Source: Candidatus Hydrogenedentota bacterium (GTDB taxonomy: Bacteria; Hydrogenedentota; Hydrogenedentia; Hydrogenedentales; SLHB01). From it: a stretch of 64,000 bases of DNA. Shown piece after piece: positions 1-64,000 of the stretch. Below the pieces are notes generated by a model. The model was not told where the DNA came from and ran no database searches. It saw nothing but the letters and a program-made list of their open reading frames with translations. Positions within the stretch are counted from its first letter, which is position 1. The number at the start of each line of letters is the position of its first letter. The position numbers and the translations under genes are program-made. Location: NCBI GenBank assembly GCA_963745075.1, contig CAVUWV010000031.1:64001-128000 (forward strand). The letters are read 5' to 3'.

Positions 1-488
1 CCTACGGCGTAGACGGGTCCCGGATCGTCGGACAACCGCGCCGCTGCAAATGCGAGATCGGTCGTCTCGCCGGAGTGATACAAGCGAGGCGCGCGATTCA
101 TCTCGCCGCCGCACCCGCGAAACTCCATGGAAACAGCGGTCCACCCGACGGCTTGGAACAACGCGTTCATTCCGAGCAGATACTTTGATTGGGCGTCCCC
201 CTCCAAGCCGTGCAACATGAGCACTGTGGGTTTCTCCGGAACGCCATCGCAGAAGTGCAGATTCAGGAAATCGTTGTCGGGGGTATTCCACGTGACTTTT
301 CGTGTCGCGGTGTTGGACGACCGTCGAAAACAGGGCGCGAAAACGGTTTGCAGGTGGCCGTTTTTGAGCCACCACGGTGGCCGGAATGGGTGCGACGCCA
401 GACGCGCGAGCACACGAGCCTTATCCTGTTCCGCGTGTGTATCGAGCGTTTGTCGATGGTCGTCAAGTTTGACATTTGGCTCTTTCAC
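1..488 (-). CDS. YheT-family alpha/beta hydrolase, N-terminal part (runs off the window)
   Basis: Not in the ORF track. Manual translation from GTG at 488 gives PFRPPWWLKNGHLQT...MLHGLEG...EFRGCGGEMNRAPRLYHSGET, typical YheT motifs. Confidence 0.85.
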   Translation of the reverse strand, partial: MKEPNVKLDDHRQTLDTHAEQDKARVLARLASHPFRPPWWLKNGHLQTVFAPCFRRSSNTATRKVTWNTPDNDFLNLHFCDGVPEKPTVLMLHGLEGDAQSKYLLGMNALFQAVGWTAVSMEFRGCGGEMNRAPRLYHSGETTDLAFAAARLSDDPGPVYAV

Positions 489-644
489 GTCAACAAACCT
501 ATCCTAAGTCGAAGCAAGAGAGATACTTCGTAGGGGCATTCGCGATTCAGTTCCAGATTGAATCTGGGTTGCCTGCACCTTTGCGCCTATCCTACAATGG
601 AAGCGAAACCTCACTCCAGTCTTGAACCACGGGAGGGCGTGGGA

Positions 645-983
645 ATGGGAATGTTCTGGAACGCCGATATGTCGCAGAGCGCTAATTTTACGGGAAACCC
701 GGCCAGTGACGACCGCCGCCAACAAATCCGCGAGTTGGAACACCAGGTCGCACGCCTACAACTGATGAACCAGGCACTATGGGAGTTGGTGCGTGAGCGC
801 GCGAAGCTCACTGACGCCGACTTGCAGCAGAAAGCCCAGGAAATCGACCTCCGGGACGGCGTTCAGGACGGAGAGATTACGAACACGGCGCTGAAATGCC
901 CATCCTGCGGGCGGGTTTCTTCATCGAAACATTGGAAGTGCCTGTACTGCGGGCTGGAATTCGAGAAACCCATCATGGGTTAA
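645..983 (+). CDS. Small hypothetical protein: coiled coil plus C-terminal zinc ribbon
   Basis: GGAGG RBS before ATG 645; CPSC...CLYC motif. Confidence 0.7.
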   Translation: MGMFWNADMSQSANFTGNPASDDRRQQIRELEHQVARLQLMNQALWELVRERAKLTDADLQQKAQEIDLRDGVQDGEITNTALKCPSCGRVSSSKHWKCLYCGLEFEKPIMG

Positions 984-995
984 CCCTTATAGGCG

Positions 996-1352
996 TCACA
1001 GGAGGGCGGTTTTCCAGGCTTCCTCGTTAAAGCCGACGAGCGCCACATCTTTCCCGAGGGCGAATGGGCGTTTGATGAGGTTGCCGTTCGCGGCCAATAG
1101 GGCAAGGGTCTCATCCACGGTCAGCGTTGGTAACCGGTCTTTCATGCCCATGATTTTGTAGTCGCCGCCGGAGGTGTTCAAGAGACTGCTAAGGTTCCCG
1201 GACCGCGCTTTGAGCATGCGGCGCAATTCCACGGGCGTGGGCGGTGTCTCCCGAATGGGGATCACCTCGTGGGGAATCCCGTGTTGTTCGAGGAACTTCA
1301 AGGCCTTGCGGCAGGTGCCGCAGTTCTTGTAGGCGTATACTTTGAGTTTCAT
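996..1352 (-). CDS. ArsC/Spx/YffB-family thioredoxin-fold protein
   Basis: YKNCGTCRKA and LIKRPF motifs; ATG at 1352. Confidence 0.85.
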   Translation of the reverse strand: MKLKVYAYKNCGTCRKALKFLEQHGIPHEVIPIRETPPTPVELRRMLKARSGNLSSLLNTSGGDYKIMGMKDRLPTLTVDETLALLAANGNLIKRPFALGKDVALVGFNEEAWKTALL

Positions 1353-1418
1353 GGCGGGGAAAAATAGCAACACCGGCGGGGCCGGTTCAAGAAACATTCA
1401 CCAGAATCGAGGGAATTG

Positions 1419-2741
1419 ATGGTTACGGAAAAAGAAGTACTGGAATCCATGCGGCACATTATCGACCCGGATTTGGGCAAGGACATTGTGTCGTTGGGCT
1501 TTATCAAGAATCTCAAGATTGACGGCGGCAATGTCTCGTTCAACGTGGAATTGACGACCCCGGCCTGCCCGGTAAAGGAATCGTTTCGCCAGAAATGCGC
1601 CGAAGCGGTTCAGGTGTTGCCTGGCGTATCTTCAGTCGACGTAAAGATGAGCGCGATGGAACGTAAGCCGCGTCCGGGGAGTGATATCAACACGTTGGAA
1701 AGCGTCGACGCCGTGATCGCCGTGTCGTCGTGCAAAGGCGGTGTTGGCAAGTCCACTGTCGCGGCGCATCTCGCCCGGGCGATGCAACGGGACGGGTTGG
1801 CCGTGGGGCTGCTGGATGCGGACGTGTACGGACCGTCCGTGCCGACGTTGTTCAACGCCTATCATCCCGCGGTGGGCATGGTGGACAACAAGATCCAACC
1901 GGTGACCCTGGACGGATTGAAAGTCATGTCGCTCGGCTTTCTGCTGGGCGAGTCCCCGGCGGTGTTACGGGGACCCATCGTCTCGAACTACATCACCCAA
2001 ATCCTTCACCAGACGGACTGGGGCAAGTTGGACTACCTCATCATCGACTTGCCGCCGGGAACGGGCGACATCCAGTTGACCATCGTGCAACAGGCGGCCC
2101 TGGACGGGGCCATCATCGTGACAACGCCCCAGGCGTTGTCGTTGGTGGACGTGGCCCGCGGCATTCTCATGTTCGAGAAGGTGAGCGTGCCCGTGCTGGG
2201 CGTAGTCGAAAACATGTGCTCGTTCACGTGCGACGACTGCGGCAAGGTCCACTACCCCTTCGGCCGCAGCCGCAGCTCGTTGCAGCAGCGGTTCGGCTTG
2301 GCGACCCTGGCGGAACTCCCAATTATGGACGGACTTTCCGATCTGTCTGGTAAGGACTCGGGCAAAGACATCAACGGTATGGCCGAGATGGCGGACCAGG
2401 TTCATCGCGCCGTTGGAAAGAGCCGCATCGAAGCGGCGGACCGTCCCGAAGTGGCTCTGGTGGGCGACACGATTCAGGTCAAGTGGAGTGATGGACACAC
2501 GGCCGGACTGTCCATGTACGACGTACGCTGTGCATGCCCCTGCGCGGTCTGCGTCGACGAGAATAGCGGCGAGAAACTGCTGGACCCGGAACAGGTTCCG
2601 CGCGATATCTCTGTCGAAAACATGCAGCAACTGGGCAACTACGCCGTGTCCTTCGCCTGGAGCGACGGCCATACGACCGGCATTTATTCATGGGATTACT
2701 TGCGGCAATTGGCCGAGGAAGGTTCGAAGGCGCAGGTATAG
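1419..2741 (+). CDS. apbC: Mrp/NBP35 (ApbC) Fe-S carrier ATPase with N-terminal DUF59 and C-terminal DUF971
   Basis: IIDPDLGKDIV and LTTPACP (DUF59); KGGVGKST; DLPPGTGD; VENM..C..C; C-terminal CPCAVC and GNYAV.FAWSDGH.TGIY (DUF971). Confidence 0.9.
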   Translation: MVTEKEVLESMRHIIDPDLGKDIVSLGFIKNLKIDGGNVSFNVELTTPACPVKESFRQKCAEAVQVLPGVSSVDVKMSAMERKPRPGSDINTLESVDAVIAVSSCKGGVGKSTVAAHLARAMQRDGLAVGLLDADVYGPSVPTLFNAYHPAVGMVDNKIQPVTLDGLKVMSLGFLLGESPAVLRGPIVSNYITQILHQTDWGKLDYLIIDLPPGTGDIQLTIVQQAALDGAIIVTTPQALSLVDVARGILMFEKVSVPVLGVVENMCSFTCDDCGKVHYPFGRSRSSLQQRFGLATLAELPIMDGLSDLSGKDSGKDINGMAEMADQVHRAVGKSRIEAADRPEVALVGDTIQVKWSDGHTAGLSMYDVRCACPCAVCVDENSGEKLLDPEQVPRDISVENMQQLGNYAVSFAWSDGHTTGIYSWDYLRQLAEEGSKAQV

Positions 2742-2742
2742 G

Positions 2743-3854
2743 TTAGGAACCGGAACGCTCGACCGGTAGCAGTTCATACCAGGAATCATCGAGTTCGAAT
2801 ACGATGCGGCCTTCCAGCTTAGCGAGATCGCTTAGTTTGGATTCTTTTATAACAAGTTGCTTCCATTCCGGCGAATCGCGTCGAATGCTTTTGAGCGATT
2901 CGTTTTCGTAGCCTCGTTGGATCCAGTCTCCGTTCTTCTTCTCGAAGACCCGGCCTGCTTCTTTCTGCTGTTCGGTTTCCGCCAGCGCGCGCATCGGCGC
3001 AAATCCCTGCGCTTCACCGGCCTCGGAAGCTCCTTTTTGCGTCGCCGCGTCTGATTCCTCGGCCGTCGCTCCGGTTTCGGGTGGCGCGCTCGCGACTCGT
3101 CTCGCCGTTGGTGGTTCAGCGGACGCCGCCGGGGGCTCGGATTGGGTTGCGGGCATTTCGCGCGACAGGTATCCCAGCGACTGCAATTTCTCGCCACGGT
3201 CCTTCCCGGTCGCTTCCTCGGCGGCTGGCGGATGCCCTGCGGTCGATTCATCACTTGCTATTTCGGACTTTGCCTTTTTCTCAGCCGGTTTCTCCAAGCG
3301 GGAGCTGCCGCTGGATACGGCGCCTGGACCAGGATAGGCCTCCGTATCCATCAAATCTTTCCCGGGCGCCGACTCGTCCGGGATGTTCCGAGTAACGCGC
3401 TGCGCCTGCTCGAAAGCAGGGGCCTCGTCCGTTGCATGGTTCTGTTGAGGATGCATCGATCCCGGCGCGGGTTCCATTGCCGATTCAGCCATGGTACTGG
3501 AAAGCTGCACGGAAGCGGACCTAGGATTCATCTGCACAACGACGACTGCGCCGACCACGATGAATACGGCGGCGGCGGCCAGCAAGGGCCACATGTTGTC
3601 CTACGCATGAATCGCGCGCGGGTGAACTGCAGCGTGTTCGGGCTGAGGGCGGACCGGACCCCGTCTTCGAATCCTTCGGGGGCCTTTTCGGGCGGCAGGT
3701 TGGCGTAAAGCTGGTCCACCCGTTTGAGGGCGTCCAGTTCGCGCAACAGTTCCGCGTCATCGGACAGGGCGGCTTCGACCTCGGCCCGTTCTTCGGGGCT
3801 GAGTTCACCGTCCAGCAGGGGCGAAAACCGCTCTCTGATTTCGTCGCGATCCAT
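2743..3854 (-). CDS. Anti-sigma factor (ASD, one TM helix, low-complexity periplasmic region), frameshifted near 3600
   Basis: LLDGELSPEERAEVE N-terminus directly downstream of the ECF sigma; TM segment WPLLAAAAVFIVV lies in another frame. Confidence 0.75.
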
Positions 3855-3877
3855 CGTATTACCTGAACTTCCGGGTT

Positions 3878-4480
3878 CTACAATATTTCCAGTTCGCGCA
3901 ACCGGTCGCGAAGCATCTGCCGCGCCTGGCTGAGCCGGGACTTCACGGTGCCGACGGGGCATCCCATGACGTCCGCGATCTCTTCATAACTCAAATCTTC
4001 GGTGGTCCGAAGGATAAACGCCATCCGGTAATTTTCGGGCAATTCCGTCAGGCATTGCTGCAACAACTCGGCCGTCTCCGCGCCGATGGCCTCGTCACTC
4101 GGCGTCGCAACTGCAGGAACGGCTGCGTCGGCCATACCGGGGGCCACGTCCTGGAGCGCTTCCAGCGAGGTGCCGCGATTGCGCCCTTTCCGGCCCATGT
4201 CGCGCAGACGGTTCCGGGCGAGGTTGGCCGCGATACTGTAAAGCCACGTATAGACTTGTGCGGTACCGCGAAAATCGCCGATCCCGCGATAGGCCCGCAC
4301 GAAAACCTCCTGGCTCAAATCGAGCGCGTCTTCCCGGTTTCCGACGAACCGGTATACGACTGCATACACGCGATCCTTGTACCGGCGGACGATTTCGTCG
4401 AAGGCGGACGAATCGCCTTTCCGGCATTGGTCAACCAACCCGGCGTCGGAGTGGCCACGGGCTTCTTTCAGCAGAACCAC
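3878..4480 (-). CDS. ECF sigma-70 factor (RpoE/SigW-like)
   Basis: Region 2 (DALDLSQEVFVRAY...TWLYSIA.N) and region 4 (LSYEEIADVMGCPVGTVKSRLSQAR). Confidence 0.93.
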   Translation of the reverse strand: MVLLKEARGHSDAGLVDQCRKGDSSAFDEIVRRYKDRVYAVVYRFVGNREDALDLSQEVFVRAYRGIGDFRGTAQVYTWLYSIAANLARNRLRDMGRKGRNRGTSLEALQDVAPGMADAAVPAVATPSDEAIGAETAELLQQCLTELPENYRMAFILRTTEDLSYEEIADVMGCPVGTVKSRLSQARQMLRDRLRELEIL

Positions 4481-4534
4481 CGGTCGTTTTCGCTCCAGCG
4501 CCGGCGAGCGGCGCTTGTGTCCAATGCCAATCCT

Positions 4535-4561
4535 TTAGACACCCTGGGTGCGTGGAAGTTC
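4535..4561 (-). promoter_or_regulatory. Sigma-E-type promoter upstream of the ECF gene
   Basis: Minus strand reads GAACTT-N16-TCTAA, matching the RpoE/AlgU consensus. Confidence 0.65.
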
Positions 4562-4835
4562 GATGGCGCCATCAGGGTCGCCCTTAGTTTATCACGACAT
4601 CGGTAACGCGCAGGGCTTACGCATCTTAATTATGCAAAATATGCCACTTTCCGGAATTCGCGGTCAGTTTATCACCCGATTACGATGACGTTCTTTGCTG
4701 CGTTTAGTGAAGTACAGGCCGTATTGCCGGGAAATTTCGATGCGTAAGCCCTGGTAATGTGCGTAAGGTGTTGCGACTCTGATACGGTAGTGGCAAGGTT
4801 TCCGGCCCGATTGTTGATTGAGGAGCCTATATCCC

Positions 4836-5975
4836 ATGTCCCCGGATGACGAACATCACTCCGCGACCCAGCATAGCCGCACGCCGCCGGGCGCGCTGCC
4901 GGGGACGCTTATCGTCGATCCGGATTCGCCCATGCCGGCCATTACGGTATTCGGGTACGGTCCGAAGGGATACGAAGAAAAACAAGTCGAGGGTCCGCAA
5001 GATATCCCCGCGTTTCTGGAAGCCTGGCCGATGGTCTGGATAAACGTGGACGGACTGGGCGACCGGGACGTGCTGCAACAACTGGGCACCATGTTTGAGT
5101 TGCACCGGCTGGCGCTGGAAGACGTGGTGAGCGTCCACCAGCGGCCCAAGGTGGACCAGTACGACGACCAACTTTTTTTTGTCGCGCGCATGGTTTACCA
5201 GAACGAAGAGGTCATCACGGAACAGCTCAGCATGTTTCTTGGCGACAATTATCTGCTCACGTTCCAGGAGGGGGAGGAAGGCGATTGCTTTGAACCGGTG
5301 CGCGACCGCATCCGAAAGGGCTACGGCCGCGTGCGCAATAACGGGGTGGATTTCCTGGCGTACTGCCTGATCGACGCCCTTGTGGACGTTTACTTCCCGA
5401 TCATCGAGACGTATGGCGATCATCTGGAAATGTTGGAGGATCAGGTGCTCGAGTCGCCAACCGCCGTAATGGTCGCGGAGATTCACCAATCACGCCGCGA
5501 TCTGCTTGTGCTGCGCCGGGCCATCTGGCCTATGCGCGAGGCCATCAACGCCATCCTGCGCGACCGGGACTCGAATTTTACGCAGGAAACCCGCGTGTAC
5601 CTTCGCGATTGCTACGACCACACGATTCAGATTCTCGATCTGGTGGAGGCGTACCGGGAATTGGTGTCCGACCTGATGGACGTGTATCTTTCGTCGCTAA
5701 GCACGAAGCTGAACGAAGTCATGCGGGTACTCACGGTTATCGCGACAATCTTCATTCCACTAACGTTTGTCACCAGCCTATACGGCATGAATTTCAACAC
5801 GAAAACGTCGCCGTGGAACATGCCGGAGTTGGACTGGTTCTTCGGCTACCCGATGGTGCTGCTCATCATGGCGGCGATGGCCATCGGGCAATTGTATTTC
5901 TTCTGGCGCCGGGGCTGGCTCGGCACGACGTTGGAAGAGCGCGAAAAAGCCAAGGAAAGGCGCGAGGAGAAGTAG
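4836..5975 (+). CDS. corA: Magnesium/cobalt transporter CorA
   Basis: HRLALEDVV...QRPKVD; YGMNF signature; MPELDW; two C-terminal TM helices. Confidence 0.95.
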   Translation: MSPDDEHHSATQHSRTPPGALPGTLIVDPDSPMPAITVFGYGPKGYEEKQVEGPQDIPAFLEAWPMVWINVDGLGDRDVLQQLGTMFELHRLALEDVVSVHQRPKVDQYDDQLFFVARMVYQNEEVITEQLSMFLGDNYLLTFQEGEEGDCFEPVRDRIRKGYGRVRNNGVDFLAYCLIDALVDVYFPIIETYGDHLEMLEDQVLESPTAVMVAEIHQSRRDLLVLRRAIWPMREAINAILRDRDSNFTQETRVYLRDCYDHTIQILDLVEAYRELVSDLMDVYLSSLSTKLNEVMRVLTVIATIFIPLTFVTSLYGMNFNTKTSPWNMPELDWFFGYPMVLLIMAAMAIGQLYFFWRRGWLGTTLEEREKAKERREEK

Positions 5976-6113
5976 GCCCAACGAAGATTCTCCGTGGGGT
6001 ATCGGGGATGTTCGAGGGACCGCAGGGACATGTGCCGGCGAGAAGCGTCTCGAGATCGTGGCCAATCCTGGACGTTGCAACCGGGCATGGTACCGAGGTC
6101 AGGAGGAAAACCA

Positions 6114-7499
6114 TTGCGCACAATCCTATCGTTCGCGTTGTTAATCGCGCCGATTGCCGTTGCGGAGCCCCTGACGGTCGGCACGGCGGTGGTGGACATC
6201 ACGCCGCCCGTCGGCTACCGGATGAGCGGCTACTTCTACGAACGGTTAAGCACCGGCGTGCACGATCCGTTGCACGCGCGCGCGTTGGCCTTCGCGCAAG
6301 GAGACGAGCGAGGCGCCATCGTCCTGTGCGAACTGGTCGGTGTGCCAGCGGAAGCGACGCGTCCCGCGCGCGAGGAAGCTTCGAGGCGAACGGGCATTCC
6401 AGCCGCGAATATATTGATTGCGGCGACCCATTCTCACACCGGGCCGGCGTATTTTGGTGCGCGTTTCGCCTACTTCAAGGAACAGGCCATCGCGGAACAC
6501 AACGCCGATCCCCACGAAGCGACTTCGTATCTCGAAACGTTGACCGGCGATCTGGTGCGCGTCATCGAGGAAGCGGTTGCGCATCGAGTTCCCGTATCGC
6601 TCCGCGCGGGGGGCGCCACGCAAGAAGGATTGGCATTCAACCGGCGGTTTCACATGAAGGATGGCAGCGTCCGTTTCAATCCGGGCAAGCAGAATCCTGA
6701 AATTGTGGAGCCGGCGGGTCCGACGGATCCATCGGTACCCGTGATCCTGTTTGAACCGTTGGAGGATAGCGTTCCGCCTACCCTGTTGACGTCCTTTGCG
6801 ATGCACCTGGACACGGTGGGCGGCACGGAATACTCGGCGGACTATCCCTACTACATGGGAAACGTGTTGCATCAGAAGTACGAGGACCTCGTTCCGATCT
6901 TCGCCATCGGACCTGCGGGCGACATCAACCACGTCGATGTCAGCACCAAGGCGCCACAGAAAGGACACGAGGAAGCGGAGCGCATCGGCAACACGCTGGG
7001 CGCGACCGTCTTAAAGGCATTGGAGTCGCTCCCACGCGTGGATGTTCCGTCGTTCGCGGTTCGCACCGAATCGGTGACGCTTCCCCTCCAGTACTACTCG
7101 GCGGAAGACGTGGCCTATGCGATGGCCAACCGGGACATGATTGCCGATAGCGAGGTTCCATTCCTGGAACGCGTGCGGCTGTACAAAATCGTCGATCTTC
7201 AGATGCGCGGCGGGGACTCGATCGCCGTTGACGTCCAGGCGTTCCGGCTGGGGCCGGACGTCGCCGTCGTAGGCCTTCCGGGCGAGATTTTCGTGAACCT
7301 CGGTTTGGCTATTACGAGGGCCTCTCCCTTCAAGACCACGCTGATCATCGAGCTGGCCAACGATTACGCGGGCTACGTTCCCACGCGCAAGGCCTTTGAA
7401 GAAGGCAGTTACGAAACAGTGAATTCGCGCGTGCAACCGGGCGGCGGCGAAGCCTTAGTGGACGCCGCGGTGCGGCAATTGAAGGCCTTGGCGGAGTAG
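6114..7499 (+). CDS. Secreted neutral/alkaline-ceramidase-like hydrolase
   Basis: AGGAGG then TTG 6114; signal peptide; DITPP, HDPLHARAL, ATHSHTGP, LPGEIF, GYVP motifs. Confidence 0.75.
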   Translation: MRTILSFALLIAPIAVAEPLTVGTAVVDITPPVGYRMSGYFYERLSTGVHDPLHARALAFAQGDERGAIVLCELVGVPAEATRPAREEASRRTGIPAANILIAATHSHTGPAYFGARFAYFKEQAIAEHNADPHEATSYLETLTGDLVRVIEEAVAHRVPVSLRAGGATQEGLAFNRRFHMKDGSVRFNPGKQNPEIVEPAGPTDPSVPVILFEPLEDSVPPTLLTSFAMHLDTVGGTEYSADYPYYMGNVLHQKYEDLVPIFAIGPAGDINHVDVSTKAPQKGHEEAERIGNTLGATVLKALESLPRVDVPSFAVRTESVTLPLQYYSAEDVAYAMANRDMIADSEVPFLERVRLYKIVDLQMRGGDSIAVDVQAFRLGPDVAVVGLPGEIFVNLGLAITRASPFKTTLIIELANDYAGYVPTRKAFEEGSYETVNSRVQPGGGEALVDAAVRQLKALAE

Positions 7500-7575
7500 C
7501 GCCGTCTGCCATAGAGTCTTTATCGACAACTGCTAACCGATTGTCGCGTAATCACGCCGAAGGAAGGGTCGGATT

Positions 7576-7647
7576 GTAGCGCAGGCGTCTCGCTTGCCTT
7601 GTATTCAGGTTAATCCAGTGACCTTACAGGCGAGACGCCTGCGCCAC
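7576..7647. repeat. GTAG-type REP-like inverted repeat pair
   Basis: GTAGCGCAGGCGTCTCGCTTG (7576-7596) vs CAGGCGAGACGCCTGCGCCAC (7627-7647), 2 mismatches in 21; between convergent genes. Confidence 0.75.
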
Positions 7648-7661
7648 ATTCATGGAAATGC

Positions 7662-8771
7662 TTAGATAAAGCTCAATCCGTAGCGAAGACTCGGCGCCGG
7701 GAAGAGCTTCGCGAAGACGCCGGAAGGGCGGTTGCGTTCGTGGTGTCCGAATACAAACTCTTCCGCGGACATGAGATCGTCCAGTTCGGCGGATTCGTCG
7801 CCACACGTGAACACGAATCGTCCTTCCTCCGTGAGCACGGCGAGGCTGCGAGCCGCTTCCGGCCCCGCAGTCGTTTCAAACCAGGGACGCAACCGGTCCA
7901 GCAACTGGCGGAAATTCAAGACGAGCAGGGTTCCGGAAGTGTGAATCGGTTCGAGGGACGCCCTGGCCCGATTGAGGTGTTCGAGCAAAATCGGATCGGT
8001 ACCCTGAACCGTCAGTTGCAGGGTTTTCGCGTCGTGGCGCTCCATGACCTGCGCGAGAGCGCCCAGAACAAGGATTGCATCGCCCGCATACTCCATCACC
8101 CGGCAGCGCCAATCTTGCTGCGACACCCGGCAGATGATGTAGCCGCAGGGCCTCCCGGCGTACGTTATGGTCAAGAAATCAACGTCGTAGGTCTGACAGA
8201 TCCGGGACTGGATTGCGCTGGCCCAATCCAGCGTCGGACGAATGTAGTAGGCGACCTTCTGCTGGTAAGCGGCGGTCCACACTCGTAAGTCGCCATCTTC
8301 AAAAGGACGAATGGCAACGTCCGCTATCGTAAGTCCGTCAGCGACAGCACGTTCGACCGTCGCTCGGAAGTCCAGCCCGACATCCGCCGCACCCATGCGG
8401 CGGTAGAGGCCGCGTCCGCCGGAAATCATGAAGAAGTCGACGCCGCCTGCCGTCGCCTCGGCGCAAGCTTGGGCCAAGAGTCGGCTGGCCAGCGCTTTAC
8501 CGCGATGGGTCTCATCTGTGGCCACGGCGCCGACCAAACCCACCCGCAGCGTACACCCGCCCAGACTGGCCCAGCGTTCGGTCCGGCCCACGTGACTGAC
8601 GATGCGGTCGCCATCGGAAAAGACGAGCAAGTTGTCCACGTTCTGTTCGTTGAACAGGGTGGAAAAGGCCTGGTGCATCGACCCGGGGGCACCGTCCATA
8701 AACACGTCGTCGACAAGATCGTCGAGCGCGGGCAGTTCGTGGGGCTCCAAGTGGCGCGGTCCATCCAGCAT
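7662..8771 (-). CDS. GNAT acetyltransferase (Eis-like)
   Basis: VGAVATDETHRGKALASRLL acetyl-CoA motif; GLYRRMG; RBS before ATG 8771. Confidence 0.8.
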   Translation of the reverse strand: MLDGPRHLEPHELPALDDLVDDVFMDGAPGSMHQAFSTLFNEQNVDNLLVFSDGDRIVSHVGRTERWASLGGCTLRVGLVGAVATDETHRGKALASRLLAQACAEATAGGVDFFMISGGRGLYRRMGAADVGLDFRATVERAVADGLTIADVAIRPFEDGDLRVWTAAYQQKVAYYIRPTLDWASAIQSRICQTYDVDFLTITYAGRPCGYIICRVSQQDWRCRVMEYAGDAILVLGALAQVMERHDAKTLQLTVQGTDPILLEHLNRARASLEPIHTSGTLLVLNFRQLLDRLRPWFETTAGPEAARSLAVLTEEGRFVFTCGDESAELDDLMSAEEFVFGHHERNRPSGVFAKLFPAPSLRYGLSFI

Positions 8772-8968
8772 CAGGGGCCTCTCCTTTCCAGCGTCTGAGT
8801 GCAGCGCAACGCAGGGAACAAACACCCTGTATTCATACGATTGATTCGATACGCCCTACAGCAATTCATCGTTGTCATTATCCCCCTCTTGGACTACAAT
8901 ATGCTTAGGTTACACAAAACCATTTTTCGGCGTCGACGTGGCAGCGACGCAACGTGGGGGGTACCACC

Positions 8969-10120
8969 ATGCACAAGAATCTTATCGGAATTCTATCACT
9001 TCTTGTTGCGATCTCGATTATCGCGGGTTGTCCTCGTGGACACAGAACCAGTCCGCGATACACCGTAACCGACCTCGGCACCTTGGGCGGCAATCTCAGC
9101 AATGGGTTGGCGGTGAACGACCAGGGCCAAGTGGTCGGTTTGTCAAAGGACGCATCGGGGTTCACGCTGGGCTTCGTGTGGGATGAAGCGACCGGGATTC
9201 ATTCGGTCGGGGCCCTTGGATCCAGGAGTGAGGCCTGGGACATTAATGAATACGGCCAAGTCGTCGGGGAATCCGTAATCTCCGGGGGCGACAGTCATGC
9301 TTTTCTCTGGACGCCGGACACGATGAACGGCACGACCGGCGCCATGGTGGACCTCGGCACGTTGGGCGGCCCGGGCTCCGGGTCGTGGCAAATCAACGAT
9401 ATGGGGCAAGTGACCGGCTGGGCGGATATCCCGACATGGTGGCGGCCGTTTCTGTGGACGCCGACCAGCCCGAACGGCAGTTCAGGGACCATGGCGGACT
9501 TGGGCACACTCGGCGGACCGTATGGGGAAACATACGCCATCAACGCGATGGGGCAAACGGCGGGAAAATCGCTCGAACCCGACCATAACTATACGCGCGC
9601 CACGCTATGGACCCCGGATACCGCGAACGGTGACACTGGAATGTTGGACGACATCGGGACGCTGGGCGGCAACACGGCGGAAGCCCGCGACATCAACGCC
9701 TCGGGTGAGGTCGTCGGGAAATCGGCCTTGGAGGGGGACGCGGAGGAGCACGCGTTCAAGTGGACGCCGGACGCGCCGAACGGCTACGTGGGCGCCATGG
9801 TAGATCTGGGAACCCTTGGGGGGGACACCAGTTACGCCTACGGCATAAACGACCAGGGAGAGGCTGTGGGACAGTCTACGTATGCGGATGCCAGCGAAGG
9901 CGCGTTCTTGTGGGATTCCACCCGGGGAATGGTGGACCTGAATGCGTATCTCGTGGGCAGGGACCGATACGATTCCGAGACCGGCATGGGATGGCAGATT
10001 TCCATCGCGCGGGACATCAATTGCGACGGGTGGATCGTCGGGACCGGCACCTTGAATGACGGTGAACCGCATGCCGTGTTACTGCGGCCCGCCGGACACT
10101 GCGTCACGTGCGCTGATTGA
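8969..10120 (+). CDS. Lipoprotein with HAF-family extracellular repeats (beta-propeller)
   Basis: Lipobox IIAGC; repeated DLGTLGG / IN..GQVVG / HAFLW. Confidence 0.85.
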   Translation: MHKNLIGILSLLVAISIIAGCPRGHRTSPRYTVTDLGTLGGNLSNGLAVNDQGQVVGLSKDASGFTLGFVWDEATGIHSVGALGSRSEAWDINEYGQVVGESVISGGDSHAFLWTPDTMNGTTGAMVDLGTLGGPGSGSWQINDMGQVTGWADIPTWWRPFLWTPTSPNGSSGTMADLGTLGGPYGETYAINAMGQTAGKSLEPDHNYTRATLWTPDTANGDTGMLDDIGTLGGNTAEARDINASGEVVGKSALEGDAEEHAFKWTPDAPNGYVGAMVDLGTLGGDTSYAYGINDQGEAVGQSTYADASEGAFLWDSTRGMVDLNAYLVGRDRYDSETGMGWQISIARDINCDGWIVGTGTLNDGEPHAVLLRPAGHCVTCAD

Positions 10121-10189
10121 TCCGCAGCGTGTAACGTCTGGATGATTTGCCGTTTACCGGCATCGGGCGGGAATTGTGGGTGTCCGGCG

Positions 10190-11197
10190 CTACGGTTCAT
10201 CCACCGAGTCGGTGTTATCCACGCCCTGAGTCCCGAAAACATTCAGGAATGGTGATTGAGTCGCCCCATGATTTTGCATATAGGGTGTGGGGTTGGACGA
10301 CGACGAGTGGGTCACTGAGAACGAATAGGAACGGGGGTAGGGGTAATAGCGGTGGTGGTACCCGTACGGGTAGTAACGGCCATACAAAGGCCACCGCCAA
10401 TACTCGTTGTTCAGATATAGGTTCTGATTCCGGAGATACTGTTCCTGCGCTTGCAGATTGTACAAGTAATCCTCCCGCGCTTGGGCTTTGGCTTGGGCCG
10501 CAACCACTTGTTGTTGCCGAAGCGCTTCCGCCTGGCGGCGTGCCTGTTCTTCCAGCAATTGGCGGCGTTCTTCCGCTCGGCGCAATCGTTCCTGGTTCAC
10601 GCGGGCTTGCAGTTCATAGTTGGGTGTCTCGTTTCCTTTCATGCGCAGCGTCGTCGATCCGTCGTCGGAGATGACGATCTCGCGGTAGCCTTCGGCATCG
10701 GACTGCAGCACGTAGGACCGGTCCACCGAAGTCGTTTCGGACAGCGAGTTTCCCCAGATTCCCAGCTTGTTCGTCTGCGCCTGGTCCTGCAACGCGGCAT
10801 AGTCCGCCTGTTCCGGGGCACGGACTTTGTCCCATTCGACAAGACCGTATTGCAAGAGAACGGCGGCCGGATCGGTGCCGTCCTCCAATTCCACCGTCAC
10901 GTAGTTCATCCCCCGGCTCTCACGGACCACGTGGATGTAAACGGGCTGATTGAGAACCAATTCTTGCAGAAACTGTTTGGCGACATCGCCTTCGGGCGTA
11001 TCAAGCTTCGGGGCTTTGACTCCGTATAGCACGGCAAGCTGGGACTCCTCGCCCCGGACCAATTTCATGCTGTGCCCGCCGAGGACCGATGCGACGGTCC
11101 ATGGTTCAGCCGCGACTGCAACGTGGGAAAGGAATGCCAGACCCAGGAATAGGGCGAAGTGCGTTGCGAGGTTCCGACGCCAAGACAGCTTTCTCAT
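10190..11197 (-). CDS. Secreted SNase/thermonuclease-fold protein, degenerate active site, coiled coil and Tyr-rich tail
   Basis: LYGVKAP...G..AKQFL..L...A...KLGIWG fold pattern; signal peptide. Confidence 0.7.
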   Translation of the reverse strand: MRKLSWRRNLATHFALFLGLAFLSHVAVAAEPWTVASVLGGHSMKLVRGEESQLAVLYGVKAPKLDTPEGDVAKQFLQELVLNQPVYIHVVRESRGMNYVTVELEDGTDPAAVLLQYGLVEWDKVRAPEQADYAALQDQAQTNKLGIWGNSLSETTSVDRSYVLQSDAEGYREIVISDDGSTTLRMKGNETPNYELQARVNQERLRRAEERRQLLEEQARRQAEALRQQQVVAAQAKAQAREDYLYNLQAQEQYLRNQNLYLNNEYWRWPLYGRYYPYGYHHRYYPYPRSYSFSVTHSSSSNPTPYMQNHGATQSPFLNVFGTQGVDNTDSVDEP

Positions 11198-11319
11198 GAG
11201 CCTTCTCCCCGGTCTCCCTTGCGGCGGCGGGAGTTCGAAGCGGGCGAATTGTCCTGTCAAAAGTCTAGTATGCTTTGTCCAGCATATCAATTAGACGAAA
11301 TCTTTGCCGATTTGTTCGT

Positions 11320-12690
11320 CTAGCGAACTTTCCACACGTGAATCACCGGCTTGGCGTCATCGGCAAATGGCTCCAGAACATAGAGTACGTCGCGTTCACG
11401 GTCATAGGCCACCGGGCCGACACGGTAGCGGCGTTGGACGCCGGTCCCGATCATTTCGGGCTCGACACCGGCCGGGTTGAGTAGCAGTTGACTGTCGATG
11501 CCGAGGCGCGCGTAGGGCTGGGGCTCCCACGGTTCCATGTCCCCCTTCGCGACGCGCGCCAGATCGTCGGGGTTGTAAAGGATCATCATGGCGGTCATGT
11601 GGGAACTCCACCAGCCGCGGTAGTCGTTGTGGCCGTCGCACCCGGTCAGGTCTTGCGGCGGGCAGGGTGAACCGTCGGCCTGCCGGCAGGTGGGAAAATC
11701 GTTCACGAAGGCGGTTTCGATGCAGGGCACGTCGGGTCCGGCCGGGTTCACCCACCCATACCAGTACTTGGCCCCGGTTCCTTTCGTGCCCGCGAAGAGG
11801 ACCGCCGTCTTACCGCTTGTTGTGGAAAGCCAGGCGCCGCCCTCCCATTCGTCAACGTGCTGGTAGCCTTGAAGTGAGCGATTGACCACGTCTTCGCTGT
11901 TCTGCGAACTCTGATACTGAAGCAACACCGTCGCTTCCAGATGGGTTCCTGCGGGCGATGGCGATCCGTTGTCCGCCCACGGTCGATAGGCAAAGAGGGC
12001 CGGCCCTTGTCCCGACCAGCCGCCGTCGCGGAACCGGCCGGTCGCAAGCAGTTGACCGCCGACGTTTGCGGCCGCCCATGCGGGAGGAATTGCGAAGAGA
12101 TAGTCGTTGACGCTGTACAGGGAGTAGTTGCCGATATACCAAGCTCCTTGGGGACTCGGCGCCGACAGGTTGGGATCGATCCACGCATGGGTGGGTCCCG
12201 TGGCATCTTCATGGAAGTGCTGACCCCAAGCGAGATGAATCTTGGGCCCCGTTTCCGGCGTGTCCAGGTACTCCATCCCGGTACGCGGGATTTCGGCGTA
12301 TTCGGTGAACATTCCGCGGGCGGCGTTCTGGAAGGGCTGGATGAATTGGGCTTGAGGCAGGGCCGCGGGGTCCTTGGACCGCAGCGGCGACGGGATGGCG
12401 ATCTCGGCGATCTGATTTCCGTCCGGCAGTTCGCCGTAGGGTAATCGCACGTGCCCCATCACGTAGAGCGAGCCCGGGTATCCGTCTGCGGCTCCGGAGG
12501 GATCGCCGTTGGGATTGCATGTCATCGCGCCGCCGCCATAGGCAAACGTCTGAGGCCGCTCATCGCCGCCGGGTAATCTGAAGGCACCGAGATAGGTGAA
12601 GTCGTCGGGTTGGACGAGCGTGGTTTGGGCGGAAACGGCGGCCGCAAGGAGTAGTACGGCAGCCGCGAAATAGACGTGGTTCACTCGCAT
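11320..12690 (-). CDS. Secreted hypothetical protein, probably beta-propeller
   Basis: Signal peptide ending AVSA; DFTYLGAFRLP N-terminus; long ORF. Confidence 0.65.
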   Translation of the reverse strand: MRVNHVYFAAAVLLLAAAVSAQTTLVQPDDFTYLGAFRLPGGDERPQTFAYGGGAMTCNPNGDPSGAADGYPGSLYVMGHVRLPYGELPDGNQIAEIAIPSPLRSKDPAALPQAQFIQPFQNAARGMFTEYAEIPRTGMEYLDTPETGPKIHLAWGQHFHEDATGPTHAWIDPNLSAPSPQGAWYIGNYSLYSVNDYLFAIPPAWAAANVGGQLLATGRFRDGGWSGQGPALFAYRPWADNGSPSPAGTHLEATVLLQYQSSQNSEDVVNRSLQGYQHVDEWEGGAWLSTTSGKTAVLFAGTKGTGAKYWYGWVNPAGPDVPCIETAFVNDFPTCRQADGSPCPPQDLTGCDGHNDYRGWWSSHMTAMMILYNPDDLARVAKGDMEPWEPQPYARLGIDSQLLLNPAGVEPEMIGTGVQRRYRVGPVAYDRERDVLYVLEPFADDAKPVIHVWKVR

Positions 12691-12859
12691 GGCGAAATCC
12701 CCCGGCGTGTCGCCTGAACGTGCATGCCCCCGCCTGCATCTGCCGTTAGCATAACATGAAAACGTCTTCATTGCTTGGAGTCTTCGACGATCGCGTCAAT
12801 CTGAGTCCGGCACCCCGGTTGGGGTATAATCCGGCTTCTCAGTCCTGGAGGGTAGGTAG

Positions 12860-13231
12860 ATGGTTTTACGCGTTGTCTCGATCATCATGTTCTTTTTGCT
12901 GCTGCTTTGCGTAGCGGTTCAGTACAATGACCCCGATGGGCCGGTGTGGATGGCGATTTACGGCTATGGGGCTGTCATTACCGCCATGGCGATCGGCCGG
13001 CGGTATACGGTCTTCGCGCTGGTAGGGTTTATCGGTTATCTGGCCGGGTTTATCTATTGGGTTCCCGGCGTGGTGGTCGACAATCCGTCCGACATTTTGA
13101 CGGACTTGCAGATGGGGCACCAGGGCGTGGAGGAAGCGCGCGAGGCCTTCGGGCTGCTGTTGACGGGGGTCTGGATGCTGGTGCTCGCGATTGTGTGGTA
13201 TCGCCACCGGTCGCGCACGCTCGTCGACTAA
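12860..13231 (+). CDS. TMEM220-family membrane protein
   Basis: VQYNDPD..VW.AIYG and EEARE.FGL motifs. Confidence 0.8.
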   Translation: MVLRVVSIIMFFLLLLCVAVQYNDPDGPVWMAIYGYGAVITAMAIGRRYTVFALVGFIGYLAGFIYWVPGVVVDNPSDILTDLQMGHQGVEEAREAFGLLLTGVWMLVLAIVWYRHRSRTLVD

Positions 13232-13278
13232 CGTCGCGACGGGCAACGTGCGGTTTTTTGGTACCGGGGAGCCGGATT

Positions 13279-14103
13279 ATGCAGCACGAAACGACGATAC
13301 GGCTCGGATTCTTCTTTGGCGTATTCGTATTGATGGCGTTGTGGGAGCTTGCGGCGCCACGCCGGAAACGGGTTATGGGGCGAGGAGTCCGATGGTTTTC
13401 GAATCTCGGGCTGGTCGTGCTGGATACGGTGCTGCTACGGTTAGTCTTCCCGTTGGTCGCGGTCGGAATGGCGCTGAAAGCACAAGAATGGGGCTGGGGG
13501 TTGTTCAACCGCATCGACGCGCCATCCTGGGTTGCGGTGCTGGTATCGTTCGCCGCACTCGACTTCGTCATTTACCTTCAACACGTTATGTTTCACGCGG
13601 TGCCGCTCTTCTGGCGGTTTCACATGGTGCATCACGCCGACCTCGATCTGGACGTGAGCAGCGGATTGCGGTTTCATCCCGTCGAGATTCTGCTATCCAT
13701 GGGAATCAAGATCGCGGTCGTCGCGGTATTGGGCCCGCCGGTGGTGGCGGTGCTAATCTTCGAAGTCGTACTGAACGCGACGTCCATGTTCAATCACAGC
13801 AACGTGCGCATGCCCGGTCTCGTGGACCGAGTTTTGCGCTGGTTCGTGGTAACGCCGGACATGCATCGCGTCCACCATTCTATCGAAGTACGCGAAACAA
13901 ACAGCAATTTCGGGTTCAATCTGCCGTGGTGGGATCGGCTGTGCGGGACCTATACGGACCAACCGGCTGCGGGACACGAGGGTATGATCATCGGGCTGAC
14001 CCAGTTTCGGGACGCCTCGCTCCAGTACTTTCACCGGCTCTTATTGCTGCCGTGGACCGGCCAAACCGGCGAGTACCCCGTCAACCGGCGCAAGCGCAGT
14101 TAA
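13279..14103 (+). CDS. Sterol desaturase / fatty acid hydroxylase family protein
   Basis: His boxes HVMFH, HMVHH, HRVHH; RFHP; NFG..L.WWDRL.GTY. Confidence 0.88.
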   Translation: MQHETTIRLGFFFGVFVLMALWELAAPRRKRVMGRGVRWFSNLGLVVLDTVLLRLVFPLVAVGMALKAQEWGWGLFNRIDAPSWVAVLVSFAALDFVIYLQHVMFHAVPLFWRFHMVHHADLDLDVSSGLRFHPVEILLSMGIKIAVVAVLGPPVVAVLIFEVVLNATSMFNHSNVRMPGLVDRVLRWFVVTPDMHRVHHSIEVRETNSNFGFNLPWWDRLCGTYTDQPAAGHEGMIIGLTQFRDASLQYFHRLLLLPWTGQTGEYPVNRRKRS

Positions 14104-14117
14104 TTTCCCAACGAAAT

Positions 14118-14555
14118 CTATGCGTTTTGCAGGAAGAAGCCAGATACCTCGCCGGAGGAATTGAAGACCACTTTGGCATTGAGCGTCGCTCGCTCAAACT
14201 TACACTCGACGTATACCGCGTCGAACCCCTGTTCGCGGGTGGTCCGAACCTTACCCCTGCTCTGAAATGGGCCGGCCTGTTGTGTTAACGCCGACCACGT
14301 GTCGCGCAGCTTGGATTCGGGCAGTGCGGATTTCATAGTTGTGTCAAATGTTCCCACGACGCCCGCAAACTCTGCTTTCGCAAGCATGTCTACAACGCCA
14401 GTTGCCTTAGTTTCGAGACTGGGACCCCCCGACGCGGAGTCCGCGGTTCCCGTGTTCACCGCCTGGCTGGAATCGGCGGTTTGGTTGCAGCCGCAGATTA
14501 GAATCGCGGTGACGGCGACCGCGGCGATCATTGCAGTTTGCAGTGTGTGTTGCAT
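14118..14555 (-). CDS. DUF3887-type lipoprotein
   Basis: Lipobox ICGC; FD.TMK.ALP..KL..TW...G.F...FE......VFN..G.VSGFF pattern. Confidence 0.65.
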   Translation of the reverse strand: MQHTLQTAMIAAVAVTAILICGCNQTADSSQAVNTGTADSASGGPSLETKATGVVDMLAKAEFAGVVGTFDTTMKSALPESKLRDTWSALTQQAGPFQSRGKVRTTREQGFDAVYVECKFERATLNAKVVFNSSGEVSGFFLQNA

Positions 14556-14663
14556 GACAGGATCCCCCAATGGTTCGATTCGCGTTGTTACGATTCAACA
14601 TAAACCATGCTTCGTGTGAATCGGAGATTCCAATGAACGGACGTTCACAGGCACTCCGGTTCA

Positions 14664-15344
14664 CTACGCACCGGCATGGTACACGACCCCAAACACTATC
14701 TTTGATATGACTTCTGCGGCGACCAGCAAAACGATGAATACGCCAATCGCTTTGCCGCCCGACACGTTGCAGGAAACGGCGAAGGCGCGGTACATGAGCG
14801 CGACCATCCATACGATCATGACCAACATTGTCAAGACTGCGACTCCAAGGAGAACCAGGTCAAATGGCGCGATGGAGCCGAAGAGATCGGAAGGCATCAC
14901 GTTTCGACCGGCAGCCGCATTTGCTTGCATCGTCATCGTCGCCTGGATGAGCTGTTGGCTCGCCCGTTGGACCGGCGGAGGCCACACCAAAATCGCCGTG
15001 ATCAGAGCCGGAAAACGGGCGAGTGCCTGCGTACCGAACACGTCAACGATGCGAATCCGGCTCCTCGACAACAGCATTCCGCCCAAGAGAAGCAGGACGC
15101 TCACGATAATCCAGTCAATTGGACCTTCGATCCAGTAGATCCACACCGGGGTGAACGTACCGGTATGGAAGTCCAACACGCCGTCAAAGTGACTTCCTGT
15201 AGCCCAATTGACGCAGCCGGCGGCCAGGATTGCAGCGAGCCCGACACCTAGGGCCGGGGCTCCGGCAATGTAGTGAAATGGGTTAAAGACCCAGGTCGCC
15301 CATCCGCCAGATGACTCACTTTCCCCAGACGTTGTGTCGTTCAT
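14664..15344 (-). CDS. Multi-pass membrane protein (Yip1-like)
   Basis: About 5 hydrophobic helices; FNPF..IAG and HFDGVLD.H; overlaps the DUF2089 stop. Confidence 0.65.
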   Translation of the reverse strand: MNDTTSGESESSGGWATWVFNPFHYIAGAPALGVGLAAILAAGCVNWATGSHFDGVLDFHTGTFTPVWIYWIEGPIDWIIVSVLLLLGGMLLSRSRIRIVDVFGTQALARFPALITAILVWPPPVQRASQQLIQATMTMQANAAAGRNVMPSDLFGSIAPFDLVLLGVAVLTMLVMIVWMVALMYRAFAVSCNVSGGKAIGVFIVLLVAAEVISKIVFGVVYHAGA

Positions 15345-15652
15345 TTCTCACTCTCCGTCTTCGGCTCTTGGGTTTCCCGAAGCGCACGAACCTTTGCCCG
15401 TAGTGCGTCCAGGCGGTTTCGGACCGTTGGATACGAGACGCGATATCGCTGTGCCAACCCTTTGAGGCTACCGCTCTCTTCCAGCAGCAGTAGCAGGAAC
15501 TCCTGTTCATCTGGCGCCAACTGCGCGAGAACCGGCAATGGAAATTCGCCTTCAACGGCGGTATTGCACGCACCGCATGCGAATCGCTGTACCTTCAGGG
15601 ACGCGCCGCAACTCGGGCATAGCCTTGGCAATAATCGGTCATCTGCTGGCAT
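15341..15652 (-). CDS. DUF2089-family zinc-ribbon/HTH regulator
   Basis: CPSCG...C..C.T.VEGEF; GSLK.LA....VSYPTVRNRLD. Confidence 0.85.
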   Translation of the reverse strand: MPADDRLLPRLCPSCGASLKVQRFACGACNTAVEGEFPLPVLAQLAPDEQEFLLLLLEESGSLKGLAQRYRVSYPTVRNRLDALRAKVRALRETQEPKTESEK

Positions 15653-15686
15653 TGATTACCTTTCAGTCCTTAAGTTGTCCATTCGA

Positions 15687-15715
15687 TTTATACATCATTT
15701 CATATCGAATGTCAA
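15687..15715 (-). promoter_or_regulatory. Sigma-70 promoter of the DUF2089 operon
   Basis: TTGACA-N17-TATAAA on the minus strand, with an AT-rich upstream region. Confidence 0.7.
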
Positions 15716-15815
15716 ATCTATATTGAATAATATTTATTCTATAGTAAATAAATCGTAATTATAAGTAAATAAATATTCGAAAAAACGGGTGTATTTCAGT
15801 CAAGGCGGGGCTGGG

Positions 15816-15849
15816 AAAAGAGCGCGCCCACCCCGGAGGGTGGGCGCGC
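15816..15849 (-). terminator. Rho-independent terminator
   Basis: 12-bp stem GCGCGCCCACCC/GGGTGGGCGCGC, 4-nt loop, followed by TCTTTT on the minus strand. Confidence 0.7.
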
Positions 15850-15878
15850 AGAGCGATCCTCAAACTGCGGAAGCGCGT

Positions 15879-17471
15879 TTAGAAGCAAATTCTCGTTTCG
15901 AACGTGATGAATTCGCCACTGTCTTTATCCGACCCGCCGGCAAAGACGAGGCCGTTGTTCGCGAAGAAGCTACCGTCCTGGATGGCATCACCCGGGAACA
16001 GGTGGGACCAGTGCGCCATGAACATCAGGTCTTCGCTGTAGTGATAGGTCAGCACGAGGTCTGAAACGTAACCGATTTCGTCATCGGCCTCTTGAGTCCA
16101 AAAGGACAGGGCCGGCGCGAGGGGAACGCGCCATCCCCCGAGATTCGCGTAGGCTGGCAAGTCAAAGGGCTCGTCCACGAGAAAGTATCCGACGCTCGCA
16201 AACAGGTCCAGGGACTCGGTCGGGTGCGCGATGGCGCCTACCATAAAGACGTGCCCGTTGGAGAAGTCGTTTTGCAGGTCGAAGAACCCGTTATACATGT
16301 GGTTGGAGAAGAGGCGGTTGAAGCTGACGCTCGCCTCCGGGCGGTCGAACGGGTTCAACCATTCCCCGAAGGAGAGGTCGCGATTGTCTTCGCCCTGATA
16401 GTAGGCGTATTTGGCGAAGATACGCGGCTGCCACATGATGTCGAACGAGTATCCCACTTCCGCGGTGGCCCCCCAGGCGTCGAATTCGGCTCCGTCATCG
16501 CCGTACAGGAACGGTTTGAAGGAGAAGCCTTCGCGATCGGCATCGCCGAACTGGTACGCGGCTTCAACGTCAAAATCGAGCGCGCCCACTGCGCCGGCGG
16601 CACGCAAGCCGACCGTGTGCAGGTTGGTGGCGTCGTAATCGTCGACGTTGACAAGTTCTTCGAGCCATTCGATGGGTGCGATGAAGTTGGTGTCGTTCAA
16701 GCTGCGTGCGTCACGCAACCACATCCAGTACGCGTCGAAGGTGATGTTTTCGAGTGCGGTGCAACTGGCGTAGACGCCGTAGAACCAGACGTCGCCGTCT
16801 TGCTCGTTGATCCCGCCTTCGAACAACTGGGTGGCCCACGCGTCGACGCGGTAAGTATCGCCGGGCAAGGTCAGGCGCAGACCGTCGAACGAACGGCCGC
16901 GATAGAAGGGACCGAAATCCTTCGGGCCAACAAGCCACTGGCTGCCAAAAGCGAGTTCCTGACGGCCGATGCGCATTTGCAGCGGAGTGCCCCACATATT
17001 CTGGGCTTCGATATACGCTTGGTAGACCTCGACATCGTCGCTGGTGACGGCGCGCGAATCCGCACCGGTGACGTAGTCGGAACGGAAATCCTCGCCCCAG
17101 AAGTCGTAGCTTTCCAACTCGATGAACGCGGAGACGTCATTGGTGAAGTCGGCTTTGACGTTAAGGCGGGTGCGTTGTTCCGTCAGCCACAAGTCGTTCG
17201 TCTTGTTGTCGAACGCGTATGGGCTCACGAGACCAAGCCCGTTATAGGCCGGCGCCCCGGAGACGAATTCGCCGATCGCCCGGCGCGGCACGAAATAGTT
17301 TGGAACGCGGACTTCGAACGGCCCGGGCTGAACGGCCCAATTAATAATCCAGTCGGTTTTGATGCGCAGCTCTCCGCCGACCTGGACGTTCTCCAGTTCC
17401 GCCATAGCGCTGAATGAACCTGCCACGAGACACGCGGCAATCAGAATAGTACACAGTCGAGACATGGTCAT
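15879..17471 (-). CDS. Alginate-export-family outer-membrane beta-barrel
   Basis: Signal peptide; VEVYQAYI...RIGRQEL.FG...FDG.R; C-terminal Phe. Confidence 0.8.
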   Translation of the reverse strand: MTMSRLCTILIAACLVAGSFSAMAELENVQVGGELRIKTDWIINWAVQPGPFEVRVPNYFVPRRAIGEFVSGAPAYNGLGLVSPYAFDNKTNDLWLTEQRTRLNVKADFTNDVSAFIELESYDFWGEDFRSDYVTGADSRAVTSDDVEVYQAYIEAQNMWGTPLQMRIGRQELAFGSQWLVGPKDFGPFYRGRSFDGLRLTLPGDTYRVDAWATQLFEGGINEQDGDVWFYGVYASCTALENITFDAYWMWLRDARSLNDTNFIAPIEWLEELVNVDDYDATNLHTVGLRAAGAVGALDFDVEAAYQFGDADREGFSFKPFLYGDDGAEFDAWGATAEVGYSFDIMWQPRIFAKYAYYQGEDNRDLSFGEWLNPFDRPEASVSFNRLFSNHMYNGFFDLQNDFSNGHVFMVGAIAHPTESLDLFASVGYFLVDEPFDLPAYANLGGWRVPLAPALSFWTQEADDEIGYVSDLVLTYHYSEDLMFMAHWSHLFPGDAIQDGSFFANNGLVFAGGSDKDSGEFITFETRICF

Positions 17472-17661
17472 TTCCCCCTTCATTGCGACTGCTCCCCCAA
17501 CGCCCTGTATCCCCCACAGGCGCGCTATGGGCATATGGTACGTGTCCGGGTCCCATTAGTCAACCGGCAAACCGTGGGGCTACCGGCCGCCGGACGTGTC
17601 CCAACCCTCTCTCAGGGTATCATCATGCGCGGTACCCCCGAGATCGTGTAGCCTTCCCGCA

Positions 17662-19390
17662 ATGGAAACGCCTCGCAACCAGGACCTGCGTGCGGTGAGA
17701 CGGCCAGGGGCCGGGGGCATTGCCCCGTCGCTGCTACTGAATCTCGCGCAAATCCCGGCATTCGCCGGCACGGTGGTCCTGTACAATCTCATTTGCGTGC
17801 AGAGCAATCTCCTTTGGCTCTACATCGCGATCTTGATTGTTGCGAGCAGGTGGTTTTTCCCCGCGGTGTGTGTGTGGGCGTTCGTCGTTACCGCCGCAGC
17901 ACCCTGGATTGCCGGCGAAATGCAGGTCACGTTGCTGGGCGGGCAACTCCTTATCGTGCTTGGACTATTGGCCTCGGGACGTCTCGGTTGCCCGCGGTCC
18001 CCACGGTCGGCTCCGCGGCGCGCTGCTGCGTTGGACCGGACGCAGCATTCGTAACGCGTTTCTCGTGGTGGCGGGGCTGCTTCTGCTTTGGTTGGCGTTC
18101 TTTCGTTCCGCGCCGGTCGTCCTTCCGATTGCCTGGGCGGGAACTTTGCTGGCTTTTGTCTGGAAGGCTCCATGGCCACGGGCGCGCCATTCGTCGAGTT
18201 GGCGGCAAACGGCCGCGAATGTTGCACTGCTCGTGATGACGTTGCTGGTGTGCCTTGCCGGTCTGGAATTTGCCGCCCGGCGATTGTATCCCCCGCCCCC
18301 GATCAAACAGTCGGCCCGGGCGGGTTTTGAAACGCATCCGCAGGCTCTTTGGACGCTCCGGCCGGGCCGCAGCGACACGTACACGACCATGCCGAAAGAA
18401 GGCAAGCCGAAGGAATTCGAGGTGACCGTCTCTTCCCAGGGACTGCGGGAACGGGAACTGGGCCCCAAGGGCGCGGACGAATTCCGCATTGTGGCGTTGG
18501 GAGACTCGTTGACTATGGGGTGGGGCGTCTCCCACGACCAAGCCTATCCCTATCAATTGGAGGAACTGCTCAACACGCGGATCCCCTCGAAACACATCAC
18601 GGTGATCAACGCCGGCGTGGCGGGGTATGGCCCTTGGCAGGAACGGATCTTCTTGGACGAGCGGTGCATGACGCTGGAGCCGGACCTGGTAATTTTGCAG
18701 GTCTATCCCGAGAACGACGTGCAAAACACGCTGAATCGCACGGGCGACTATCTGGAGTCGTACAACCGGAGCTGGGAAGAGATGGTGTTGTACTGGCGCT
18801 ATGAGGCCGACTGGCGCATGCAGGCGGATTGGTGGCTGTTAACGAATTGCCGCCTTTACTCCCAGTTCCGGATCGCTACCGGCGCGCAGTGGGACATGAC
18901 GCAGGTCCTGCGCGATGTGCGCTGGCTCCCGCCGTTGCGTATCCCAAAACTGCCGCCGAAAGCGCCGCGCCCCTTCGCGCTGGAGATGATGCTGGACCAG
19001 TGGTACCCGCAGCTCACCACTAGCTGGAATCTCATGAAGACCGACATCCGCGGGATTCGCGACGAGTGCATGGCCCGAAAGATCGGTTTCTTCGCGTTTT
19101 GCCTACCTTCATGGACCGAGTTGCCGGACACGATGTGGACGGACACCGTCAGTGAGGCGCAAGGGCACCCGGCCTACGAGCGGTTCAAGGATGTTCGCGT
19201 GTGTGAATCGTTTTTCGAGGAAGCGTCTATTCCCTATACGAACGTTACCGCGTGGATTAAGGAGCATGGACCACCGGATCGACTCTATATGATGGACGGC
19301 CACTTCAACCCCGAAGGCAATCGCGTCCTCGCCGAGCGTCTGGCAAACGTCCTGACGAGGAAAGTGTTGCCGGAATATGGGTTGCCGTGA
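17662..19390 (+). CDS. Membrane-anchored SGNH/GDSL hydrolase, frameshifted near 17980
   Basis: TM-rich N-terminus split over two frames; ALGDSLT.G, INAGVAGYG, ND, DGHFN motifs. Confidence 0.75.
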
Positions 19391-19692
19391 GAGTCCTCGA
19401 CGGGCGCCCTATCGAGTACTTGCCTCCCCCCCGATCCGCTTGATATAACAACCCTTGCGCCGGCTGCGGAGTCCGGGCGCGTGCCCGAGGAGACGGGAGC
19501 CACATCAAATCGGGAAAGGGTTGCGGCGAGCCAGTAGGGTCGGTCTGTGCAATCAAGGTCTTCAGTTACGGCAGGCAAAACAGGCGCGTTGGATCTTTGG
19601 GCTTGGCATCGTCGATGGGAATGAAGAATTAACGCGGCTGGAAGCCGCGTCTACTTGGGGTTTGATCATCTACACGCACAAAGGAGTCCCGC

Positions 19693-20934
19693 ATGAATAC
19701 GGTCACCGGAGATAAGGTCCAAAAAGCGGCCAAAGCGGCCTTGGAAGCTGGGGAAGGATTGTTGCGGCTGGCGCCGACGTGGGTGCCGCGGTCGTTCCTG
19801 CAACCGGGTCGCCGGTTGAAATTGCATCCCGACGATTATTACGCCTTAGGCAAAGATCGGGGCGGCATCGATGAGCGTTGGTTCGCCTCGACTACGGCGG
19901 CCGACAACGAGGGTGCGCCACCCGACGAGGGGCTGAGCTATGTGGTCCAGGACGGCGCGCGCTTCACGCTGAAGGACGCGGTCGCGAGCCTCGGCGCGGA
20001 ACTCATCGGCGACGCCATCTGGAACAAGTACAAGCGGTGGCCGGTCTACAGCAAGTTCTTCGACAACATGGGGCCTATCCCCCATCACCACCATCAAAAC
20101 GCGGAACAGGCTGCCCTAGTCGGCCGGGAAGGCAAGCCCGAATCCTACTATTTCCCGCCGCAATTGAACGCCATCGGCAACAATTTCCCGTACACGTTCT
20201 TCGGTCTCGAACCGGGCACGACGAAGGAAGACATCGTGCGTTGCCTCGACCGGTGGAACGAGGGTGACAACGGGATCCTGGACTATTCAAAAGCGTATCG
20301 TTTGAAGCCGGGGACGGGCTGGTTGGTGCCTCCGTGCATTCTTCACGCGCCGGGATCGCTGGTCACGTACGAACCGCAATGGGGCAGCGATGTGTTCTCC
20401 ATGTTCCAGTCTCTGGTGGAAGGCCGCGATGTGTGGCGGGAACTCCTGGTCAAGGACATCCCGGAGGACAAACGCGACGACCACGAGTACATCGTCAATC
20501 AGTTGGATTGGGAGTCGAACGTCGACGACCACTTCAAGGACAACCATTACCTGGAGCCCATCCCCGACGGCAACACGGAAAACGCGGGCTATGTGGACCG
20601 GTGGGTCGTCTACGGCAAGGTGCACGGCGAGCAGTTGTTCAGCGCGAAGGAACTGACGGTCGCCCCGGGAGCGAAGGTGGCGATCAAAGACAATGGCGCG
20701 TCCGGCGTCATTCTCATGCAGGGTCGCGGCAAGATCGGCAACCTGCCTTTCGAATGCCCGCAGATGATCCGCTTCGGCGAGATGACGGAAGACGAGGTCT
20801 TCATCACGGAACAGCGCGCGAAGGAAGGCTACACGGTCGAGAACCTGGGCAAGGATTGCCCCTTGGTCATGCTCCGCTACTTCGGCCCGGGCGCGAACCC
20901 GCAAGCGCCGAAGGTGGGCGATTACAAGAAGTAA
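19693..20934 (+). CDS. Mannose-6-phosphate-isomerase-like cupin protein
   Basis: GGIDERW; PHHHHQ...GKPESYYF; LHAPG; AAGGAG RBS. Confidence 0.7.
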   Translation: MNTVTGDKVQKAAKAALEAGEGLLRLAPTWVPRSFLQPGRRLKLHPDDYYALGKDRGGIDERWFASTTAADNEGAPPDEGLSYVVQDGARFTLKDAVASLGAELIGDAIWNKYKRWPVYSKFFDNMGPIPHHHHQNAEQAALVGREGKPESYYFPPQLNAIGNNFPYTFFGLEPGTTKEDIVRCLDRWNEGDNGILDYSKAYRLKPGTGWLVPPCILHAPGSLVTYEPQWGSDVFSMFQSLVEGRDVWRELLVKDIPEDKRDDHEYIVNQLDWESNVDDHFKDNHYLEPIPDGNTENAGYVDRWVVYGKVHGEQLFSAKELTVAPGAKVAIKDNGASGVILMQGRGKIGNLPFECPQMIRFGEMTEDEVFITEQRAKEGYTVENLGKDCPLVMLRYFGPGANPQAPKVGDYKK

Positions 20935-21000
20935 CCCGTTGCTTCCCAACCAGCGCCTCTTTCACATTGATGATGAACGGACTGTAAAAGGAGACGATAG

Positions 21001-22053
<1,053 letters not shown>

Positions 22054-22064
22054 GATTTATTCGC

Positions 22065-22515
22065 CCGCAGATATACGCAGATGGTCGCAGATGAAGAATG
22101 ATGAAGACAAGAAAAGGGACCCACAGACTTACGCGATAATCGGAGTTGGAATGCAAGTTCATGGGCGATTGGGCTGCGGGTTCCAGGAACCCGCATATCA
22201 GAGCGCATTCGCTGTCGAGTGTCGATTTCAAGGCGTGCCGTGCGAGCGTGAGGTCAAGTACGAGATTACGTACAGAGATGAGATTTTGGACTGTTACTAT
22301 CGCGCGGACTTTGTTTGTTACGGAGCGGTAATCGTCGAGTTGAAGGTCGTTGAGGAATTGACGGATAAGCACCGCAGCCAAGTCATCAATTATCTGAAGG
22401 TATCGGGATTGAAACGCGGAGTTTTGATGAATTTTGCGAACGAGCGTTTGGAATATGAGCGCATCGTGTTGGATTATTCCGATTCTTAATCTGCGAACAT
22501 CTGCGTAATCTGCGG
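22065..22515. mobile_element. Putative GxxExxY cassette bounded by inverted triple CGCAGAT repeats
   Basis: Left arm CCGCAGATATACGCAGATGGTCGCAGAT (22065-22092); right arm ATCTGCGAACATCTGCGTAATCTGCGG (22489-22515). Mobility is inferred. Confidence 0.55.
22091..22489 (+). CDS. GxxExxY protein (PD-(D/E)XK nuclease superfamily)
   Basis: VH..LGCGFQEPAY; RADFVC...IVELK; QVINYLK.SG...G.L.NF; 132 aa. Confidence 0.92.
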   Translation: MKNDEDKKRDPQTYAIIGVGMQVHGRLGCGFQEPAYQSAFAVECRFQGVPCEREVKYEITYRDEILDCYYRADFVCYGAVIVELKVVEELTDKHRSQVINYLKVSGLKRGVLMNFANERLEYERIVLDYSDS

Positions 22516-22531
22516 ACAGGAGGTTTTCGTT

Positions 22532-23674
22532 ATGGCGAAGAAGAAGTTGAACGTGGCCATGATTGGCTATGGGTTTATGGCGCGGGCGCATTCGAACGCG
22601 TATCTGAAGGTGAATCATTTCTTCGATCTCGACTATGAGCCGGTGCGGAAGGTGGCCTGTGGCCGGGATGCGGAAAAGGTGAAGGCCTTCGCGGATCAGT
22701 GGGACTATGAGTCCACGGAAACGGACTGGCGCAAGGCGATCGAGCGGAAGGACATCGACGCCGTCGACATCTGTTGTCCCAACAATCTGCACCACGACAT
22801 CGCCATCGCGGCGGCCGAGGCGGGCAAGATGATCCTCTGCGAGAAGCCGCTCGCCATGAACGGCGCGGAAGGCGAGGAAATGTGCAAGGCCGTCGAGAAG
22901 GCCGGTGTGCCGAACACGGTCTGGTACAACTACCGCCGCGTGCCGGCGGTGACGCTGGCCAAGCAACTCATCGACGAAGGCCGGTTGGGCAAGATCTTCC
23001 ACTACCGCGCGGTGTTTCTCCAGGACTGGACGATCTCCGAGGAGCTACCCCAGGGCGGGCAGGGATTGTGGCGATTGGACGCGGCGGCGGCGGGCAGCGG
23101 CGTGACGGGCGATCTTCTCGCGCACTGCATCGACACGGCCCTGTGGTTGAACGGCTCCATCAGCGACGTGACGGCTATGACGGAGACGTTTATCAAGGAA
23201 CGGGTCCACACGGCTACCGGCAAGAAGCAGCCGGTCGGCATCGACGACGCCTGCGCGTTTCTGGCGCGGTTCAAGAACGGGTCGCTGGCGACGTTCGAGT
23301 CAACGCGTTACGCGCGGGGACACAAGGCGCTCTATACCTTCGAGATCAATGGCGAGCACGCGTCGATCCAGTGGGACCTTCACGATTTGCACCGGCTCAA
23401 TTATTTCGATCACCGGGACGATTCGATCGTGCGCGGGTGGCGCTCGGTCCACGTCACGGACGGTGACATGCCATACATGGACAAATGGTGGGTGCCGGGG
23501 CTGCAGATTGGCTACGAACACAGCTTCGTGCATCAGGCCGCCGACTTCCTGGAGAACATCGCGAAGAACAAACCGACGGCGCCGACGTTCCGCGATGCAC
23601 TCGAAACGCAGCACATCTGCGACGCGGTTTTGAAATCAGCCCAATCGGGTTCCTGGGAACAGGTCCCCGCGTAG
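22532..23674 (+). CDS. Gfo/Idh/MocA-family oxidoreductase
   Basis: [31 protein letters not shown]. Confidence 0.92.
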
Positions 23675-23691
23675 ACCATTCAAACAACAAT

Positions 23692-23729
23692 CCGGGGAAA
23701 CCTTTTCTCAGAGGAGAAGGTTTCCCCGG
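23692..23729. terminator. Hairpin between convergent genes (terminator or REP-like)
   Basis: 13-bp stem CCGGGGAAACCTT/AAGGTTTCCCCGG. Confidence 0.6.
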
Positions 23730-23778
23730 TTCCATTCCAAAAGACGTTACTACGCGCTTCGCGGGTTCGCCCGGCCGC

Positions 23779-24615
23779 CTACCACGAATCCTGGATAAAC
23801 TTGAGCCCGTTGCGGGCGACGTGCTCTTCGCTGGGGGCCATCTTGCGCCAGATGCAGGTGGCGCCCGTCACTTCGGGGAGCCAGGCACCGAAGGCTTCGA
23901 TGGTCAGCCAACCGTCATACCCCACCGATTTCAGCGCGCCGAACGTTTCGCCCCAGTGCACGTGGTCTTCGCCGGGCGTCGCGCGGTCGTTGGCGGAAAT
24001 GTGAACGTGATTGATATGCTTCCCGCCCGTCTTGACGGAGTCGGCGATGTCCTTTTCTTCAATGTTCGCGTGGAACGTATCGTACAGAATGCCGACGGAC
24101 GTGCTGTGGATGCGGTTCACCAACTCGACGGCATCCGATTCCGCATTGAGGAAGTACGTTTCAAAGCGGTTCAGCGGTTCGACGGACAGGACAATGCCGC
24201 TGTCTTCTGCATGAGCCGCGACCTTTTTGAGGCCTTCGACACACCAGTCCTTTTCCTGATCCGTAGGTCCCCGACCGATGAGTCGGCCCACCGGCGAGTA
24301 CATGGGACCGGCCACCGCGCTTGCGCCCAACTCCACCGCTTTGTCGATGCACGTCGTGAGAAAGTCGACGGCGGCTTGACGTTCTCCGGCATCCTCGCCG
24401 ATAAGGTTCGTGCCGCCGGGCAGCACGGTGGCGACGGTTCGTTCTAGCCCGAATTCATCCAGTACGCTGCTCAATTCCTTCCAGGGCGAGCCGTCCAGCA
24501 CGAACATGGGCAACTCGACCCCGTCAAACCCCCAGTCCTTGATGTTCTTCATTACCGGCACGTGCGATTCGTTCGCCGCGGCCGTCCAGAGCAACAGATT
24601 CATCCCGATTTTCAC
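23779..24615 (-). CDS. D-psicose/D-tagatose 3-epimerase-family protein
   Basis: EPLNRFE; DTFHANIEE; H.S.NDR.TPG.DH; IEAF; GTG start at 24615. Confidence 0.85.
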   Translation of the reverse strand: MKIGMNLLLWTAAANESHVPVMKNIKDWGFDGVELPMFVLDGSPWKELSSVLDEFGLERTVATVLPGGTNLIGEDAGERQAAVDFLTTCIDKAVELGASAVAGPMYSPVGRLIGRGPTDQEKDWCVEGLKKVAAHAEDSGIVLSVEPLNRFETYFLNAESDAVELVNRIHSTSVGILYDTFHANIEEKDIADSVKTGGKHINHVHISANDRATPGEDHVHWGETFGALKSVGYDGWLTIEAFGAWLPEVTGATCIWRKMAPSEEHVARNGLKFIQDSW

Positions 24616-24699
24616 GATAGTTCCCTCCCTCGTAACGACTCGGCAGCCTAGCACAGTCTGCGGGGAATTGCCATGGTTTGATTCCCCCGTGACCTTACC

Positions 24700-24857
24700 C
24701 GTCATCCTGAGCCCTTTCAGGACTGCGCACAAAGCCGCGCAGTCCTTGCCGGAGATAGGAAGGCGGCGAATAACCGCCTTCCTTAGGAGCGGAGCGAAGG
24801 ATCTGGAATCGGTCAGGCGCCAGTGTGATGCGATCCTTCGCTGCGCTCAGGATGACG
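24700..24857. repeat. Multi-branched palindromic intergenic element
   Basis: CGTCATCCTGAGC pairs with GCTCAGGATGACG; internal hairpins 24719-24746 and 24757-24783; GCGAAGGATC/GATCCTTCGC. Confidence 0.75.
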
Positions 24858-25002
24858 TTTATCTATATTCCGGGCGCGTTGGACTCCGGTGGCGTGGATG
24901 TTTTAGATTATCTCACCTCTGCTGGTGACCTCACAATTCTGCGCAGCATTGGTTCCAGTGCGTGCGTAAGCGACCCACGCGGTCAATGAAATGGAGATTG
25001 GA

Positions 25003-28000
25003 ATGAGTTTACGAAGACCCACAACCCTACTAGGAGCCGCGTTCACGTTGACGTGTCTGGCCGTGGCTTTGCTCTGTACAGCCCCGGTTTCTCACGCTGC
25101 CGACGACGGTTTCGTCCCGCTTTTCAATGGAAAGAACCTGGACGGCTGGACGGGGGACCCCCGTTTGTGGAAAGTCGAGGACGGTGAGATTGTCGGATCG
25201 ACCGACGGCGTAAAGATCGACCACAACACCTTTCTCATGACGAAGAAGGAATACGGCGACTTCATTCTCCGAGTGAAGGTGAAACTGCGCAATCACAACA
25301 GTGGGATCCAGTTCCGGAGCGAGCAACTTCCCGACTACGTTGCCGCCGGTTATCAGGCGGACGTTGCCGAGAAGACCTACTTCGGCATGCTCTACGAGGA
25401 GAAGAAACGCGGCATCATGGACTACTGGAAGGCCATGTCGCCGGAAGAGCAGGCCAAAATCGAGACGTACGTCAAGCAGGGCGACTGGAACCAGTACGAA
25501 ATCACCTGTGAAGGCGACCACGTCAAGCTCGTGTTGAACGGTCACACCACCTGCGACATCGTCGATCCGGAAGGCGCCAAGAAGGGCATCATCGGGCTTC
25601 AGCTTCACGCCGGGCCGGAGATGGAAGTCCGGTTTAAGGACATCGAGATTAAAGATCTGTCCTCCGACAAGCAGGCGGCGTTGCTTCCCGACATCGATCG
25701 CACGCGGCGCGAACGCATCGGCGCACGCGGGGAGCGATTTGTGACGCCGGACGGGTTCAGCGTGGAACAGGTCGCCACGGACGAACTGACCGGTTCCCTG
25801 ATTAATATGACCTTCGATCCGCAAGGCCGCCCCACCGTCGCCCTCGAACGGGAGGGTGTCGCGTTGTTGCTGGACGAAAACGGCGACGGCGTATACGACG
25901 CGAAAAAGATCTTCGCGGATCAGGTGAAGACGGCGATGGGGATGTTCTACCTGGGACCTGGTGACCTGCTGGTTCAGTCCGACGGTCCGCGCGGCCCCGG
26001 CATCTATCGCGTGACGGATACCGACGGCGATGACCACGCCGACAAGGTGAAGCGGATCGTGAAAGCGACGGCCGGGATGGGTGAGCATTCGCCCCACGCT
26101 ATCGTCATCGGTCCCGACGGTTACTTTTACGTGATGTACGGGAACCACTCGTACCCCGACAAGAAGCTGGATCAGGATTCGCCGTGCCGCGGGTTGCAGG
26201 AGGACTTCCTCCTGCCCAGATACGTGGACCCGCGCGGCCACGCGAACAGCATTCGTGCCCCCGGCGGCACCATACAGCGGCTTGACCCCGCGATGGAGGA
26301 CCTAGCCCAATTTTCGGGCGGGTTTCGCAACGCTTACGATTTCTCGATCACGGAGACCGGTGAGATCCTGACCTTCGACTCCGACATGGAGTGGGATTTT
26401 GGGTTGCCCTGGTATCGGCCGATCCGCGTCATTCACGCGGTGCCGGGCGGCGACTACGGCTGGCGCACGGGGTCGAGCAAGATGCCGGAATACGATGTGG
26501 ATACCCTACCGCCCATTGACGATGTAGGACGCGGGTCCCCGGTTGGGACCTGCGTCTACCAGCACGACGCCTACCCAAAGCGCTTTCGAGGCGCTTTTTT
26601 TATGGGTGATTGGTCCCGCGGGCGAATCCGTGTGATGTTCCCTGAACGGGACGGGGCCACCTTTCACGGCAAAACGCTGGACTTTCTCGTCGGCGAACCG
26701 CTGAACATTACCGACCTCGATGTGGGCCCCGACGGGTTCGTCTATTTCAGCGTCGGTGGACGCGGCACGGAAGGCGGGGTCTATCGCGTCCGGTACGACG
26801 GTCCCGGCGCGCCGGCCCCTTCAACCGAGGGTATCCTGGCCGTGCTCGATCAGCCCATGCCCCGGTCGGCATGGGGACGACTTGCCATCGAGAAGGCGCG
26901 CGAATCCATGGGAAAGGCAGCGTGGGAACACGGCTTGATAGACGCCGCGCGAAATCGGGACCTCTCGTCGGAACGGCGCATCCGGGCGCTCGAAGCGCTT
27001 CAGGTGCATGGTCCACAACCCAATCACAAACTGCTGGCGGGACTATCAAAGGATGAGGATCCGGAAGTCCGCGGATTTGCCGTATACCTGTTGGGAACGC
27101 TGCCGTGGGAGGACGTACACAAGGCGCTGACCGAAGCGTTGGGTGATGACGATTCGCTGGTCGCGCGACACGCGTGCGAGGCGTTGGTCCGTGCCGGGCT
27201 GAACAACGCCATGACCGTGGATGCCAACGACGATTTAGTGCGGGGCCTGTTTACGTTGCTCGACAATCCGGACCGCTTTGTCCGTTACGCCGCAGAGTTG
27301 GCGATGGAACGCGTTGATCGGGACGTATGGGCGCCCCTCGTCCTGAACGACTCCATTCCGGCACGTCCCCACGGGGCGCTGGTGGGATTGCTCGCCCTCA
27401 TCCACACCCAGGAAGTGTCCGAGGACTCCGACACCATCTTTACCAAGCTCACGGAGTACGGGCAAGCAAGATCTGAGCGACACGATCTTACTGGACTACC
27501 TGCGCGTGGCCAGCCTGGCATACATCCGGGATGTGGACCACGCCGATCGCAGTAGCTTCACCGGAACCATCGGTCCCCGTTTGCTCGCACGTTTTCCGAC
27601 CGAGGACCGTGCGTTGAACCGGGAGTTGCAGGTCGTGCTCGCGCACATGGAGACTCCCGGCACGATCGATGCGCTTCTGGCCTATCTGACGCCGGACAAA
27701 TCGCAGCAGGAGCAGATTCACACGGTGTATGCGCTACGCGCCATTAAAGACGGTTGGAACGCGGAACAGCGGGGCCGCCTGGTGGATTGGTTCGATCGCG
27801 GCCGTGAAATAACCGGCGCCGCGAGTATGGAAGGTTACATCAATAATCTCTGGGCCTCCACGATGGAGATTCTCCCCGACGACGAGCGGAAGGTTGCCGA
27901 GGCCCGGAAGGCGGCTGCATTGAAGAAGCGTGCCGACGATGCGCTCGCGCTGTTGGCGAAGATCGAAGGCGAATCGCCCAAAGGCGCATCCGATCTTACG

Positions 28001-28480
28001 AACATGAGCTTCGCGGAGTTGAGCGAATATCTGGAGTACGATCCCATGTCGTACCCGGGCGGCGACGTGCTCGAGCGCGGGAAGGCGGTCTTCATCAAGT
28101 CGCGCTGCGCCAATTGTCACGTTTTCGGGACCATTGGCAAGGGCGGTGGACCGGATTTATCGACGGTGGTCAGCCGTTTCCGGCGGCGAGACATTCTGGA
28201 AGCAATCATGTACCCGTCAAAGGTCATTTCCGACCAGTACGTGGGAGTGGAAATCGACCTGAATGACTTCTCGACCGTAACGGGGATGGTTGCGTCGGAG
28301 AACGACAAGACGTTGACGGTCATCACCGTGGATGGCGAACGGGTCGAGATACCGCGCGACTCGATCGAGGAGCTCCGCAAATCGGATCTGTCCATCATGC
28401 CGGAAGGGCTGCTCAACACGATGAGCCTGGGCGAGTTGGTTGCCCTCATCAATTTCCTGGAGCGCGGGTCGGACATCTGA
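25003..28480 (+). CDS. PVC-type heme-binding protein (DUF1080 + sugar-dehydrogenase-like propeller + HEAT + cytochrome c), frameshifted near 27461
   Basis: LFNGKNLDGW, NSGIQFR, GLQLH (DUF1080); GFRNAYD, DSDMEWD; HEAT repeats; CANCH, GPDLS, S.MPEGL. Removing one G from GGG at 27460-27462 joins the two frames. Confidence 0.85.
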
Positions 28481-28557
28481 TCGAGTGTGAACGCAAAACT
28501 GAATCGGCCGCATGCCTCGACGGGTATGCGGCCGATTTGCATTCCAAACCGAATTAT

Positions 28558-29055
28558 CTATTGGGAATATCGATTGCGTGGTGTAGGGTCGGGTTTCGTG
28601 ATCATGGAGCGGCCCCGTTTCTTGTCGAGGGCCGCCAACACGCTGTTGGCTTTAGCCGTTTCGCGGGGCGACTTCTTGGATACTTCCCGTTCGATAACTT
28701 GCGCCAGCGTGCGCGCGGCGTCGCCGAACGCTTTGTTGAGTTCCATGCGGCAAACGAGACAGTAATCGGAACGCGGTTGGGCGGGGCGCTCTTTGCAGCG
28801 AAGACAGGTGCGCTCTTCCAGCGCACGCTTCTTCATGATAATGGGATCTTCCAGAAACCCCTCGACTTCGTCCGGAAGTACACCGGCGAAGGCCGCGATA
28901 TCCTCGTGCGTCTTGAGTCCGTGCTGTTCGACGGCTTCCCGAACCCGCGCACCGTCCTCCAAAAACTTGTCCTTGCAGCGCACACAGATGGGGATTCCTT
29001 CCTGTGCCGCAATGATTTTACCGCATCGCTTACAACGCGTCTGCTTATCCGCCAT
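28558..29055 (-). CDS. YvyF-like double zinc-finger/HTH protein
   Basis: CKRCGK...CVRC, HTH-like middle, CLRC...CLVC. Confidence 0.55.
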   Translation of the reverse strand: MADKQTRCKRCGKIIAAQEGIPICVRCKDKFLEDGARVREAVEQHGLKTHEDIAAFAGVLPDEVEGFLEDPIIMKKRALEERTCLRCKERPAQPRSDYCLVCRMELNKAFGDAARTLAQVIEREVSKKSPRETAKANSVLAALDKKRGRSMITKPDPTPRNRYSQ

Positions 29056-29647
29056 GATCCCTCAATTCCTCTGCCACCCGGTTCACTTGCCTCTCCAACT
29101 CCTCTATTGTACCTGAATTTTCTATCACCCAATCGGCCAGGGGGATTTTTTTCTCCGGAGGCGTTTGTGCCGCCACACGGCGTTTTGCTTCTTCTTCGTC
29201 GATCCCACGCCCTTCCACCAGACGCCGGATACGCAGGGAGGCGGGACAATCCACCACGATCAGGCCGCTGAAAAACTCGTCCAGACGGCCGTTTTCGGCG
29301 ATGAGCGCGGCGTCGATCAGCACGATGTCGTAGTTTTCCCGGGCCAGCGACACACATTGCGAAGCGATCTCCATACGGATCGCGGGGTGCAGGATGGCAT
29401 TGAGGCGATCGCGGGCTTCGGTATCGCGGAAAACGTACGCGCCGAGTTTTTCGCGGTCGATTTGGCCATTTGTCAGGATTTCCGATCCAAAGGTTTCAAC
29501 CACAGTGTCCACCGCCGCGCCGCCGGGTTCGATCAGTTCGTGCCCGACGGCGTCCGCATCGAGCACGGGAATTCCGCGGTCTCGGAAGAGGCGCGCCGCC
29601 TCCGATTTCCCACTTCCCGTACCGCCGGTTAAACCGTAAACCCGCAC
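29045..29647 (-). CDS. coaE: Dephospho-CoA kinase
   Basis: GLTGGTGSGKS; DAD; IDR.KLG..VF; LN.I.HP.I. Confidence 0.95.
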   Translation of the reverse strand: MRVYGLTGGTGSGKSEAARLFRDRGIPVLDADAVGHELIEPGGAAVDTVVETFGSEILTNGQIDREKLGAYVFRDTEARDRLNAILHPAIRMEIASQCVSLARENYDIVLIDAALIAENGRLDEFFSGLIVVDCPASLRIRRLVEGRGIDEEEAKRRVAAQTPPEKKIPLADWVIENSGTIEELERQVNRVAEELRDHGG

Positions 29648-29685
29648 TGGTTTTGCTCCATGTGGATGTGGTTCCGGGGAACCTG

Positions 29686-32292
29686 TCAGGCGAAATGGAA
29701 TCGTTTCCCTTGCGTCTGGCGTATGGACAATTTGAGGAGATTTCCGACGAGGATCGGGTGCTTGGGGATAATCTCCATGAGCCGTTCGGGCCCGTCGTAA
29801 CCGAAAATGTGGTCGACCTGCTCGTCGCCTTCATTGCTCTGGCAGTTTACCTGCACGTCCTCGACTTCTTCCGGCACGCACAGAATGATTCGATTCAGCG
29901 CGATCGGACTGTCGAAGGAAAGGTGAACGACCTGCCGGTACCCCTTGTCATCGTCTTCACGGTATTTCACCCAGCCGAAGCACAATGGTGTGAACAAGGG
30001 GGCGCTCAGTTGATGCACGCCTTTCGGCAGGTTGGGGCGCAACCACAAGGCGCCGTCCGGCACGTTGAGCAGGAAGCCTTCCAGCGCATAGAGCACGTGC
30101 CAAATGGATGGTGACGCCATGTGCCGGTCTTGCCCCCATCCCTGGGCGTCGCCGGACTCGAGATTCCATTCCAGGGGTTGATTGAACACGCGGCCGCGGC
30201 GGCCGTGCATGTTCTTGTAGGTCTTCTGGACGGCGAAGAGACCACGGTCCGCGTAGCCGTGGCAGATCAGGAGACTCGCGAGCTGGCCGGTTTCGATCAA
30301 CGGCCATGCCGACCCGATCGCGGGCTCTACACCGGCGGATGCGGGGTTGCGGGCGGGGTCGTCGCCGGGAAGCACGCCGCGGGCAACGCCCTGGGGCGAA
30401 TCGTTGAGGGAACACAGCGCGGCCAACGCGCGCTTCACGTTTTCGGGCGGGAACAGTTGGCCGAGACAGAGAAAATCGGCGTACCACTGTCCGGCGAGTT
30501 GTCCCGTGTGGCAAACGTCGGACAGATTGCCGGGGTCGTCACCGGGATTGTTGGAAGCCCACAAGCGATAGTAGCCCTTGTCGTCGTCCCACAATTTGTC
30601 CTCAAAACTCCGGAGCGCGCGGGCAAGCAGGTTGTCGTACTTTTTCGCTTCCTCTTTGTGATTGAGACGACGGGCCAACCGCGTATACGCGCGGATAGCG
30701 GCAATCCAGAGGCTGCACGTGTAACTGCACGCGCCGTACACCACCCAGTTGTCGTACATGGTCGAGCGCCCCTCTTGCTCGGGAAGCCCGTCTCCATCTT
30801 CATCCATGGCGAGGACGTGTTCCATCGCCTGGCGCGCGCGGGGGAAGATGTGATCGAGAATGAACCGTTTGCCGGTCATGATGTAGTTGCGATACACCAT
30901 GAGCACGAATTTGATGTTCACGTCGACTAGTTTATCGGGCGTACGGCCGTGGTTGGGTTGGTGCAGGCATCCCGTTCCGAGATTCCGGAAGATTTGGCCC
31001 GGATCGTTCTCGTCCTTGAGCTTGCCGAACAGGGCGAGTTCGCCTTCGTCAAAATTGGGGAAGAACAACGTCGAGCCAAGCGAACCATAGAATCGGCGAT
31101 CCAAGGCGCCGGTGATTGGTTCTTCGAGCGTTTCCATCATGGTGAACTCGTTGCCGGCGGTGAGCAGGCAGTTGGTGGAGAATACATAGTTGTTGTTGAT
31201 CAACATCTTGTTGAACCAACGCGGCATGGAGGCCGTGAGGATGCGGCTCTGCCAGTCCTCGACCGCTTTGAAGTAATACCGGTAATAGGTGAGCGCCTGC
31301 GATGCGACCGCCACCGCGGTGGGGAAATGATTCGCGTAGCCGTGGCCCAGGTCGCGCCCCTGAACCTCGTGACGGGGGGTGTGCCACGCCAACACGAAGA
31401 CCAGGCTACGGCCTTTCTGGGCGGGAAGGGTAAAGGCGTTGCAAATTGCGCCCGAATGGCTTTCCTGACTGCGTGAGATCTTGTTCCCCAGGTGGCCCAT
31501 ATCATGGAACTGATTCCATAAGACGAGCAGTTCACGCGCATCGCGCTCGTTCCACCCCATGATGGTCGTCACCACTTCCTGTTGCTGTTTTGCAACCACG
31601 CAGTAATTGCCTTCCGCGTTGGTGCGAATCTCGCCGCGAAATCCAAACTCGAGCCCCGCCAAACGCGGTTTGTTCTGCTCGTTCTCGGCCCCCTCCTGCA
31701 TCCGGTAGTGTTCGGAATCGTGATCGCTGACGGCGACCACCGGCCGGATGGGACCCCGCCGCTCGGGGAAGTGGGTCTTGGTGCATCCACACAAGTTTTC
31801 CCAGTTGAAAAGGACGGATACGTCATATGGAAAATCGGTGGGGTTGTGCACGTACATGGAAACAAATGCGAGCGGGAGCGTCGATGCTTCGTGATCGTAT
31901 GGGATGACCGGGGTTACTGCGCTCCAGTTGACGCGCATCGGGAACAGTTTTTCTTCCAAGTGGTAGTGGGAAGCGGGATACAGGCCGCGCCAGCCCAACT
32001 GTTCCATGGCCGTATACGGCGCCACGATGCCGGCCTCGTGGAAGGGAAGGCTCGAGTCCGGTTGCAGAATACGCACGTTCACCTTGCCGCGCCGGGCCGC
32101 GCGGACAGCGAGAAACGCTCCGGGCGCAACGTCAATCCGGTCGGCAGCCGCGCGATTGTTATTGATGGTGATGTTGCGGAATCGGGCGTCCCGGCCCAAT
32201 TCCAGGCAGCCGGCCCCGACCCCTCCGAGCGGCACGCCTGCCGTCTGCACGCGTGCGAATCCGTTCTCGTCCTCCCGCTGTGGTGCGCTCAT
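29686..32292 (-). CDS. GH116-family glycoside hydrolase (GBA2-like)
   Basis: GVPLGGVGAG; ME......D.RFYGS; DEDGDGLP...TMYDNW; GQLAGQWY. Confidence 0.88.
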   Translation of the reverse strand: MSAPQREDENGFARVQTAGVPLGGVGAGCLELGRDARFRNITINNNRAAADRIDVAPGAFLAVRAARRGKVNVRILQPDSSLPFHEAGIVAPYTAMEQLGWRGLYPASHYHLEEKLFPMRVNWSAVTPVIPYDHEASTLPLAFVSMYVHNPTDFPYDVSVLFNWENLCGCTKTHFPERRGPIRPVVAVSDHDSEHYRMQEGAENEQNKPRLAGLEFGFRGEIRTNAEGNYCVVAKQQQEVVTTIMGWNERDARELLVLWNQFHDMGHLGNKISRSQESHSGAICNAFTLPAQKGRSLVFVLAWHTPRHEVQGRDLGHGYANHFPTAVAVASQALTYYRYYFKAVEDWQSRILTASMPRWFNKMLINNNYVFSTNCLLTAGNEFTMMETLEEPITGALDRRFYGSLGSTLFFPNFDEGELALFGKLKDENDPGQIFRNLGTGCLHQPNHGRTPDKLVDVNIKFVLMVYRNYIMTGKRFILDHIFPRARQAMEHVLAMDEDGDGLPEQEGRSTMYDNWVVYGACSYTCSLWIAAIRAYTRLARRLNHKEEAKKYDNLLARALRSFEDKLWDDDKGYYRLWASNNPGDDPGNLSDVCHTGQLAGQWYADFLCLGQLFPPENVKRALAALCSLNDSPQGVARGVLPGDDPARNPASAGVEPAIGSAWPLIETGQLASLLICHGYADRGLFAVQKTYKNMHGRRGRVFNQPLEWNLESGDAQGWGQDRHMASPSIWHVLYALEGFLLNVPDGALWLRPNLPKGVHQLSAPLFTPLCFGWVKYREDDDKGYRQVVHLSFDSPIALNRIILCVPEEVEDVQVNCQSNEGDEQVDHIFGYDGPERLMEIIPKHPILVGNLLKLSIRQTQGKRFHFA

Positions 32293-32363
32293 CAGCTCCC
32301 AATCATTTGGAAAACGCCGGTTAGGTCACGGAGACCAACCCCGTACACCCCTGGTTCACTTCT

Positions 32364-32831
32364 TTATGCGGAATCCAATTCTTTGAGCATGACGATCGCG
32401 TCTTCGTTGCTCTTTGGATAGTAATTCTTGCGCAATCCGACCGGACGGAAACCATATTGCAGATAGAGGTTGCGCGCGGCAACATTGGATACGCGCACCT
32501 CCAGCGTGGCGATGCGTGCGCCCACGTCGACGGCTTCGCGCAACAGGAATTCGACCAACCGATGACCGAATCCGCGGCCGCGATGCAGGTCCCGAATGGT
32601 TACGCTGGTAATGTGGGCCTCGTCTACAACGAGCCAGAATCCGCCGTAGCCGACGAGTACATCCTCCAGCATCACCACGAAGAAGTGGGAATGCGAATTC
32701 CGTATTTCATCCCGGAACATGCCTTCGGTCCAGGGTTCGGGATAGGCTTCGATTTCGATCCCCAGGATCTCGTGCACGTGCCGTGAGGCAATCGGCACGA
32801 ATCGAAGTGCAATGGATTCCGATACGCTCAT
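32364..32831 (-). CDS. rimI: Ribosomal-protein-alanine N-acetyltransferase
   Basis: DEAHIT; TLEVRVSN..A.NLY..YGF...G.RKNYY...EDAIVM; follows tsaB. Confidence 0.92.
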   Translation of the reverse strand: MSVSESIALRFVPIASRHVHEILGIEIEAYPEPWTEGMFRDEIRNSHSHFFVVMLEDVLVGYGGFWLVVDEAHITSVTIRDLHRGRGFGHRLVEFLLREAVDVGARIATLEVRVSNVAARNLYLQYGFRPVGLRKNYYPKSNEDAIVMLKELDSA

Positions 32832-33520
32832 TTTGCGACCGCCTTTTCGCGAGCCACCTCGGCCTGGGACTTGCGTAAATACACGGGCGCCACGGCAGCG
32901 GGATCCGTCGCGCAACCACCGGCTATCAATTCAATGGCCTCTTCGGCAACCGCAGACGCTCGCGGCGTTGCCAGGGCACCTGAAGGAAAGGTCGCTGACG
33001 GATTCAACTTAAGGATTCGTTCACGGTAGCGCCGGGCCCCGTCGCCCAGGCAATGGATCACGCCACTGGCCTCTTCGAATATGGATTCGACCGGACCTAC
33101 GCGATCGGCCTGGGATTTGTGCCGGACCCCGTTCTCGAAGCGATAAATTGCACCAAAGACTTCGCCCATTTTGGCGTCGATCAAGGGACAGAGCGTGCCT
33201 TCGTGCAAAGGGTATGCTCGTGCCAACGCGTCCAACGTGGAAACGCCCACGAGAGGCAAATCGGCCGCCAGGGCCAGTCCTTTCCAGGTCGCGACGCCAA
33301 CGCGTAACCCGGTAAAGGACCCGGGGCCAGCGGATATGGCGAGCATATCGACTTCCTTCAAGACGACGCCGGCCTCCGCGAGCACCCACTTCACCGTCGC
33401 AAGCAAGCGCTCGGCATGGGCGCGGCCACAATCCACCACGGTCTCTGCAAGAACCCGGTGATCCTCGCTCAGCGCCACGGTGTTGATGGAAGTGCTTGTA
33501 TCGGCAGCCAGAATCTTCAT
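32828..33520 (-). CDS. tsaB: t6A biosynthesis protein TsaB
   Basis: ILAADTS; HAERL; GPGSFTGLRVG; DAKMGEV; P.YLRKSQAE. Confidence 0.95.
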   Translation of the reverse strand: MKILAADTSTSINTVALSEDHRVLAETVVDCGRAHAERLLATVKWVLAEAGVVLKEVDMLAISAGPGSFTGLRVGVATWKGLALAADLPLVGVSTLDALARAYPLHEGTLCPLIDAKMGEVFGAIYRFENGVRHKSQADRVGPVESIFEEASGVIHCLGDGARRYRERILKLNPSATFPSGALATPRASAVAEEAIELIAGGCATDPAAVAPVYLRKSQAEVAREKAVAK

Positions 33521-33666
33521 CGTACCCCCGATCATAGCCCCCGATTGGATAAGGCGTCAATTGTTTACCCAGAATCAGCGGGGCAATCCGGACCGGAATC
33601 GCGCTTGCGTGGGCGCATTCCCAAGCGGTCTACCAATATCTCCGCCTCATGCGTGTGGATGGTGCA

Positions 33667-33696
33667 TTGACTCAAGCGCCCGCCCGTTCGTATACT
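33667..33696 (+). promoter_or_regulatory. Sigma-70 promoter for tRNA-His
   Basis: TTGACT-N18-TATACT, about 80 nt upstream of the tRNA. Confidence 0.6.
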
Positions 33697-33777
33697 ATGG
33701 GCCTGCGTGGAGTTGTCGGGTACGCATGCCGGCGCGGTTTTCGCGGGTATGACGACCAACCGTTACGCACCAATTTG

Positions 33778-33854
33778 GCCGGGATAGCTCAGCTGGTTAG
33801 AGCGCTGGATTGTGGATCCAGAGGCCGAGGGTTCAAGTCCCCCTCCCGGTACCA
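33778..33854 (+). tRNA. tRNA-His(GUG)
   Basis: Cloverleaf: acceptor GCCGGGA/TCCCGGT, D arm GCTC/GAGC, anticodon stem CTGGA/TCCAG with loop TTGTGGA, T loop TTCAAGT, encoded ACCA end. Confidence 0.95.
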
Positions 33855-33864
33855 TGTAACCAAC

Positions 33865-33910
33865 GACGGGCCAGTACGTTAGAAAAGGCGTACCGGCCCG
33901 TCTTCTCTTC
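33865..33910 (+). terminator. Hairpin after the tRNA (probable terminator)
   Basis: GACGGGCC.GTACG/CGTAC.GGCCCGTC followed by a pyrimidine tract. Confidence 0.55.
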
Positions 33911-34386
33911 ATGTATTATTCTCCTAATTGAATGCAGTCGTCCCGCAGGAGAGACCAAGGACACTTCCGGGATTTCGTTGGTCTCTGTCGACCCGGACGA
34001 TTTACTTGGCAGTTGTCACGTCGAACCGCATGAGAGTCGAACCGCGAGCGTCCGCATTCCGATTTACCTGGCGGCGGCTTGGGCCGCTATCTATTGCCGC
34101 TGGTGACGTTGTCACGCACTCGGACTTGGGCGTCTTACTCCAGGTTCAACACGAAGCGACTGTATTCCAGACTATTCTATCGCATCCGCCGGTTTTTCCC
34201 TTCCGTTTGGGGGCGTGGTGGGCTATGATTCGGAAATCTTTGGAAAGCCGTCCGGCGGGAAGGGTACCTCCGCTTTGCGTCGCCGGGTGGGCTTGAAGGG
34301 CCCAATCCACACGCCAGACGGGCCGGGAACAGGATTTCCAGCGGCGGCGACGTGCGAAATTGGGCGTTGAACTGTGAGGAGACGTG

Positions 34387-35259
34387 ATGATGAATCGACG
34401 ATTGGTGTGTTTGGCAGCCGGTTTGGCGATGGTCTTGTGCGCGGTCCCGAGTGCGCATGCGCGGTGGAAGGGGCCGAAGATCAAAGAATGGTCGCAGATG
34501 GAGAAGAACGACAAGGGGGAAATGCACGAGGTCTGGTACATGACCATCGACGGCGTCATGGTGCATGAGACCGATCCCGCCAAAAGCCCGCCCCCGCCGA
34601 TCATCACGCCGGGCACCGCCAGCACGCAGGACGTGGCCGGGACGGCGCCGTCGGATGCAATCGTACTTTTTGACGGAAAAGACCTGTCGAACTGGACGTC
34701 GACTAAGGAAGGCGAGGAAACGAAGTGGATCATGGCAAACGGCGCCATGTCCCCCACGAAAGACTCGGGCATGATCCGTTCCAAGCAGGAGTTCGGGTCC
34801 TGCCAGTTGCACGTCGAATTCGCGACGCCGACTCCGCCGGAGGGTGAAGGACAGGGCCGCGGCAACAGCGGCGTGTTCCTGATGGGTCTGTATGAAGTGC
34901 AGGTGCTTGACTCCTATGACAACACGACGTATTTCGACGGCCAGTGCGCCGCGCTGTACGGCCGTAGCAAGCCGCTGGTCAATGCATGCCGGAAGCCCGG
35001 CGAGTGGCAGACCTACGACATCATCTTTCATCGTCCCGAGTTCAAGAGAAAGAAGGTCGTCAAACCCGCTACGTTTACCGTGTTTCACAACGGCGTTCTC
35101 GTGCAAGACCACTACGAACTAAGCGGCGGCACCGGCTGGCGTGGCGGACATTCCATTACAAAATACGTGCCCCACGGCGACACGGGCCCCATCGAACTCC
35201 AGGACCACGGCAACCCCGTGTTGTTCCGGAATGTGTGGGTCCGCGAACTGGAGGATTGA
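34387..35259 (+). CDS. Secreted DUF1080 (3-keto-disaccharide hydrolase-like) protein
   Basis: APSDAIVLFDG.DL; GNSGVF; YEVQVLDS; GEWQTYDI; LQDHGNPV.FRNVW. Confidence 0.9.
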   Translation: MMNRRLVCLAAGLAMVLCAVPSAHARWKGPKIKEWSQMEKNDKGEMHEVWYMTIDGVMVHETDPAKSPPPPIITPGTASTQDVAGTAPSDAIVLFDGKDLSNWTSTKEGEETKWIMANGAMSPTKDSGMIRSKQEFGSCQLHVEFATPTPPEGEGQGRGNSGVFLMGLYEVQVLDSYDNTTYFDGQCAALYGRSKPLVNACRKPGEWQTYDIIFHRPEFKRKKVVKPATFTVFHNGVLVQDHYELSGGTGWRGGHSITKYVPHGDTGPIELQDHGNPVLFRNVWVRELED

Positions 35260-35314
35260 GAACAAGTCAGCGTAACTGAACTCCAGAAAAGGAGTGGGGG
35301 GATATACCGTCGTG

Positions 35315-37144
35315 ATGCGTATTGTTGCAGCGCATCTGTTTGTTGTCGTCGCAGTCTGTTCGCAGACAACTGCACCTAGTTGGACGTTCGAGCAGAGCGG
35401 CTGGACGCTCACAATCGGCGAGTGGGGAATCACCAGCTTGCGGAACGCAGCGGGCGCGGAATTCCTTGAATCCGACACCTTGACGGTTGAAACCGGAGAT
35501 AAAGTACGTGTCGGGGAGAATCCCCAGGCAACGTTGCTGAATGACGGCGTCGAGATTCGGTGCGACATCGCGGAATCACCCGGTGCTCAGTTGGATCATC
35601 GCATCGAGTTTGTATCTTTGGGCGGCTGGCCCACGATTCGCCGGACTGTGACCGTAGCCCCCGCTGAAGGCACGAAAGTCCGAGTCAACGTGAAGACGGA
35701 GTTTGCGAAAGCTACTCAGGACCTGACGCTATTCTCGCCTCGGATCGATGGTGTGGGTGTCGAATCCCCCTTTGAGACAGCCTACTGGGAATGGCCGCTG
35801 GGGCTCGATTCCGCGCGTGAGTCCGCTCCGGAGCACCAATTGGCGATTCCACAGTTGAGCGCCGCAACACCCGATTCGTCATTGCGTATCACCTTCGTTG
35901 GAGACCCATATTGGGGTACCGGATTCTCACTGGATGGGGAGGATCACGCACAGGTCACGTTGACCTCGTACCACACGGAACCGTTTAGGCGGACGTTTTG
36001 GATGGTACTTCAAAACGGTGCACCTGAGAACGCCATGAAAGCCTGGTACGCCACCGCGCTTGCGGACGTTCCGCCAGGCCCCGGCTGGTTGCACGATATC
36101 GCTTGGCAGCATTACGACTACTTGAGTCACGCGGGAAATGGTTGGTTTGAGGATCTTGACACGCTGGAACGGTTGGTCTCCCCGGAGGATCGACATAAAA
36201 TCGTCTTCACCTTGCACGGGTGGTATGACATGCTGGGCCGGTACACGTTTGACGAGAAAACCGGTCAGCTTGACGAAGCCTGGACGGCCTTCCCGAACGC
36301 GGCGGCAATGAAGGGAAATGGATTCCCAACTTCGGAGCCCGTGCCGATGACCAAAGCGGAAATGCACCGGCGCATTCAGTATGCAAAAGATCGGGGCGTA
36401 CGGGTCGCCCTCTACTTTGCCGACGGGCTCACTGCGTGTGAAGGAGCCGGGCGATTCGCCGAGGATCGCGTCTTGTATTGGGGCGGCTGGAACGGTCCCG
36501 ATACCGTTGGAAAACCATACGCACAAAACCCCGTGAATCCCGACGTTTGCCGGTGGTACGTCGATTACCTTAAAGCCTTGCTTGCGGAGTACGGTCAGGA
36601 AGTGGACGCGTTCGTATGGGACGAGACGTTTATGGTGCGCGCACGTACGATGACCCCGGAAAACGCTGCCCAACGTGTCTATGCTGCGCCTGCCATGATG
36701 AGGCTCGTGCGTGACCTTTCAAAGACCACCACGGATTATCGAAAGGACCTGGCGTTTCTTGTGAGCGATTGCATCGGCGCGACCTCGGACGAGGTCAACC
36801 GATGGACGGACGTGCCCCCCTACGCCATCATGGCACACGGGTGTTATCAAGACAGCCATAGCCGACCGTCGGTGTGGCCTTACGGCATTTTCCCAAACTA
36901 TCGGAACATTCTCTGGTCCTGTAACTGGCGGGCAGTCACGCGCTTCGACTGGACGAAATTCGGGGTCGAACACTACGACACGCCACTGGCCACGAGCAAT
37001 GGCTGGCTCGATGATAAAGGGATTGCGCGGTTGTCTGATGCGGATCGGAACGCGGTCATGCGGTTATTCGACGAACGAAAAAACCGCAAACAAGAACTCC
37101 ATTGGCTCAGCGGAACGCCTCCACAGTTTCAGGCCGTCGAGTAG
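35315..37144 (+). CDS. Secreted hypothetical protein, probable glycoside-hydrolase-type TIM barrel
   Basis: Signal peptide; HGWYD, YFADG, DAFVWDETF. Confidence 0.55.
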   Translation: MRIVAAHLFVVVAVCSQTTAPSWTFEQSGWTLTIGEWGITSLRNAAGAEFLESDTLTVETGDKVRVGENPQATLLNDGVEIRCDIAESPGAQLDHRIEFVSLGGWPTIRRTVTVAPAEGTKVRVNVKTEFAKATQDLTLFSPRIDGVGVESPFETAYWEWPLGLDSARESAPEHQLAIPQLSAATPDSSLRITFVGDPYWGTGFSLDGEDHAQVTLTSYHTEPFRRTFWMVLQNGAPENAMKAWYATALADVPPGPGWLHDIAWQHYDYLSHAGNGWFEDLDTLERLVSPEDRHKIVFTLHGWYDMLGRYTFDEKTGQLDEAWTAFPNAAAMKGNGFPTSEPVPMTKAEMHRRIQYAKDRGVRVALYFADGLTACEGAGRFAEDRVLYWGGWNGPDTVGKPYAQNPVNPDVCRWYVDYLKALLAEYGQEVDAFVWDETFMVRARTMTPENAAQRVYAAPAMMRLVRDLSKTTTDYRKDLAFLVSDCIGATSDEVNRWTDVPPYAIMAHGCYQDSHSRPSVWPYGIFPNYRNILWSCNWRAVTRFDWTKFGVEHYDTPLATSNGWLDDKGIARLSDADRNAVMRLFDERKNRKQELHWLSGTPPQFQAVE

Positions 37145-37161
37145 CCCAAATGATTTCGCGC

Positions 37162-39639
37162 TCAATCGCCCAGGTTCGATTCAAAGAACTTCATGAGGCT
37201 GGGCAGGTCGACTTCGTGGGCGCCGTCGTGTTTGTCGAGTTCGACCTCGTTGGGCACGCCGAAATCGGCGTAGGCGACGCGGACATCTTGGATGGCCTGA
37301 CGGGCGATGCCGATCGTGAAGTCGTTGTACGGCTCCCGCCAACCGTTTTGGCATTGCAGGGGACGGGGCGCGATCATGGAATAGATGTCGGTCCAGTCCA
37401 CCAATTCGCGCAGGCCGTCGAACTTCCAGCACATGCAATGGTTCACTTCCATGTGATCCATTGTTGTGAGGAACCCGCAACTCACGGTCGCTTTGATTCG
37501 CGGGTCCATGGCGCCGAGCCACATGGCCATTTCACCGCCGAGCGAGAGGCCCGCGCAGCCGATCCGGTCTTTGTCCACTTCGGGTCGGGTGTCGAGAAAG
37601 TCCGCGCAGCGGATGAGGTCCCACAGGCGCTCGCCCATGAGGGTTCGGCCCGGTTCGTAAACTTCGTGCTGCCCCACGTCGGCAGCGATCGTCACGTATC
37701 CCTTCCGGGCCAATGCCGTGGCGAAGCCTTTGTAAATGGATTTCAGATCGTATGTGGCAAAGCGGTCGCCGCCGTGGCCATGGATACACACGACGGCGGG
37801 GCACGGTTGTGCGGGCGTTGGATACGGAATTGCAGCCACGACAGGGATGGACCGTGTCGGTGTGGACTGAATCGTGAACTCGCACCATTTGTATCCATCT
37901 CGGGTTTCTTGTTTGACCAAAACGGGCTTCAGTGGATTCGCATCGCCCATCTCGGCCAGGTCGTCGATCTGGAGTAAGTCACGGAACTTCGTACGCAGTG
38001 TGTCCTGCCAGGCCTTCGCTTCGTCCGGGGTACCGGAATGGTAGGCCATCGTGCGCAGCGGGCTGTCCGTTTCGCGAACGGTCAAATGCGCGGTTTGCCC
38101 CTCCTCCAAATCCATGGGAAAGTTCCACAATTCTTTGCCTTCCACGACGACGGGACTTTGATCGTCGCGGGTCACCTCATACCGTCGCGCAGGTTCTACT
38201 GTAAACCACTCCGGGAACTGGTTGATGCGGGGATAGTCGAGGGGCATATGGAAGTACTCTTCGTGACGTTTGCGATCGAAACGCAGCGCACCGTGCCAGA
38301 CGTACTCTGGGGTAACGGAAACGTGAACCGTGCCGTCCTCGTCCCGCACCGCCCCGATCTTTACGTCGTCGCGCCAGGGCGCGGCGGCGATGCCCTGCGT
38401 CTTCCAGAGGGCGTACATGAGCAAGGTACGGGCCGAGTTTCCGTCGCCGTACCAGGCTTCGATGATGCCGTCGGGCTGTTGTTTGGCGAGAATGTAGGGC
38501 ACGCTCTTGTCGACCCAGTCGAAGGCGCTCGCCACGGGTATGCGATTGAGCATGTTGAGCCCACCTTCGATGGAATCCGCGTAGCCGTCGGCACTGCCGT
38601 GTTCCCAATCCGCATCGAGATATTTATGAATGTTCTCGAGGGCGTGTCGCACCGCGTCTTCGTAGCGCGTTTCTCCGTCCACCTCGGCAACGGTCAGAAA
38701 GGCATTGTACACATAGCCCCAGCCGTCGCTAATCCCACCCTGGTCCTGTTCCCCCGTTTTCGGGTTATACCAATTCGGCATCATGCCGTCTTCGTCGACG
38801 CCCTTCTCCAGGACGTTGTCGAGGATTCGGTGCATGGGGTCGCGGTACTGTGTAAATCGATCGGAATCTTCCTTCGACGCGATGAAATAGGCCTCCGACA
38901 AACCGCTGAGCACTTCGCATCCGTGATCGCGCAGGCGGATGCGGTCCTCCTGTAGGAGGTCGTGGTGCAGCAGATAGTAGTCGGACAAACGGAAGGCCCA
39001 CTCCTTCAAATCCGGATCGCCGGTCAGCCAGTACAGCCGGCTCAACACCTGCAACTGTTCTCCGTTCACCTCAACACTGTTGGACGGGATTAGTCCCACC
39101 TCCGTCTCGACAGCGGCATGTTGCCAGATGCCGCGAATCAGTTGCTCCATGCGTGACAGGTAGGGGCTCGGTCCAATCCACTCGGTGATGGGCATGAGTC
39201 CGTCTTTGGCGTATTCGGAAGCGCCGAAGATGATGCTGTCCATGTCCACGTCGGCGGAGAGGAAATCCTGCGTGGCGAAGTCGAAGGTATCCGGGAGGTC
39301 ACCGACGCGGTTGGTCAGGCGCTGCTCCTGTTCCAGCATGTACGACATGTTCCGCTTCATGAGCGTGTTGCCGGTGACGTAGGCGGTCAGGACCATGAAG
39401 GGGAAATTGTCGGCCGCGCTGTCCTTGGCGTTCCAGTACCAATCGCCCCGCAGGTTTCGCGGACTGAGGCCCGATTTTGGATCCGCCTGCGTGAGCCAAC
39501 CGTGAACGTACCGGTTACAGAACCGGATTACCTGTTGTGTCGCGTCCCCGTTCGCTTCCGCCGCAGTCCAGGGGTCTTGGGCGAGTACGGGCAATGTGAA
39601 GACTCCGACCAGAACGGCAACCCCCATGATTCTGTTCAT
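37162..39639 (-). CDS. Secreted fusion: uncharacterised helical domain plus C-terminal alpha/beta hydrolase
   Basis: Signal peptide; C-terminal PAVVCIHGHG, GCAGLSLGG, IAPRPL, GAHE. Confidence 0.75.
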   Translation of the reverse strand: MNRIMGVAVLVGVFTLPVLAQDPWTAAEANGDATQQVIRFCNRYVHGWLTQADPKSGLSPRNLRGDWYWNAKDSAADNFPFMVLTAYVTGNTLMKRNMSYMLEQEQRLTNRVGDLPDTFDFATQDFLSADVDMDSIIFGASEYAKDGLMPITEWIGPSPYLSRMEQLIRGIWQHAAVETEVGLIPSNSVEVNGEQLQVLSRLYWLTGDPDLKEWAFRLSDYYLLHHDLLQEDRIRLRDHGCEVLSGLSEAYFIASKEDSDRFTQYRDPMHRILDNVLEKGVDEDGMMPNWYNPKTGEQDQGGISDGWGYVYNAFLTVAEVDGETRYEDAVRHALENIHKYLDADWEHGSADGYADSIEGGLNMLNRIPVASAFDWVDKSVPYILAKQQPDGIIEAWYGDGNSARTLLMYALWKTQGIAAAPWRDDVKIGAVRDEDGTVHVSVTPEYVWHGALRFDRKRHEEYFHMPLDYPRINQFPEWFTVEPARRYEVTRDDQSPVVVEGKELWNFPMDLEEGQTAHLTVRETDSPLRTMAYHSGTPDEAKAWQDTLRTKFRDLLQIDDLAEMGDANPLKPVLVKQETRDGYKWCEFTIQSTPTRSIPVVAAIPYPTPAQPCPAVVCIHGHGGDRFATYDLKSIYKGFATALARKGYVTIAADVGQHEVYEPGRTLMGERLWDLIRCADFLDTRPEVDKDRIGCAGLSLGGEMAMWLGAMDPRIKATVSCGFLTTMDHMEVNHCMCWKFDGLRELVDWTDIYSMIAPRPLQCQNGWREPYNDFTIGIARQAIQDVRVAYADFGVPNEVELDKHDGAHEVDLPSLMKFFESNLGD

Positions 39640-40520
39640 TATTTCGTCTCCTCTCCTGTCGTGGACGCAGGCGCTTTCCGTACGCAACGAAAGCCGATAG
39701 CGTCGCGCGCAAAGCACGCGTCCTGGAAGCCCGGGCTTTCAGCGATGCGCGCCGCACTTCGGCAGTTGTCCGTCGGCATGGCCCAGGCTCCGCCGCGGAG
39801 GACGTAGTCCTTGCCATCGGCAGGACCGTGCGGGTTCTTCGCGGGACTGTTCTTGTATGCATTCTCATCGTAAGGGTCATTGCACCACTCGGCGACGTTG
39901 CCGAGCATGTCGTAGAGGCCCCACGGATTCGGTTGCTTTTGTCCGACCGGATGGGTAGTTTCGCCGGCATTTTCGTCAAACCACGCATGGTCTTTGAGCT
40001 GGCGCGGATCGTTTCCGAAAGGGAAATCCGTTGTCGTACCCGCGCGGCAGGCGAATTCCCATTCGGCTTCGGTCGGCAGGCGATAGCCGTTGGCGTCGAA
40101 GTCACACTCGGCAGTGTTTTCGTCGTAGCAGGGTTCAAGCCCCTCGGCTTTGGATCGCATGTTGCAGAACAACGCGGCGTCAGTCCAATTGGTCTGTTCG
40201 ACCGGACGGTCCTGACCTTTGAAATGGGACCCGTTGGTGGGAACGAACTTGCTGTACAAATCCTGGGTTACTTCGTAGCGGTCCATGAGAAAGCCGTCGA
40301 GGGAGACCTCGTGCGCGGGCGCTTCGTCGGGCAGGTGACCTTCGCTCCCCATTGTGAAAGTCCCGGCGGGTATCGAGACCATTTCGGCGCCACTCTTCGT
40401 CGTGATGACTTCCGGCGGCGCGACAGGGGGCGCGGACTTCTGACACGCCACACCGGCGAACACGAGGGAGACGATCAACGCGGTCCAACTTGATATATTC
40501 GAAGTTACACCTCCAAGCAC
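39639..40520 (-). CDS. FGE-sulfatase (SUMF1) domain lipoprotein, start uncertain
   Basis: IPAGTFTMGS; YEVTQ; RLPTEAEWEFACRAG; NPWGLYDMLGNVAEW; RGGAW; GFRCV. Confidence 0.88.
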   Translation of the reverse strand: MLGGVTSNISSWTALIVSLVFAGVACQKSAPPVAPPEVITTKSGAEMVSIPAGTFTMGSEGHLPDEAPAHEVSLDGFLMDRYEVTQDLYSKFVPTNGSHFKGQDRPVEQTNWTDAALFCNMRSKAEGLEPCYDENTAECDFDANGYRLPTEAEWEFACRAGTTTDFPFGNDPRQLKDHAWFDENAGETTHPVGQKQPNPWGLYDMLGNVAEWCNDPYDENAYKNSPAKNPHGPADGKDYVLRGGAWAMPTDNCRSAARIAESPGFQDACFARDAIGFRCVRKAPASTTGEETK

Positions 40521-40530
40521 GCCGATTCCT

Positions 40531-40696
40531 GAAGAACATCCCCCTTGATCCCCCTTCAAAGGGGGAATCGCCCAGGCGAGTTCTCTGTCAGCCTTCGTCA
40601 TACTGGTCGGGACACAGTGTCTTTGCTGATCCTGTCGCAACGCAAAGCGTTGCGATGCACTCCCCCTTTGAAGGGGGATCAAGGGGGATGTTCTTC
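40531..40696. repeat. Perfect 36-bp inverted repeat enclosing 94 bp (MITE-like)
   Basis: GAAGAACATCCCCCTTGATCCCCCTTCAAAGGGGGA (40531-40566) is the exact reverse complement of 40661-40696. Confidence 0.9.
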
Positions 40697-40768
40697 GCGG
40701 TTTGGCACGGTCTCCCAATTGTATCCACCATTGTCGGAGGTCGTACGTTGCCTTCGTGGGATCGGTTC

Positions 40769-41851
40769 TCATTTCGCGGTCGTCTCCGTGGCAACCCAAT
40801 CGGGTTCTTTGTTGCTCTTGCCATCGTGGGTCAGCGTCACGAAGGGGTCCGTTCCCGTGGTGGGACATACACAGATATTCCACCCTTCCGCATCGCACCC
40901 GATCATCTCGGGCGGCAAGCCCAAGCGCTTTTCATGGGGACCGCTACTGAAGGCGATATATTTCCCATCGGGCGACCAGTCGACGTGGTAGATGGCCATG
41001 GGCTCGGGACTCTTCGCGACGGGATGTTCGTTGAGAATCTTGGGTTCTGGTCCGCTCACGTCGAGATCGGCGATGTGCAGATCGAAATCGGTGCGTCCCC
41101 AGGCCAGTTTCTTCGAGTCCGGGCTGAAATCGGGCCGGCAGCCGCCGATGCCAAGGTCGAAGACCTTCATGCCGTCGGCTTCGATCAGCAGGATCGTATG
41201 GTTGTACCCCATGCCGGCATGAACCGTGGCAACGAACCATTTGGAGTCGGGCGACCAGCACAGGTTGTAGAGGTGGTGCAGACCGTGGTTGGGATGTTGC
41301 CGGTGCTCGCCGGTTTCTAGATCGTAGATGAAGACGCCGTTGGTCGCGTAATCCATCAACGTAAAGCGGGGATCGTCGACACGCGCCTCGCCGAGGGAGC
41401 CGGTTGCGGTCTCGACGACGTGGTTCTCGGAGCCGAGGTAGGCGATGGCTTTGCCGTCCGCACGCCAACATGCCTCCCGCGCATGCTTGGCCACGAGCGT
41501 GCGCCCGGTACCGTCCATGTTCATGTAGTAAATGGAACGAAACGCGGCATCCCCTTCGCCTTCATCGACGACAAAGACCACCTTGGTACCGTCGGGCGAC
41601 ACGTGCGGGTACAACTCGTTCACGTCGGGGGAATTAGTCAGATTCTTTACGCCGGTTCCGTCCGCGTTCATCATGAACAAGTCCCAGTTTCCGGTGCAGT
41701 GGCTCTCGTAGACGATGCGAGCCGGGTACGCCTGAAGCGTCGTCAGCAGCGCCGTCGTCTGCTCCTCGGTTGCCGGGCCACCCTGGGCGAAGGCCGGGAA
41801 TACGTAGAGCGCAATACACCCCAGCACCACGATTAGCGTACGTTTCCTCAT
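40769..41851 (-). CDS. Secreted TolB-like/PD40 beta-propeller protein
   Basis: DLFMMNADGT...LTN; repeated WSPD/FSPD; signal peptide. Confidence 0.82.
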   Translation of the reverse strand: MRKRTLIVVLGCIALYVFPAFAQGGPATEEQTTALLTTLQAYPARIVYESHCTGNWDLFMMNADGTGVKNLTNSPDVNELYPHVSPDGTKVVFVVDEGEGDAAFRSIYYMNMDGTGRTLVAKHAREACWRADGKAIAYLGSENHVVETATGSLGEARVDDPRFTLMDYATNGVFIYDLETGEHRQHPNHGLHHLYNLCWSPDSKWFVATVHAGMGYNHTILLIEADGMKVFDLGIGGCRPDFSPDSKKLAWGRTDFDLHIADLDVSGPEPKILNEHPVAKSPEPMAIYHVDWSPDGKYIAFSSGPHEKRLGLPPEMIGCDAEGWNICVCPTTGTDPFVTLTHDGKSNKEPDWVATETTAK

Positions 41852-42054
41852 GTATCCACTCCCATGCTTGGTCTGACGTGCCGGGTTTGAGCGGCAGTCC
41901 GAATTGGAAGGACTCGCGGGCATCAACCGGTAAAGGGTAGACCATTCTCGCGGCACAGTGCCAATCGGCCTCCGACATCCCGAGCGCTCGACCGCGACGT
42001 AGGCACGGCGAGTCTTGAAAGGACAGTGACGTTCGGCTGAACCGTGCATCATGC

Positions 42055-42156
42055 TCGGGATCGGGATCGGGATCGAAATCGCTATCGGGATCGAAAGCAG
42101 AACCGAAGGGCGTTGTACTTTCCATTTCGATCCCGATCCCGATTTCGATGCCGATT
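42055..42156. repeat. Inverted arrays of ATCGNN hexamers
   Basis: TCGGGATCGGGATCGGGATCGAAATCGCTATCGGGATCGAAA facing TTTCGATCCCGATCCCGATTTCGATGCCGAT. Confidence 0.8.
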
Positions 42157-42283
42157 TGGAGATTGATATACGTCTCAACTGACCGCAACGGTTCTTCTGC
42201 GAATCGCAGCGCCTGCGTCACGGTCGGGCGCTATCGGGATGACGGGCGCGTAGGTCTTGGGATGAATCCTTGCAATGCGCTCG

Positions 42284-43834
42284 CTACTCCCTCGCTGCCG
42301 CGAAACTATACAGTTCACCGCCGTCTTCCACCGTAAACCGAAGCCGGAATGGGCCTTGTTCACCCGGAATCCGGTGTCGCAGCGAATCGCCATGCAGCTC
42401 TTTCATGTGAAGCACGGAACCGTCGAGAGCGAGAACTTCGACGGTTACCGGACCGACGGCGTTGACCGTTAGGGCAGGCGCAGACGAAATCAGGGGCCTC
42501 GTCGTCAACGTCCCCGCGTCTACGGACACGAATCCGTCGGGTCGCAGCCGGGCCCGAAAGATTCCGCCGCCACTGATGCGTTTGTTGTCGCCGGCATTCT
42601 TGCCGTAGGAGGAGGCGCCGTAGTAGTAGATCAACTCGTCGCCGATTCGAAGCGGTCCCTGGGAGAACTCAGTCATGTAACCGCCGTCGTTGCGTCCGTT
42701 GTTGCCGCCTTCTAATCCGTTTGCCAGCCATACTTCGTCTACGCCGTCCTGATTAGGATACGATACCTTCGACCACTTCAATCCGTCGCGGCTGGAAACC
42801 AGCTTGAGAAACGCGCACCCGTTGGCTGACCACGGATAGTCGTCGGCGTGGTGATAGATCTTCAGTTCACCGAGCCATAGCGAACCGTATCGCCACGCGG
42901 CGGAGGCGTAATACTCGTCGGCGGGGAGATCGCCGTTGCGTTTTTCGCCCGCGGGCATCAATTCAATCGCCCCGATCGTGTCCGTATCGATGGGCGTATC
43001 CAGCCGGTCAAGCCATTTGTACGCGCGACTGCGCAGACGATTGCCGTTGGGAAGCGCGTCGACGGCGTAGAACTTGAAGATACCGAGGAATCGGCCCGTC
43101 TGCGTGTCGTGCGAGAAGAGCGTCACGTCGCCCGGCCCTTGCATCAGATGACCGTTAACCTCCATTCGGCGGGCACTGGGATCGTCTTTCCCGGCAACGC
43201 CGTTGACGACCATCGGGCCTCGTTCCCAGGTAATCCCGTCGCGGGATTGCATGTAATACACGCCTTCGCGTTCGTCGCCCCAGTTGGCGAAATGCTGCCA
43301 ACCCTTGTACGGCCATTTGGGGTCGGACGCGTCGTAGAAACAGGAGAACATATCGAGATACGTGGCTCGTTCACCGCTCGCCGGATCCAGCAGGTCGTCC
43401 GAGGTCCGGGGCAGAACGCACTGTGGCGTGCCGTCGTCGCCCTTCGTCCACTGCATTCCGTCCGGCGACGTGAATCGGTACAAACGGACGCAGTCCCAGG
43501 GTCGCTTCGACTTCCACTGCGGGGAGAACCCGATGCAGTACATGACGTACCGCTGCAGCTTGGCGTCGTAGACGATGGTTCCGTTTGCTTCGAGCGTACA
43601 GGGAAAGTCCTCGAATTCATCCACGAGGGCGATAACCGGCTCTTCGCCGCCGTTTTCCTTTTGCGGCGAGTGCAGCGTGCGCCTCAGGTTGTGGCTCTCC
43701 GCGATTAGATAATCGTCAACGAATAGTTGTGCGACACCGGATTCAAGTTGGATGGGTTCGTCGGCAGATACCGATCGTAAAGTTGTGACTGCAACAAGGA
43801 TCGCGACGCAAGTAGTCTTCGACAGTCGATACAT
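42284..43834 (-). CDS. Secreted glycosidase-like beta-propeller protein (GH32/43-like)
   Basis: QLFVDDYLI; three S.DG..W motifs; LRPDGFVS; LYSF. Confidence 0.7.
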   Translation of the reverse strand: MYRLSKTTCVAILVAVTTLRSVSADEPIQLESGVAQLFVDDYLIAESHNLRRTLHSPQKENGGEEPVIALVDEFEDFPCTLEANGTIVYDAKLQRYVMYCIGFSPQWKSKRPWDCVRLYRFTSPDGMQWTKGDDGTPQCVLPRTSDDLLDPASGERATYLDMFSCFYDASDPKWPYKGWQHFANWGDEREGVYYMQSRDGITWERGPMVVNGVAGKDDPSARRMEVNGHLMQGPGDVTLFSHDTQTGRFLGIFKFYAVDALPNGNRLRSRAYKWLDRLDTPIDTDTIGAIELMPAGEKRNGDLPADEYYASAAWRYGSLWLGELKIYHHADDYPWSANGCAFLKLVSSRDGLKWSKVSYPNQDGVDEVWLANGLEGGNNGRNDGGYMTEFSQGPLRIGDELIYYYGASSYGKNAGDNKRISGGGIFRARLRPDGFVSVDAGTLTTRPLISSAPALTVNAVGPVTVEVLALDGSVLHMKELHGDSLRHRIPGEQGPFRLRFTVEDGGELYSFAAARE

Positions 43835-43908
43835 ATTACGTTGCTCTCTACGCCATTCTTCGACTTCGCGGGTCGGTTCGAAAAGGAGCGCGGGCGAGAT
43901 CCTCCCTC

Positions 43909-45969
43909 TTACCGACTGAACGAATAGGCGCGATCCGGATCGTGAACGGACAGATACAGGTTCCAACCGCCGCCGAGATTCTCGACTTTGACGAGAATCG
44001 CGTTCGCGCCTTCGTGGACTGGAACGGTGACTTCCGCGTCGTGTTTCGAGCCGGACCGGGGCACGTGCTCCGAATACACGAGACTCCCGTTCACCCACAT
44101 GCGCGCTCCGTCGTTGCTGCCGATGCTTAACTTGGCCTCACCATCTTTGGGAGCGATGAGATTGCATTTCGCGTAGGCGACGACGTTGTCCGTCGTGGCG
44201 AAGAGGGTGCGCAAATCCAGCAGACCCGCGATGTCGCCATCGGCGGGCCGCCAGGGTGCGGGTCCGTCGAGCGTGTCGAATACGGGCTCGGGATCCTGCT
44301 CGGTTTCCGGCGGGTATACACGTTCAAATCCGGGCGGCATGGCGCGTTCGTCCTCGGGATTCGCCTCCAGCGCGAAGGGGCCGGTCACCAGCCACGACCG
44401 ATTGTATTGCCAGGGGTCGTCCTTGGCGGGCGCGTCGCCCAGACCCGGGATGTTGTGCAGGCCGTACGGAGAAATCAGATAGCCCTGCAGGTTCGCGGGA
44501 ATCGCTTCGCGCCGGTCTTCCGCAAACTGCATGACGGTCGCCAGGAGCCCGCGGCAGTCCCGCATGACCTCCCGCCATGCCTGAAAGGCCGCGAGCGGAT
44601 CGCCGTGCACCGTCGCCGCAGCACACCGTTCCTGCGCGCGCATGGTATCCATCACGGCCGAATCCGACTGATACAGGTTATCCAGGCCTAACTGCCAGAC
44701 CACGCCGCACACTTTGCGCGTTTGTGCGACGGCCGCGGGAAGCATCAACTCGTTCAACTGGCCCGGAATCGCCGCGACTCCGGCGCGAAGGGCTTGCTCC
44801 ACATCCGCACTCGGATTCACGAGAATGAAACCGGCGAGTTCCAGGCGGGGAACGGTCACGTCAATCGTTCCGGTTTCCTTACCCGGGGACACGCTGCACT
44901 CCACAATATCCGGCGTCGCGATCAGCATGGCCCTGGCCGGAGCATTGCCGTCCCACGGGCAGGTGATCGTCACGTTCTCGATGACGCCTTCATCGACGTA
45001 ATTATTGTAGAACGGCCTGAACAGTGCAGCGGAAATCACCGTCGACCCTTCGTAGGAGAAGGCCGTCGCGTTCAGGTCCGGGTCGGAACAGAATAGGTTG
45101 AAGGTTGGTGTACCTGCCGCAAGGTGATCGCTAACCAAGCGAACCTCCCGGCAGGTCAGGCCCACCTCCCCGGCCAATTCCGGCAACCGGTGCAATTCGT
45201 GGTGGGCGAAGAAGAGCAGTCCCCGAACCCCGCGATTGACGGCGGCGAAGGCCAAGAGCCGGACTTGCTCGGGATCGGGTATCGGCCCGGGCCCTTCGGC
45301 GCCGACCTGAAGGAAGCGGCCGGTGCGTCCCCACATGAAGTTCTGGACCCAGGTCCACAGCGGATCGCCGACGAAGGCCCGCTGTTTGTCGAAGAACGCG
45401 AGGTAGTCGTCGTACGAATCGTCGGGAATCGGGTAGTTGTACTGGCAGCGAATATCGATGTACTGCGTGAAAGTCGTCCTGGCTTCGGGCGTTTCGTCGG
45501 CGATGTAGTCGGCGACGGTGGGGATGTCCGGCGTGTGCTCCCGCAGGATTGACACGGTCTGTTCGATGCCTTCCAGGTGGCGCATGGTGATGTCATCGCC
45601 CACGTACCACGTCAACAGGTTGGGTTCTGACGCCAGCTTCGCGATGGAACGAACCGCGTCCGGCGCCCACGGCGTCACGCCGGCGCCGCCGTAGGAGAGG
45701 TACGGCACGACCTGGATCCCGAGTTCGTCGCAGCGGCGCATGAAACCGCGAAACTGCTCCACCGCTTCGTCGGTGCTTGGTCCCCCCTGGAAACTGGTGT
45801 TCATGCCGAGACGCGCAATGTCTTCCGGGGTCGTGCTTGAAAAATTCCAACTCCCCAAGGGGTAGAACGGTTTACCGTCCACAAGCAGAACGCCGTCGCG
45901 AATTTCCCCGGCGCTTGCCAGCGTTACCGCCAACGCGATTATCATTACCGCCGCGTTCAACCTGCGCAT
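43909..45969 (-). CDS. Secreted glycoside-hydrolase-like protein with C-terminal PA14-like domain
   Basis: VDGKPFYPLG; LLTWYVGDD; WLVTGPF; GSNDGARMWVNG; G.N.ILVKV. Confidence 0.6.
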   Translation of the reverse strand: MRRLNAAVMIIALAVTLASAGEIRDGVLLVDGKPFYPLGSWNFSSTTPEDIARLGMNTSFQGGPSTDEAVEQFRGFMRRCDELGIQVVPYLSYGGAGVTPWAPDAVRSIAKLASEPNLLTWYVGDDITMRHLEGIEQTVSILREHTPDIPTVADYIADETPEARTTFTQYIDIRCQYNYPIPDDSYDDYLAFFDKQRAFVGDPLWTWVQNFMWGRTGRFLQVGAEGPGPIPDPEQVRLLAFAAVNRGVRGLLFFAHHELHRLPELAGEVGLTCREVRLVSDHLAAGTPTFNLFCSDPDLNATAFSYEGSTVISAALFRPFYNNYVDEGVIENVTITCPWDGNAPARAMLIATPDIVECSVSPGKETGTIDVTVPRLELAGFILVNPSADVEQALRAGVAAIPGQLNELMLPAAVAQTRKVCGVVWQLGLDNLYQSDSAVMDTMRAQERCAAATVHGDPLAAFQAWREVMRDCRGLLATVMQFAEDRREAIPANLQGYLISPYGLHNIPGLGDAPAKDDPWQYNRSWLVTGPFALEANPEDERAMPPGFERVYPPETEQDPEPVFDTLDGPAPWRPADGDIAGLLDLRTLFATTDNVVAYAKCNLIAPKDGEAKLSIGSNDGARMWVNGSLVYSEHVPRSGSKHDAEVTVPVHEGANAILVKVENLGGGWNLYLSVHDPDRAYSFSR

Positions 45970-45993
45970 GGTGTGACTCCTCCCCGTTTGAAG

Positions 45994-46816
45994 CTACTTC
46001 GTATCGTGTTGCGGACCGCCGAGCGCGGGATCGATAACGAAATCCAGCGCCGCTCGCGCATCTTCGGGCCGCGAGGTGTGGCCCATGTCTTCGCGATATA
46101 TCAGCAGCACCGGACGTCCCATCTTCTTCAGCACATCAGCCAGCCGCATCACGCTATCGGGCGGGACGGTTGCGTCCTTCCCGGAAGCGGTAATCGCGAC
46201 GGGCATGGTAAACCGTTCCGGCCAGTACTCCGCACTTCGGTTCTTGTATTCCATCGGGATTTCCTGTTTGGTCCCGCCGAACGAAGCCCGGATCGCGTCC
46301 TGAAAATTGTCGTACTCCAAGTGGTTGGCGGTACCGTTCATGGCGGCGACGCCCGCGATGAGGTCCGGATGAAGGGCCGTGAAGGTCAGCGACGACGAGG
46401 CGCCCATGGACCCGCCGCATAGGAAGATCTTGTCCACGTGGAAATCCTTGCGTACCCTCTCGATGATTTGCAGGAGGTCCGATTCGGCCTTCGGGCCCAT
46501 CCAGGAACGTCTTGGCCCGGTAATCGGGCAGAATCAGGATCAGGTCGCGGTCGACGGCCTCGTCCCGCGCTGCTAGTCCGGTCGGGGTCGTACCTCCGGA
46601 GAACTGCCACCGATCCGATCCGTGGCCGTGCAGAGCAATGAGCACGTTGTGGGTCTTGTTCGCGTCGAAGCCATTGGGGAGCATTCGCACGTAGTGTTCG
46701 GTGCTGCCGTCGCAGGTTGCCTTAAACGACACGTCCTCGACCGTGAGCCGTGGATCGGTTTCGGCCAGCGCGATTGCAGTTAGCGCCAGGACAAGGAATA
46801 CGATCCGAAGTCGCAT
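45994..46816 (-). CDS. Secreted alpha/beta hydrolase, frameshifted near 46506
   Basis: ALHGHGSD; removing one base gives DYRAKTSWMGP; GGSMG; D..VP; GH. Confidence 0.8.
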
Positions 46817-46934
46817 TACGCACGGCCTCCCCATCGAGGTTTGTAAAGAACATAGATTAACAGTGACTCAGCGCGAACGCCAAACGGGTATCGCGTTGGT
46901 ATCCGGCGCGGCATTGAGGCAGCGGTACGCCGAA

Positions 46935-47939
46935 CTACCGCGTGACGGGCGCGGATAGACCTTTTTCCACGCTACGTTTGGCGCGAATCGCCAGTAGTTC
47001 CCGGACGAGGGTATTCGCATTCTCGGGCGTAATACCCAATGGGCCGCAATATACTTCCGGCTCGAAGTGTTTGCTGGCGTGGGCGAGGCCGTGGTTGTCC
47101 GTCGACACCGTAAACTGCACCCCGGCTTCCACAAGCGGCCGAATGTCGGCGATGACGGCCTCGCGCACAACCGGGTCGTCCCAATACTTCGTGATTCCGT
47201 GGGAAATCTCGATATAGATGGATTTTCCGGCGAGGAGGCGGGCCACGTCCTCCTGTTCACCTGGCTGGAAGAAACGGTAGTCATCAACGGACAAGTCGCC
47301 TACGGTCTTGCCTTGTTTCTGTGCGTCACGTTGAATCCGCTCGATTCGCATGGAAAATGGATGGAAGACGATCATCGGGACCGGGAATTCCTCCTGCGCG
47401 GCGGTAATTTGCTCGATGCGATGGATCAACGTCTTGCCGCAGGGGGGAACCTCGGTATTGGGTGACATGTGCCAACCAATCACTTCCGGTAACCGCATGG
47501 CCTCCCGGTCGAGTCCTTCGTCCAACTCGAACTCACCGATCTCCCATCCACTGAAGACAATAACGTCTTCACGGTTGCGCAATTGCGCCACGTCATCCAT
47601 GAAGGCGGTCATCCCCGCGCGGCCTGCGGAGTACCACTCCTTAAACCCCTTCTCCTTGGCCCAGGCCGTCTGCTCTTCGGCCGTTCTGTCGTACAATTCA
47701 CGATGGTCGAGAGCGACGAGGACCTTGCGACCATCCGACACCGCCAGATCGATCCACTGGTCCATCGGGACCGGTCGTTCCTTGCCGCAATGGAGGTGCA
47801 TGTCCATTTCGTGGAGCGCAGACAGACCGGACTCAAGTCCACAACCAATCGGTGCTGCAGCGGATTGCGTTGGCCGATCGTCGGCACGCCCAATTGCCGC
47901 CAGCGCAAGGAATAGAAGAACCACTCGACACGTCATCAT
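46935..47939 (-). CDS. Secreted PHP-domain metallohydrolase
   Basis: DMHLH, LDH, FHP, STDNH metal ligands; signal peptide. Confidence 0.65.
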   Translation of the reverse strand: MMTCRVVLLFLALAAIGRADDRPTQSAAAPIGCGLESGLSALHEMDMHLHCGKERPVPMDQWIDLAVSDGRKVLVALDHRELYDRTAEEQTAWAKEKGFKEWYSAGRAGMTAFMDDVAQLRNREDVIVFSGWEIGEFELDEGLDREAMRLPEVIGWHMSPNTEVPPCGKTLIHRIEQITAAQEEFPVPMIVFHPFSMRIERIQRDAQKQGKTVGDLSVDDYRFFQPGEQEDVARLLAGKSIYIEISHGITKYWDDPVVREAVIADIRPLVEAGVQFTVSTDNHGLAHASKHFEPEVYCGPLGITPENANTLVRELLAIRAKRSVEKGLSAPVTR

Positions 47940-48574
47940 GATCGCACTCCTGACAAAGGTCTTTCGAAGAAGTAGATGAGCAATGCCACGACGATTGCTC
48001 CAACCGTGTTGGACACCAGGTCCCACCCCGTATTGACGTAACCGCCCACGTTTGTTTCCGGGACTAACAGCGTCGCGGCGAATTCGACGACTTCATTGAG
48101 CGCGCCGAAGCCGAGTCCCGCGGCAGCGGACAAGACCATCATCCCGAATGTGGGCTGCACGGTGTCCTTGTAGGAGCGCAGGATCGCGCGCAGCCCCTGC
48201 CAACAGACCCACGTGGTGGTGCCGAATCCGTAAGCATGGACGATATGGTCGTATTTCAGCCGTCCGGGAATGAGCCAGAGACTGTAGAGCACGCGGTTCT
48301 CGCCGTTGACGGGCCACCCCTCCGGTACGATCACGAGCCCCCCCATCATGTGCGCGAGGCCCCAGATGCTGAGCGCCCACAACGCGCCGGAACTCAGTTG
48401 AACCCGCCGGTGTACGGCGAGCACGGCGCCCATCAAGAGGACTACGACACCGATGTAGAAGATGAATTCCTGGTTGCCCCGCAGCACCGCAGCGATAGCA
48501 GAAAGTACCAAATATGCCACCGTAAAAATGCCGACGGGTACAAGGGACACCGATTTGGGGGATCTTTCAGCCAT
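47936..48574 (-). CDS. DUF2238/YjdF-like membrane protein
   Basis: HMMGG; YDHIVH..G; NEVVEF; T.WDLV.N..GA. Confidence 0.7.
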   Translation of the reverse strand: MAERSPKSVSLVPVGIFTVAYLVLSAIAAVLRGNQEFIFYIGVVVLLMGAVLAVHRRVQLSSGALWALSIWGLAHMMGGLVIVPEGWPVNGENRVLYSLWLIPGRLKYDHIVHAYGFGTTTWVCWQGLRAILRSYKDTVQPTFGMMVLSAAAGLGFGALNEVVEFAATLLVPETNVGGYVNTGWDLVSNTVGAIVVALLIYFFERPLSGVRS

Positions 48575-48611
48575 ACCCGGTTCCTTATCGCGTGTACGAT
48601 TGGCGACCCAC

Positions 48612-49820
48612 TCAGTCGCCTTCCATCACCCACGCTTCGTTGAAATGAACGTATTTGATGGTTTGCACATTATAACTGTATGTCGCGTGCAGCGTGCCGT
48701 CCTTGCCTTGTACGATCGAGGGATAGTCGAAGCGGCCGTCTGGCGCGTTCTCGAGATGGCGCGTCCATTTCCAGGTTTCACCACGATCGTCGGACAGGGA
48801 CACGGCGAGTTTGCTCCGGGGACCGTCCTCAACGTCGTTGTAAACCAGCAAGAGGCGCCCGCTCTTCAGAAGCAGCGCTTCAAGCCCCGAATCCGGGTTG
48901 GGTCGATCGGTGGCGGTGACCGGTCCCCAGGTCACGCCGCCGTCGCTCGAAATGCTTCGTTTAATCCGGTGCTCCGGACCGCCGTTCCGGAAGTAGCCCT
49001 GAATCTCGCCGTCGGGAAACTCGACCAGTGATGGCTGTGTCAGGCCCGCGCCGGGGACGAGTTCGGAAAAGGTCCAGGTTTCCCCGCCATCCGTTGTGAT
49101 CGCCATACATGGGATCGAGAAATTCTCGTTAGATAAGGGCACGACGACCGCGCCGTCCGATCGCACGAGCGGATGGGCGCGGGGCATCCATCCCAATCGC
49201 TGTATCAGGGGATTCTGGAACCTCTGAGCAATCCGCGCCTTCATTTGGGTTACCTGTTCCTCCGTCCAGCCGCCATCCCGGGTCATGGAATCAAGGAAGG
49301 TATCGACCTTGGAACGAAGGTCCACATGCGGGATCAGAATGTCTGACTTTTGCCACACCGGAGGTCCGGACGCATCGTAGTCAGTCGAGACGCGGTACCG
49401 GACCAAGGCGCTGCCCCAGGTCCAGTCCGGCACCCCCATCAGCGTGGGATAGATCAGCCAAAGCCGCTCCTCCCGATCAACGACCATGCAGGGATTATTG
49501 TCCGACACGCCGAACGTGTCCGCCATGACGAACGGCGTTTCCCATTTTGCCGCTCCGGCCGGACGCCGCGCGCCGCCGATGCGGACGTTGTCGCTCTTAT
49601 CGCGGTCTTTCGCATAGTAGGTATCCGGGAGCGGCGCACCGTTTTCATACCAGACGGCGCGCAGATCCCCGTTTGGGCATTCGACAATGCAGGACGCGTG
49701 GACGTGCCCGTGGTCCGCAACTTCCGGGTCGAAAATGAACGCGCTTTCCAAATAGGGTTGTTCGGCGGCCGCCGCGATTATCGCGATTGGCACGAGGCTC
49801 GCTGTCAATAGAATCTTCAT
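48612..49820 (-). CDS. BNR/Asp-box sialidase-like protein
   Basis: HASCIVE.PNGDL; three S/T.DGG.TW-type Asp boxes; PNP.SG; YPSI. Confidence 0.85.
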   Translation of the reverse strand: MKILLTASLVPIAIIAAAAEQPYLESAFIFDPEVADHGHVHASCIVECPNGDLRAVWYENGAPLPDTYYAKDRDKSDNVRIGGARRPAGAAKWETPFVMADTFGVSDNNPCMVVDREERLWLIYPTLMGVPDWTWGSALVRYRVSTDYDASGPPVWQKSDILIPHVDLRSKVDTFLDSMTRDGGWTEEQVTQMKARIAQRFQNPLIQRLGWMPRAHPLVRSDGAVVVPLSNENFSIPCMAITTDGGETWTFSELVPGAGLTQPSLVEFPDGEIQGYFRNGGPEHRIKRSISSDGGVTWGPVTATDRPNPDSGLEALLLKSGRLLLVYNDVEDGPRSKLAVSLSDDRGETWKWTRHLENAPDGRFDYPSIVQGKDGTLHATYSYNVQTIKYVHFNEAWVMEGD

Positions 49821-49959
49821 GTTTGATTCCTTTCCGGAAGTGTAGCTCCGGCATGGATTCTACCCAATCGCGCCCGGGCCAAACACCCCAGGTGAAACCT
49901 CGACCGATTCTGTGCCATAATCCATGGAATTTGGGGTCCCTGAAACTGGGAGTTGAATT

Positions 49960-50916
49960 ATGAGAGCTACTATTGTTGTTTTACTTTCGATTACGTTTTT
50001 ATGGATATCCGCGCTGGCGCAGGAAGAAACCTACGCAGAGAAATTGGGCTGGCCCACGGGGGCCCGTGTGCTGATGATTCACGCCGATGACGGCGGCATG
50101 TCGCATGCCTCGAATCTGGGAATCATCTCCTCGTTGGAGGCCGGAACCGTCACGTCGGTCAGCATCATGATGCCGTGCTCGTGGGTACCGGAGTTTGCCG
50201 CGTACGTAAAGGCGCATCCACAAGTCGACGCCGGCGTTCATCTCACGTATACGGCCGAGTGGGATCCATACCGGTGGGCTCCGGTCGCGGGTCGCAGCGT
50301 CGTACCGGGTCTGGTCGATGCCATGGGATACATGCACGACAACGTCGGGGAAGTGGTCCAACACGCCACGCCGGACGAAGTCGAAACGGAACTGCGCGCG
50401 CAGATTGCGCTCGCGGAGAAGATGGGAATCCCGATCACGCATATTGATTCGCACATGGGAACGCTCTTTGCGAAACCGGAGTACTTTGAGCGCTACATGA
50501 AGGTCAGTATCGAGAAACACATCCCGCTGCTGGTAGCAGGCGGCCGCGGTGCAATTGTGCAGAAAGAAGATGCGGAATCGTACGAGCGATTGCAGCCCTT
50601 CGTGAAGCAGATTTGGGATGCGGGCCTTCCCGTTCTCGATGACATCGATACCCGGAGTTACTCCTGGAAGACGGCCGACAAGACGGCCGATTACGTCGCC
50701 ATGATCCGCGACCTGAAGCCGGGCATCACCTGGTTCAATTGTCACCCCACCGCGCCGACGGAAGAGGCGAAGACCATTACGAACAACCGTGAGTTGCTCT
50801 GGGGAGACTACAACGCGCTGAAGGACCCCGCGGTGAAAAAGGCGATTGAAGAAGAAGGGATCATTCTGACAACCTGGCGCGAACTCCAAGAGCGTCGCGA
50901 CGCGTTGGGGAAATAG
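49960..50916 (+). CDS. Secreted ChbG/YdjC-family carbohydrate deacetylase
   Basis: IHADDGG; GVHLT; ELRAQI; THIDSHMG; HP. Confidence 0.88.
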   Translation: MRATIVVLLSITFLWISALAQEETYAEKLGWPTGARVLMIHADDGGMSHASNLGIISSLEAGTVTSVSIMMPCSWVPEFAAYVKAHPQVDAGVHLTYTAEWDPYRWAPVAGRSVVPGLVDAMGYMHDNVGEVVQHATPDEVETELRAQIALAEKMGIPITHIDSHMGTLFAKPEYFERYMKVSIEKHIPLLVAGGRGAIVQKEDAESYERLQPFVKQIWDAGLPVLDDIDTRSYSWKTADKTADYVAMIRDLKPGITWFNCHPTAPTEEAKTITNNRELLWGDYNALKDPAVKKAIEEEGIILTTWRELQERRDALGK

Positions 50917-50917
50917 C

Positions 50918-50949
50918 GGCAAACGCCGTTGCGCGTTTCGCCTTTCTTT
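50918..50949 (+). terminator. Probable terminator
   Basis: Bulged stem GGCAAACGC/GCGTTTCGCC followed by TTTCTTT. Confidence 0.45.
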
Positions 50950-51042
50950 GCGAGAATGGGGTGAATGGGGCTCCTGTAAATTGAACATTGAATGTACAAT
51001 TTGCAGGAGCTATAACTCCGAGCCCGGCCCGGAATCGGCGTG

Positions 51043-51561
51043 TTATTCCTGCACGTGCTTCCGAATCTCGTCGAATACCCTTCGGACGTTCCCGGCGGGA
51101 TGGGCGAGACGGCTTACGACCAGCTTTCGCCCATCTTTCAAGGCAAAATACGAGCCTATCAAATGGTTCTCACGACTCCGCGGGATATCGATTGCACTGA
51201 AGGGTACCGCTTCGGATTGAGCGATCGTGAACGGACTTCCTTTCACGGGACCGCAGATCGACGTTGCGTCGATGAAGATATCGAGCCGGTCACCGGGTCC
51301 ACGCAGCGCCGGCCAGATTGGAAAATCTGCGAATGCCCCGAACGCCAACCCCGCGAGAAGGATTGCGGCAATCGGAACGAACGGCGCCAACACTGCGAGA
51401 AACAGCACGGTACCCACTCCGGTCGCGATTAGATATCGGGCGCGGTTCGCTCGCAAATAGACCACTGCTTTGCGTCCTCTCGACGAGGTCGAGTCGTAAC
51501 TTCGCCCCCGTGCTGCTCCGCATTTTATCAGACCCAAGCAGAAATACAATCCCCCCCCCAT
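51043..51561 (-). CDS. Hypothetical membrane protein, start uncertain
   Basis: Two hydrophobic helices then a small soluble domain; fills an intergenic gap. Confidence 0.45.
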   Translation of the reverse strand: MGGGLYFCLGLIKCGAARGRSYDSTSSRGRKAVVYLRANRARYLIATGVGTVLFLAVLAPFVPIAAILLAGLAFGAFADFPIWPALRGPGDRLDIFIDATSICGPVKGSPFTIAQSEAVPFSAIDIPRSRENHLIGSYFALKDGRKLVVSRLAHPAGNVRRVFDEIRKHVQE

Positions 51562-51617
51562 TCCTGCTATACTTTGTGAATCTATGCTTTTCCATGTACA
51601 GGGGATACGGTAAGACT

Positions 51618-52382
51618 ATGTCGAACATTATGCAACAACTGGTAGATATGTCTCGGTATTTGGGCGACCCGGCGAAGGGATACGCCATGCTCGGGGAGGG
51701 GAACACCTCGGCCCGGATCGACGGCGATTCCTTCTGCGTAAAAGCCTCGGGGACAACACTTTCAACCATTGACGAGAGTGGTTTTGTCGCCGTTTCGATC
51801 TCGAAAGTAACCGCCATATTGGACGATCCGTCCGCGGGCGATGAAGATGTTTCGCGGGTCTTCCAGGAGGCGTTGCTCGACCCGAGCGAGAAGCGGCGTC
51901 CGTCCGTGGAAGCCATGCTTCACGCCATCCTCTTGCAGGTGCCGGAGTACAGCTTTATCGGCCACACGCACCCTGTCTACACCAATGCCATTCTGTGCTC
52001 GAAGATGGCGGAAGAAGCGGTCGCAGGGCGCATTTTCCCGGACCAGGTCGTGTCCATGAAGCACAAGTCGGTCTGGATTCCCTATGTGGATCCCGGTTTG
52101 GTGCTCGCCCGCGAGGTGAAGCAACGGTTCGACCGGTACGTGGAAGAGGAGGGTGTGCTCCCGTCGGCGATTCTCATGCAAAACCACGGACTGATTACCA
52201 TGGGGGCTACCCCGAAAGCGGTAACCAGTTGCACGGACATGGCGGAAAAGTCGTCGCAGATTATTGTGGGAACCTATGCTCTCGGCGGACCCCGGTTTAT
52301 GGAACCGCACGACGTGGATCGTATCTTCACCCGGCCCGACGAGCATTACCGTTTGGGCAGTATTGCAGGCCGGAAATCGTAA
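51618..52382 (+). CDS. Class II aldolase/adducin-family protein
   Basis: GEGNTS; KASG; RPSVE..LH; HTHP; MQNHG. Confidence 0.88.
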   Translation: MSNIMQQLVDMSRYLGDPAKGYAMLGEGNTSARIDGDSFCVKASGTTLSTIDESGFVAVSISKVTAILDDPSAGDEDVSRVFQEALLDPSEKRRPSVEAMLHAILLQVPEYSFIGHTHPVYTNAILCSKMAEEAVAGRIFPDQVVSMKHKSVWIPYVDPGLVLAREVKQRFDRYVEEEGVLPSAILMQNHGLITMGATPKAVTSCTDMAEKSSQIIVGTYALGGPRFMEPHDVDRIFTRPDEHYRLGSIAGRKS

Positions 52383-52485
52383 TTCGGATCGATCGCGCGC
52401 GGATGCCCATGGTTCGAGAAACCGGTTCCGTTTTAGCGGGTGAACCGCAACGCAGCAGATTGCAAATCAACGCAGCGGAAGATGG

Positions 52486-52508
52486 ATTCCCGCGTTCGCG
52501 GGAATGAC
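52486..52508. repeat. Short palindrome ATTCCCGC-GTTC-GCGGGAAT(GAC)
   Basis: Perfect hairpin in an intergenic gap of an operon. Confidence 0.6.
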
Positions 52509-52576
52509 GGGTACTCGGCCCATTTGTGGTTGGGCGCCCGCATCTGACGCGCATCCTCGTGATAAGGAGACATCGC

Positions 52577-54195
52577 GTGTCTACATTGGAGAAGTATCGC
52601 AAAGCCGACGGCCCGATGCCCGGCAACTACGACGCCTGGCAGGTGTTCGGCGCCGGCATCGAGAATGTGGGAAGAGACGGAAAGCCCGTGAACCTGGAAC
52701 TGCGACCGCCCCAGGATAACGAGATCGTGCTGCGCGTGGACGCGTTGGGGCTCTGTCAGTCCGACATCAAGATTATCAATCAAGGCAGCAAGCACGCGCG
52801 CTTGCGGGGCCGGGACCTCGCCAAAGAACCGACGGTGCTCGGCCACGAATGCGCGGCCACGGTCGTGAAAGTCGGATCGCAGTGGAAGGGCAAGTTTAAC
52901 GTCGGCGAGCGATACATCGTTCAGGCGGACATCTACTATAAGGGACTTGGGTACGCCTTCGGATATCTTATCCCGGGGGGCCTGGCGCAGTACTGCTACC
53001 TGGATGAACGTGCCCTGGATGGCGACGAGGGATGTTATCTGCTTCCGGTGAAGCCGGAAACCGGATACAGTCAGGCCGCCTTGTCCGAACCGTGGGCCTG
53101 TGTCGAGATGTCGTACAACCTCAAGGAGCGCATGGCGCCGGCCGGCGGAAACGTCATCCTCGATCGTGACGGATGTCGATGGCGATGCATTCCGTTCGGA
53201 GTATCCGGGCGCCCAGATTCTGTCGCGGTCACTTGATGGGTTGGAGGAGGGCCAGCAGTTCGACGACATTATCGTTGCCCCTCCCGTCAGCCGACCTCGT
53301 AAACGACCTGGCTCCCCGGCTGAAGAAGGATGGGGTGATGTACCTGCTAGGGTTCCCGTCGGGTGACGGGGCCGCATCGCTGGATATTGGTCGCATACAC
53401 TATGAAGGCGTACGCTTCTACGGCGGTGGCACGGACTTGCAGGCGGTCCAGCAGGCAAACTCACGGCACGATCTGCTACCCGGCGGGGAAGCCCTATTCC
53501 TCGGTGCGGGCGGGCCGATGGGCCAAATGCACGTGCAGCGCGCTATCGAGATCTCGAGCGGTCCCAACCTCGTCGTAGTTACCGACCTGGACCGCGCGCG
53601 CCTCGACCATATCGAGCGCCGATTTGGCGACCTGGCGAAACACCGCGGGGTGAAACTGGTCACGTTGGCGCCCAGCGAGTTCGAGTCGCAAGAGGCCATG
53701 GACGAGAAGATCAACGGCTTGGCGACCGGCGGATATGACGACGTGGTGGTTATGGCGCCGGTGGCGGCGCTGGTGCCGGCGGCCATGGCGTATGCGGCGG
53801 ATAATGCCGTATTGAACGTGTTCGCGGGTGTCGGCCTAGGGAAGTGCGCGGACATTCAGCTCAAAGACCTTTGCCGGGGCATCAAGATCATCGGGTCGAG
53901 CGGTTCGCGCATCAGCGACCTGCGCAAGGTGCTGCAAATGGTCGAGGCCGGCGAACTGAATACCAACCTCAGTATTGCCGCGGTCGGCGGATTGAATGCC
54001 GCGCGCGAAGGGTTGGAAGGCGTCAATGAGGCGCGCTTCCCCGGTAAGACGGTCATCTATACACAAATCCCGGATCTTCCCCTGATGCCGGTGGAAGACG
54101 TGGAGGAGCGTGTCCCCGAATTGAAGGGCAAACTGGGGCCGCATGCGGCCTGGACCAAAGAGGCGGAAGAAGCCTTGTTGGAGAAATACGTCTGA
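52577..54195 (+). CDS. MDR-family Zn dehydrogenase, L-sorbose-1-phosphate reductase-like; two frameshifts near 53160 and 53280
   Basis: TAAGGAG then GTG 52577; GLCQSD, LGHE, AL.EPWACV, GAGGPMG; coding signal passes through three frames. Confidence 0.75.
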
Positions 54196-54983
54196 TGGGC
54201 CGATTGGAAAACAAGCGCGCCGTCGTGACCGGCGCCGCGCAAGGGTTGGGCGCTGCCATCGTGGAGCGATTGGCTCGGGAAGGCTGTGACGTTGTCGCAT
54301 GGGATCTGAACGCGGAAACCGTGGCGGAGACCGCATCCCGTGCCGCCAAGGTAAGCGGACGGAATGTCCTGAGCGACACGGTTGACGTGTGCGATGCGGT
54401 GGCCGTTCACGGCGCGATGGATCGCGCGGCAAAGCGAATCGGCGGCATGGACCTTCTGGTGTCCAATGCGGGGATCCTGATTTCAGGGGATTCCATTGAT
54501 ATCGACGCGGCGAAATGGCGCAAGGTCATCGATGTGAACTTGACAGGGTATTTCCTATGCGCACGCGAAGCGGCGCGGGTAATGCTCGCGGGGGGCGGCG
54601 GATCGATCGTTCAGATCAATTCCAAGTCCGGGAAGAAGGGCAGCTTCAAGAATAGCGCCTACGCCGCATCGAAGTTCGGCGGGATCGGGGTTACGCAAAG
54701 CCTGGCGCTGGAATTCGCCGACCGCGGAATCCGCGTCAACTCGATCTGCCCGGGGAACCTGCTCGATTCGCCCTTGTGGGTCAACAGCCTTTTCAAACAA
54801 TACGCGGCAAACCAAGGCATTACGGAAGCGGAAGTGCGGCAAAAATACGTGGACCAGGTCCCGATGAAGCGTGGATGCACCTATGACGACGTGACGAATG
54901 TGGTCGTATTCCTGGCTTCCGAGAATTCGTCGTATATGACCGGTCAGGCCATTAACGTAACGGGTGGCCAGGAAATGCGATAA
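54195..54983 (+). CDS. srlD: Sorbitol-6-phosphate 2-dehydrogenase (SDR)
   Basis: TGAAQGLG; INSKSGKKGS..NSAYAASKFGG; PGNLLDSPL; V.QKYVD.VP.KRGC. Confidence 0.85.
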   Translation: MGRLENKRAVVTGAAQGLGAAIVERLAREGCDVVAWDLNAETVAETASRAAKVSGRNVLSDTVDVCDAVAVHGAMDRAAKRIGGMDLLVSNAGILISGDSIDIDAAKWRKVIDVNLTGYFLCAREAARVMLAGGGGSIVQINSKSGKKGSFKNSAYAASKFGGIGVTQSLALEFADRGIRVNSICPGNLLDSPLWVNSLFKQYAANQGITEAEVRQKYVDQVPMKRGCTYDDVTNVVVFLASENSSYMTGQAINVTGGQEMR

Positions 54984-55125
54984 CCGTCGAAACAAACGTC
55001 CCAAGCGATTTCCGTTCAGTCACTTACAGACGTCCGATTCCCGCGTATTCGCCAAAATCCAAGTCCTGTGGTACCATTTGGCATGGGACCGGCTGACCGT
55101 GACACCGAAGGAGGTCACGAAGCCG

Positions 55126-56271
55126 ATGCGTGTTGAACATACTGCGCGAAAAGCTGCGCCATTTTTTCTTCAATTCCGGCCCCGGACGGGATACCACAAT
55201 GAGATCTGGACCGTTCGGATGGACGGCGACCTTCTCACCTTAATGAAGCCCGGCGACAAGTGCGTCATGCACCTGCATCGGGAAGAGGCGGCGCGGTATC
55301 TGAAGTTCTCCTACGATCTCTTCCGGGGACGAACCATTACCTTTCACGTGATCGAGGGCATGAAGAGCTACTCGTTCCCTTGCACGAAAGTGCAGATGCA
55401 CAAGCTCGTCAATTGGATGCCGCATAAAGAGACGTTGGAGATCGCCAAAGAAGTTCGCGTATCGGGTCTTGCCATCCTGCTCTTCGGCGTTCTGCATCTG
55501 TTGCTTTCCGGGAATGTCTGGTTCGGCTGGGGAATCGCCTTGCTCGGACTCGGGATCTCCGGCATCTGCGCTCCCAAGCGCGGACTGTATGGTTCCAACG
55601 GCGCACTCTTGCTCGCGGCCGGTCTGGGAGACCTTGCGGCCTCGTCGACCACGCAGGTCTCGCCCGGAAGCGCTGTTTTCGATCCCGCCCTCATTCCGAT
55701 GGCGGTGGGACTCATGCTTGTCATCTGGGGAATCCATCAATTGTCTATGCTGGGACCCAATCAACTGCTTCGCGTGGCCCGGGCGATCCGGGATCGCCGA
55801 GCGCGGGTGGCGCCGGTCCATTCCAAAGTGGTGCGGCAGATTGCGATCTGGAATCTTGTTGGGGGTTTCGGATTCGCAGGATGTGCCCTGTTGATTTGGG
55901 CGTATCAATTGGGTTCTTCCGACGGACCATTGTTTGCCACATCCGAGTGGAGTCCCGATCTGGCTATCTTCATCGGATTGGCGGCCATTTCATTTCTCTC
56001 GGCGGTCTTGCTGTTCCTTCGGTCGCGCCCGGCCTACTTCGAAGCCAAGGTTTCGGCGCAGACCTTGCTGGCCATCATCATCCTGGCGATGTGGGGATTC
56101 GCGGCCAGTTATATGGCTGACCGGCCGCTGACGGCTTTCGGCAACACGTTTTCGCTGGATCGCGTGGCCTACGCGCCCGTAGCCTGGGTGCTGCTCATTC
56201 TCTGGATCTCGGTTTTCAACCGGTGGTACGGACAAGCCGTGGACCGGGAATTGGAGGAACAACGGGACTGA
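55126..56271 (+). CDS. Hypothetical multi-pass membrane protein
   Basis: GGAGG RBS; soluble N-terminus then about 8 hydrophobic helices. Confidence 0.65.
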   Translation: MRVEHTARKAAPFFLQFRPRTGYHNEIWTVRMDGDLLTLMKPGDKCVMHLHREEAARYLKFSYDLFRGRTITFHVIEGMKSYSFPCTKVQMHKLVNWMPHKETLEIAKEVRVSGLAILLFGVLHLLLSGNVWFGWGIALLGLGISGICAPKRGLYGSNGALLLAAGLGDLAASSTTQVSPGSAVFDPALIPMAVGLMLVIWGIHQLSMLGPNQLLRVARAIRDRRARVAPVHSKVVRQIAIWNLVGGFGFAGCALLIWAYQLGSSDGPLFATSEWSPDLAIFIGLAAISFLSAVLLFLRSRPAYFEAKVSAQTLLAIIILAMWGFAASYMADRPLTAFGNTFSLDRVAYAPVAWVLLILWISVFNRWYGQAVDRELEEQRD

Positions 56272-56423
56272 CCCGCTGATACGCATCGTCCGGCCAGTAC
56301 TATTCCACGGCCCCGGCGTTACTATTTGCGCCGGGGCTTGTCTTTTGCCTTCGCCGCATGCGATAACGCTTTATTGTGCGTTTTGGACGTTACGTACCCA
56401 ATCCAGGTATATGAGGTGCAATC

Positions 56424-57709
56424 ATGTGGAGAATTTCAGGAATTACAGGATGTATCGCGGTCGCGATGGTGTGTGCCATGGTGTATTCAACTGACGCGAG
56501 CGCCGAGTTGCGCGCGGGGATTGCGAGCCGCGTGGTCACGCCCGATCCATTGCTCCCCGTTTCGGGCGGGGTTGGCACGCCGGAACCGACAAACAAGAAA
56601 CTGGGCGAACTGGAGGTTCGCGCCCTGGTGCTGGATCAAGATGGCACCCGCGTGGCCATCGTGAGCGTACCGTTTCTAGGCTTTCCGGGCGTGCTCATCG
56701 ACCGGGTCCGCGCGCAAGTGGGGGGATCCCGCCCGAGAACATCATGGTCGGTTCGACGCATGCCCACAGCGCACCGGACATGTATGCGTTTCCCGACGGC
56801 AAAGGCGGCACCCACGCCGACCTCGATTACATCGACCACGTGTGCAATGAAACCGCGTCTGCGATTGACGAGGCGTTGAAGACCGCGAAGAATGCCGGTG
56901 TCAAGATCAATACGGACAAAGCAGCGGAGCACATCGCGTACAATTACTACGCGCCGAATCTTTACGACCGCCGCTGCAACGTGATGCAATTCATCGGCAA
57001 CGACGGCAAGCCCATTGCGACTTTGGTCAACTACGCTATCCATCCCGAGATAATCGGCCCGGATCAGGGCATTCTCAGCCCGGATCTCGTTGGGCCGCTG
57101 TATGACCGGATAGCCGAAAAGGGCGGTGGCGTAGGCATCTTCATGAACAGCGCCCAGGGCGGCATGGTGACGGCGGACTGTCGCGGGGAAGACGGCAAGG
57201 ACATTCAGACGTGGGAAGAATGCCACCGGATCGGTAACCTATTGGCGGACGAAGCGTTGCGCATCATTGCGGATGCGCCGGTCCAGAAGGACCCCAAGCT
57301 GTACTGTGCAGCCAAGAAGGTGACGTTTCCCATTGATTCCCCGATGATGCAGGCGATCTTCAAGAATTCGCCCTTGAACTACGGGGTGGACACGAACGTG
57401 GCGGTGACGCAAGTAAACCTGGTGAATTTGGGAAATGCGCAGATTCTGACGATCCCCGGCGAGGCCTTGCCGAATATAGGCTTTTATCTGAAGCGAAAGA
57501 TGCATGGCGAGTACAACTTCCTCTTTGGGCTGACGAACGACGCGTTTGGCTATATCCTGACACCGGAAGATTTTGACAGCTTTGACCGGTACGACTACGT
57601 TTCGCGAACGAGTCTGGGAGAAATGACGGGGGCAATTTACATCAAAGAGGCACTTGCACTTGCGGATGCCAGTCCCCGGCCGGAGGGCGCGACGGCCGCC
57701 GGAGGATGA
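56424..57709 (+). CDS. Secreted neutral-ceramidase-like hydrolase, frameshifted at a G6 run (56720-56725)
   Basis: VTP; L.VRALVL; STHAHSAPD; NYAIHPE; IPGE; GYIL. Confidence 0.72.
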
Positions 57710-57745
57710 CCGTGGCTGATTAAGCCATTTGGCAAAAACAACTTG

Positions 57746-57778
57746 GGACCTACACGCGCGACGGGTAGGTCCTTTTTT
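57746..57778 (+). terminator. Rho-independent terminator
   Basis: GGACCTAC/GTAGGTCC stem followed by T6. Confidence 0.8.
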
Positions 57779-57818
57779 GTACGGGTATGCCGCTGGTAGA
57801 TCCTTGCCTGTCGAAAGC

Positions 57819-57846
57819 TAAAGATCTGCCGCCGATCTTCCGATAA
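57819..57846 (+). promoter_or_regulatory. Sigma-28 (FliA/SigD)-type promoter
   Basis: TAAA-N16-TCCGATAA vs consensus TAAA-N15-GCCGATAA. Confidence 0.55.
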
Positions 57847-57902
57847 TAGCTTTAGAACGGATTCTACGAAGTGGCACCAGCGTCCGGATAAGGAGGTCCA
57901 CG

Positions 57903-58085
57903 ATGGCTGGTATACCTGAAATCGGCGGTGTATCCGCCCCTATCAGCCAAGTCCAGTATCAGGCTCGAGTGTACGCCCGGCAGGAACAGGCCGTAAAGGA
58001 TGTGGGAACGGCGGCGTTAAACCTGATCCGCGCACTGGTTTCCATCGATCCAGCCGTGGGCCAGAATCTGAACGTCATCGCGTAG
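57903..58085 (+). CDS. Small YjfB-like (putative motility) protein
   Basis: Perfect TAAGGAGGT RBS; C-terminal A.NLI...P..GQNLN..A pattern. Confidence 0.65.
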   Translation: MAGIPEIGGVSAPISQVQYQARVYARQEQAVKDVGTAALNLIRALVSIDPAVGQNLNVIA

Positions 58086-58203
58086 TCGAGCTTCTGACCC
58101 GTCTGCAAGCCGCGCAGCACCCCCGGCAACCTTCCATTGCGTGTCACTCTCTTTACGAATCATACTCGTGCAAGGATTGTTTACGCATGGAGCGCAAAAC
58201 ACG

Positions 58204-58572
58204 ATGTCCCGATTTGGCGTATCCCCGGAAAAGGAAGCCGAACTGCTGAGACGGATGGCGGCTTGCGGCCTAACCGAACAGGAGATTGAGGAGCAGTTCG
58301 TGCGGAGCGGCGGCGCGGGCGGTCAACACGTGAATAAGACATCGACCTGCGTATACTTACGGCATGTGCCGACGGGTCTGGAAGTTAAGATGCAGCGCAC
58401 ACGGTCCCAGGCACTGAACCGATTTTACGCGCGCAGAAGATTGTGCGAACTGCTCGAGGCGCAACAATTGGGCACGGCAAGTCCCGAAGCCCGACGCGCC
58501 GCGCGGGTTCGGAAACAGAAGGAACGCCGTAAGCGGCGGAATCGGAATGCAACGCGTCCGTCGTCGGAGTAG
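58204..58572 (+). CDS. GGQ peptidyl-tRNA hydrolase domain protein (ArfB-like rescue factor)
   Basis: FVRSGGAGGQHVNKT; RSQ..NR..A; basic C-terminal tail. Confidence 0.85.
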   Translation: MSRFGVSPEKEAELLRRMAACGLTEQEIEEQFVRSGGAGGQHVNKTSTCVYLRHVPTGLEVKMQRTRSQALNRFYARRRLCELLEAQQLGTASPEARRAARVRKQKERRKRRNRNATRPSSE

Positions 58573-58578
58573 CGATTG

Positions 58579-59312
58579 CTACGACGTGGGTTCTTCGGCG
58601 GTGGGTTCCGGGGCTGATGCCGGATCCTCGGGAGAATGCCACGCCTCGCTGGGCCAGTCCTTGCTCACGAGGTCGTTGCGCTTGAGGTAGTAGGCCAACT
58701 CCGCGAGCCCCACCGAGATGTGCTCATGCCGGACGAAAACATCCTCCCGCACGGCGAGGCTGGTGGGTGCAAAGTTCCAGATGGCGCGTATTCCCGTCGC
58801 CACAAGGCGGTCCGCCAGCGCTTGTGCGGCTTCGGCGGGGACGGTCAGAATCGCCATGTTAACATCGTGTCGCTGAATAACGGCTTCCAGATTGTCCACC
58901 GACTGAACCAACACTCCGCCCATGACGGAGCCAACGCGCTTCTCGTCCGAATCAAACATCGCCACGATGTACAAACCGTATTTTGTAAATCCCGAATACG
59001 AGACGAGCGCGCCGCCGAGGCGTCCGGCGCCCACGACCACGGTCTTATACATGTCGTTGAACCCGAGGACTTCGCGGATGCGGCCTTTCAGTTCGGCGAT
59101 GCTGAACCCGACGCGGGGACGCCCACGCACCCCGATGGCAGCGAGATCCTTGCGGACCAGTGTGTCGTCCATATCGAGGAGCTGGGCGATGTGGGCGCTG
59201 GACACCCAACCGGAAGCCCGATGGGGATCTGTTCCCCGACAAGATGGTAATAGTGCATAAGCCGTTCCAAAACCAACTGGTTAAGGACCGGCCCTTTTGC
59301 CTTTTTGGACAT
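58579..59312 (-). CDS. rex: Redox-sensing repressor Rex, frameshifted near 59225
   Basis: ERL..YY; VSS..IA......VRKDL; VGAGRLG.AL; AILTVP; IWNFAP. Confidence 0.88.
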
Positions 59313-59403
59313 GCCGATGAGCCTCCTACCACAACATGGTATCATCTTTGCTAGGGTCAGATACAGTCGCGATATTCCGGATGAATCGACACCTGGAATT
59401 TGC

Positions 59404-60465
59404 CTAATTGGGACCGGTTTTGAGTCTCCCGCCCGGTCCGGCGCCAAGGGAGCGGCCCAAGGCCTGAATGCGACCCTGAAGGCAGACGCGGCACTCCTCC
59501 GACGCTTCCTGAATGCAGGCTTTGGACGGATAAATTTGATACAAGACCCGGTACTTGGGAGGGGTCATGTTTGGCATGACGACATTCGCGCCTCGTTGAA
59601 GCCCCAGTTCCCGGCCGCTGGCGAGATTCAGCGTCGCCAAGGCGGTGGTGCTGGGGATATTGGCCTGAGGACACATCAAACGGGTGAGGGCGACGACTTT
59701 GTAGGTCATGAGTTCGGTGTTGGGGACTTGATGCGCGGGTTCGAGCGGCCGGACGGCCGACCCAGCACCCAACGGGGTGTCGGGATGCGAGATGTAGGGC
59801 CCGACGCCGACCATATCGAGGTCGAGGCTCCGGAACGTGTCGATATCGTTCGCGAGGCTCTCGTAGGACTGGCCCGGAATCCCGATCATGACCCCGCTGC
59901 CGGTTTCGTAACCAAGTTCCCGAAGCCGACCGAGGATTTGAAGGCGGTCGGTGGCGGGGCGCGCGGGATGGGGCGGGTGAATCAGCCCAAACAAGTCCGG
60001 GTCGGACGTCTCGAAGCGAAGGAGATAGCGGTCCGCGCCGGCCTCGCGCCACAATGCCAGGTCTTCATCGGGGCGTTCCCCCATGCTCAGTGTCACGGCA
60101 AGCGGCGTTTCGGCTTTGATGAGACGGACGATATCCGCAAGCCACTCGGCTTCGATGCCGTAATCTTCGCCCGCTTGCAGCACCGTCGTGCCGTATCCGT
60201 AACGCGCCGCTTCATGGGCACAGGCCAGGATTTCGTCGGCCGTCATCCGGTAGCGTTCGAGATCCTGGTTTGCCGCGCGGAGTCCGCAGTACCCGCATTG
60301 GCGGCTGCAATAGTTGGAGATTTCGACCAGGCCGCGCAGGTGAACCGCGTCGCCGACGTTTTCGCGCCGGACTCGGTCGGCCCAGTTCCAGAGTTCCTGG
60401 AGCTTTCCGGGGCGATCCTCGCGAAGCCAGTGGAGGATCAGGTCTCTGGTCAACGATTCAGTCAT
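59404..60465 (-). CDS. hydE: [FeFe]-hydrogenase maturase HydE (radical SAM)
   Basis: RGLVEISNYC...C.YCGLR; YLLRFET; GPYI.HPDTPL; GANVVMPN.TP..YR..Y.IY. Confidence 0.93.
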   Translation of the reverse strand: MTESLTRDLILHWLREDRPGKLQELWNWADRVRRENVGDAVHLRGLVEISNYCSRQCGYCGLRAANQDLERYRMTADEILACAHEAARYGYGTTVLQAGEDYGIEAEWLADIVRLIKAETPLAVTLSMGERPDEDLALWREAGADRYLLRFETSDPDLFGLIHPPHPARPATDRLQILGRLRELGYETGSGVMIGIPGQSYESLANDIDTFRSLDLDMVGVGPYISHPDTPLGAGSAVRPLEPAHQVPNTELMTYKVVALTRLMCPQANIPSTTALATLNLASGRELGLQRGANVVMPNMTPPKYRVLYQIYPSKACIQEASEECRVCLQGRIQALGRSLGAGPGGRLKTGPN

Positions 60466-61808
60466 GACTCGGGAGGGCTCTCCTCGGCGATGCAGACATA
60501 ATCGGACGGATCGGACCGACCAGTCGGATCGGTCGGACTCTCAGGGCGGGCCTTGAGCGCACTCTTCCCTGCAACGCTCTTTCCCGCTAATTTACGATAG
60601 GTTTCCAGCGCGGCGGGAAAGGGTTCGAGGGCGCGTTCGAAGATGCCCAGGCTGTATGCGATGGTCAGCCCGTAGTTGGTGATGGGGACACCCGCCTGAC
60701 GGCAGCGCAGAATGCGGCTGAGCATTTCCCGGCGGTTGGTGGTGCACGCGCCGCAATGGACGACCAGCTTGTACTCGGGCAGGTTTTCGGGGAAATCGTG
60801 TCCCTGAACCGTGTCGAAGTGGAGCTTGCCGCCGACGTATTGGGTCAGCCAACGGGGAATCTTGACGCGGCCGATATCTTCGGCGATGGGATGATGGCTG
60901 CACGCTTCGGCGACGAGGATGCGGTCGCCTGATTTCAGCGAGTCAATCGCCATGGTGCCGGTGACTTGGGTAATCAGGTCTCCATGGAATCGGGCGAACA
61001 GAATGGAGAAGCTGGTCAACGGGATGTCGCGTGGCGTGTCGGCGGCGACTTTCAGGAAAGCTTGCGAATCGGTGACCACGAGCTTGGGCGGGGTTTTCAA
61101 CCGGTCCAGCGCGGTGCGCAGTTCGCGTTCTTTTACCACCATGCAGAAGGCGTCCGAATCGAGCAGATCGCGGATGGACTGAACCTGCGGCATGATAAGC
61201 CGGCCCTTGGGCGCTTCCTTGTCGATCGGCACCACGAGAACCGCCATTTCGCCGGGACCGACGAGGTCGCCGAGGATGGCGGGGTTGTTCACGAAATCCT
61301 CGGGGGCGTTTTCGAGCAGGGCCTCGCGAAAATCGAGAATGCCGGTTCCCTTGGACGCTGCCGTTGCCACGTAGGACACATCCTTTGCGTCGAGCGCGGC
61401 CAACACGGCGGGGTCGGGTTGGGCCAGGTCGGCCTTGTTGAAGACGACCACGACGGGGATCTCGCGCAACGTCAGCGCGCTGAGGATTTCCGATTCGAAT
61501 TCCCCCCACTCCCCGGCTTCGGCGACGAGGACGCCCAAATCGGTGCGTTCGAACACCTGCTGCGTTCGTTGGACGCGCAAGCTGCCCAGGGCACCCACGT
61601 CATCGATGCCGGCGGTGTCGATGAAGAGCACCGGCCCTAGGGGCAACAGTTCCATGGGTTTCTCGACGGGGTCCGTGGTCGTGCCGGCCTGGTCGGACAC
61701 GATCGCGGTCTGTTGCCGCGTGATGGCATTCAACAAACTTGACTTGCCCACGTTGCGGCGTCCGAACAAGCCGATGTGCAGACGAAACGATTTTGGGGCG
61801 GATTGCAT
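60462..61808 (-). CDS. hydF: [FeFe]-hydrogenase maturation GTPase HydF
   Basis: GRRNVGKSS; GTTTDPV.K.MEL; APKGRLI.PQ; TDSQ; ACSHH; HCGAC; TNYG. Confidence 0.96.
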   Translation of the reverse strand: MQSAPKSFRLHIGLFGRRNVGKSSLLNAITRQQTAIVSDQAGTTTDPVEKPMELLPLGPVLFIDTAGIDDVGALGSLRVQRTQQVFERTDLGVLVAEAGEWGEFESEILSALTLREIPVVVVFNKADLAQPDPAVLAALDAKDVSYVATAASKGTGILDFREALLENAPEDFVNNPAILGDLVGPGEMAVLVVPIDKEAPKGRLIMPQVQSIRDLLDSDAFCMVVKERELRTALDRLKTPPKLVVTDSQAFLKVAADTPRDIPLTSFSILFARFHGDLITQVTGTMAIDSLKSGDRILVAEACSHHPIAEDIGRVKIPRWLTQYVGGKLHFDTVQGHDFPENLPEYKLVVHCGACTTNRREMLSRILRCRQAGVPITNYGLTIAYSLGIFERALEPFPAALETYRKLAGKSVAGKSALKARPESPTDPTGRSDPSDYVCIAEESPPES

Positions 61809-61815
61809 AGGGAAC

Positions 61816-63239
61816 TTACGACTCCTTCGGTGGATCGGGCGTGCCGAGCCGGCAAACGGCTTCCGGGGAAATCAGCTCGTCGAATTGCTCCGCGGTCAGG
61901 ATGTTGTCGCCGAGAACGATTTCCCGAATCGACTCTCCCGTGACCTTGGCCCGGGCCGCGATTTCACAGGCGTGTTCATAGCCGATGACGGGTAGCAAAG
62001 CCGTTGCCGCGGCCGTGGACGATTCAACATGCGTGCGGCACCGGGCTTCGTCCGCTTCGATGCCCTCAACGCAGTGGCGCCGGAGGATGTCGCAACTCCG
62101 CTCCAGGAGGTCGCAACTGTCCAGAAGGCAAACCGCCACGAGGGGCAGGAAGGGATTTAGTTCGAGGCTGCCCTGGGAACAGGCGTAGGCGAGGGTCGCG
62201 TCGTGCCCCAACACCATCATGGCAGCTTGGCTGACGGCTTCAGGGATTACCGGGTTGACTTTCCCCGGCATGATGGAGGATCCGGGCTGGCGTTCCGGTA
62301 GGCGAATTTCGCCGAACCCGGCGTCGGGCCCGGAAGACAAGAGCCGCAGATCGCCGCAGGTTTTCAATAGGGACACGGCGCAGGCTTTGAGAATTCCGGA
62401 AACTTCCACAAAGACATCAGCGTTTTGGGTCGCGTCGATCAAATTCTCCGCACGTGCGAACCCGATGCCGGTCAATTCGCGCAACGTATCGACTACGCGG
62501 AAGATATATTGCCGGGGCGCGGCGATACCGGTCCCGATGGCGGTGCCGCCGAGATTCACGACGCGCAGACCGTTCCTCGCATTTGTAGATGCGCCATCGG
62601 TCGCGGTTGAAGGCTTCGGCGTAGGCCCCCATTTCGCGTCCCAGCGTGGTCAGGACGGCGTCCTGCATTTCGGTTCGCCCCACCTTGACCACATGGGCGA
62701 ATTCCTTTTCCTTGACTTGAAATGCTTCCTGGAGGGCAACGATTTTGTCTTCCAGCCGTTTCAATAACCGGATCGCCGCCAACTTCAATGCGGTCGGAAG
62801 GTGTCGTTGGTGGACTGGTGGCGGTTGATATCGTCAGCCGGAGAGACCCGGTCATAGGCGCCGTGCCGTTCGCCGCAATACTTCGAGCGCACGGTTGGCG
62901 ATGACTTCGTTGACGTTGATATTCGTGCTGGTGCCGGCGCCGCCCTGGAGTCTATCGACGATAACGTGGATCGTGAGAAGACCGTGGGCCATATCACGGC
63001 ACGCTTGGAAGTATGGCTTCGGCTTTGGGGCGATCGTCAGTCCAGACGCCGAGGGCATCGTTCGTCATGGCACAGGCCAGCTTGACCGCGCCATAGGCCC
63101 GCACGAGTTCCGGGTGCACGGGGTGTCCCGTCAAGGGGAAATTTTCGCCCGCCCGGTCGGCGTGAATACCGTAGAGCGCATCTTCGGGTAGATGACGAGC
63201 GCCCAGGGCGTCGTGTTCTGTTCGGTGTTTGTTTTTCAT
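61816..63239 (-). pseudogene. aspA: Aspartate ammonia-lyase with four frameshifts (near 63008, 62876, 62797, 62570); real decay or sequencing error
   Basis: YGIH..RA.ENF; QGGAGTSTN.N.NEV; QSTNDT; K.GRT..QDA; GGTA.GTG; GSSIMPGKVNP, spread over five frame segments. Confidence 0.8.
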
Positions 63240-63320
63240 CGCGGCCGGATTGGGTGACACGTTCACGGCGGACCCCGAGCGGGGAATTGCCGCGGCAGCG
63301 CCGTGCGTTCGGGTTGTCCT

Positions 63321-63584
63321 TTACCGTTGGTGCTCGAAGATCATCTGCTGGACTTCGATCCCCGTCACAGCCTTGAGTGTATCACGGAGTTCGTCGCAGA
63401 TGGATTCATCCCCGAACAGTTCGAGCACGATGAGCCCATTGGGCGCGCAGTAGTCATTGTCGACTTCGTGGAGGCCGATCCGGGTCTTGATGTTACACCC
63501 GTACTTGGTCAGGACGTCCTGCACCGCGCTGGCCTTTTCGATGCGGTCGGTGACGTGTACGCCCAAAATGTAGTGCTTGTCCAT
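63321..63584 (-). CDS. TM1266-like ACT-fold protein of iron-only hydrogenase systems
   Basis: R...A..VQ.VLT.YG..I.TRIGLHE; located inside the hyd operon. Confidence 0.75.
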   Translation of the reverse strand: MDKHYILGVHVTDRIEKASAVQDVLTKYGCNIKTRIGLHEVDNDYCAPNGLIVLELFGDESICDELRDTLKAVTGIEVQQMIFEHQR

Positions 63585-63607
63585 AACGGATCCTCCCGTA
63601 CCCTGGT

Positions 63608-64000
63608 TTAGACGAATACGTCGCGCTCGCCGTCACGGACGCGGTCCATCAGGATCTGCGAAACGTTGCGGCGATGTTCGGCAAAGCCCTCCAACGTCTT
63701 TTTGATGCATTCCTCGCCGATGGCCTTGGTATATGGCGACCCGTAGTCTTCGAGATACTCAACGAAGGTGCTCAGCGCGTTTACGTCGCAGTGGTCCTTG
63801 ATCTTGCCCGGCTTGGCGAGGTCCATGAAGTCTTGCCCGGTGCGTCCGAGCCGGTAGCAAGCCGTGCAAAACGATGGGATATACCCTAACGACGCGATAT
63901 CCCGAATCACTTCGTCGACGGTACGATGGTCGCCCAAGGAGAATTGGCTGCCGTCATATTCCTCATCTTCCGCGTACCCGCCGGGGTTCGTGCGGCTACC
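63608..64000 (-). CDS. hydG: [FeFe]-hydrogenase maturase HydG, C-terminal part (start outside the window)
   Basis: GSRTNPGGY; QF..GDHR; PSFCTACYR.GRTG..FM; C..NAL.T..EYL.DY. Confidence 0.93.
   Translation of the reverse strand, partial: GSRTNPGGYAEDEEYDGSQFSLGDHRTVDEVIRDIASLGYIPSFCTACYRLGRTGQDFMDLAKPGKIKDHCDVNALSTFVEYLEDYGSPYTKAIGEECIKKTLEGFAEHRRNVSQILMDRVRDGERDVFV

Follow-up and report, generated by a model that had tools for sequence, protein, structure and literature searches.

The window, by which we mean the whole 64,000-nucleotide stretch of DNA analysed here, carries a 455-bp cassette (22063-22517) in which a gene of the GxxExxY family is enclosed by inverted arms of three heptamers each. 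The cassette seems to be the gene-bearing member of a family of dispersed three-heptamer arrays. We give about an even chance to a REPIN/RAYT-like partnership, in which the nuclease would cut DNA at its cognate array while host repair would spread the arrays and, rarely, the whole cassette. The protein probably binds the three heptamers, placed on about one helix face of the DNA, and probably cuts near the arrays, which host repair would then copy to new intergenic sites. Repair by the host is invoked because the PD-(D/E)XK fold comes without joining activity. Occasionally, a whole cassette would pass into the same junction of another lineage and so renew a decaying one. The transcribed stem is predicted to cover the start codon of the cassette while the ribosome site further down stays accessible; nuclease output would thereby be kept low.

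More tentatively, and with the balance of our judgement somewhat against it, we suggest that GxxExxY genes and heptamer arrays make up a widespread, undescribed class of mobile DNA. Its driver would be a minimal Cas4/RecB-like nuclease, unaided by any transposase or integrase; each protein clade would read its own three-unit array, spread gene-less arrays in trans and re-enter the same operon junctions of other lineages after the resident has decayed. If this is right, a common class of intergenic heptamer repeats would be explained, a third nuclease fold would be added to the known partnerships of a protein and a repeat, and it would be shown that, on the time scale of families, such a cassette can be kept at an operon junction, lost from it and acquired again. 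The family would also supply a natural collection of sequence-specific nucleases of 130 aa, each gene having its target word written next to it. The flanking arrays are a candidate substrate for each GxxExxY protein, so the function is directly testable.

The cassette and its setting in the window comprise the following features.

21001..22053, + strand: upstream host gene, a xylose-isomerase-like TIM barrel (PF01261) whose stop codon lies 9 nt before the left arm
22063..22092, + strand: left arm, a 3-nt leader followed by CGCAGAT units at 22066-72, 22076-82 and 22086-92
22091..22489, + strand: GxxExxY gene, 132 aa, with a predicted PD-(D/E)XK fold of the Cas4/RecB/lambda-exonuclease type
22094..22099, + strand: coding bases that prolong the stem inwards, being complementary to 22482-22487
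22489..22517, - strand: right arm, CGCAGAT units at 22489-95, 22499-22505 and 22508-14 followed by a 3-nt leader
22518..22523, + strand: AGGAGG, which serves the Gfo gene as ribosome-binding site and adjoins the right arm on its outer side
22532..23674, + strand: downstream host gene, a Gfo/Idh/MocA oxidoreductase

Much of this agrees with a preliminary description made from the letters alone. It had recognised an inverted repeat that encloses the gene and overlaps its start and stop codons, and the coordinates bear this out: the last left unit supplies the AT of the ATG (22091-22093) and the first right unit uses the last A of the TAA (22487-22489). The arms of 28 and 27 bp that it described are also confirmed (22065-22092 and 22489-22515), with one extra base giving the bulge and one mismatch, as is the position between a sugar isomerase and a Gfo gene, with the AGGAGG just past the right arm. 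The 10-bp spacing that it gave to the heptamers holds in the left arm and fails in the right one, where the units are 10 and 9 bp apart. The build of the arrays is fixed in the family: a 3-nt leader is followed by units 9 and then 10 bp apart, counted from the outer end (76/118 arms). Hence, the bulge can be assigned to a one-base insertion in the first spacer of the left arm. The ends of the cassette are better placed at 22063 and 22517, i.e. with the leader included, and such ends are sharp, as the complementarity between arms stops at the leader in an analysis of 59 pairs. An extension of the stem past the leader, hinted at by a few loci, was not significant (p = 0.07 and 0.26). The gene is more AT-rich than its surroundings, as had been noticed, with a GC content of 47.9% (GC3 58%) against 61-62% (GC3 83-84%) in both neighbours. 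The overlap between arm and start codon is not universal among orthologues, and by eye it is missing in L004, L006, L007, L049 and L255. Upstream of the isomerase, a 413-aa ORF (window 19693-20934) has no Pfam or NCBIfam match at E = 0.001 and is likely the first gene of the operon.

The ORF matches TIGR04256 at 128 bits (cut-off 35) and PF13366 at 121 bits (cut-off 22). The latter is its sole Pfam match, and no transposase domain was found in the cassette with Pfam and NCBIfam profiles. The residues of the GxxExxY motif are G30, E33 and Y36. An alignment of 135 homologues shows no variation at G30, E33 and K85 and very little at D73, E83, Q97 and Y101; the set E33, D73, E83, K85, Q97 and Y101 is conserved in at least 90% of the sequences. 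We take its E, D, ExK and QxxxY elements, going by motif numbering, to be the PD-(D/E)XK core. The predicted structure (pLDDT 93.9) finds its best Foldseek matches in Cas4 SSO0001 (E = 6e-5), lambda exonuclease and AddA (structural superposition: Z 8.4, rmsd 3.4, 100 aligned), and a sequence search against solved structures returned nothing below E = 0.7. The model describes a minimal Cas4/RecB-like nuclease core, with a predicted intact catalytic set and no joining domain. This supports the earlier idea of a cassette made of a nuclease-fold gene and its cognate repeats without a transposase.

The gene appears to be under purifying selection (dN of 0.09 versus dS of 1.4-3.2 within genus, two pairs). 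It is the only GxxExxY gene in this genome, and the family, which is large, is present in 112 of the 133 genomes of the host class. It is rare on plasmids (8/72,556) and was not found in phages (0/50,697); a paralogue at least 90% identical resides in the same genome for 6 of 93 copies. One genome, G008, has 41 matches, many of them partial, where the others have 1-15, which may reflect a burst or a different element. PADLOC gave no match. The function of PF13366 is listed as 'Unknown' in the accessible part of PMC3424549. No description of a cassette of GxxExxY gene and repeats was found in the accessible literature searched.

Three-unit arrays occur 32 times in this genome when two substitutions are allowed, and not once in two fourth-order Markov controls. 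Thirty of them lie away from the GxxExxY gene and outside the genes that a crude ORF filter predicted, and only two are beside it. They are arranged singly, in tandem and as inverted pairs, with an inverted partner nearby for eight of the 32, in four pairs. The three-heptamer array is directional, and one arm alone is not a palindrome. The inverted pairs without a gene are as follows.

C31:36231-36366, C36:300538-300722 and C9:224845-225055: gene-less inverted doublets

Two gene-less pairs occupy operon junctions with a geometry like that of the cassette. In other genomes, the interior of arm pairs is either AT-rich and 60-900 bp long or occupied by another repeat family, and in G106 the arms surround only the 3' part of a GxxExxY gene. 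Arrays of sister species are missing here at homologous sites (sites A, D and E); among the species compared, which are too distant, no filled and empty pair was close enough to fix the exact insertion point. The preliminary description had seen no target-site duplication, and the larger sample agrees: at 3 nt or more there is none in 59 arm pairs, and at 2 nt there are two. Exact three-unit arrays are present in 75 of the 133 genomes of the class. The arrays are a repeat family of their own, patchy between species.

Several loci combine the arrays with other repeats. In L417-L420, CGCAGAT arm pairs surround a second inverted pair of the ACAGGAT type, giving a nested double hairpin of two repeat families. 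Compound arrays, each with a CGCAGAT triplet, a similar linker of about 20 bp and a co-oriented CACAGAT triplet, in that order, were seen at four places in G000.

G000 C1:335277-335347, C8:65749-65821, C12:137649-137721 and C18:36356-36428: compound arrays

A REP-like palindromic element is often found directly inside or beside arrays, as in the L240 junction and at G000 C9:224930-225010 and C15:143820-143930, and in G005 such a palindrome stands where the nuclease gene would be. Three near-identical CGCGGAT hairpin units follow each other at 203-bp spacing in G000 C36:281794-282215.

We then compared the flanks of GxxExxY genes across loci. The sample is non-random, being drawn from 41 relatives (90 of the matches), 80 metagenome loci and the Gfo loci; it contains 193 profile matches, of which 151 had enough length and flank to be scored. 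Inverted similarity between the flanks exceeded the 99th percentile of shuffles in 116 of the 151 and was absent in the other 35, so that the flanks described here are shared by most paralogues, which the preliminary description had proposed to look for. Direct-orientation similarity was found too in 72 loci, explained by the complete hairpin that many of them have at either end, and in none of the 11 scored copies at the isomerase-Gfo junction. Mapped on the protein tree for 103 labelled rows, the repeat class requires 21 changes, where 300 shuffles never gave fewer than 60; for the 73 rows of the host class alone it requires 18, where shuffles gave no fewer than 41. Words of other clades are, for instance, of the CGCAAAG, CACAGAG and ACAGGAT types. 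The repeat word follows the protein clade, which shows joint inheritance and not recognition, as kin share labels. Word and protein would travel together also if the gene were only cargo. Of the 34 genomes that have the near subfamily, 28 contain at least three arrays, compared with 30 of the 99 others (a hand tally in which kin are not independent). Among the 21 genomes without a GxxExxY match, 17 have no array. The remaining four have some, including G113 (95% complete, 12 arrays); in one of the four, a fragment of the gene is found where a contig ends, and for two a sister species carries the cassette.

Arrays that occur independently of the gene had been named beforehand as a point against the cassette, and this is partly what we find, given the 30 gene-less arrays of this genome; inverted cognate flanks are nonetheless the rule beside the genes. 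The gene-less copies favour a reading in which the GxxExxY gene is a passenger caught between two members of a repeat family that does not depend on it and that owes its movement to host processes or to a different protein. The arrays in genomes without a GxxExxY match fit it as well, and so do the arm pairs around 850 bp of other sequence (L422) and around the REP-like palindrome (L240). We consider it distinctly unlikely: about three quarters of the GxxExxY loci have inverted flanks, with an own word per clade, the gene seems to stay under purifying selection, and no other mobiliser was seen beside the arrays in the loci inspected.

A partnership between nuclease and array has several precedents in part. 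Free-standing homing endonucleases go through a cycle of invasion, decay, loss and reinvasion, and the cassette resembles them in that a nuclease gene faithful to one junction undergoes decay, loss and replacement there. It differs by having cognate repeats on the flanks of the gene and a variable upstream gene and junction sequence, and we found no conserved empty target. With insertion sequences and MITEs it shares terminal inverted repeats, sharp ends and an internally deleted derivative (the 3' gene fragment of G106), but it has no transposase and no target-site duplication. The cassette also resembles REPIN-RAYT: as far as the accessible part of PMC5581495 goes, that system too has a chromosomal gene of low copy number and mostly vertical inheritance, which is rare on plasmids and has few recent duplicates; its flanking repeat is also spread through the genome without the gene, often as inverted doublets. 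However, in the same account RAYT is an HUH (Y1) tyrosine transposase, whereas the cassette protein is a predicted PD-(D/E)XK nuclease; the REPIN unit is a short palindrome present in hundreds of copies, whereas here three directional heptamers at 9 and 10 bp are present in tens. Many divergent GxxExxY paralogues, each with its own word, may also share one genome, a further difference from REPIN-RAYT as described there. Ssn and its NTS/SRM repeats, in the part of PMC11893778 available, likewise associate a small single-domain nuclease gene with a cognate repeat on both sides, and repeat variants match nuclease variants. Ssn cuts ssDNA sequence-specifically at its repeat; it has a GIY-YIG fold and a self-contained hairpin, against a predicted Cas4/RecB-like fold and a single arm that is not palindromic here. 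Finally, ORF-bearing intervening sequences of 23S rRNA, as far as they are covered by the accessible part of PMC4990558, are about 450 nt long and end in a stem of some 28 bp that contains a bulge and a mismatch; their loop holds a single small ORF, and they show vertical retention with decay. Relative to that account, the cassette lies in an mRNA operon junction between two protein genes and not in rRNA, its nuclease-fold ORF is apparently under purifying selection, its arms come from a dispersed repeat family and there is no sign of selection on an RNA stem. The cassette would work like RAYT-REPIN and Ssn-NTS without belonging to either, and its likeness to the rRNA intervening sequences is confined to shape.

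The last likeness raises the question of the RNA. No promoter-like site was found in 19400-23900, and expression of the cassette likely comes from the host operon. The 486-nt RNA folds with a z-score of -4.16 (0/100 shuffles as good) and the arm duplex has a predicted energy of -50 kcal/mol. In the full transcript, the first two bases of the cassette start codon are predicted to be paired; before the right arm is transcribed, this codon is predicted to be mostly open. The Gfo AGGAGG is predicted to be 81-97% unpaired, in line with the earlier suggestion that the host operon is left functional.

Such a stem is compatible with arms that act in RNA, where cleavage by RNase III or by the protein itself would remove or silence the insert, as in an rRNA intervening sequence, or split the operon message. 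Besides the strength of the stem, and the resemblance in size and stem to the Coxiella intervening sequence (in the part of PMC4990558 at hand), this reading can draw on the match between arms: those of one copy match each other more than the arms of other copies in the leader, the spacers and the inner 8 nt (27 pairs, p = 0.0002-0.02). This fits pairing, but it fits duplication or conversion at the DNA level as well. Covariation in the inner spacer was present in the 27 pairs (p = 0.017) and absent in 23 loci (p = 0.55). In 99 arm alignments, mismatches that give G-U pairs number 89 on the sense strand versus 114 on the other (26 versus 34 loci), and transversions make up 217 of the 420 arm mismatches. 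Selection for an mRNA stem is therefore not seen, as sense-strand G-U mismatches are not favoured. Moreover, most arrays of this genome have no nearby inverted partner, the closest folds are those of DNA nucleases and Rfam gave no match. We thus find little apparent support for an intervening sequence at the RNA level and rate this reading as quite improbable.

We return to the partnership of nuclease and array at the DNA level, for which the isomerase-Gfo junction provides a history. We compared 69 loci of the class that contain a Gfo orthologue. In 16, a GxxExxY gene lies directly upstream of Gfo, and 15 of these 16 fall in a single Gfo clade (23 rows); none of 77 loci from other phyla (72 with at least 500 bp upstream) has such a gene. 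A protein search added four copies, one parted from Gfo by an inserted gene and one at a contig end where only the isomerase is visible, which makes 20 genomes of the class with a copy. Empty junctions, which the preliminary description had suggested looking for, exist in other Gfo clades and measure 6-17 bp. Contig ends truncate 2 of these 20 copies. Among the 18 that can be scored, 11 are intact and 7 are damaged, 4 by a split frame and 3 by the loss of catalytic residues. By eye, only arm remnants are left in L240, L230 and L226, with the L240 arms kept around a REP-like palindrome, and other members of the clade carry other inserts. A recent insertion was considered and rejected, the junction cassette being common to four families. 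Fixation of the gene at the locus across relatives had also been named as a point against a mobile cassette; this holds in so far as the gene is an old resident across four families, yet there is decay, loss and empty junctions.

In the protein tree, 14 junction copies and one from another site group together at 94/91; monophyly is not rejected, a smaller tree left the grouping open, and the deep branches among junction copies are poorly resolved. Grouping L004 with L222 is not rejected either (p = 0.14). The copies of G028 and G071 belong to a distant, unrelated GxxExxY clade with different repeats, and a single clade for all copies is rejected (p = 6e-6). G071 and G070 are of one genus (GyrB 84%, Gfo 93%), and their cassette proteins are 21% identical. 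Within genera, the protein otherwise follows GyrB, with 82-85% identity at a GyrB identity of 82-89% and about 51% at 74-78%; overall, the identity of the cassette protein correlates with that of host GyrB (Spearman 0.40). Since identity tracks host GyrB, most of the history is vertical. We had considered frequent swapping, on the grounds that isomerase and Gfo are 87-94% identical where GxxExxY is 47-54%, and largely withdrew it when the calibration with GyrB showed that the flanking genes are simply more conserved. The non-vertical cases that remain are G071 and G028 and, less firmly, G021/G032, G117 and G109. G021 and G032 are from different families and have unrelated upstream isomerases, yet their proteins are sisters (99/95), which in the tree points to a lateral move. 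No co-conversion of flanking genes was visible in 100-bp windows. Close protein relatives sit at other operon junctions. For example, L337 and L341 are sister cassettes at one other junction in two genera, with neighbours that by eye are like pyruvate dehydrogenase E2/E3, and form a second site-faithful lineage.

Damage in 7 of 18 copies is hard to maintain across four families by descent alone, from which we infer either renewal by transfer or a benefit to the host. The second option corresponds to a domesticated nuclease that acts on its cognate arrays for the host, e.g. by tuning recombination or the uptake of incoming ssDNA, as Ssn does at NTS repeats, with the spread of arrays as a side effect. 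We regard this as unlikely. It is compatible with several facts: this genome has one copy only, the gene has stayed at one junction in four families, purifying selection is apparent, the family is rare on plasmids and phages, and it is present in 112 of the 133 genomes. The damaged copies argue against it, together with the several genomes that hold remnants only, and so does the change of the surrounding host genes, as two unrelated isomerases are found upstream among the junction copies. Furthermore, the junction also collects passengers that resemble toxin-antitoxin pairs, and it seems to be a landing site for small passengers in general. What is new at this locus is the record, at one site, of long residence, decay, loss and replacement.

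The toxin-antitoxin-like pairs occupy the same junction in distant lineages (L019, L023, L024, L030, L231 and L257) and consist of DUF433 with DUF5615, HEPN with a nucleotidyltransferase, DUF4258 with an MqsA-like protein, and UPF0175 with DUF3368. In G112, an ORF without Pfam match in a 199-aa frame fills the junction (L225:323-919), and the sister species carry the cassette. Both unrelated isomerases have a heptamer-like CACGG/TACGG word a few bases before their stop codon (window 22040-22047 and orthologues), probably by chance.
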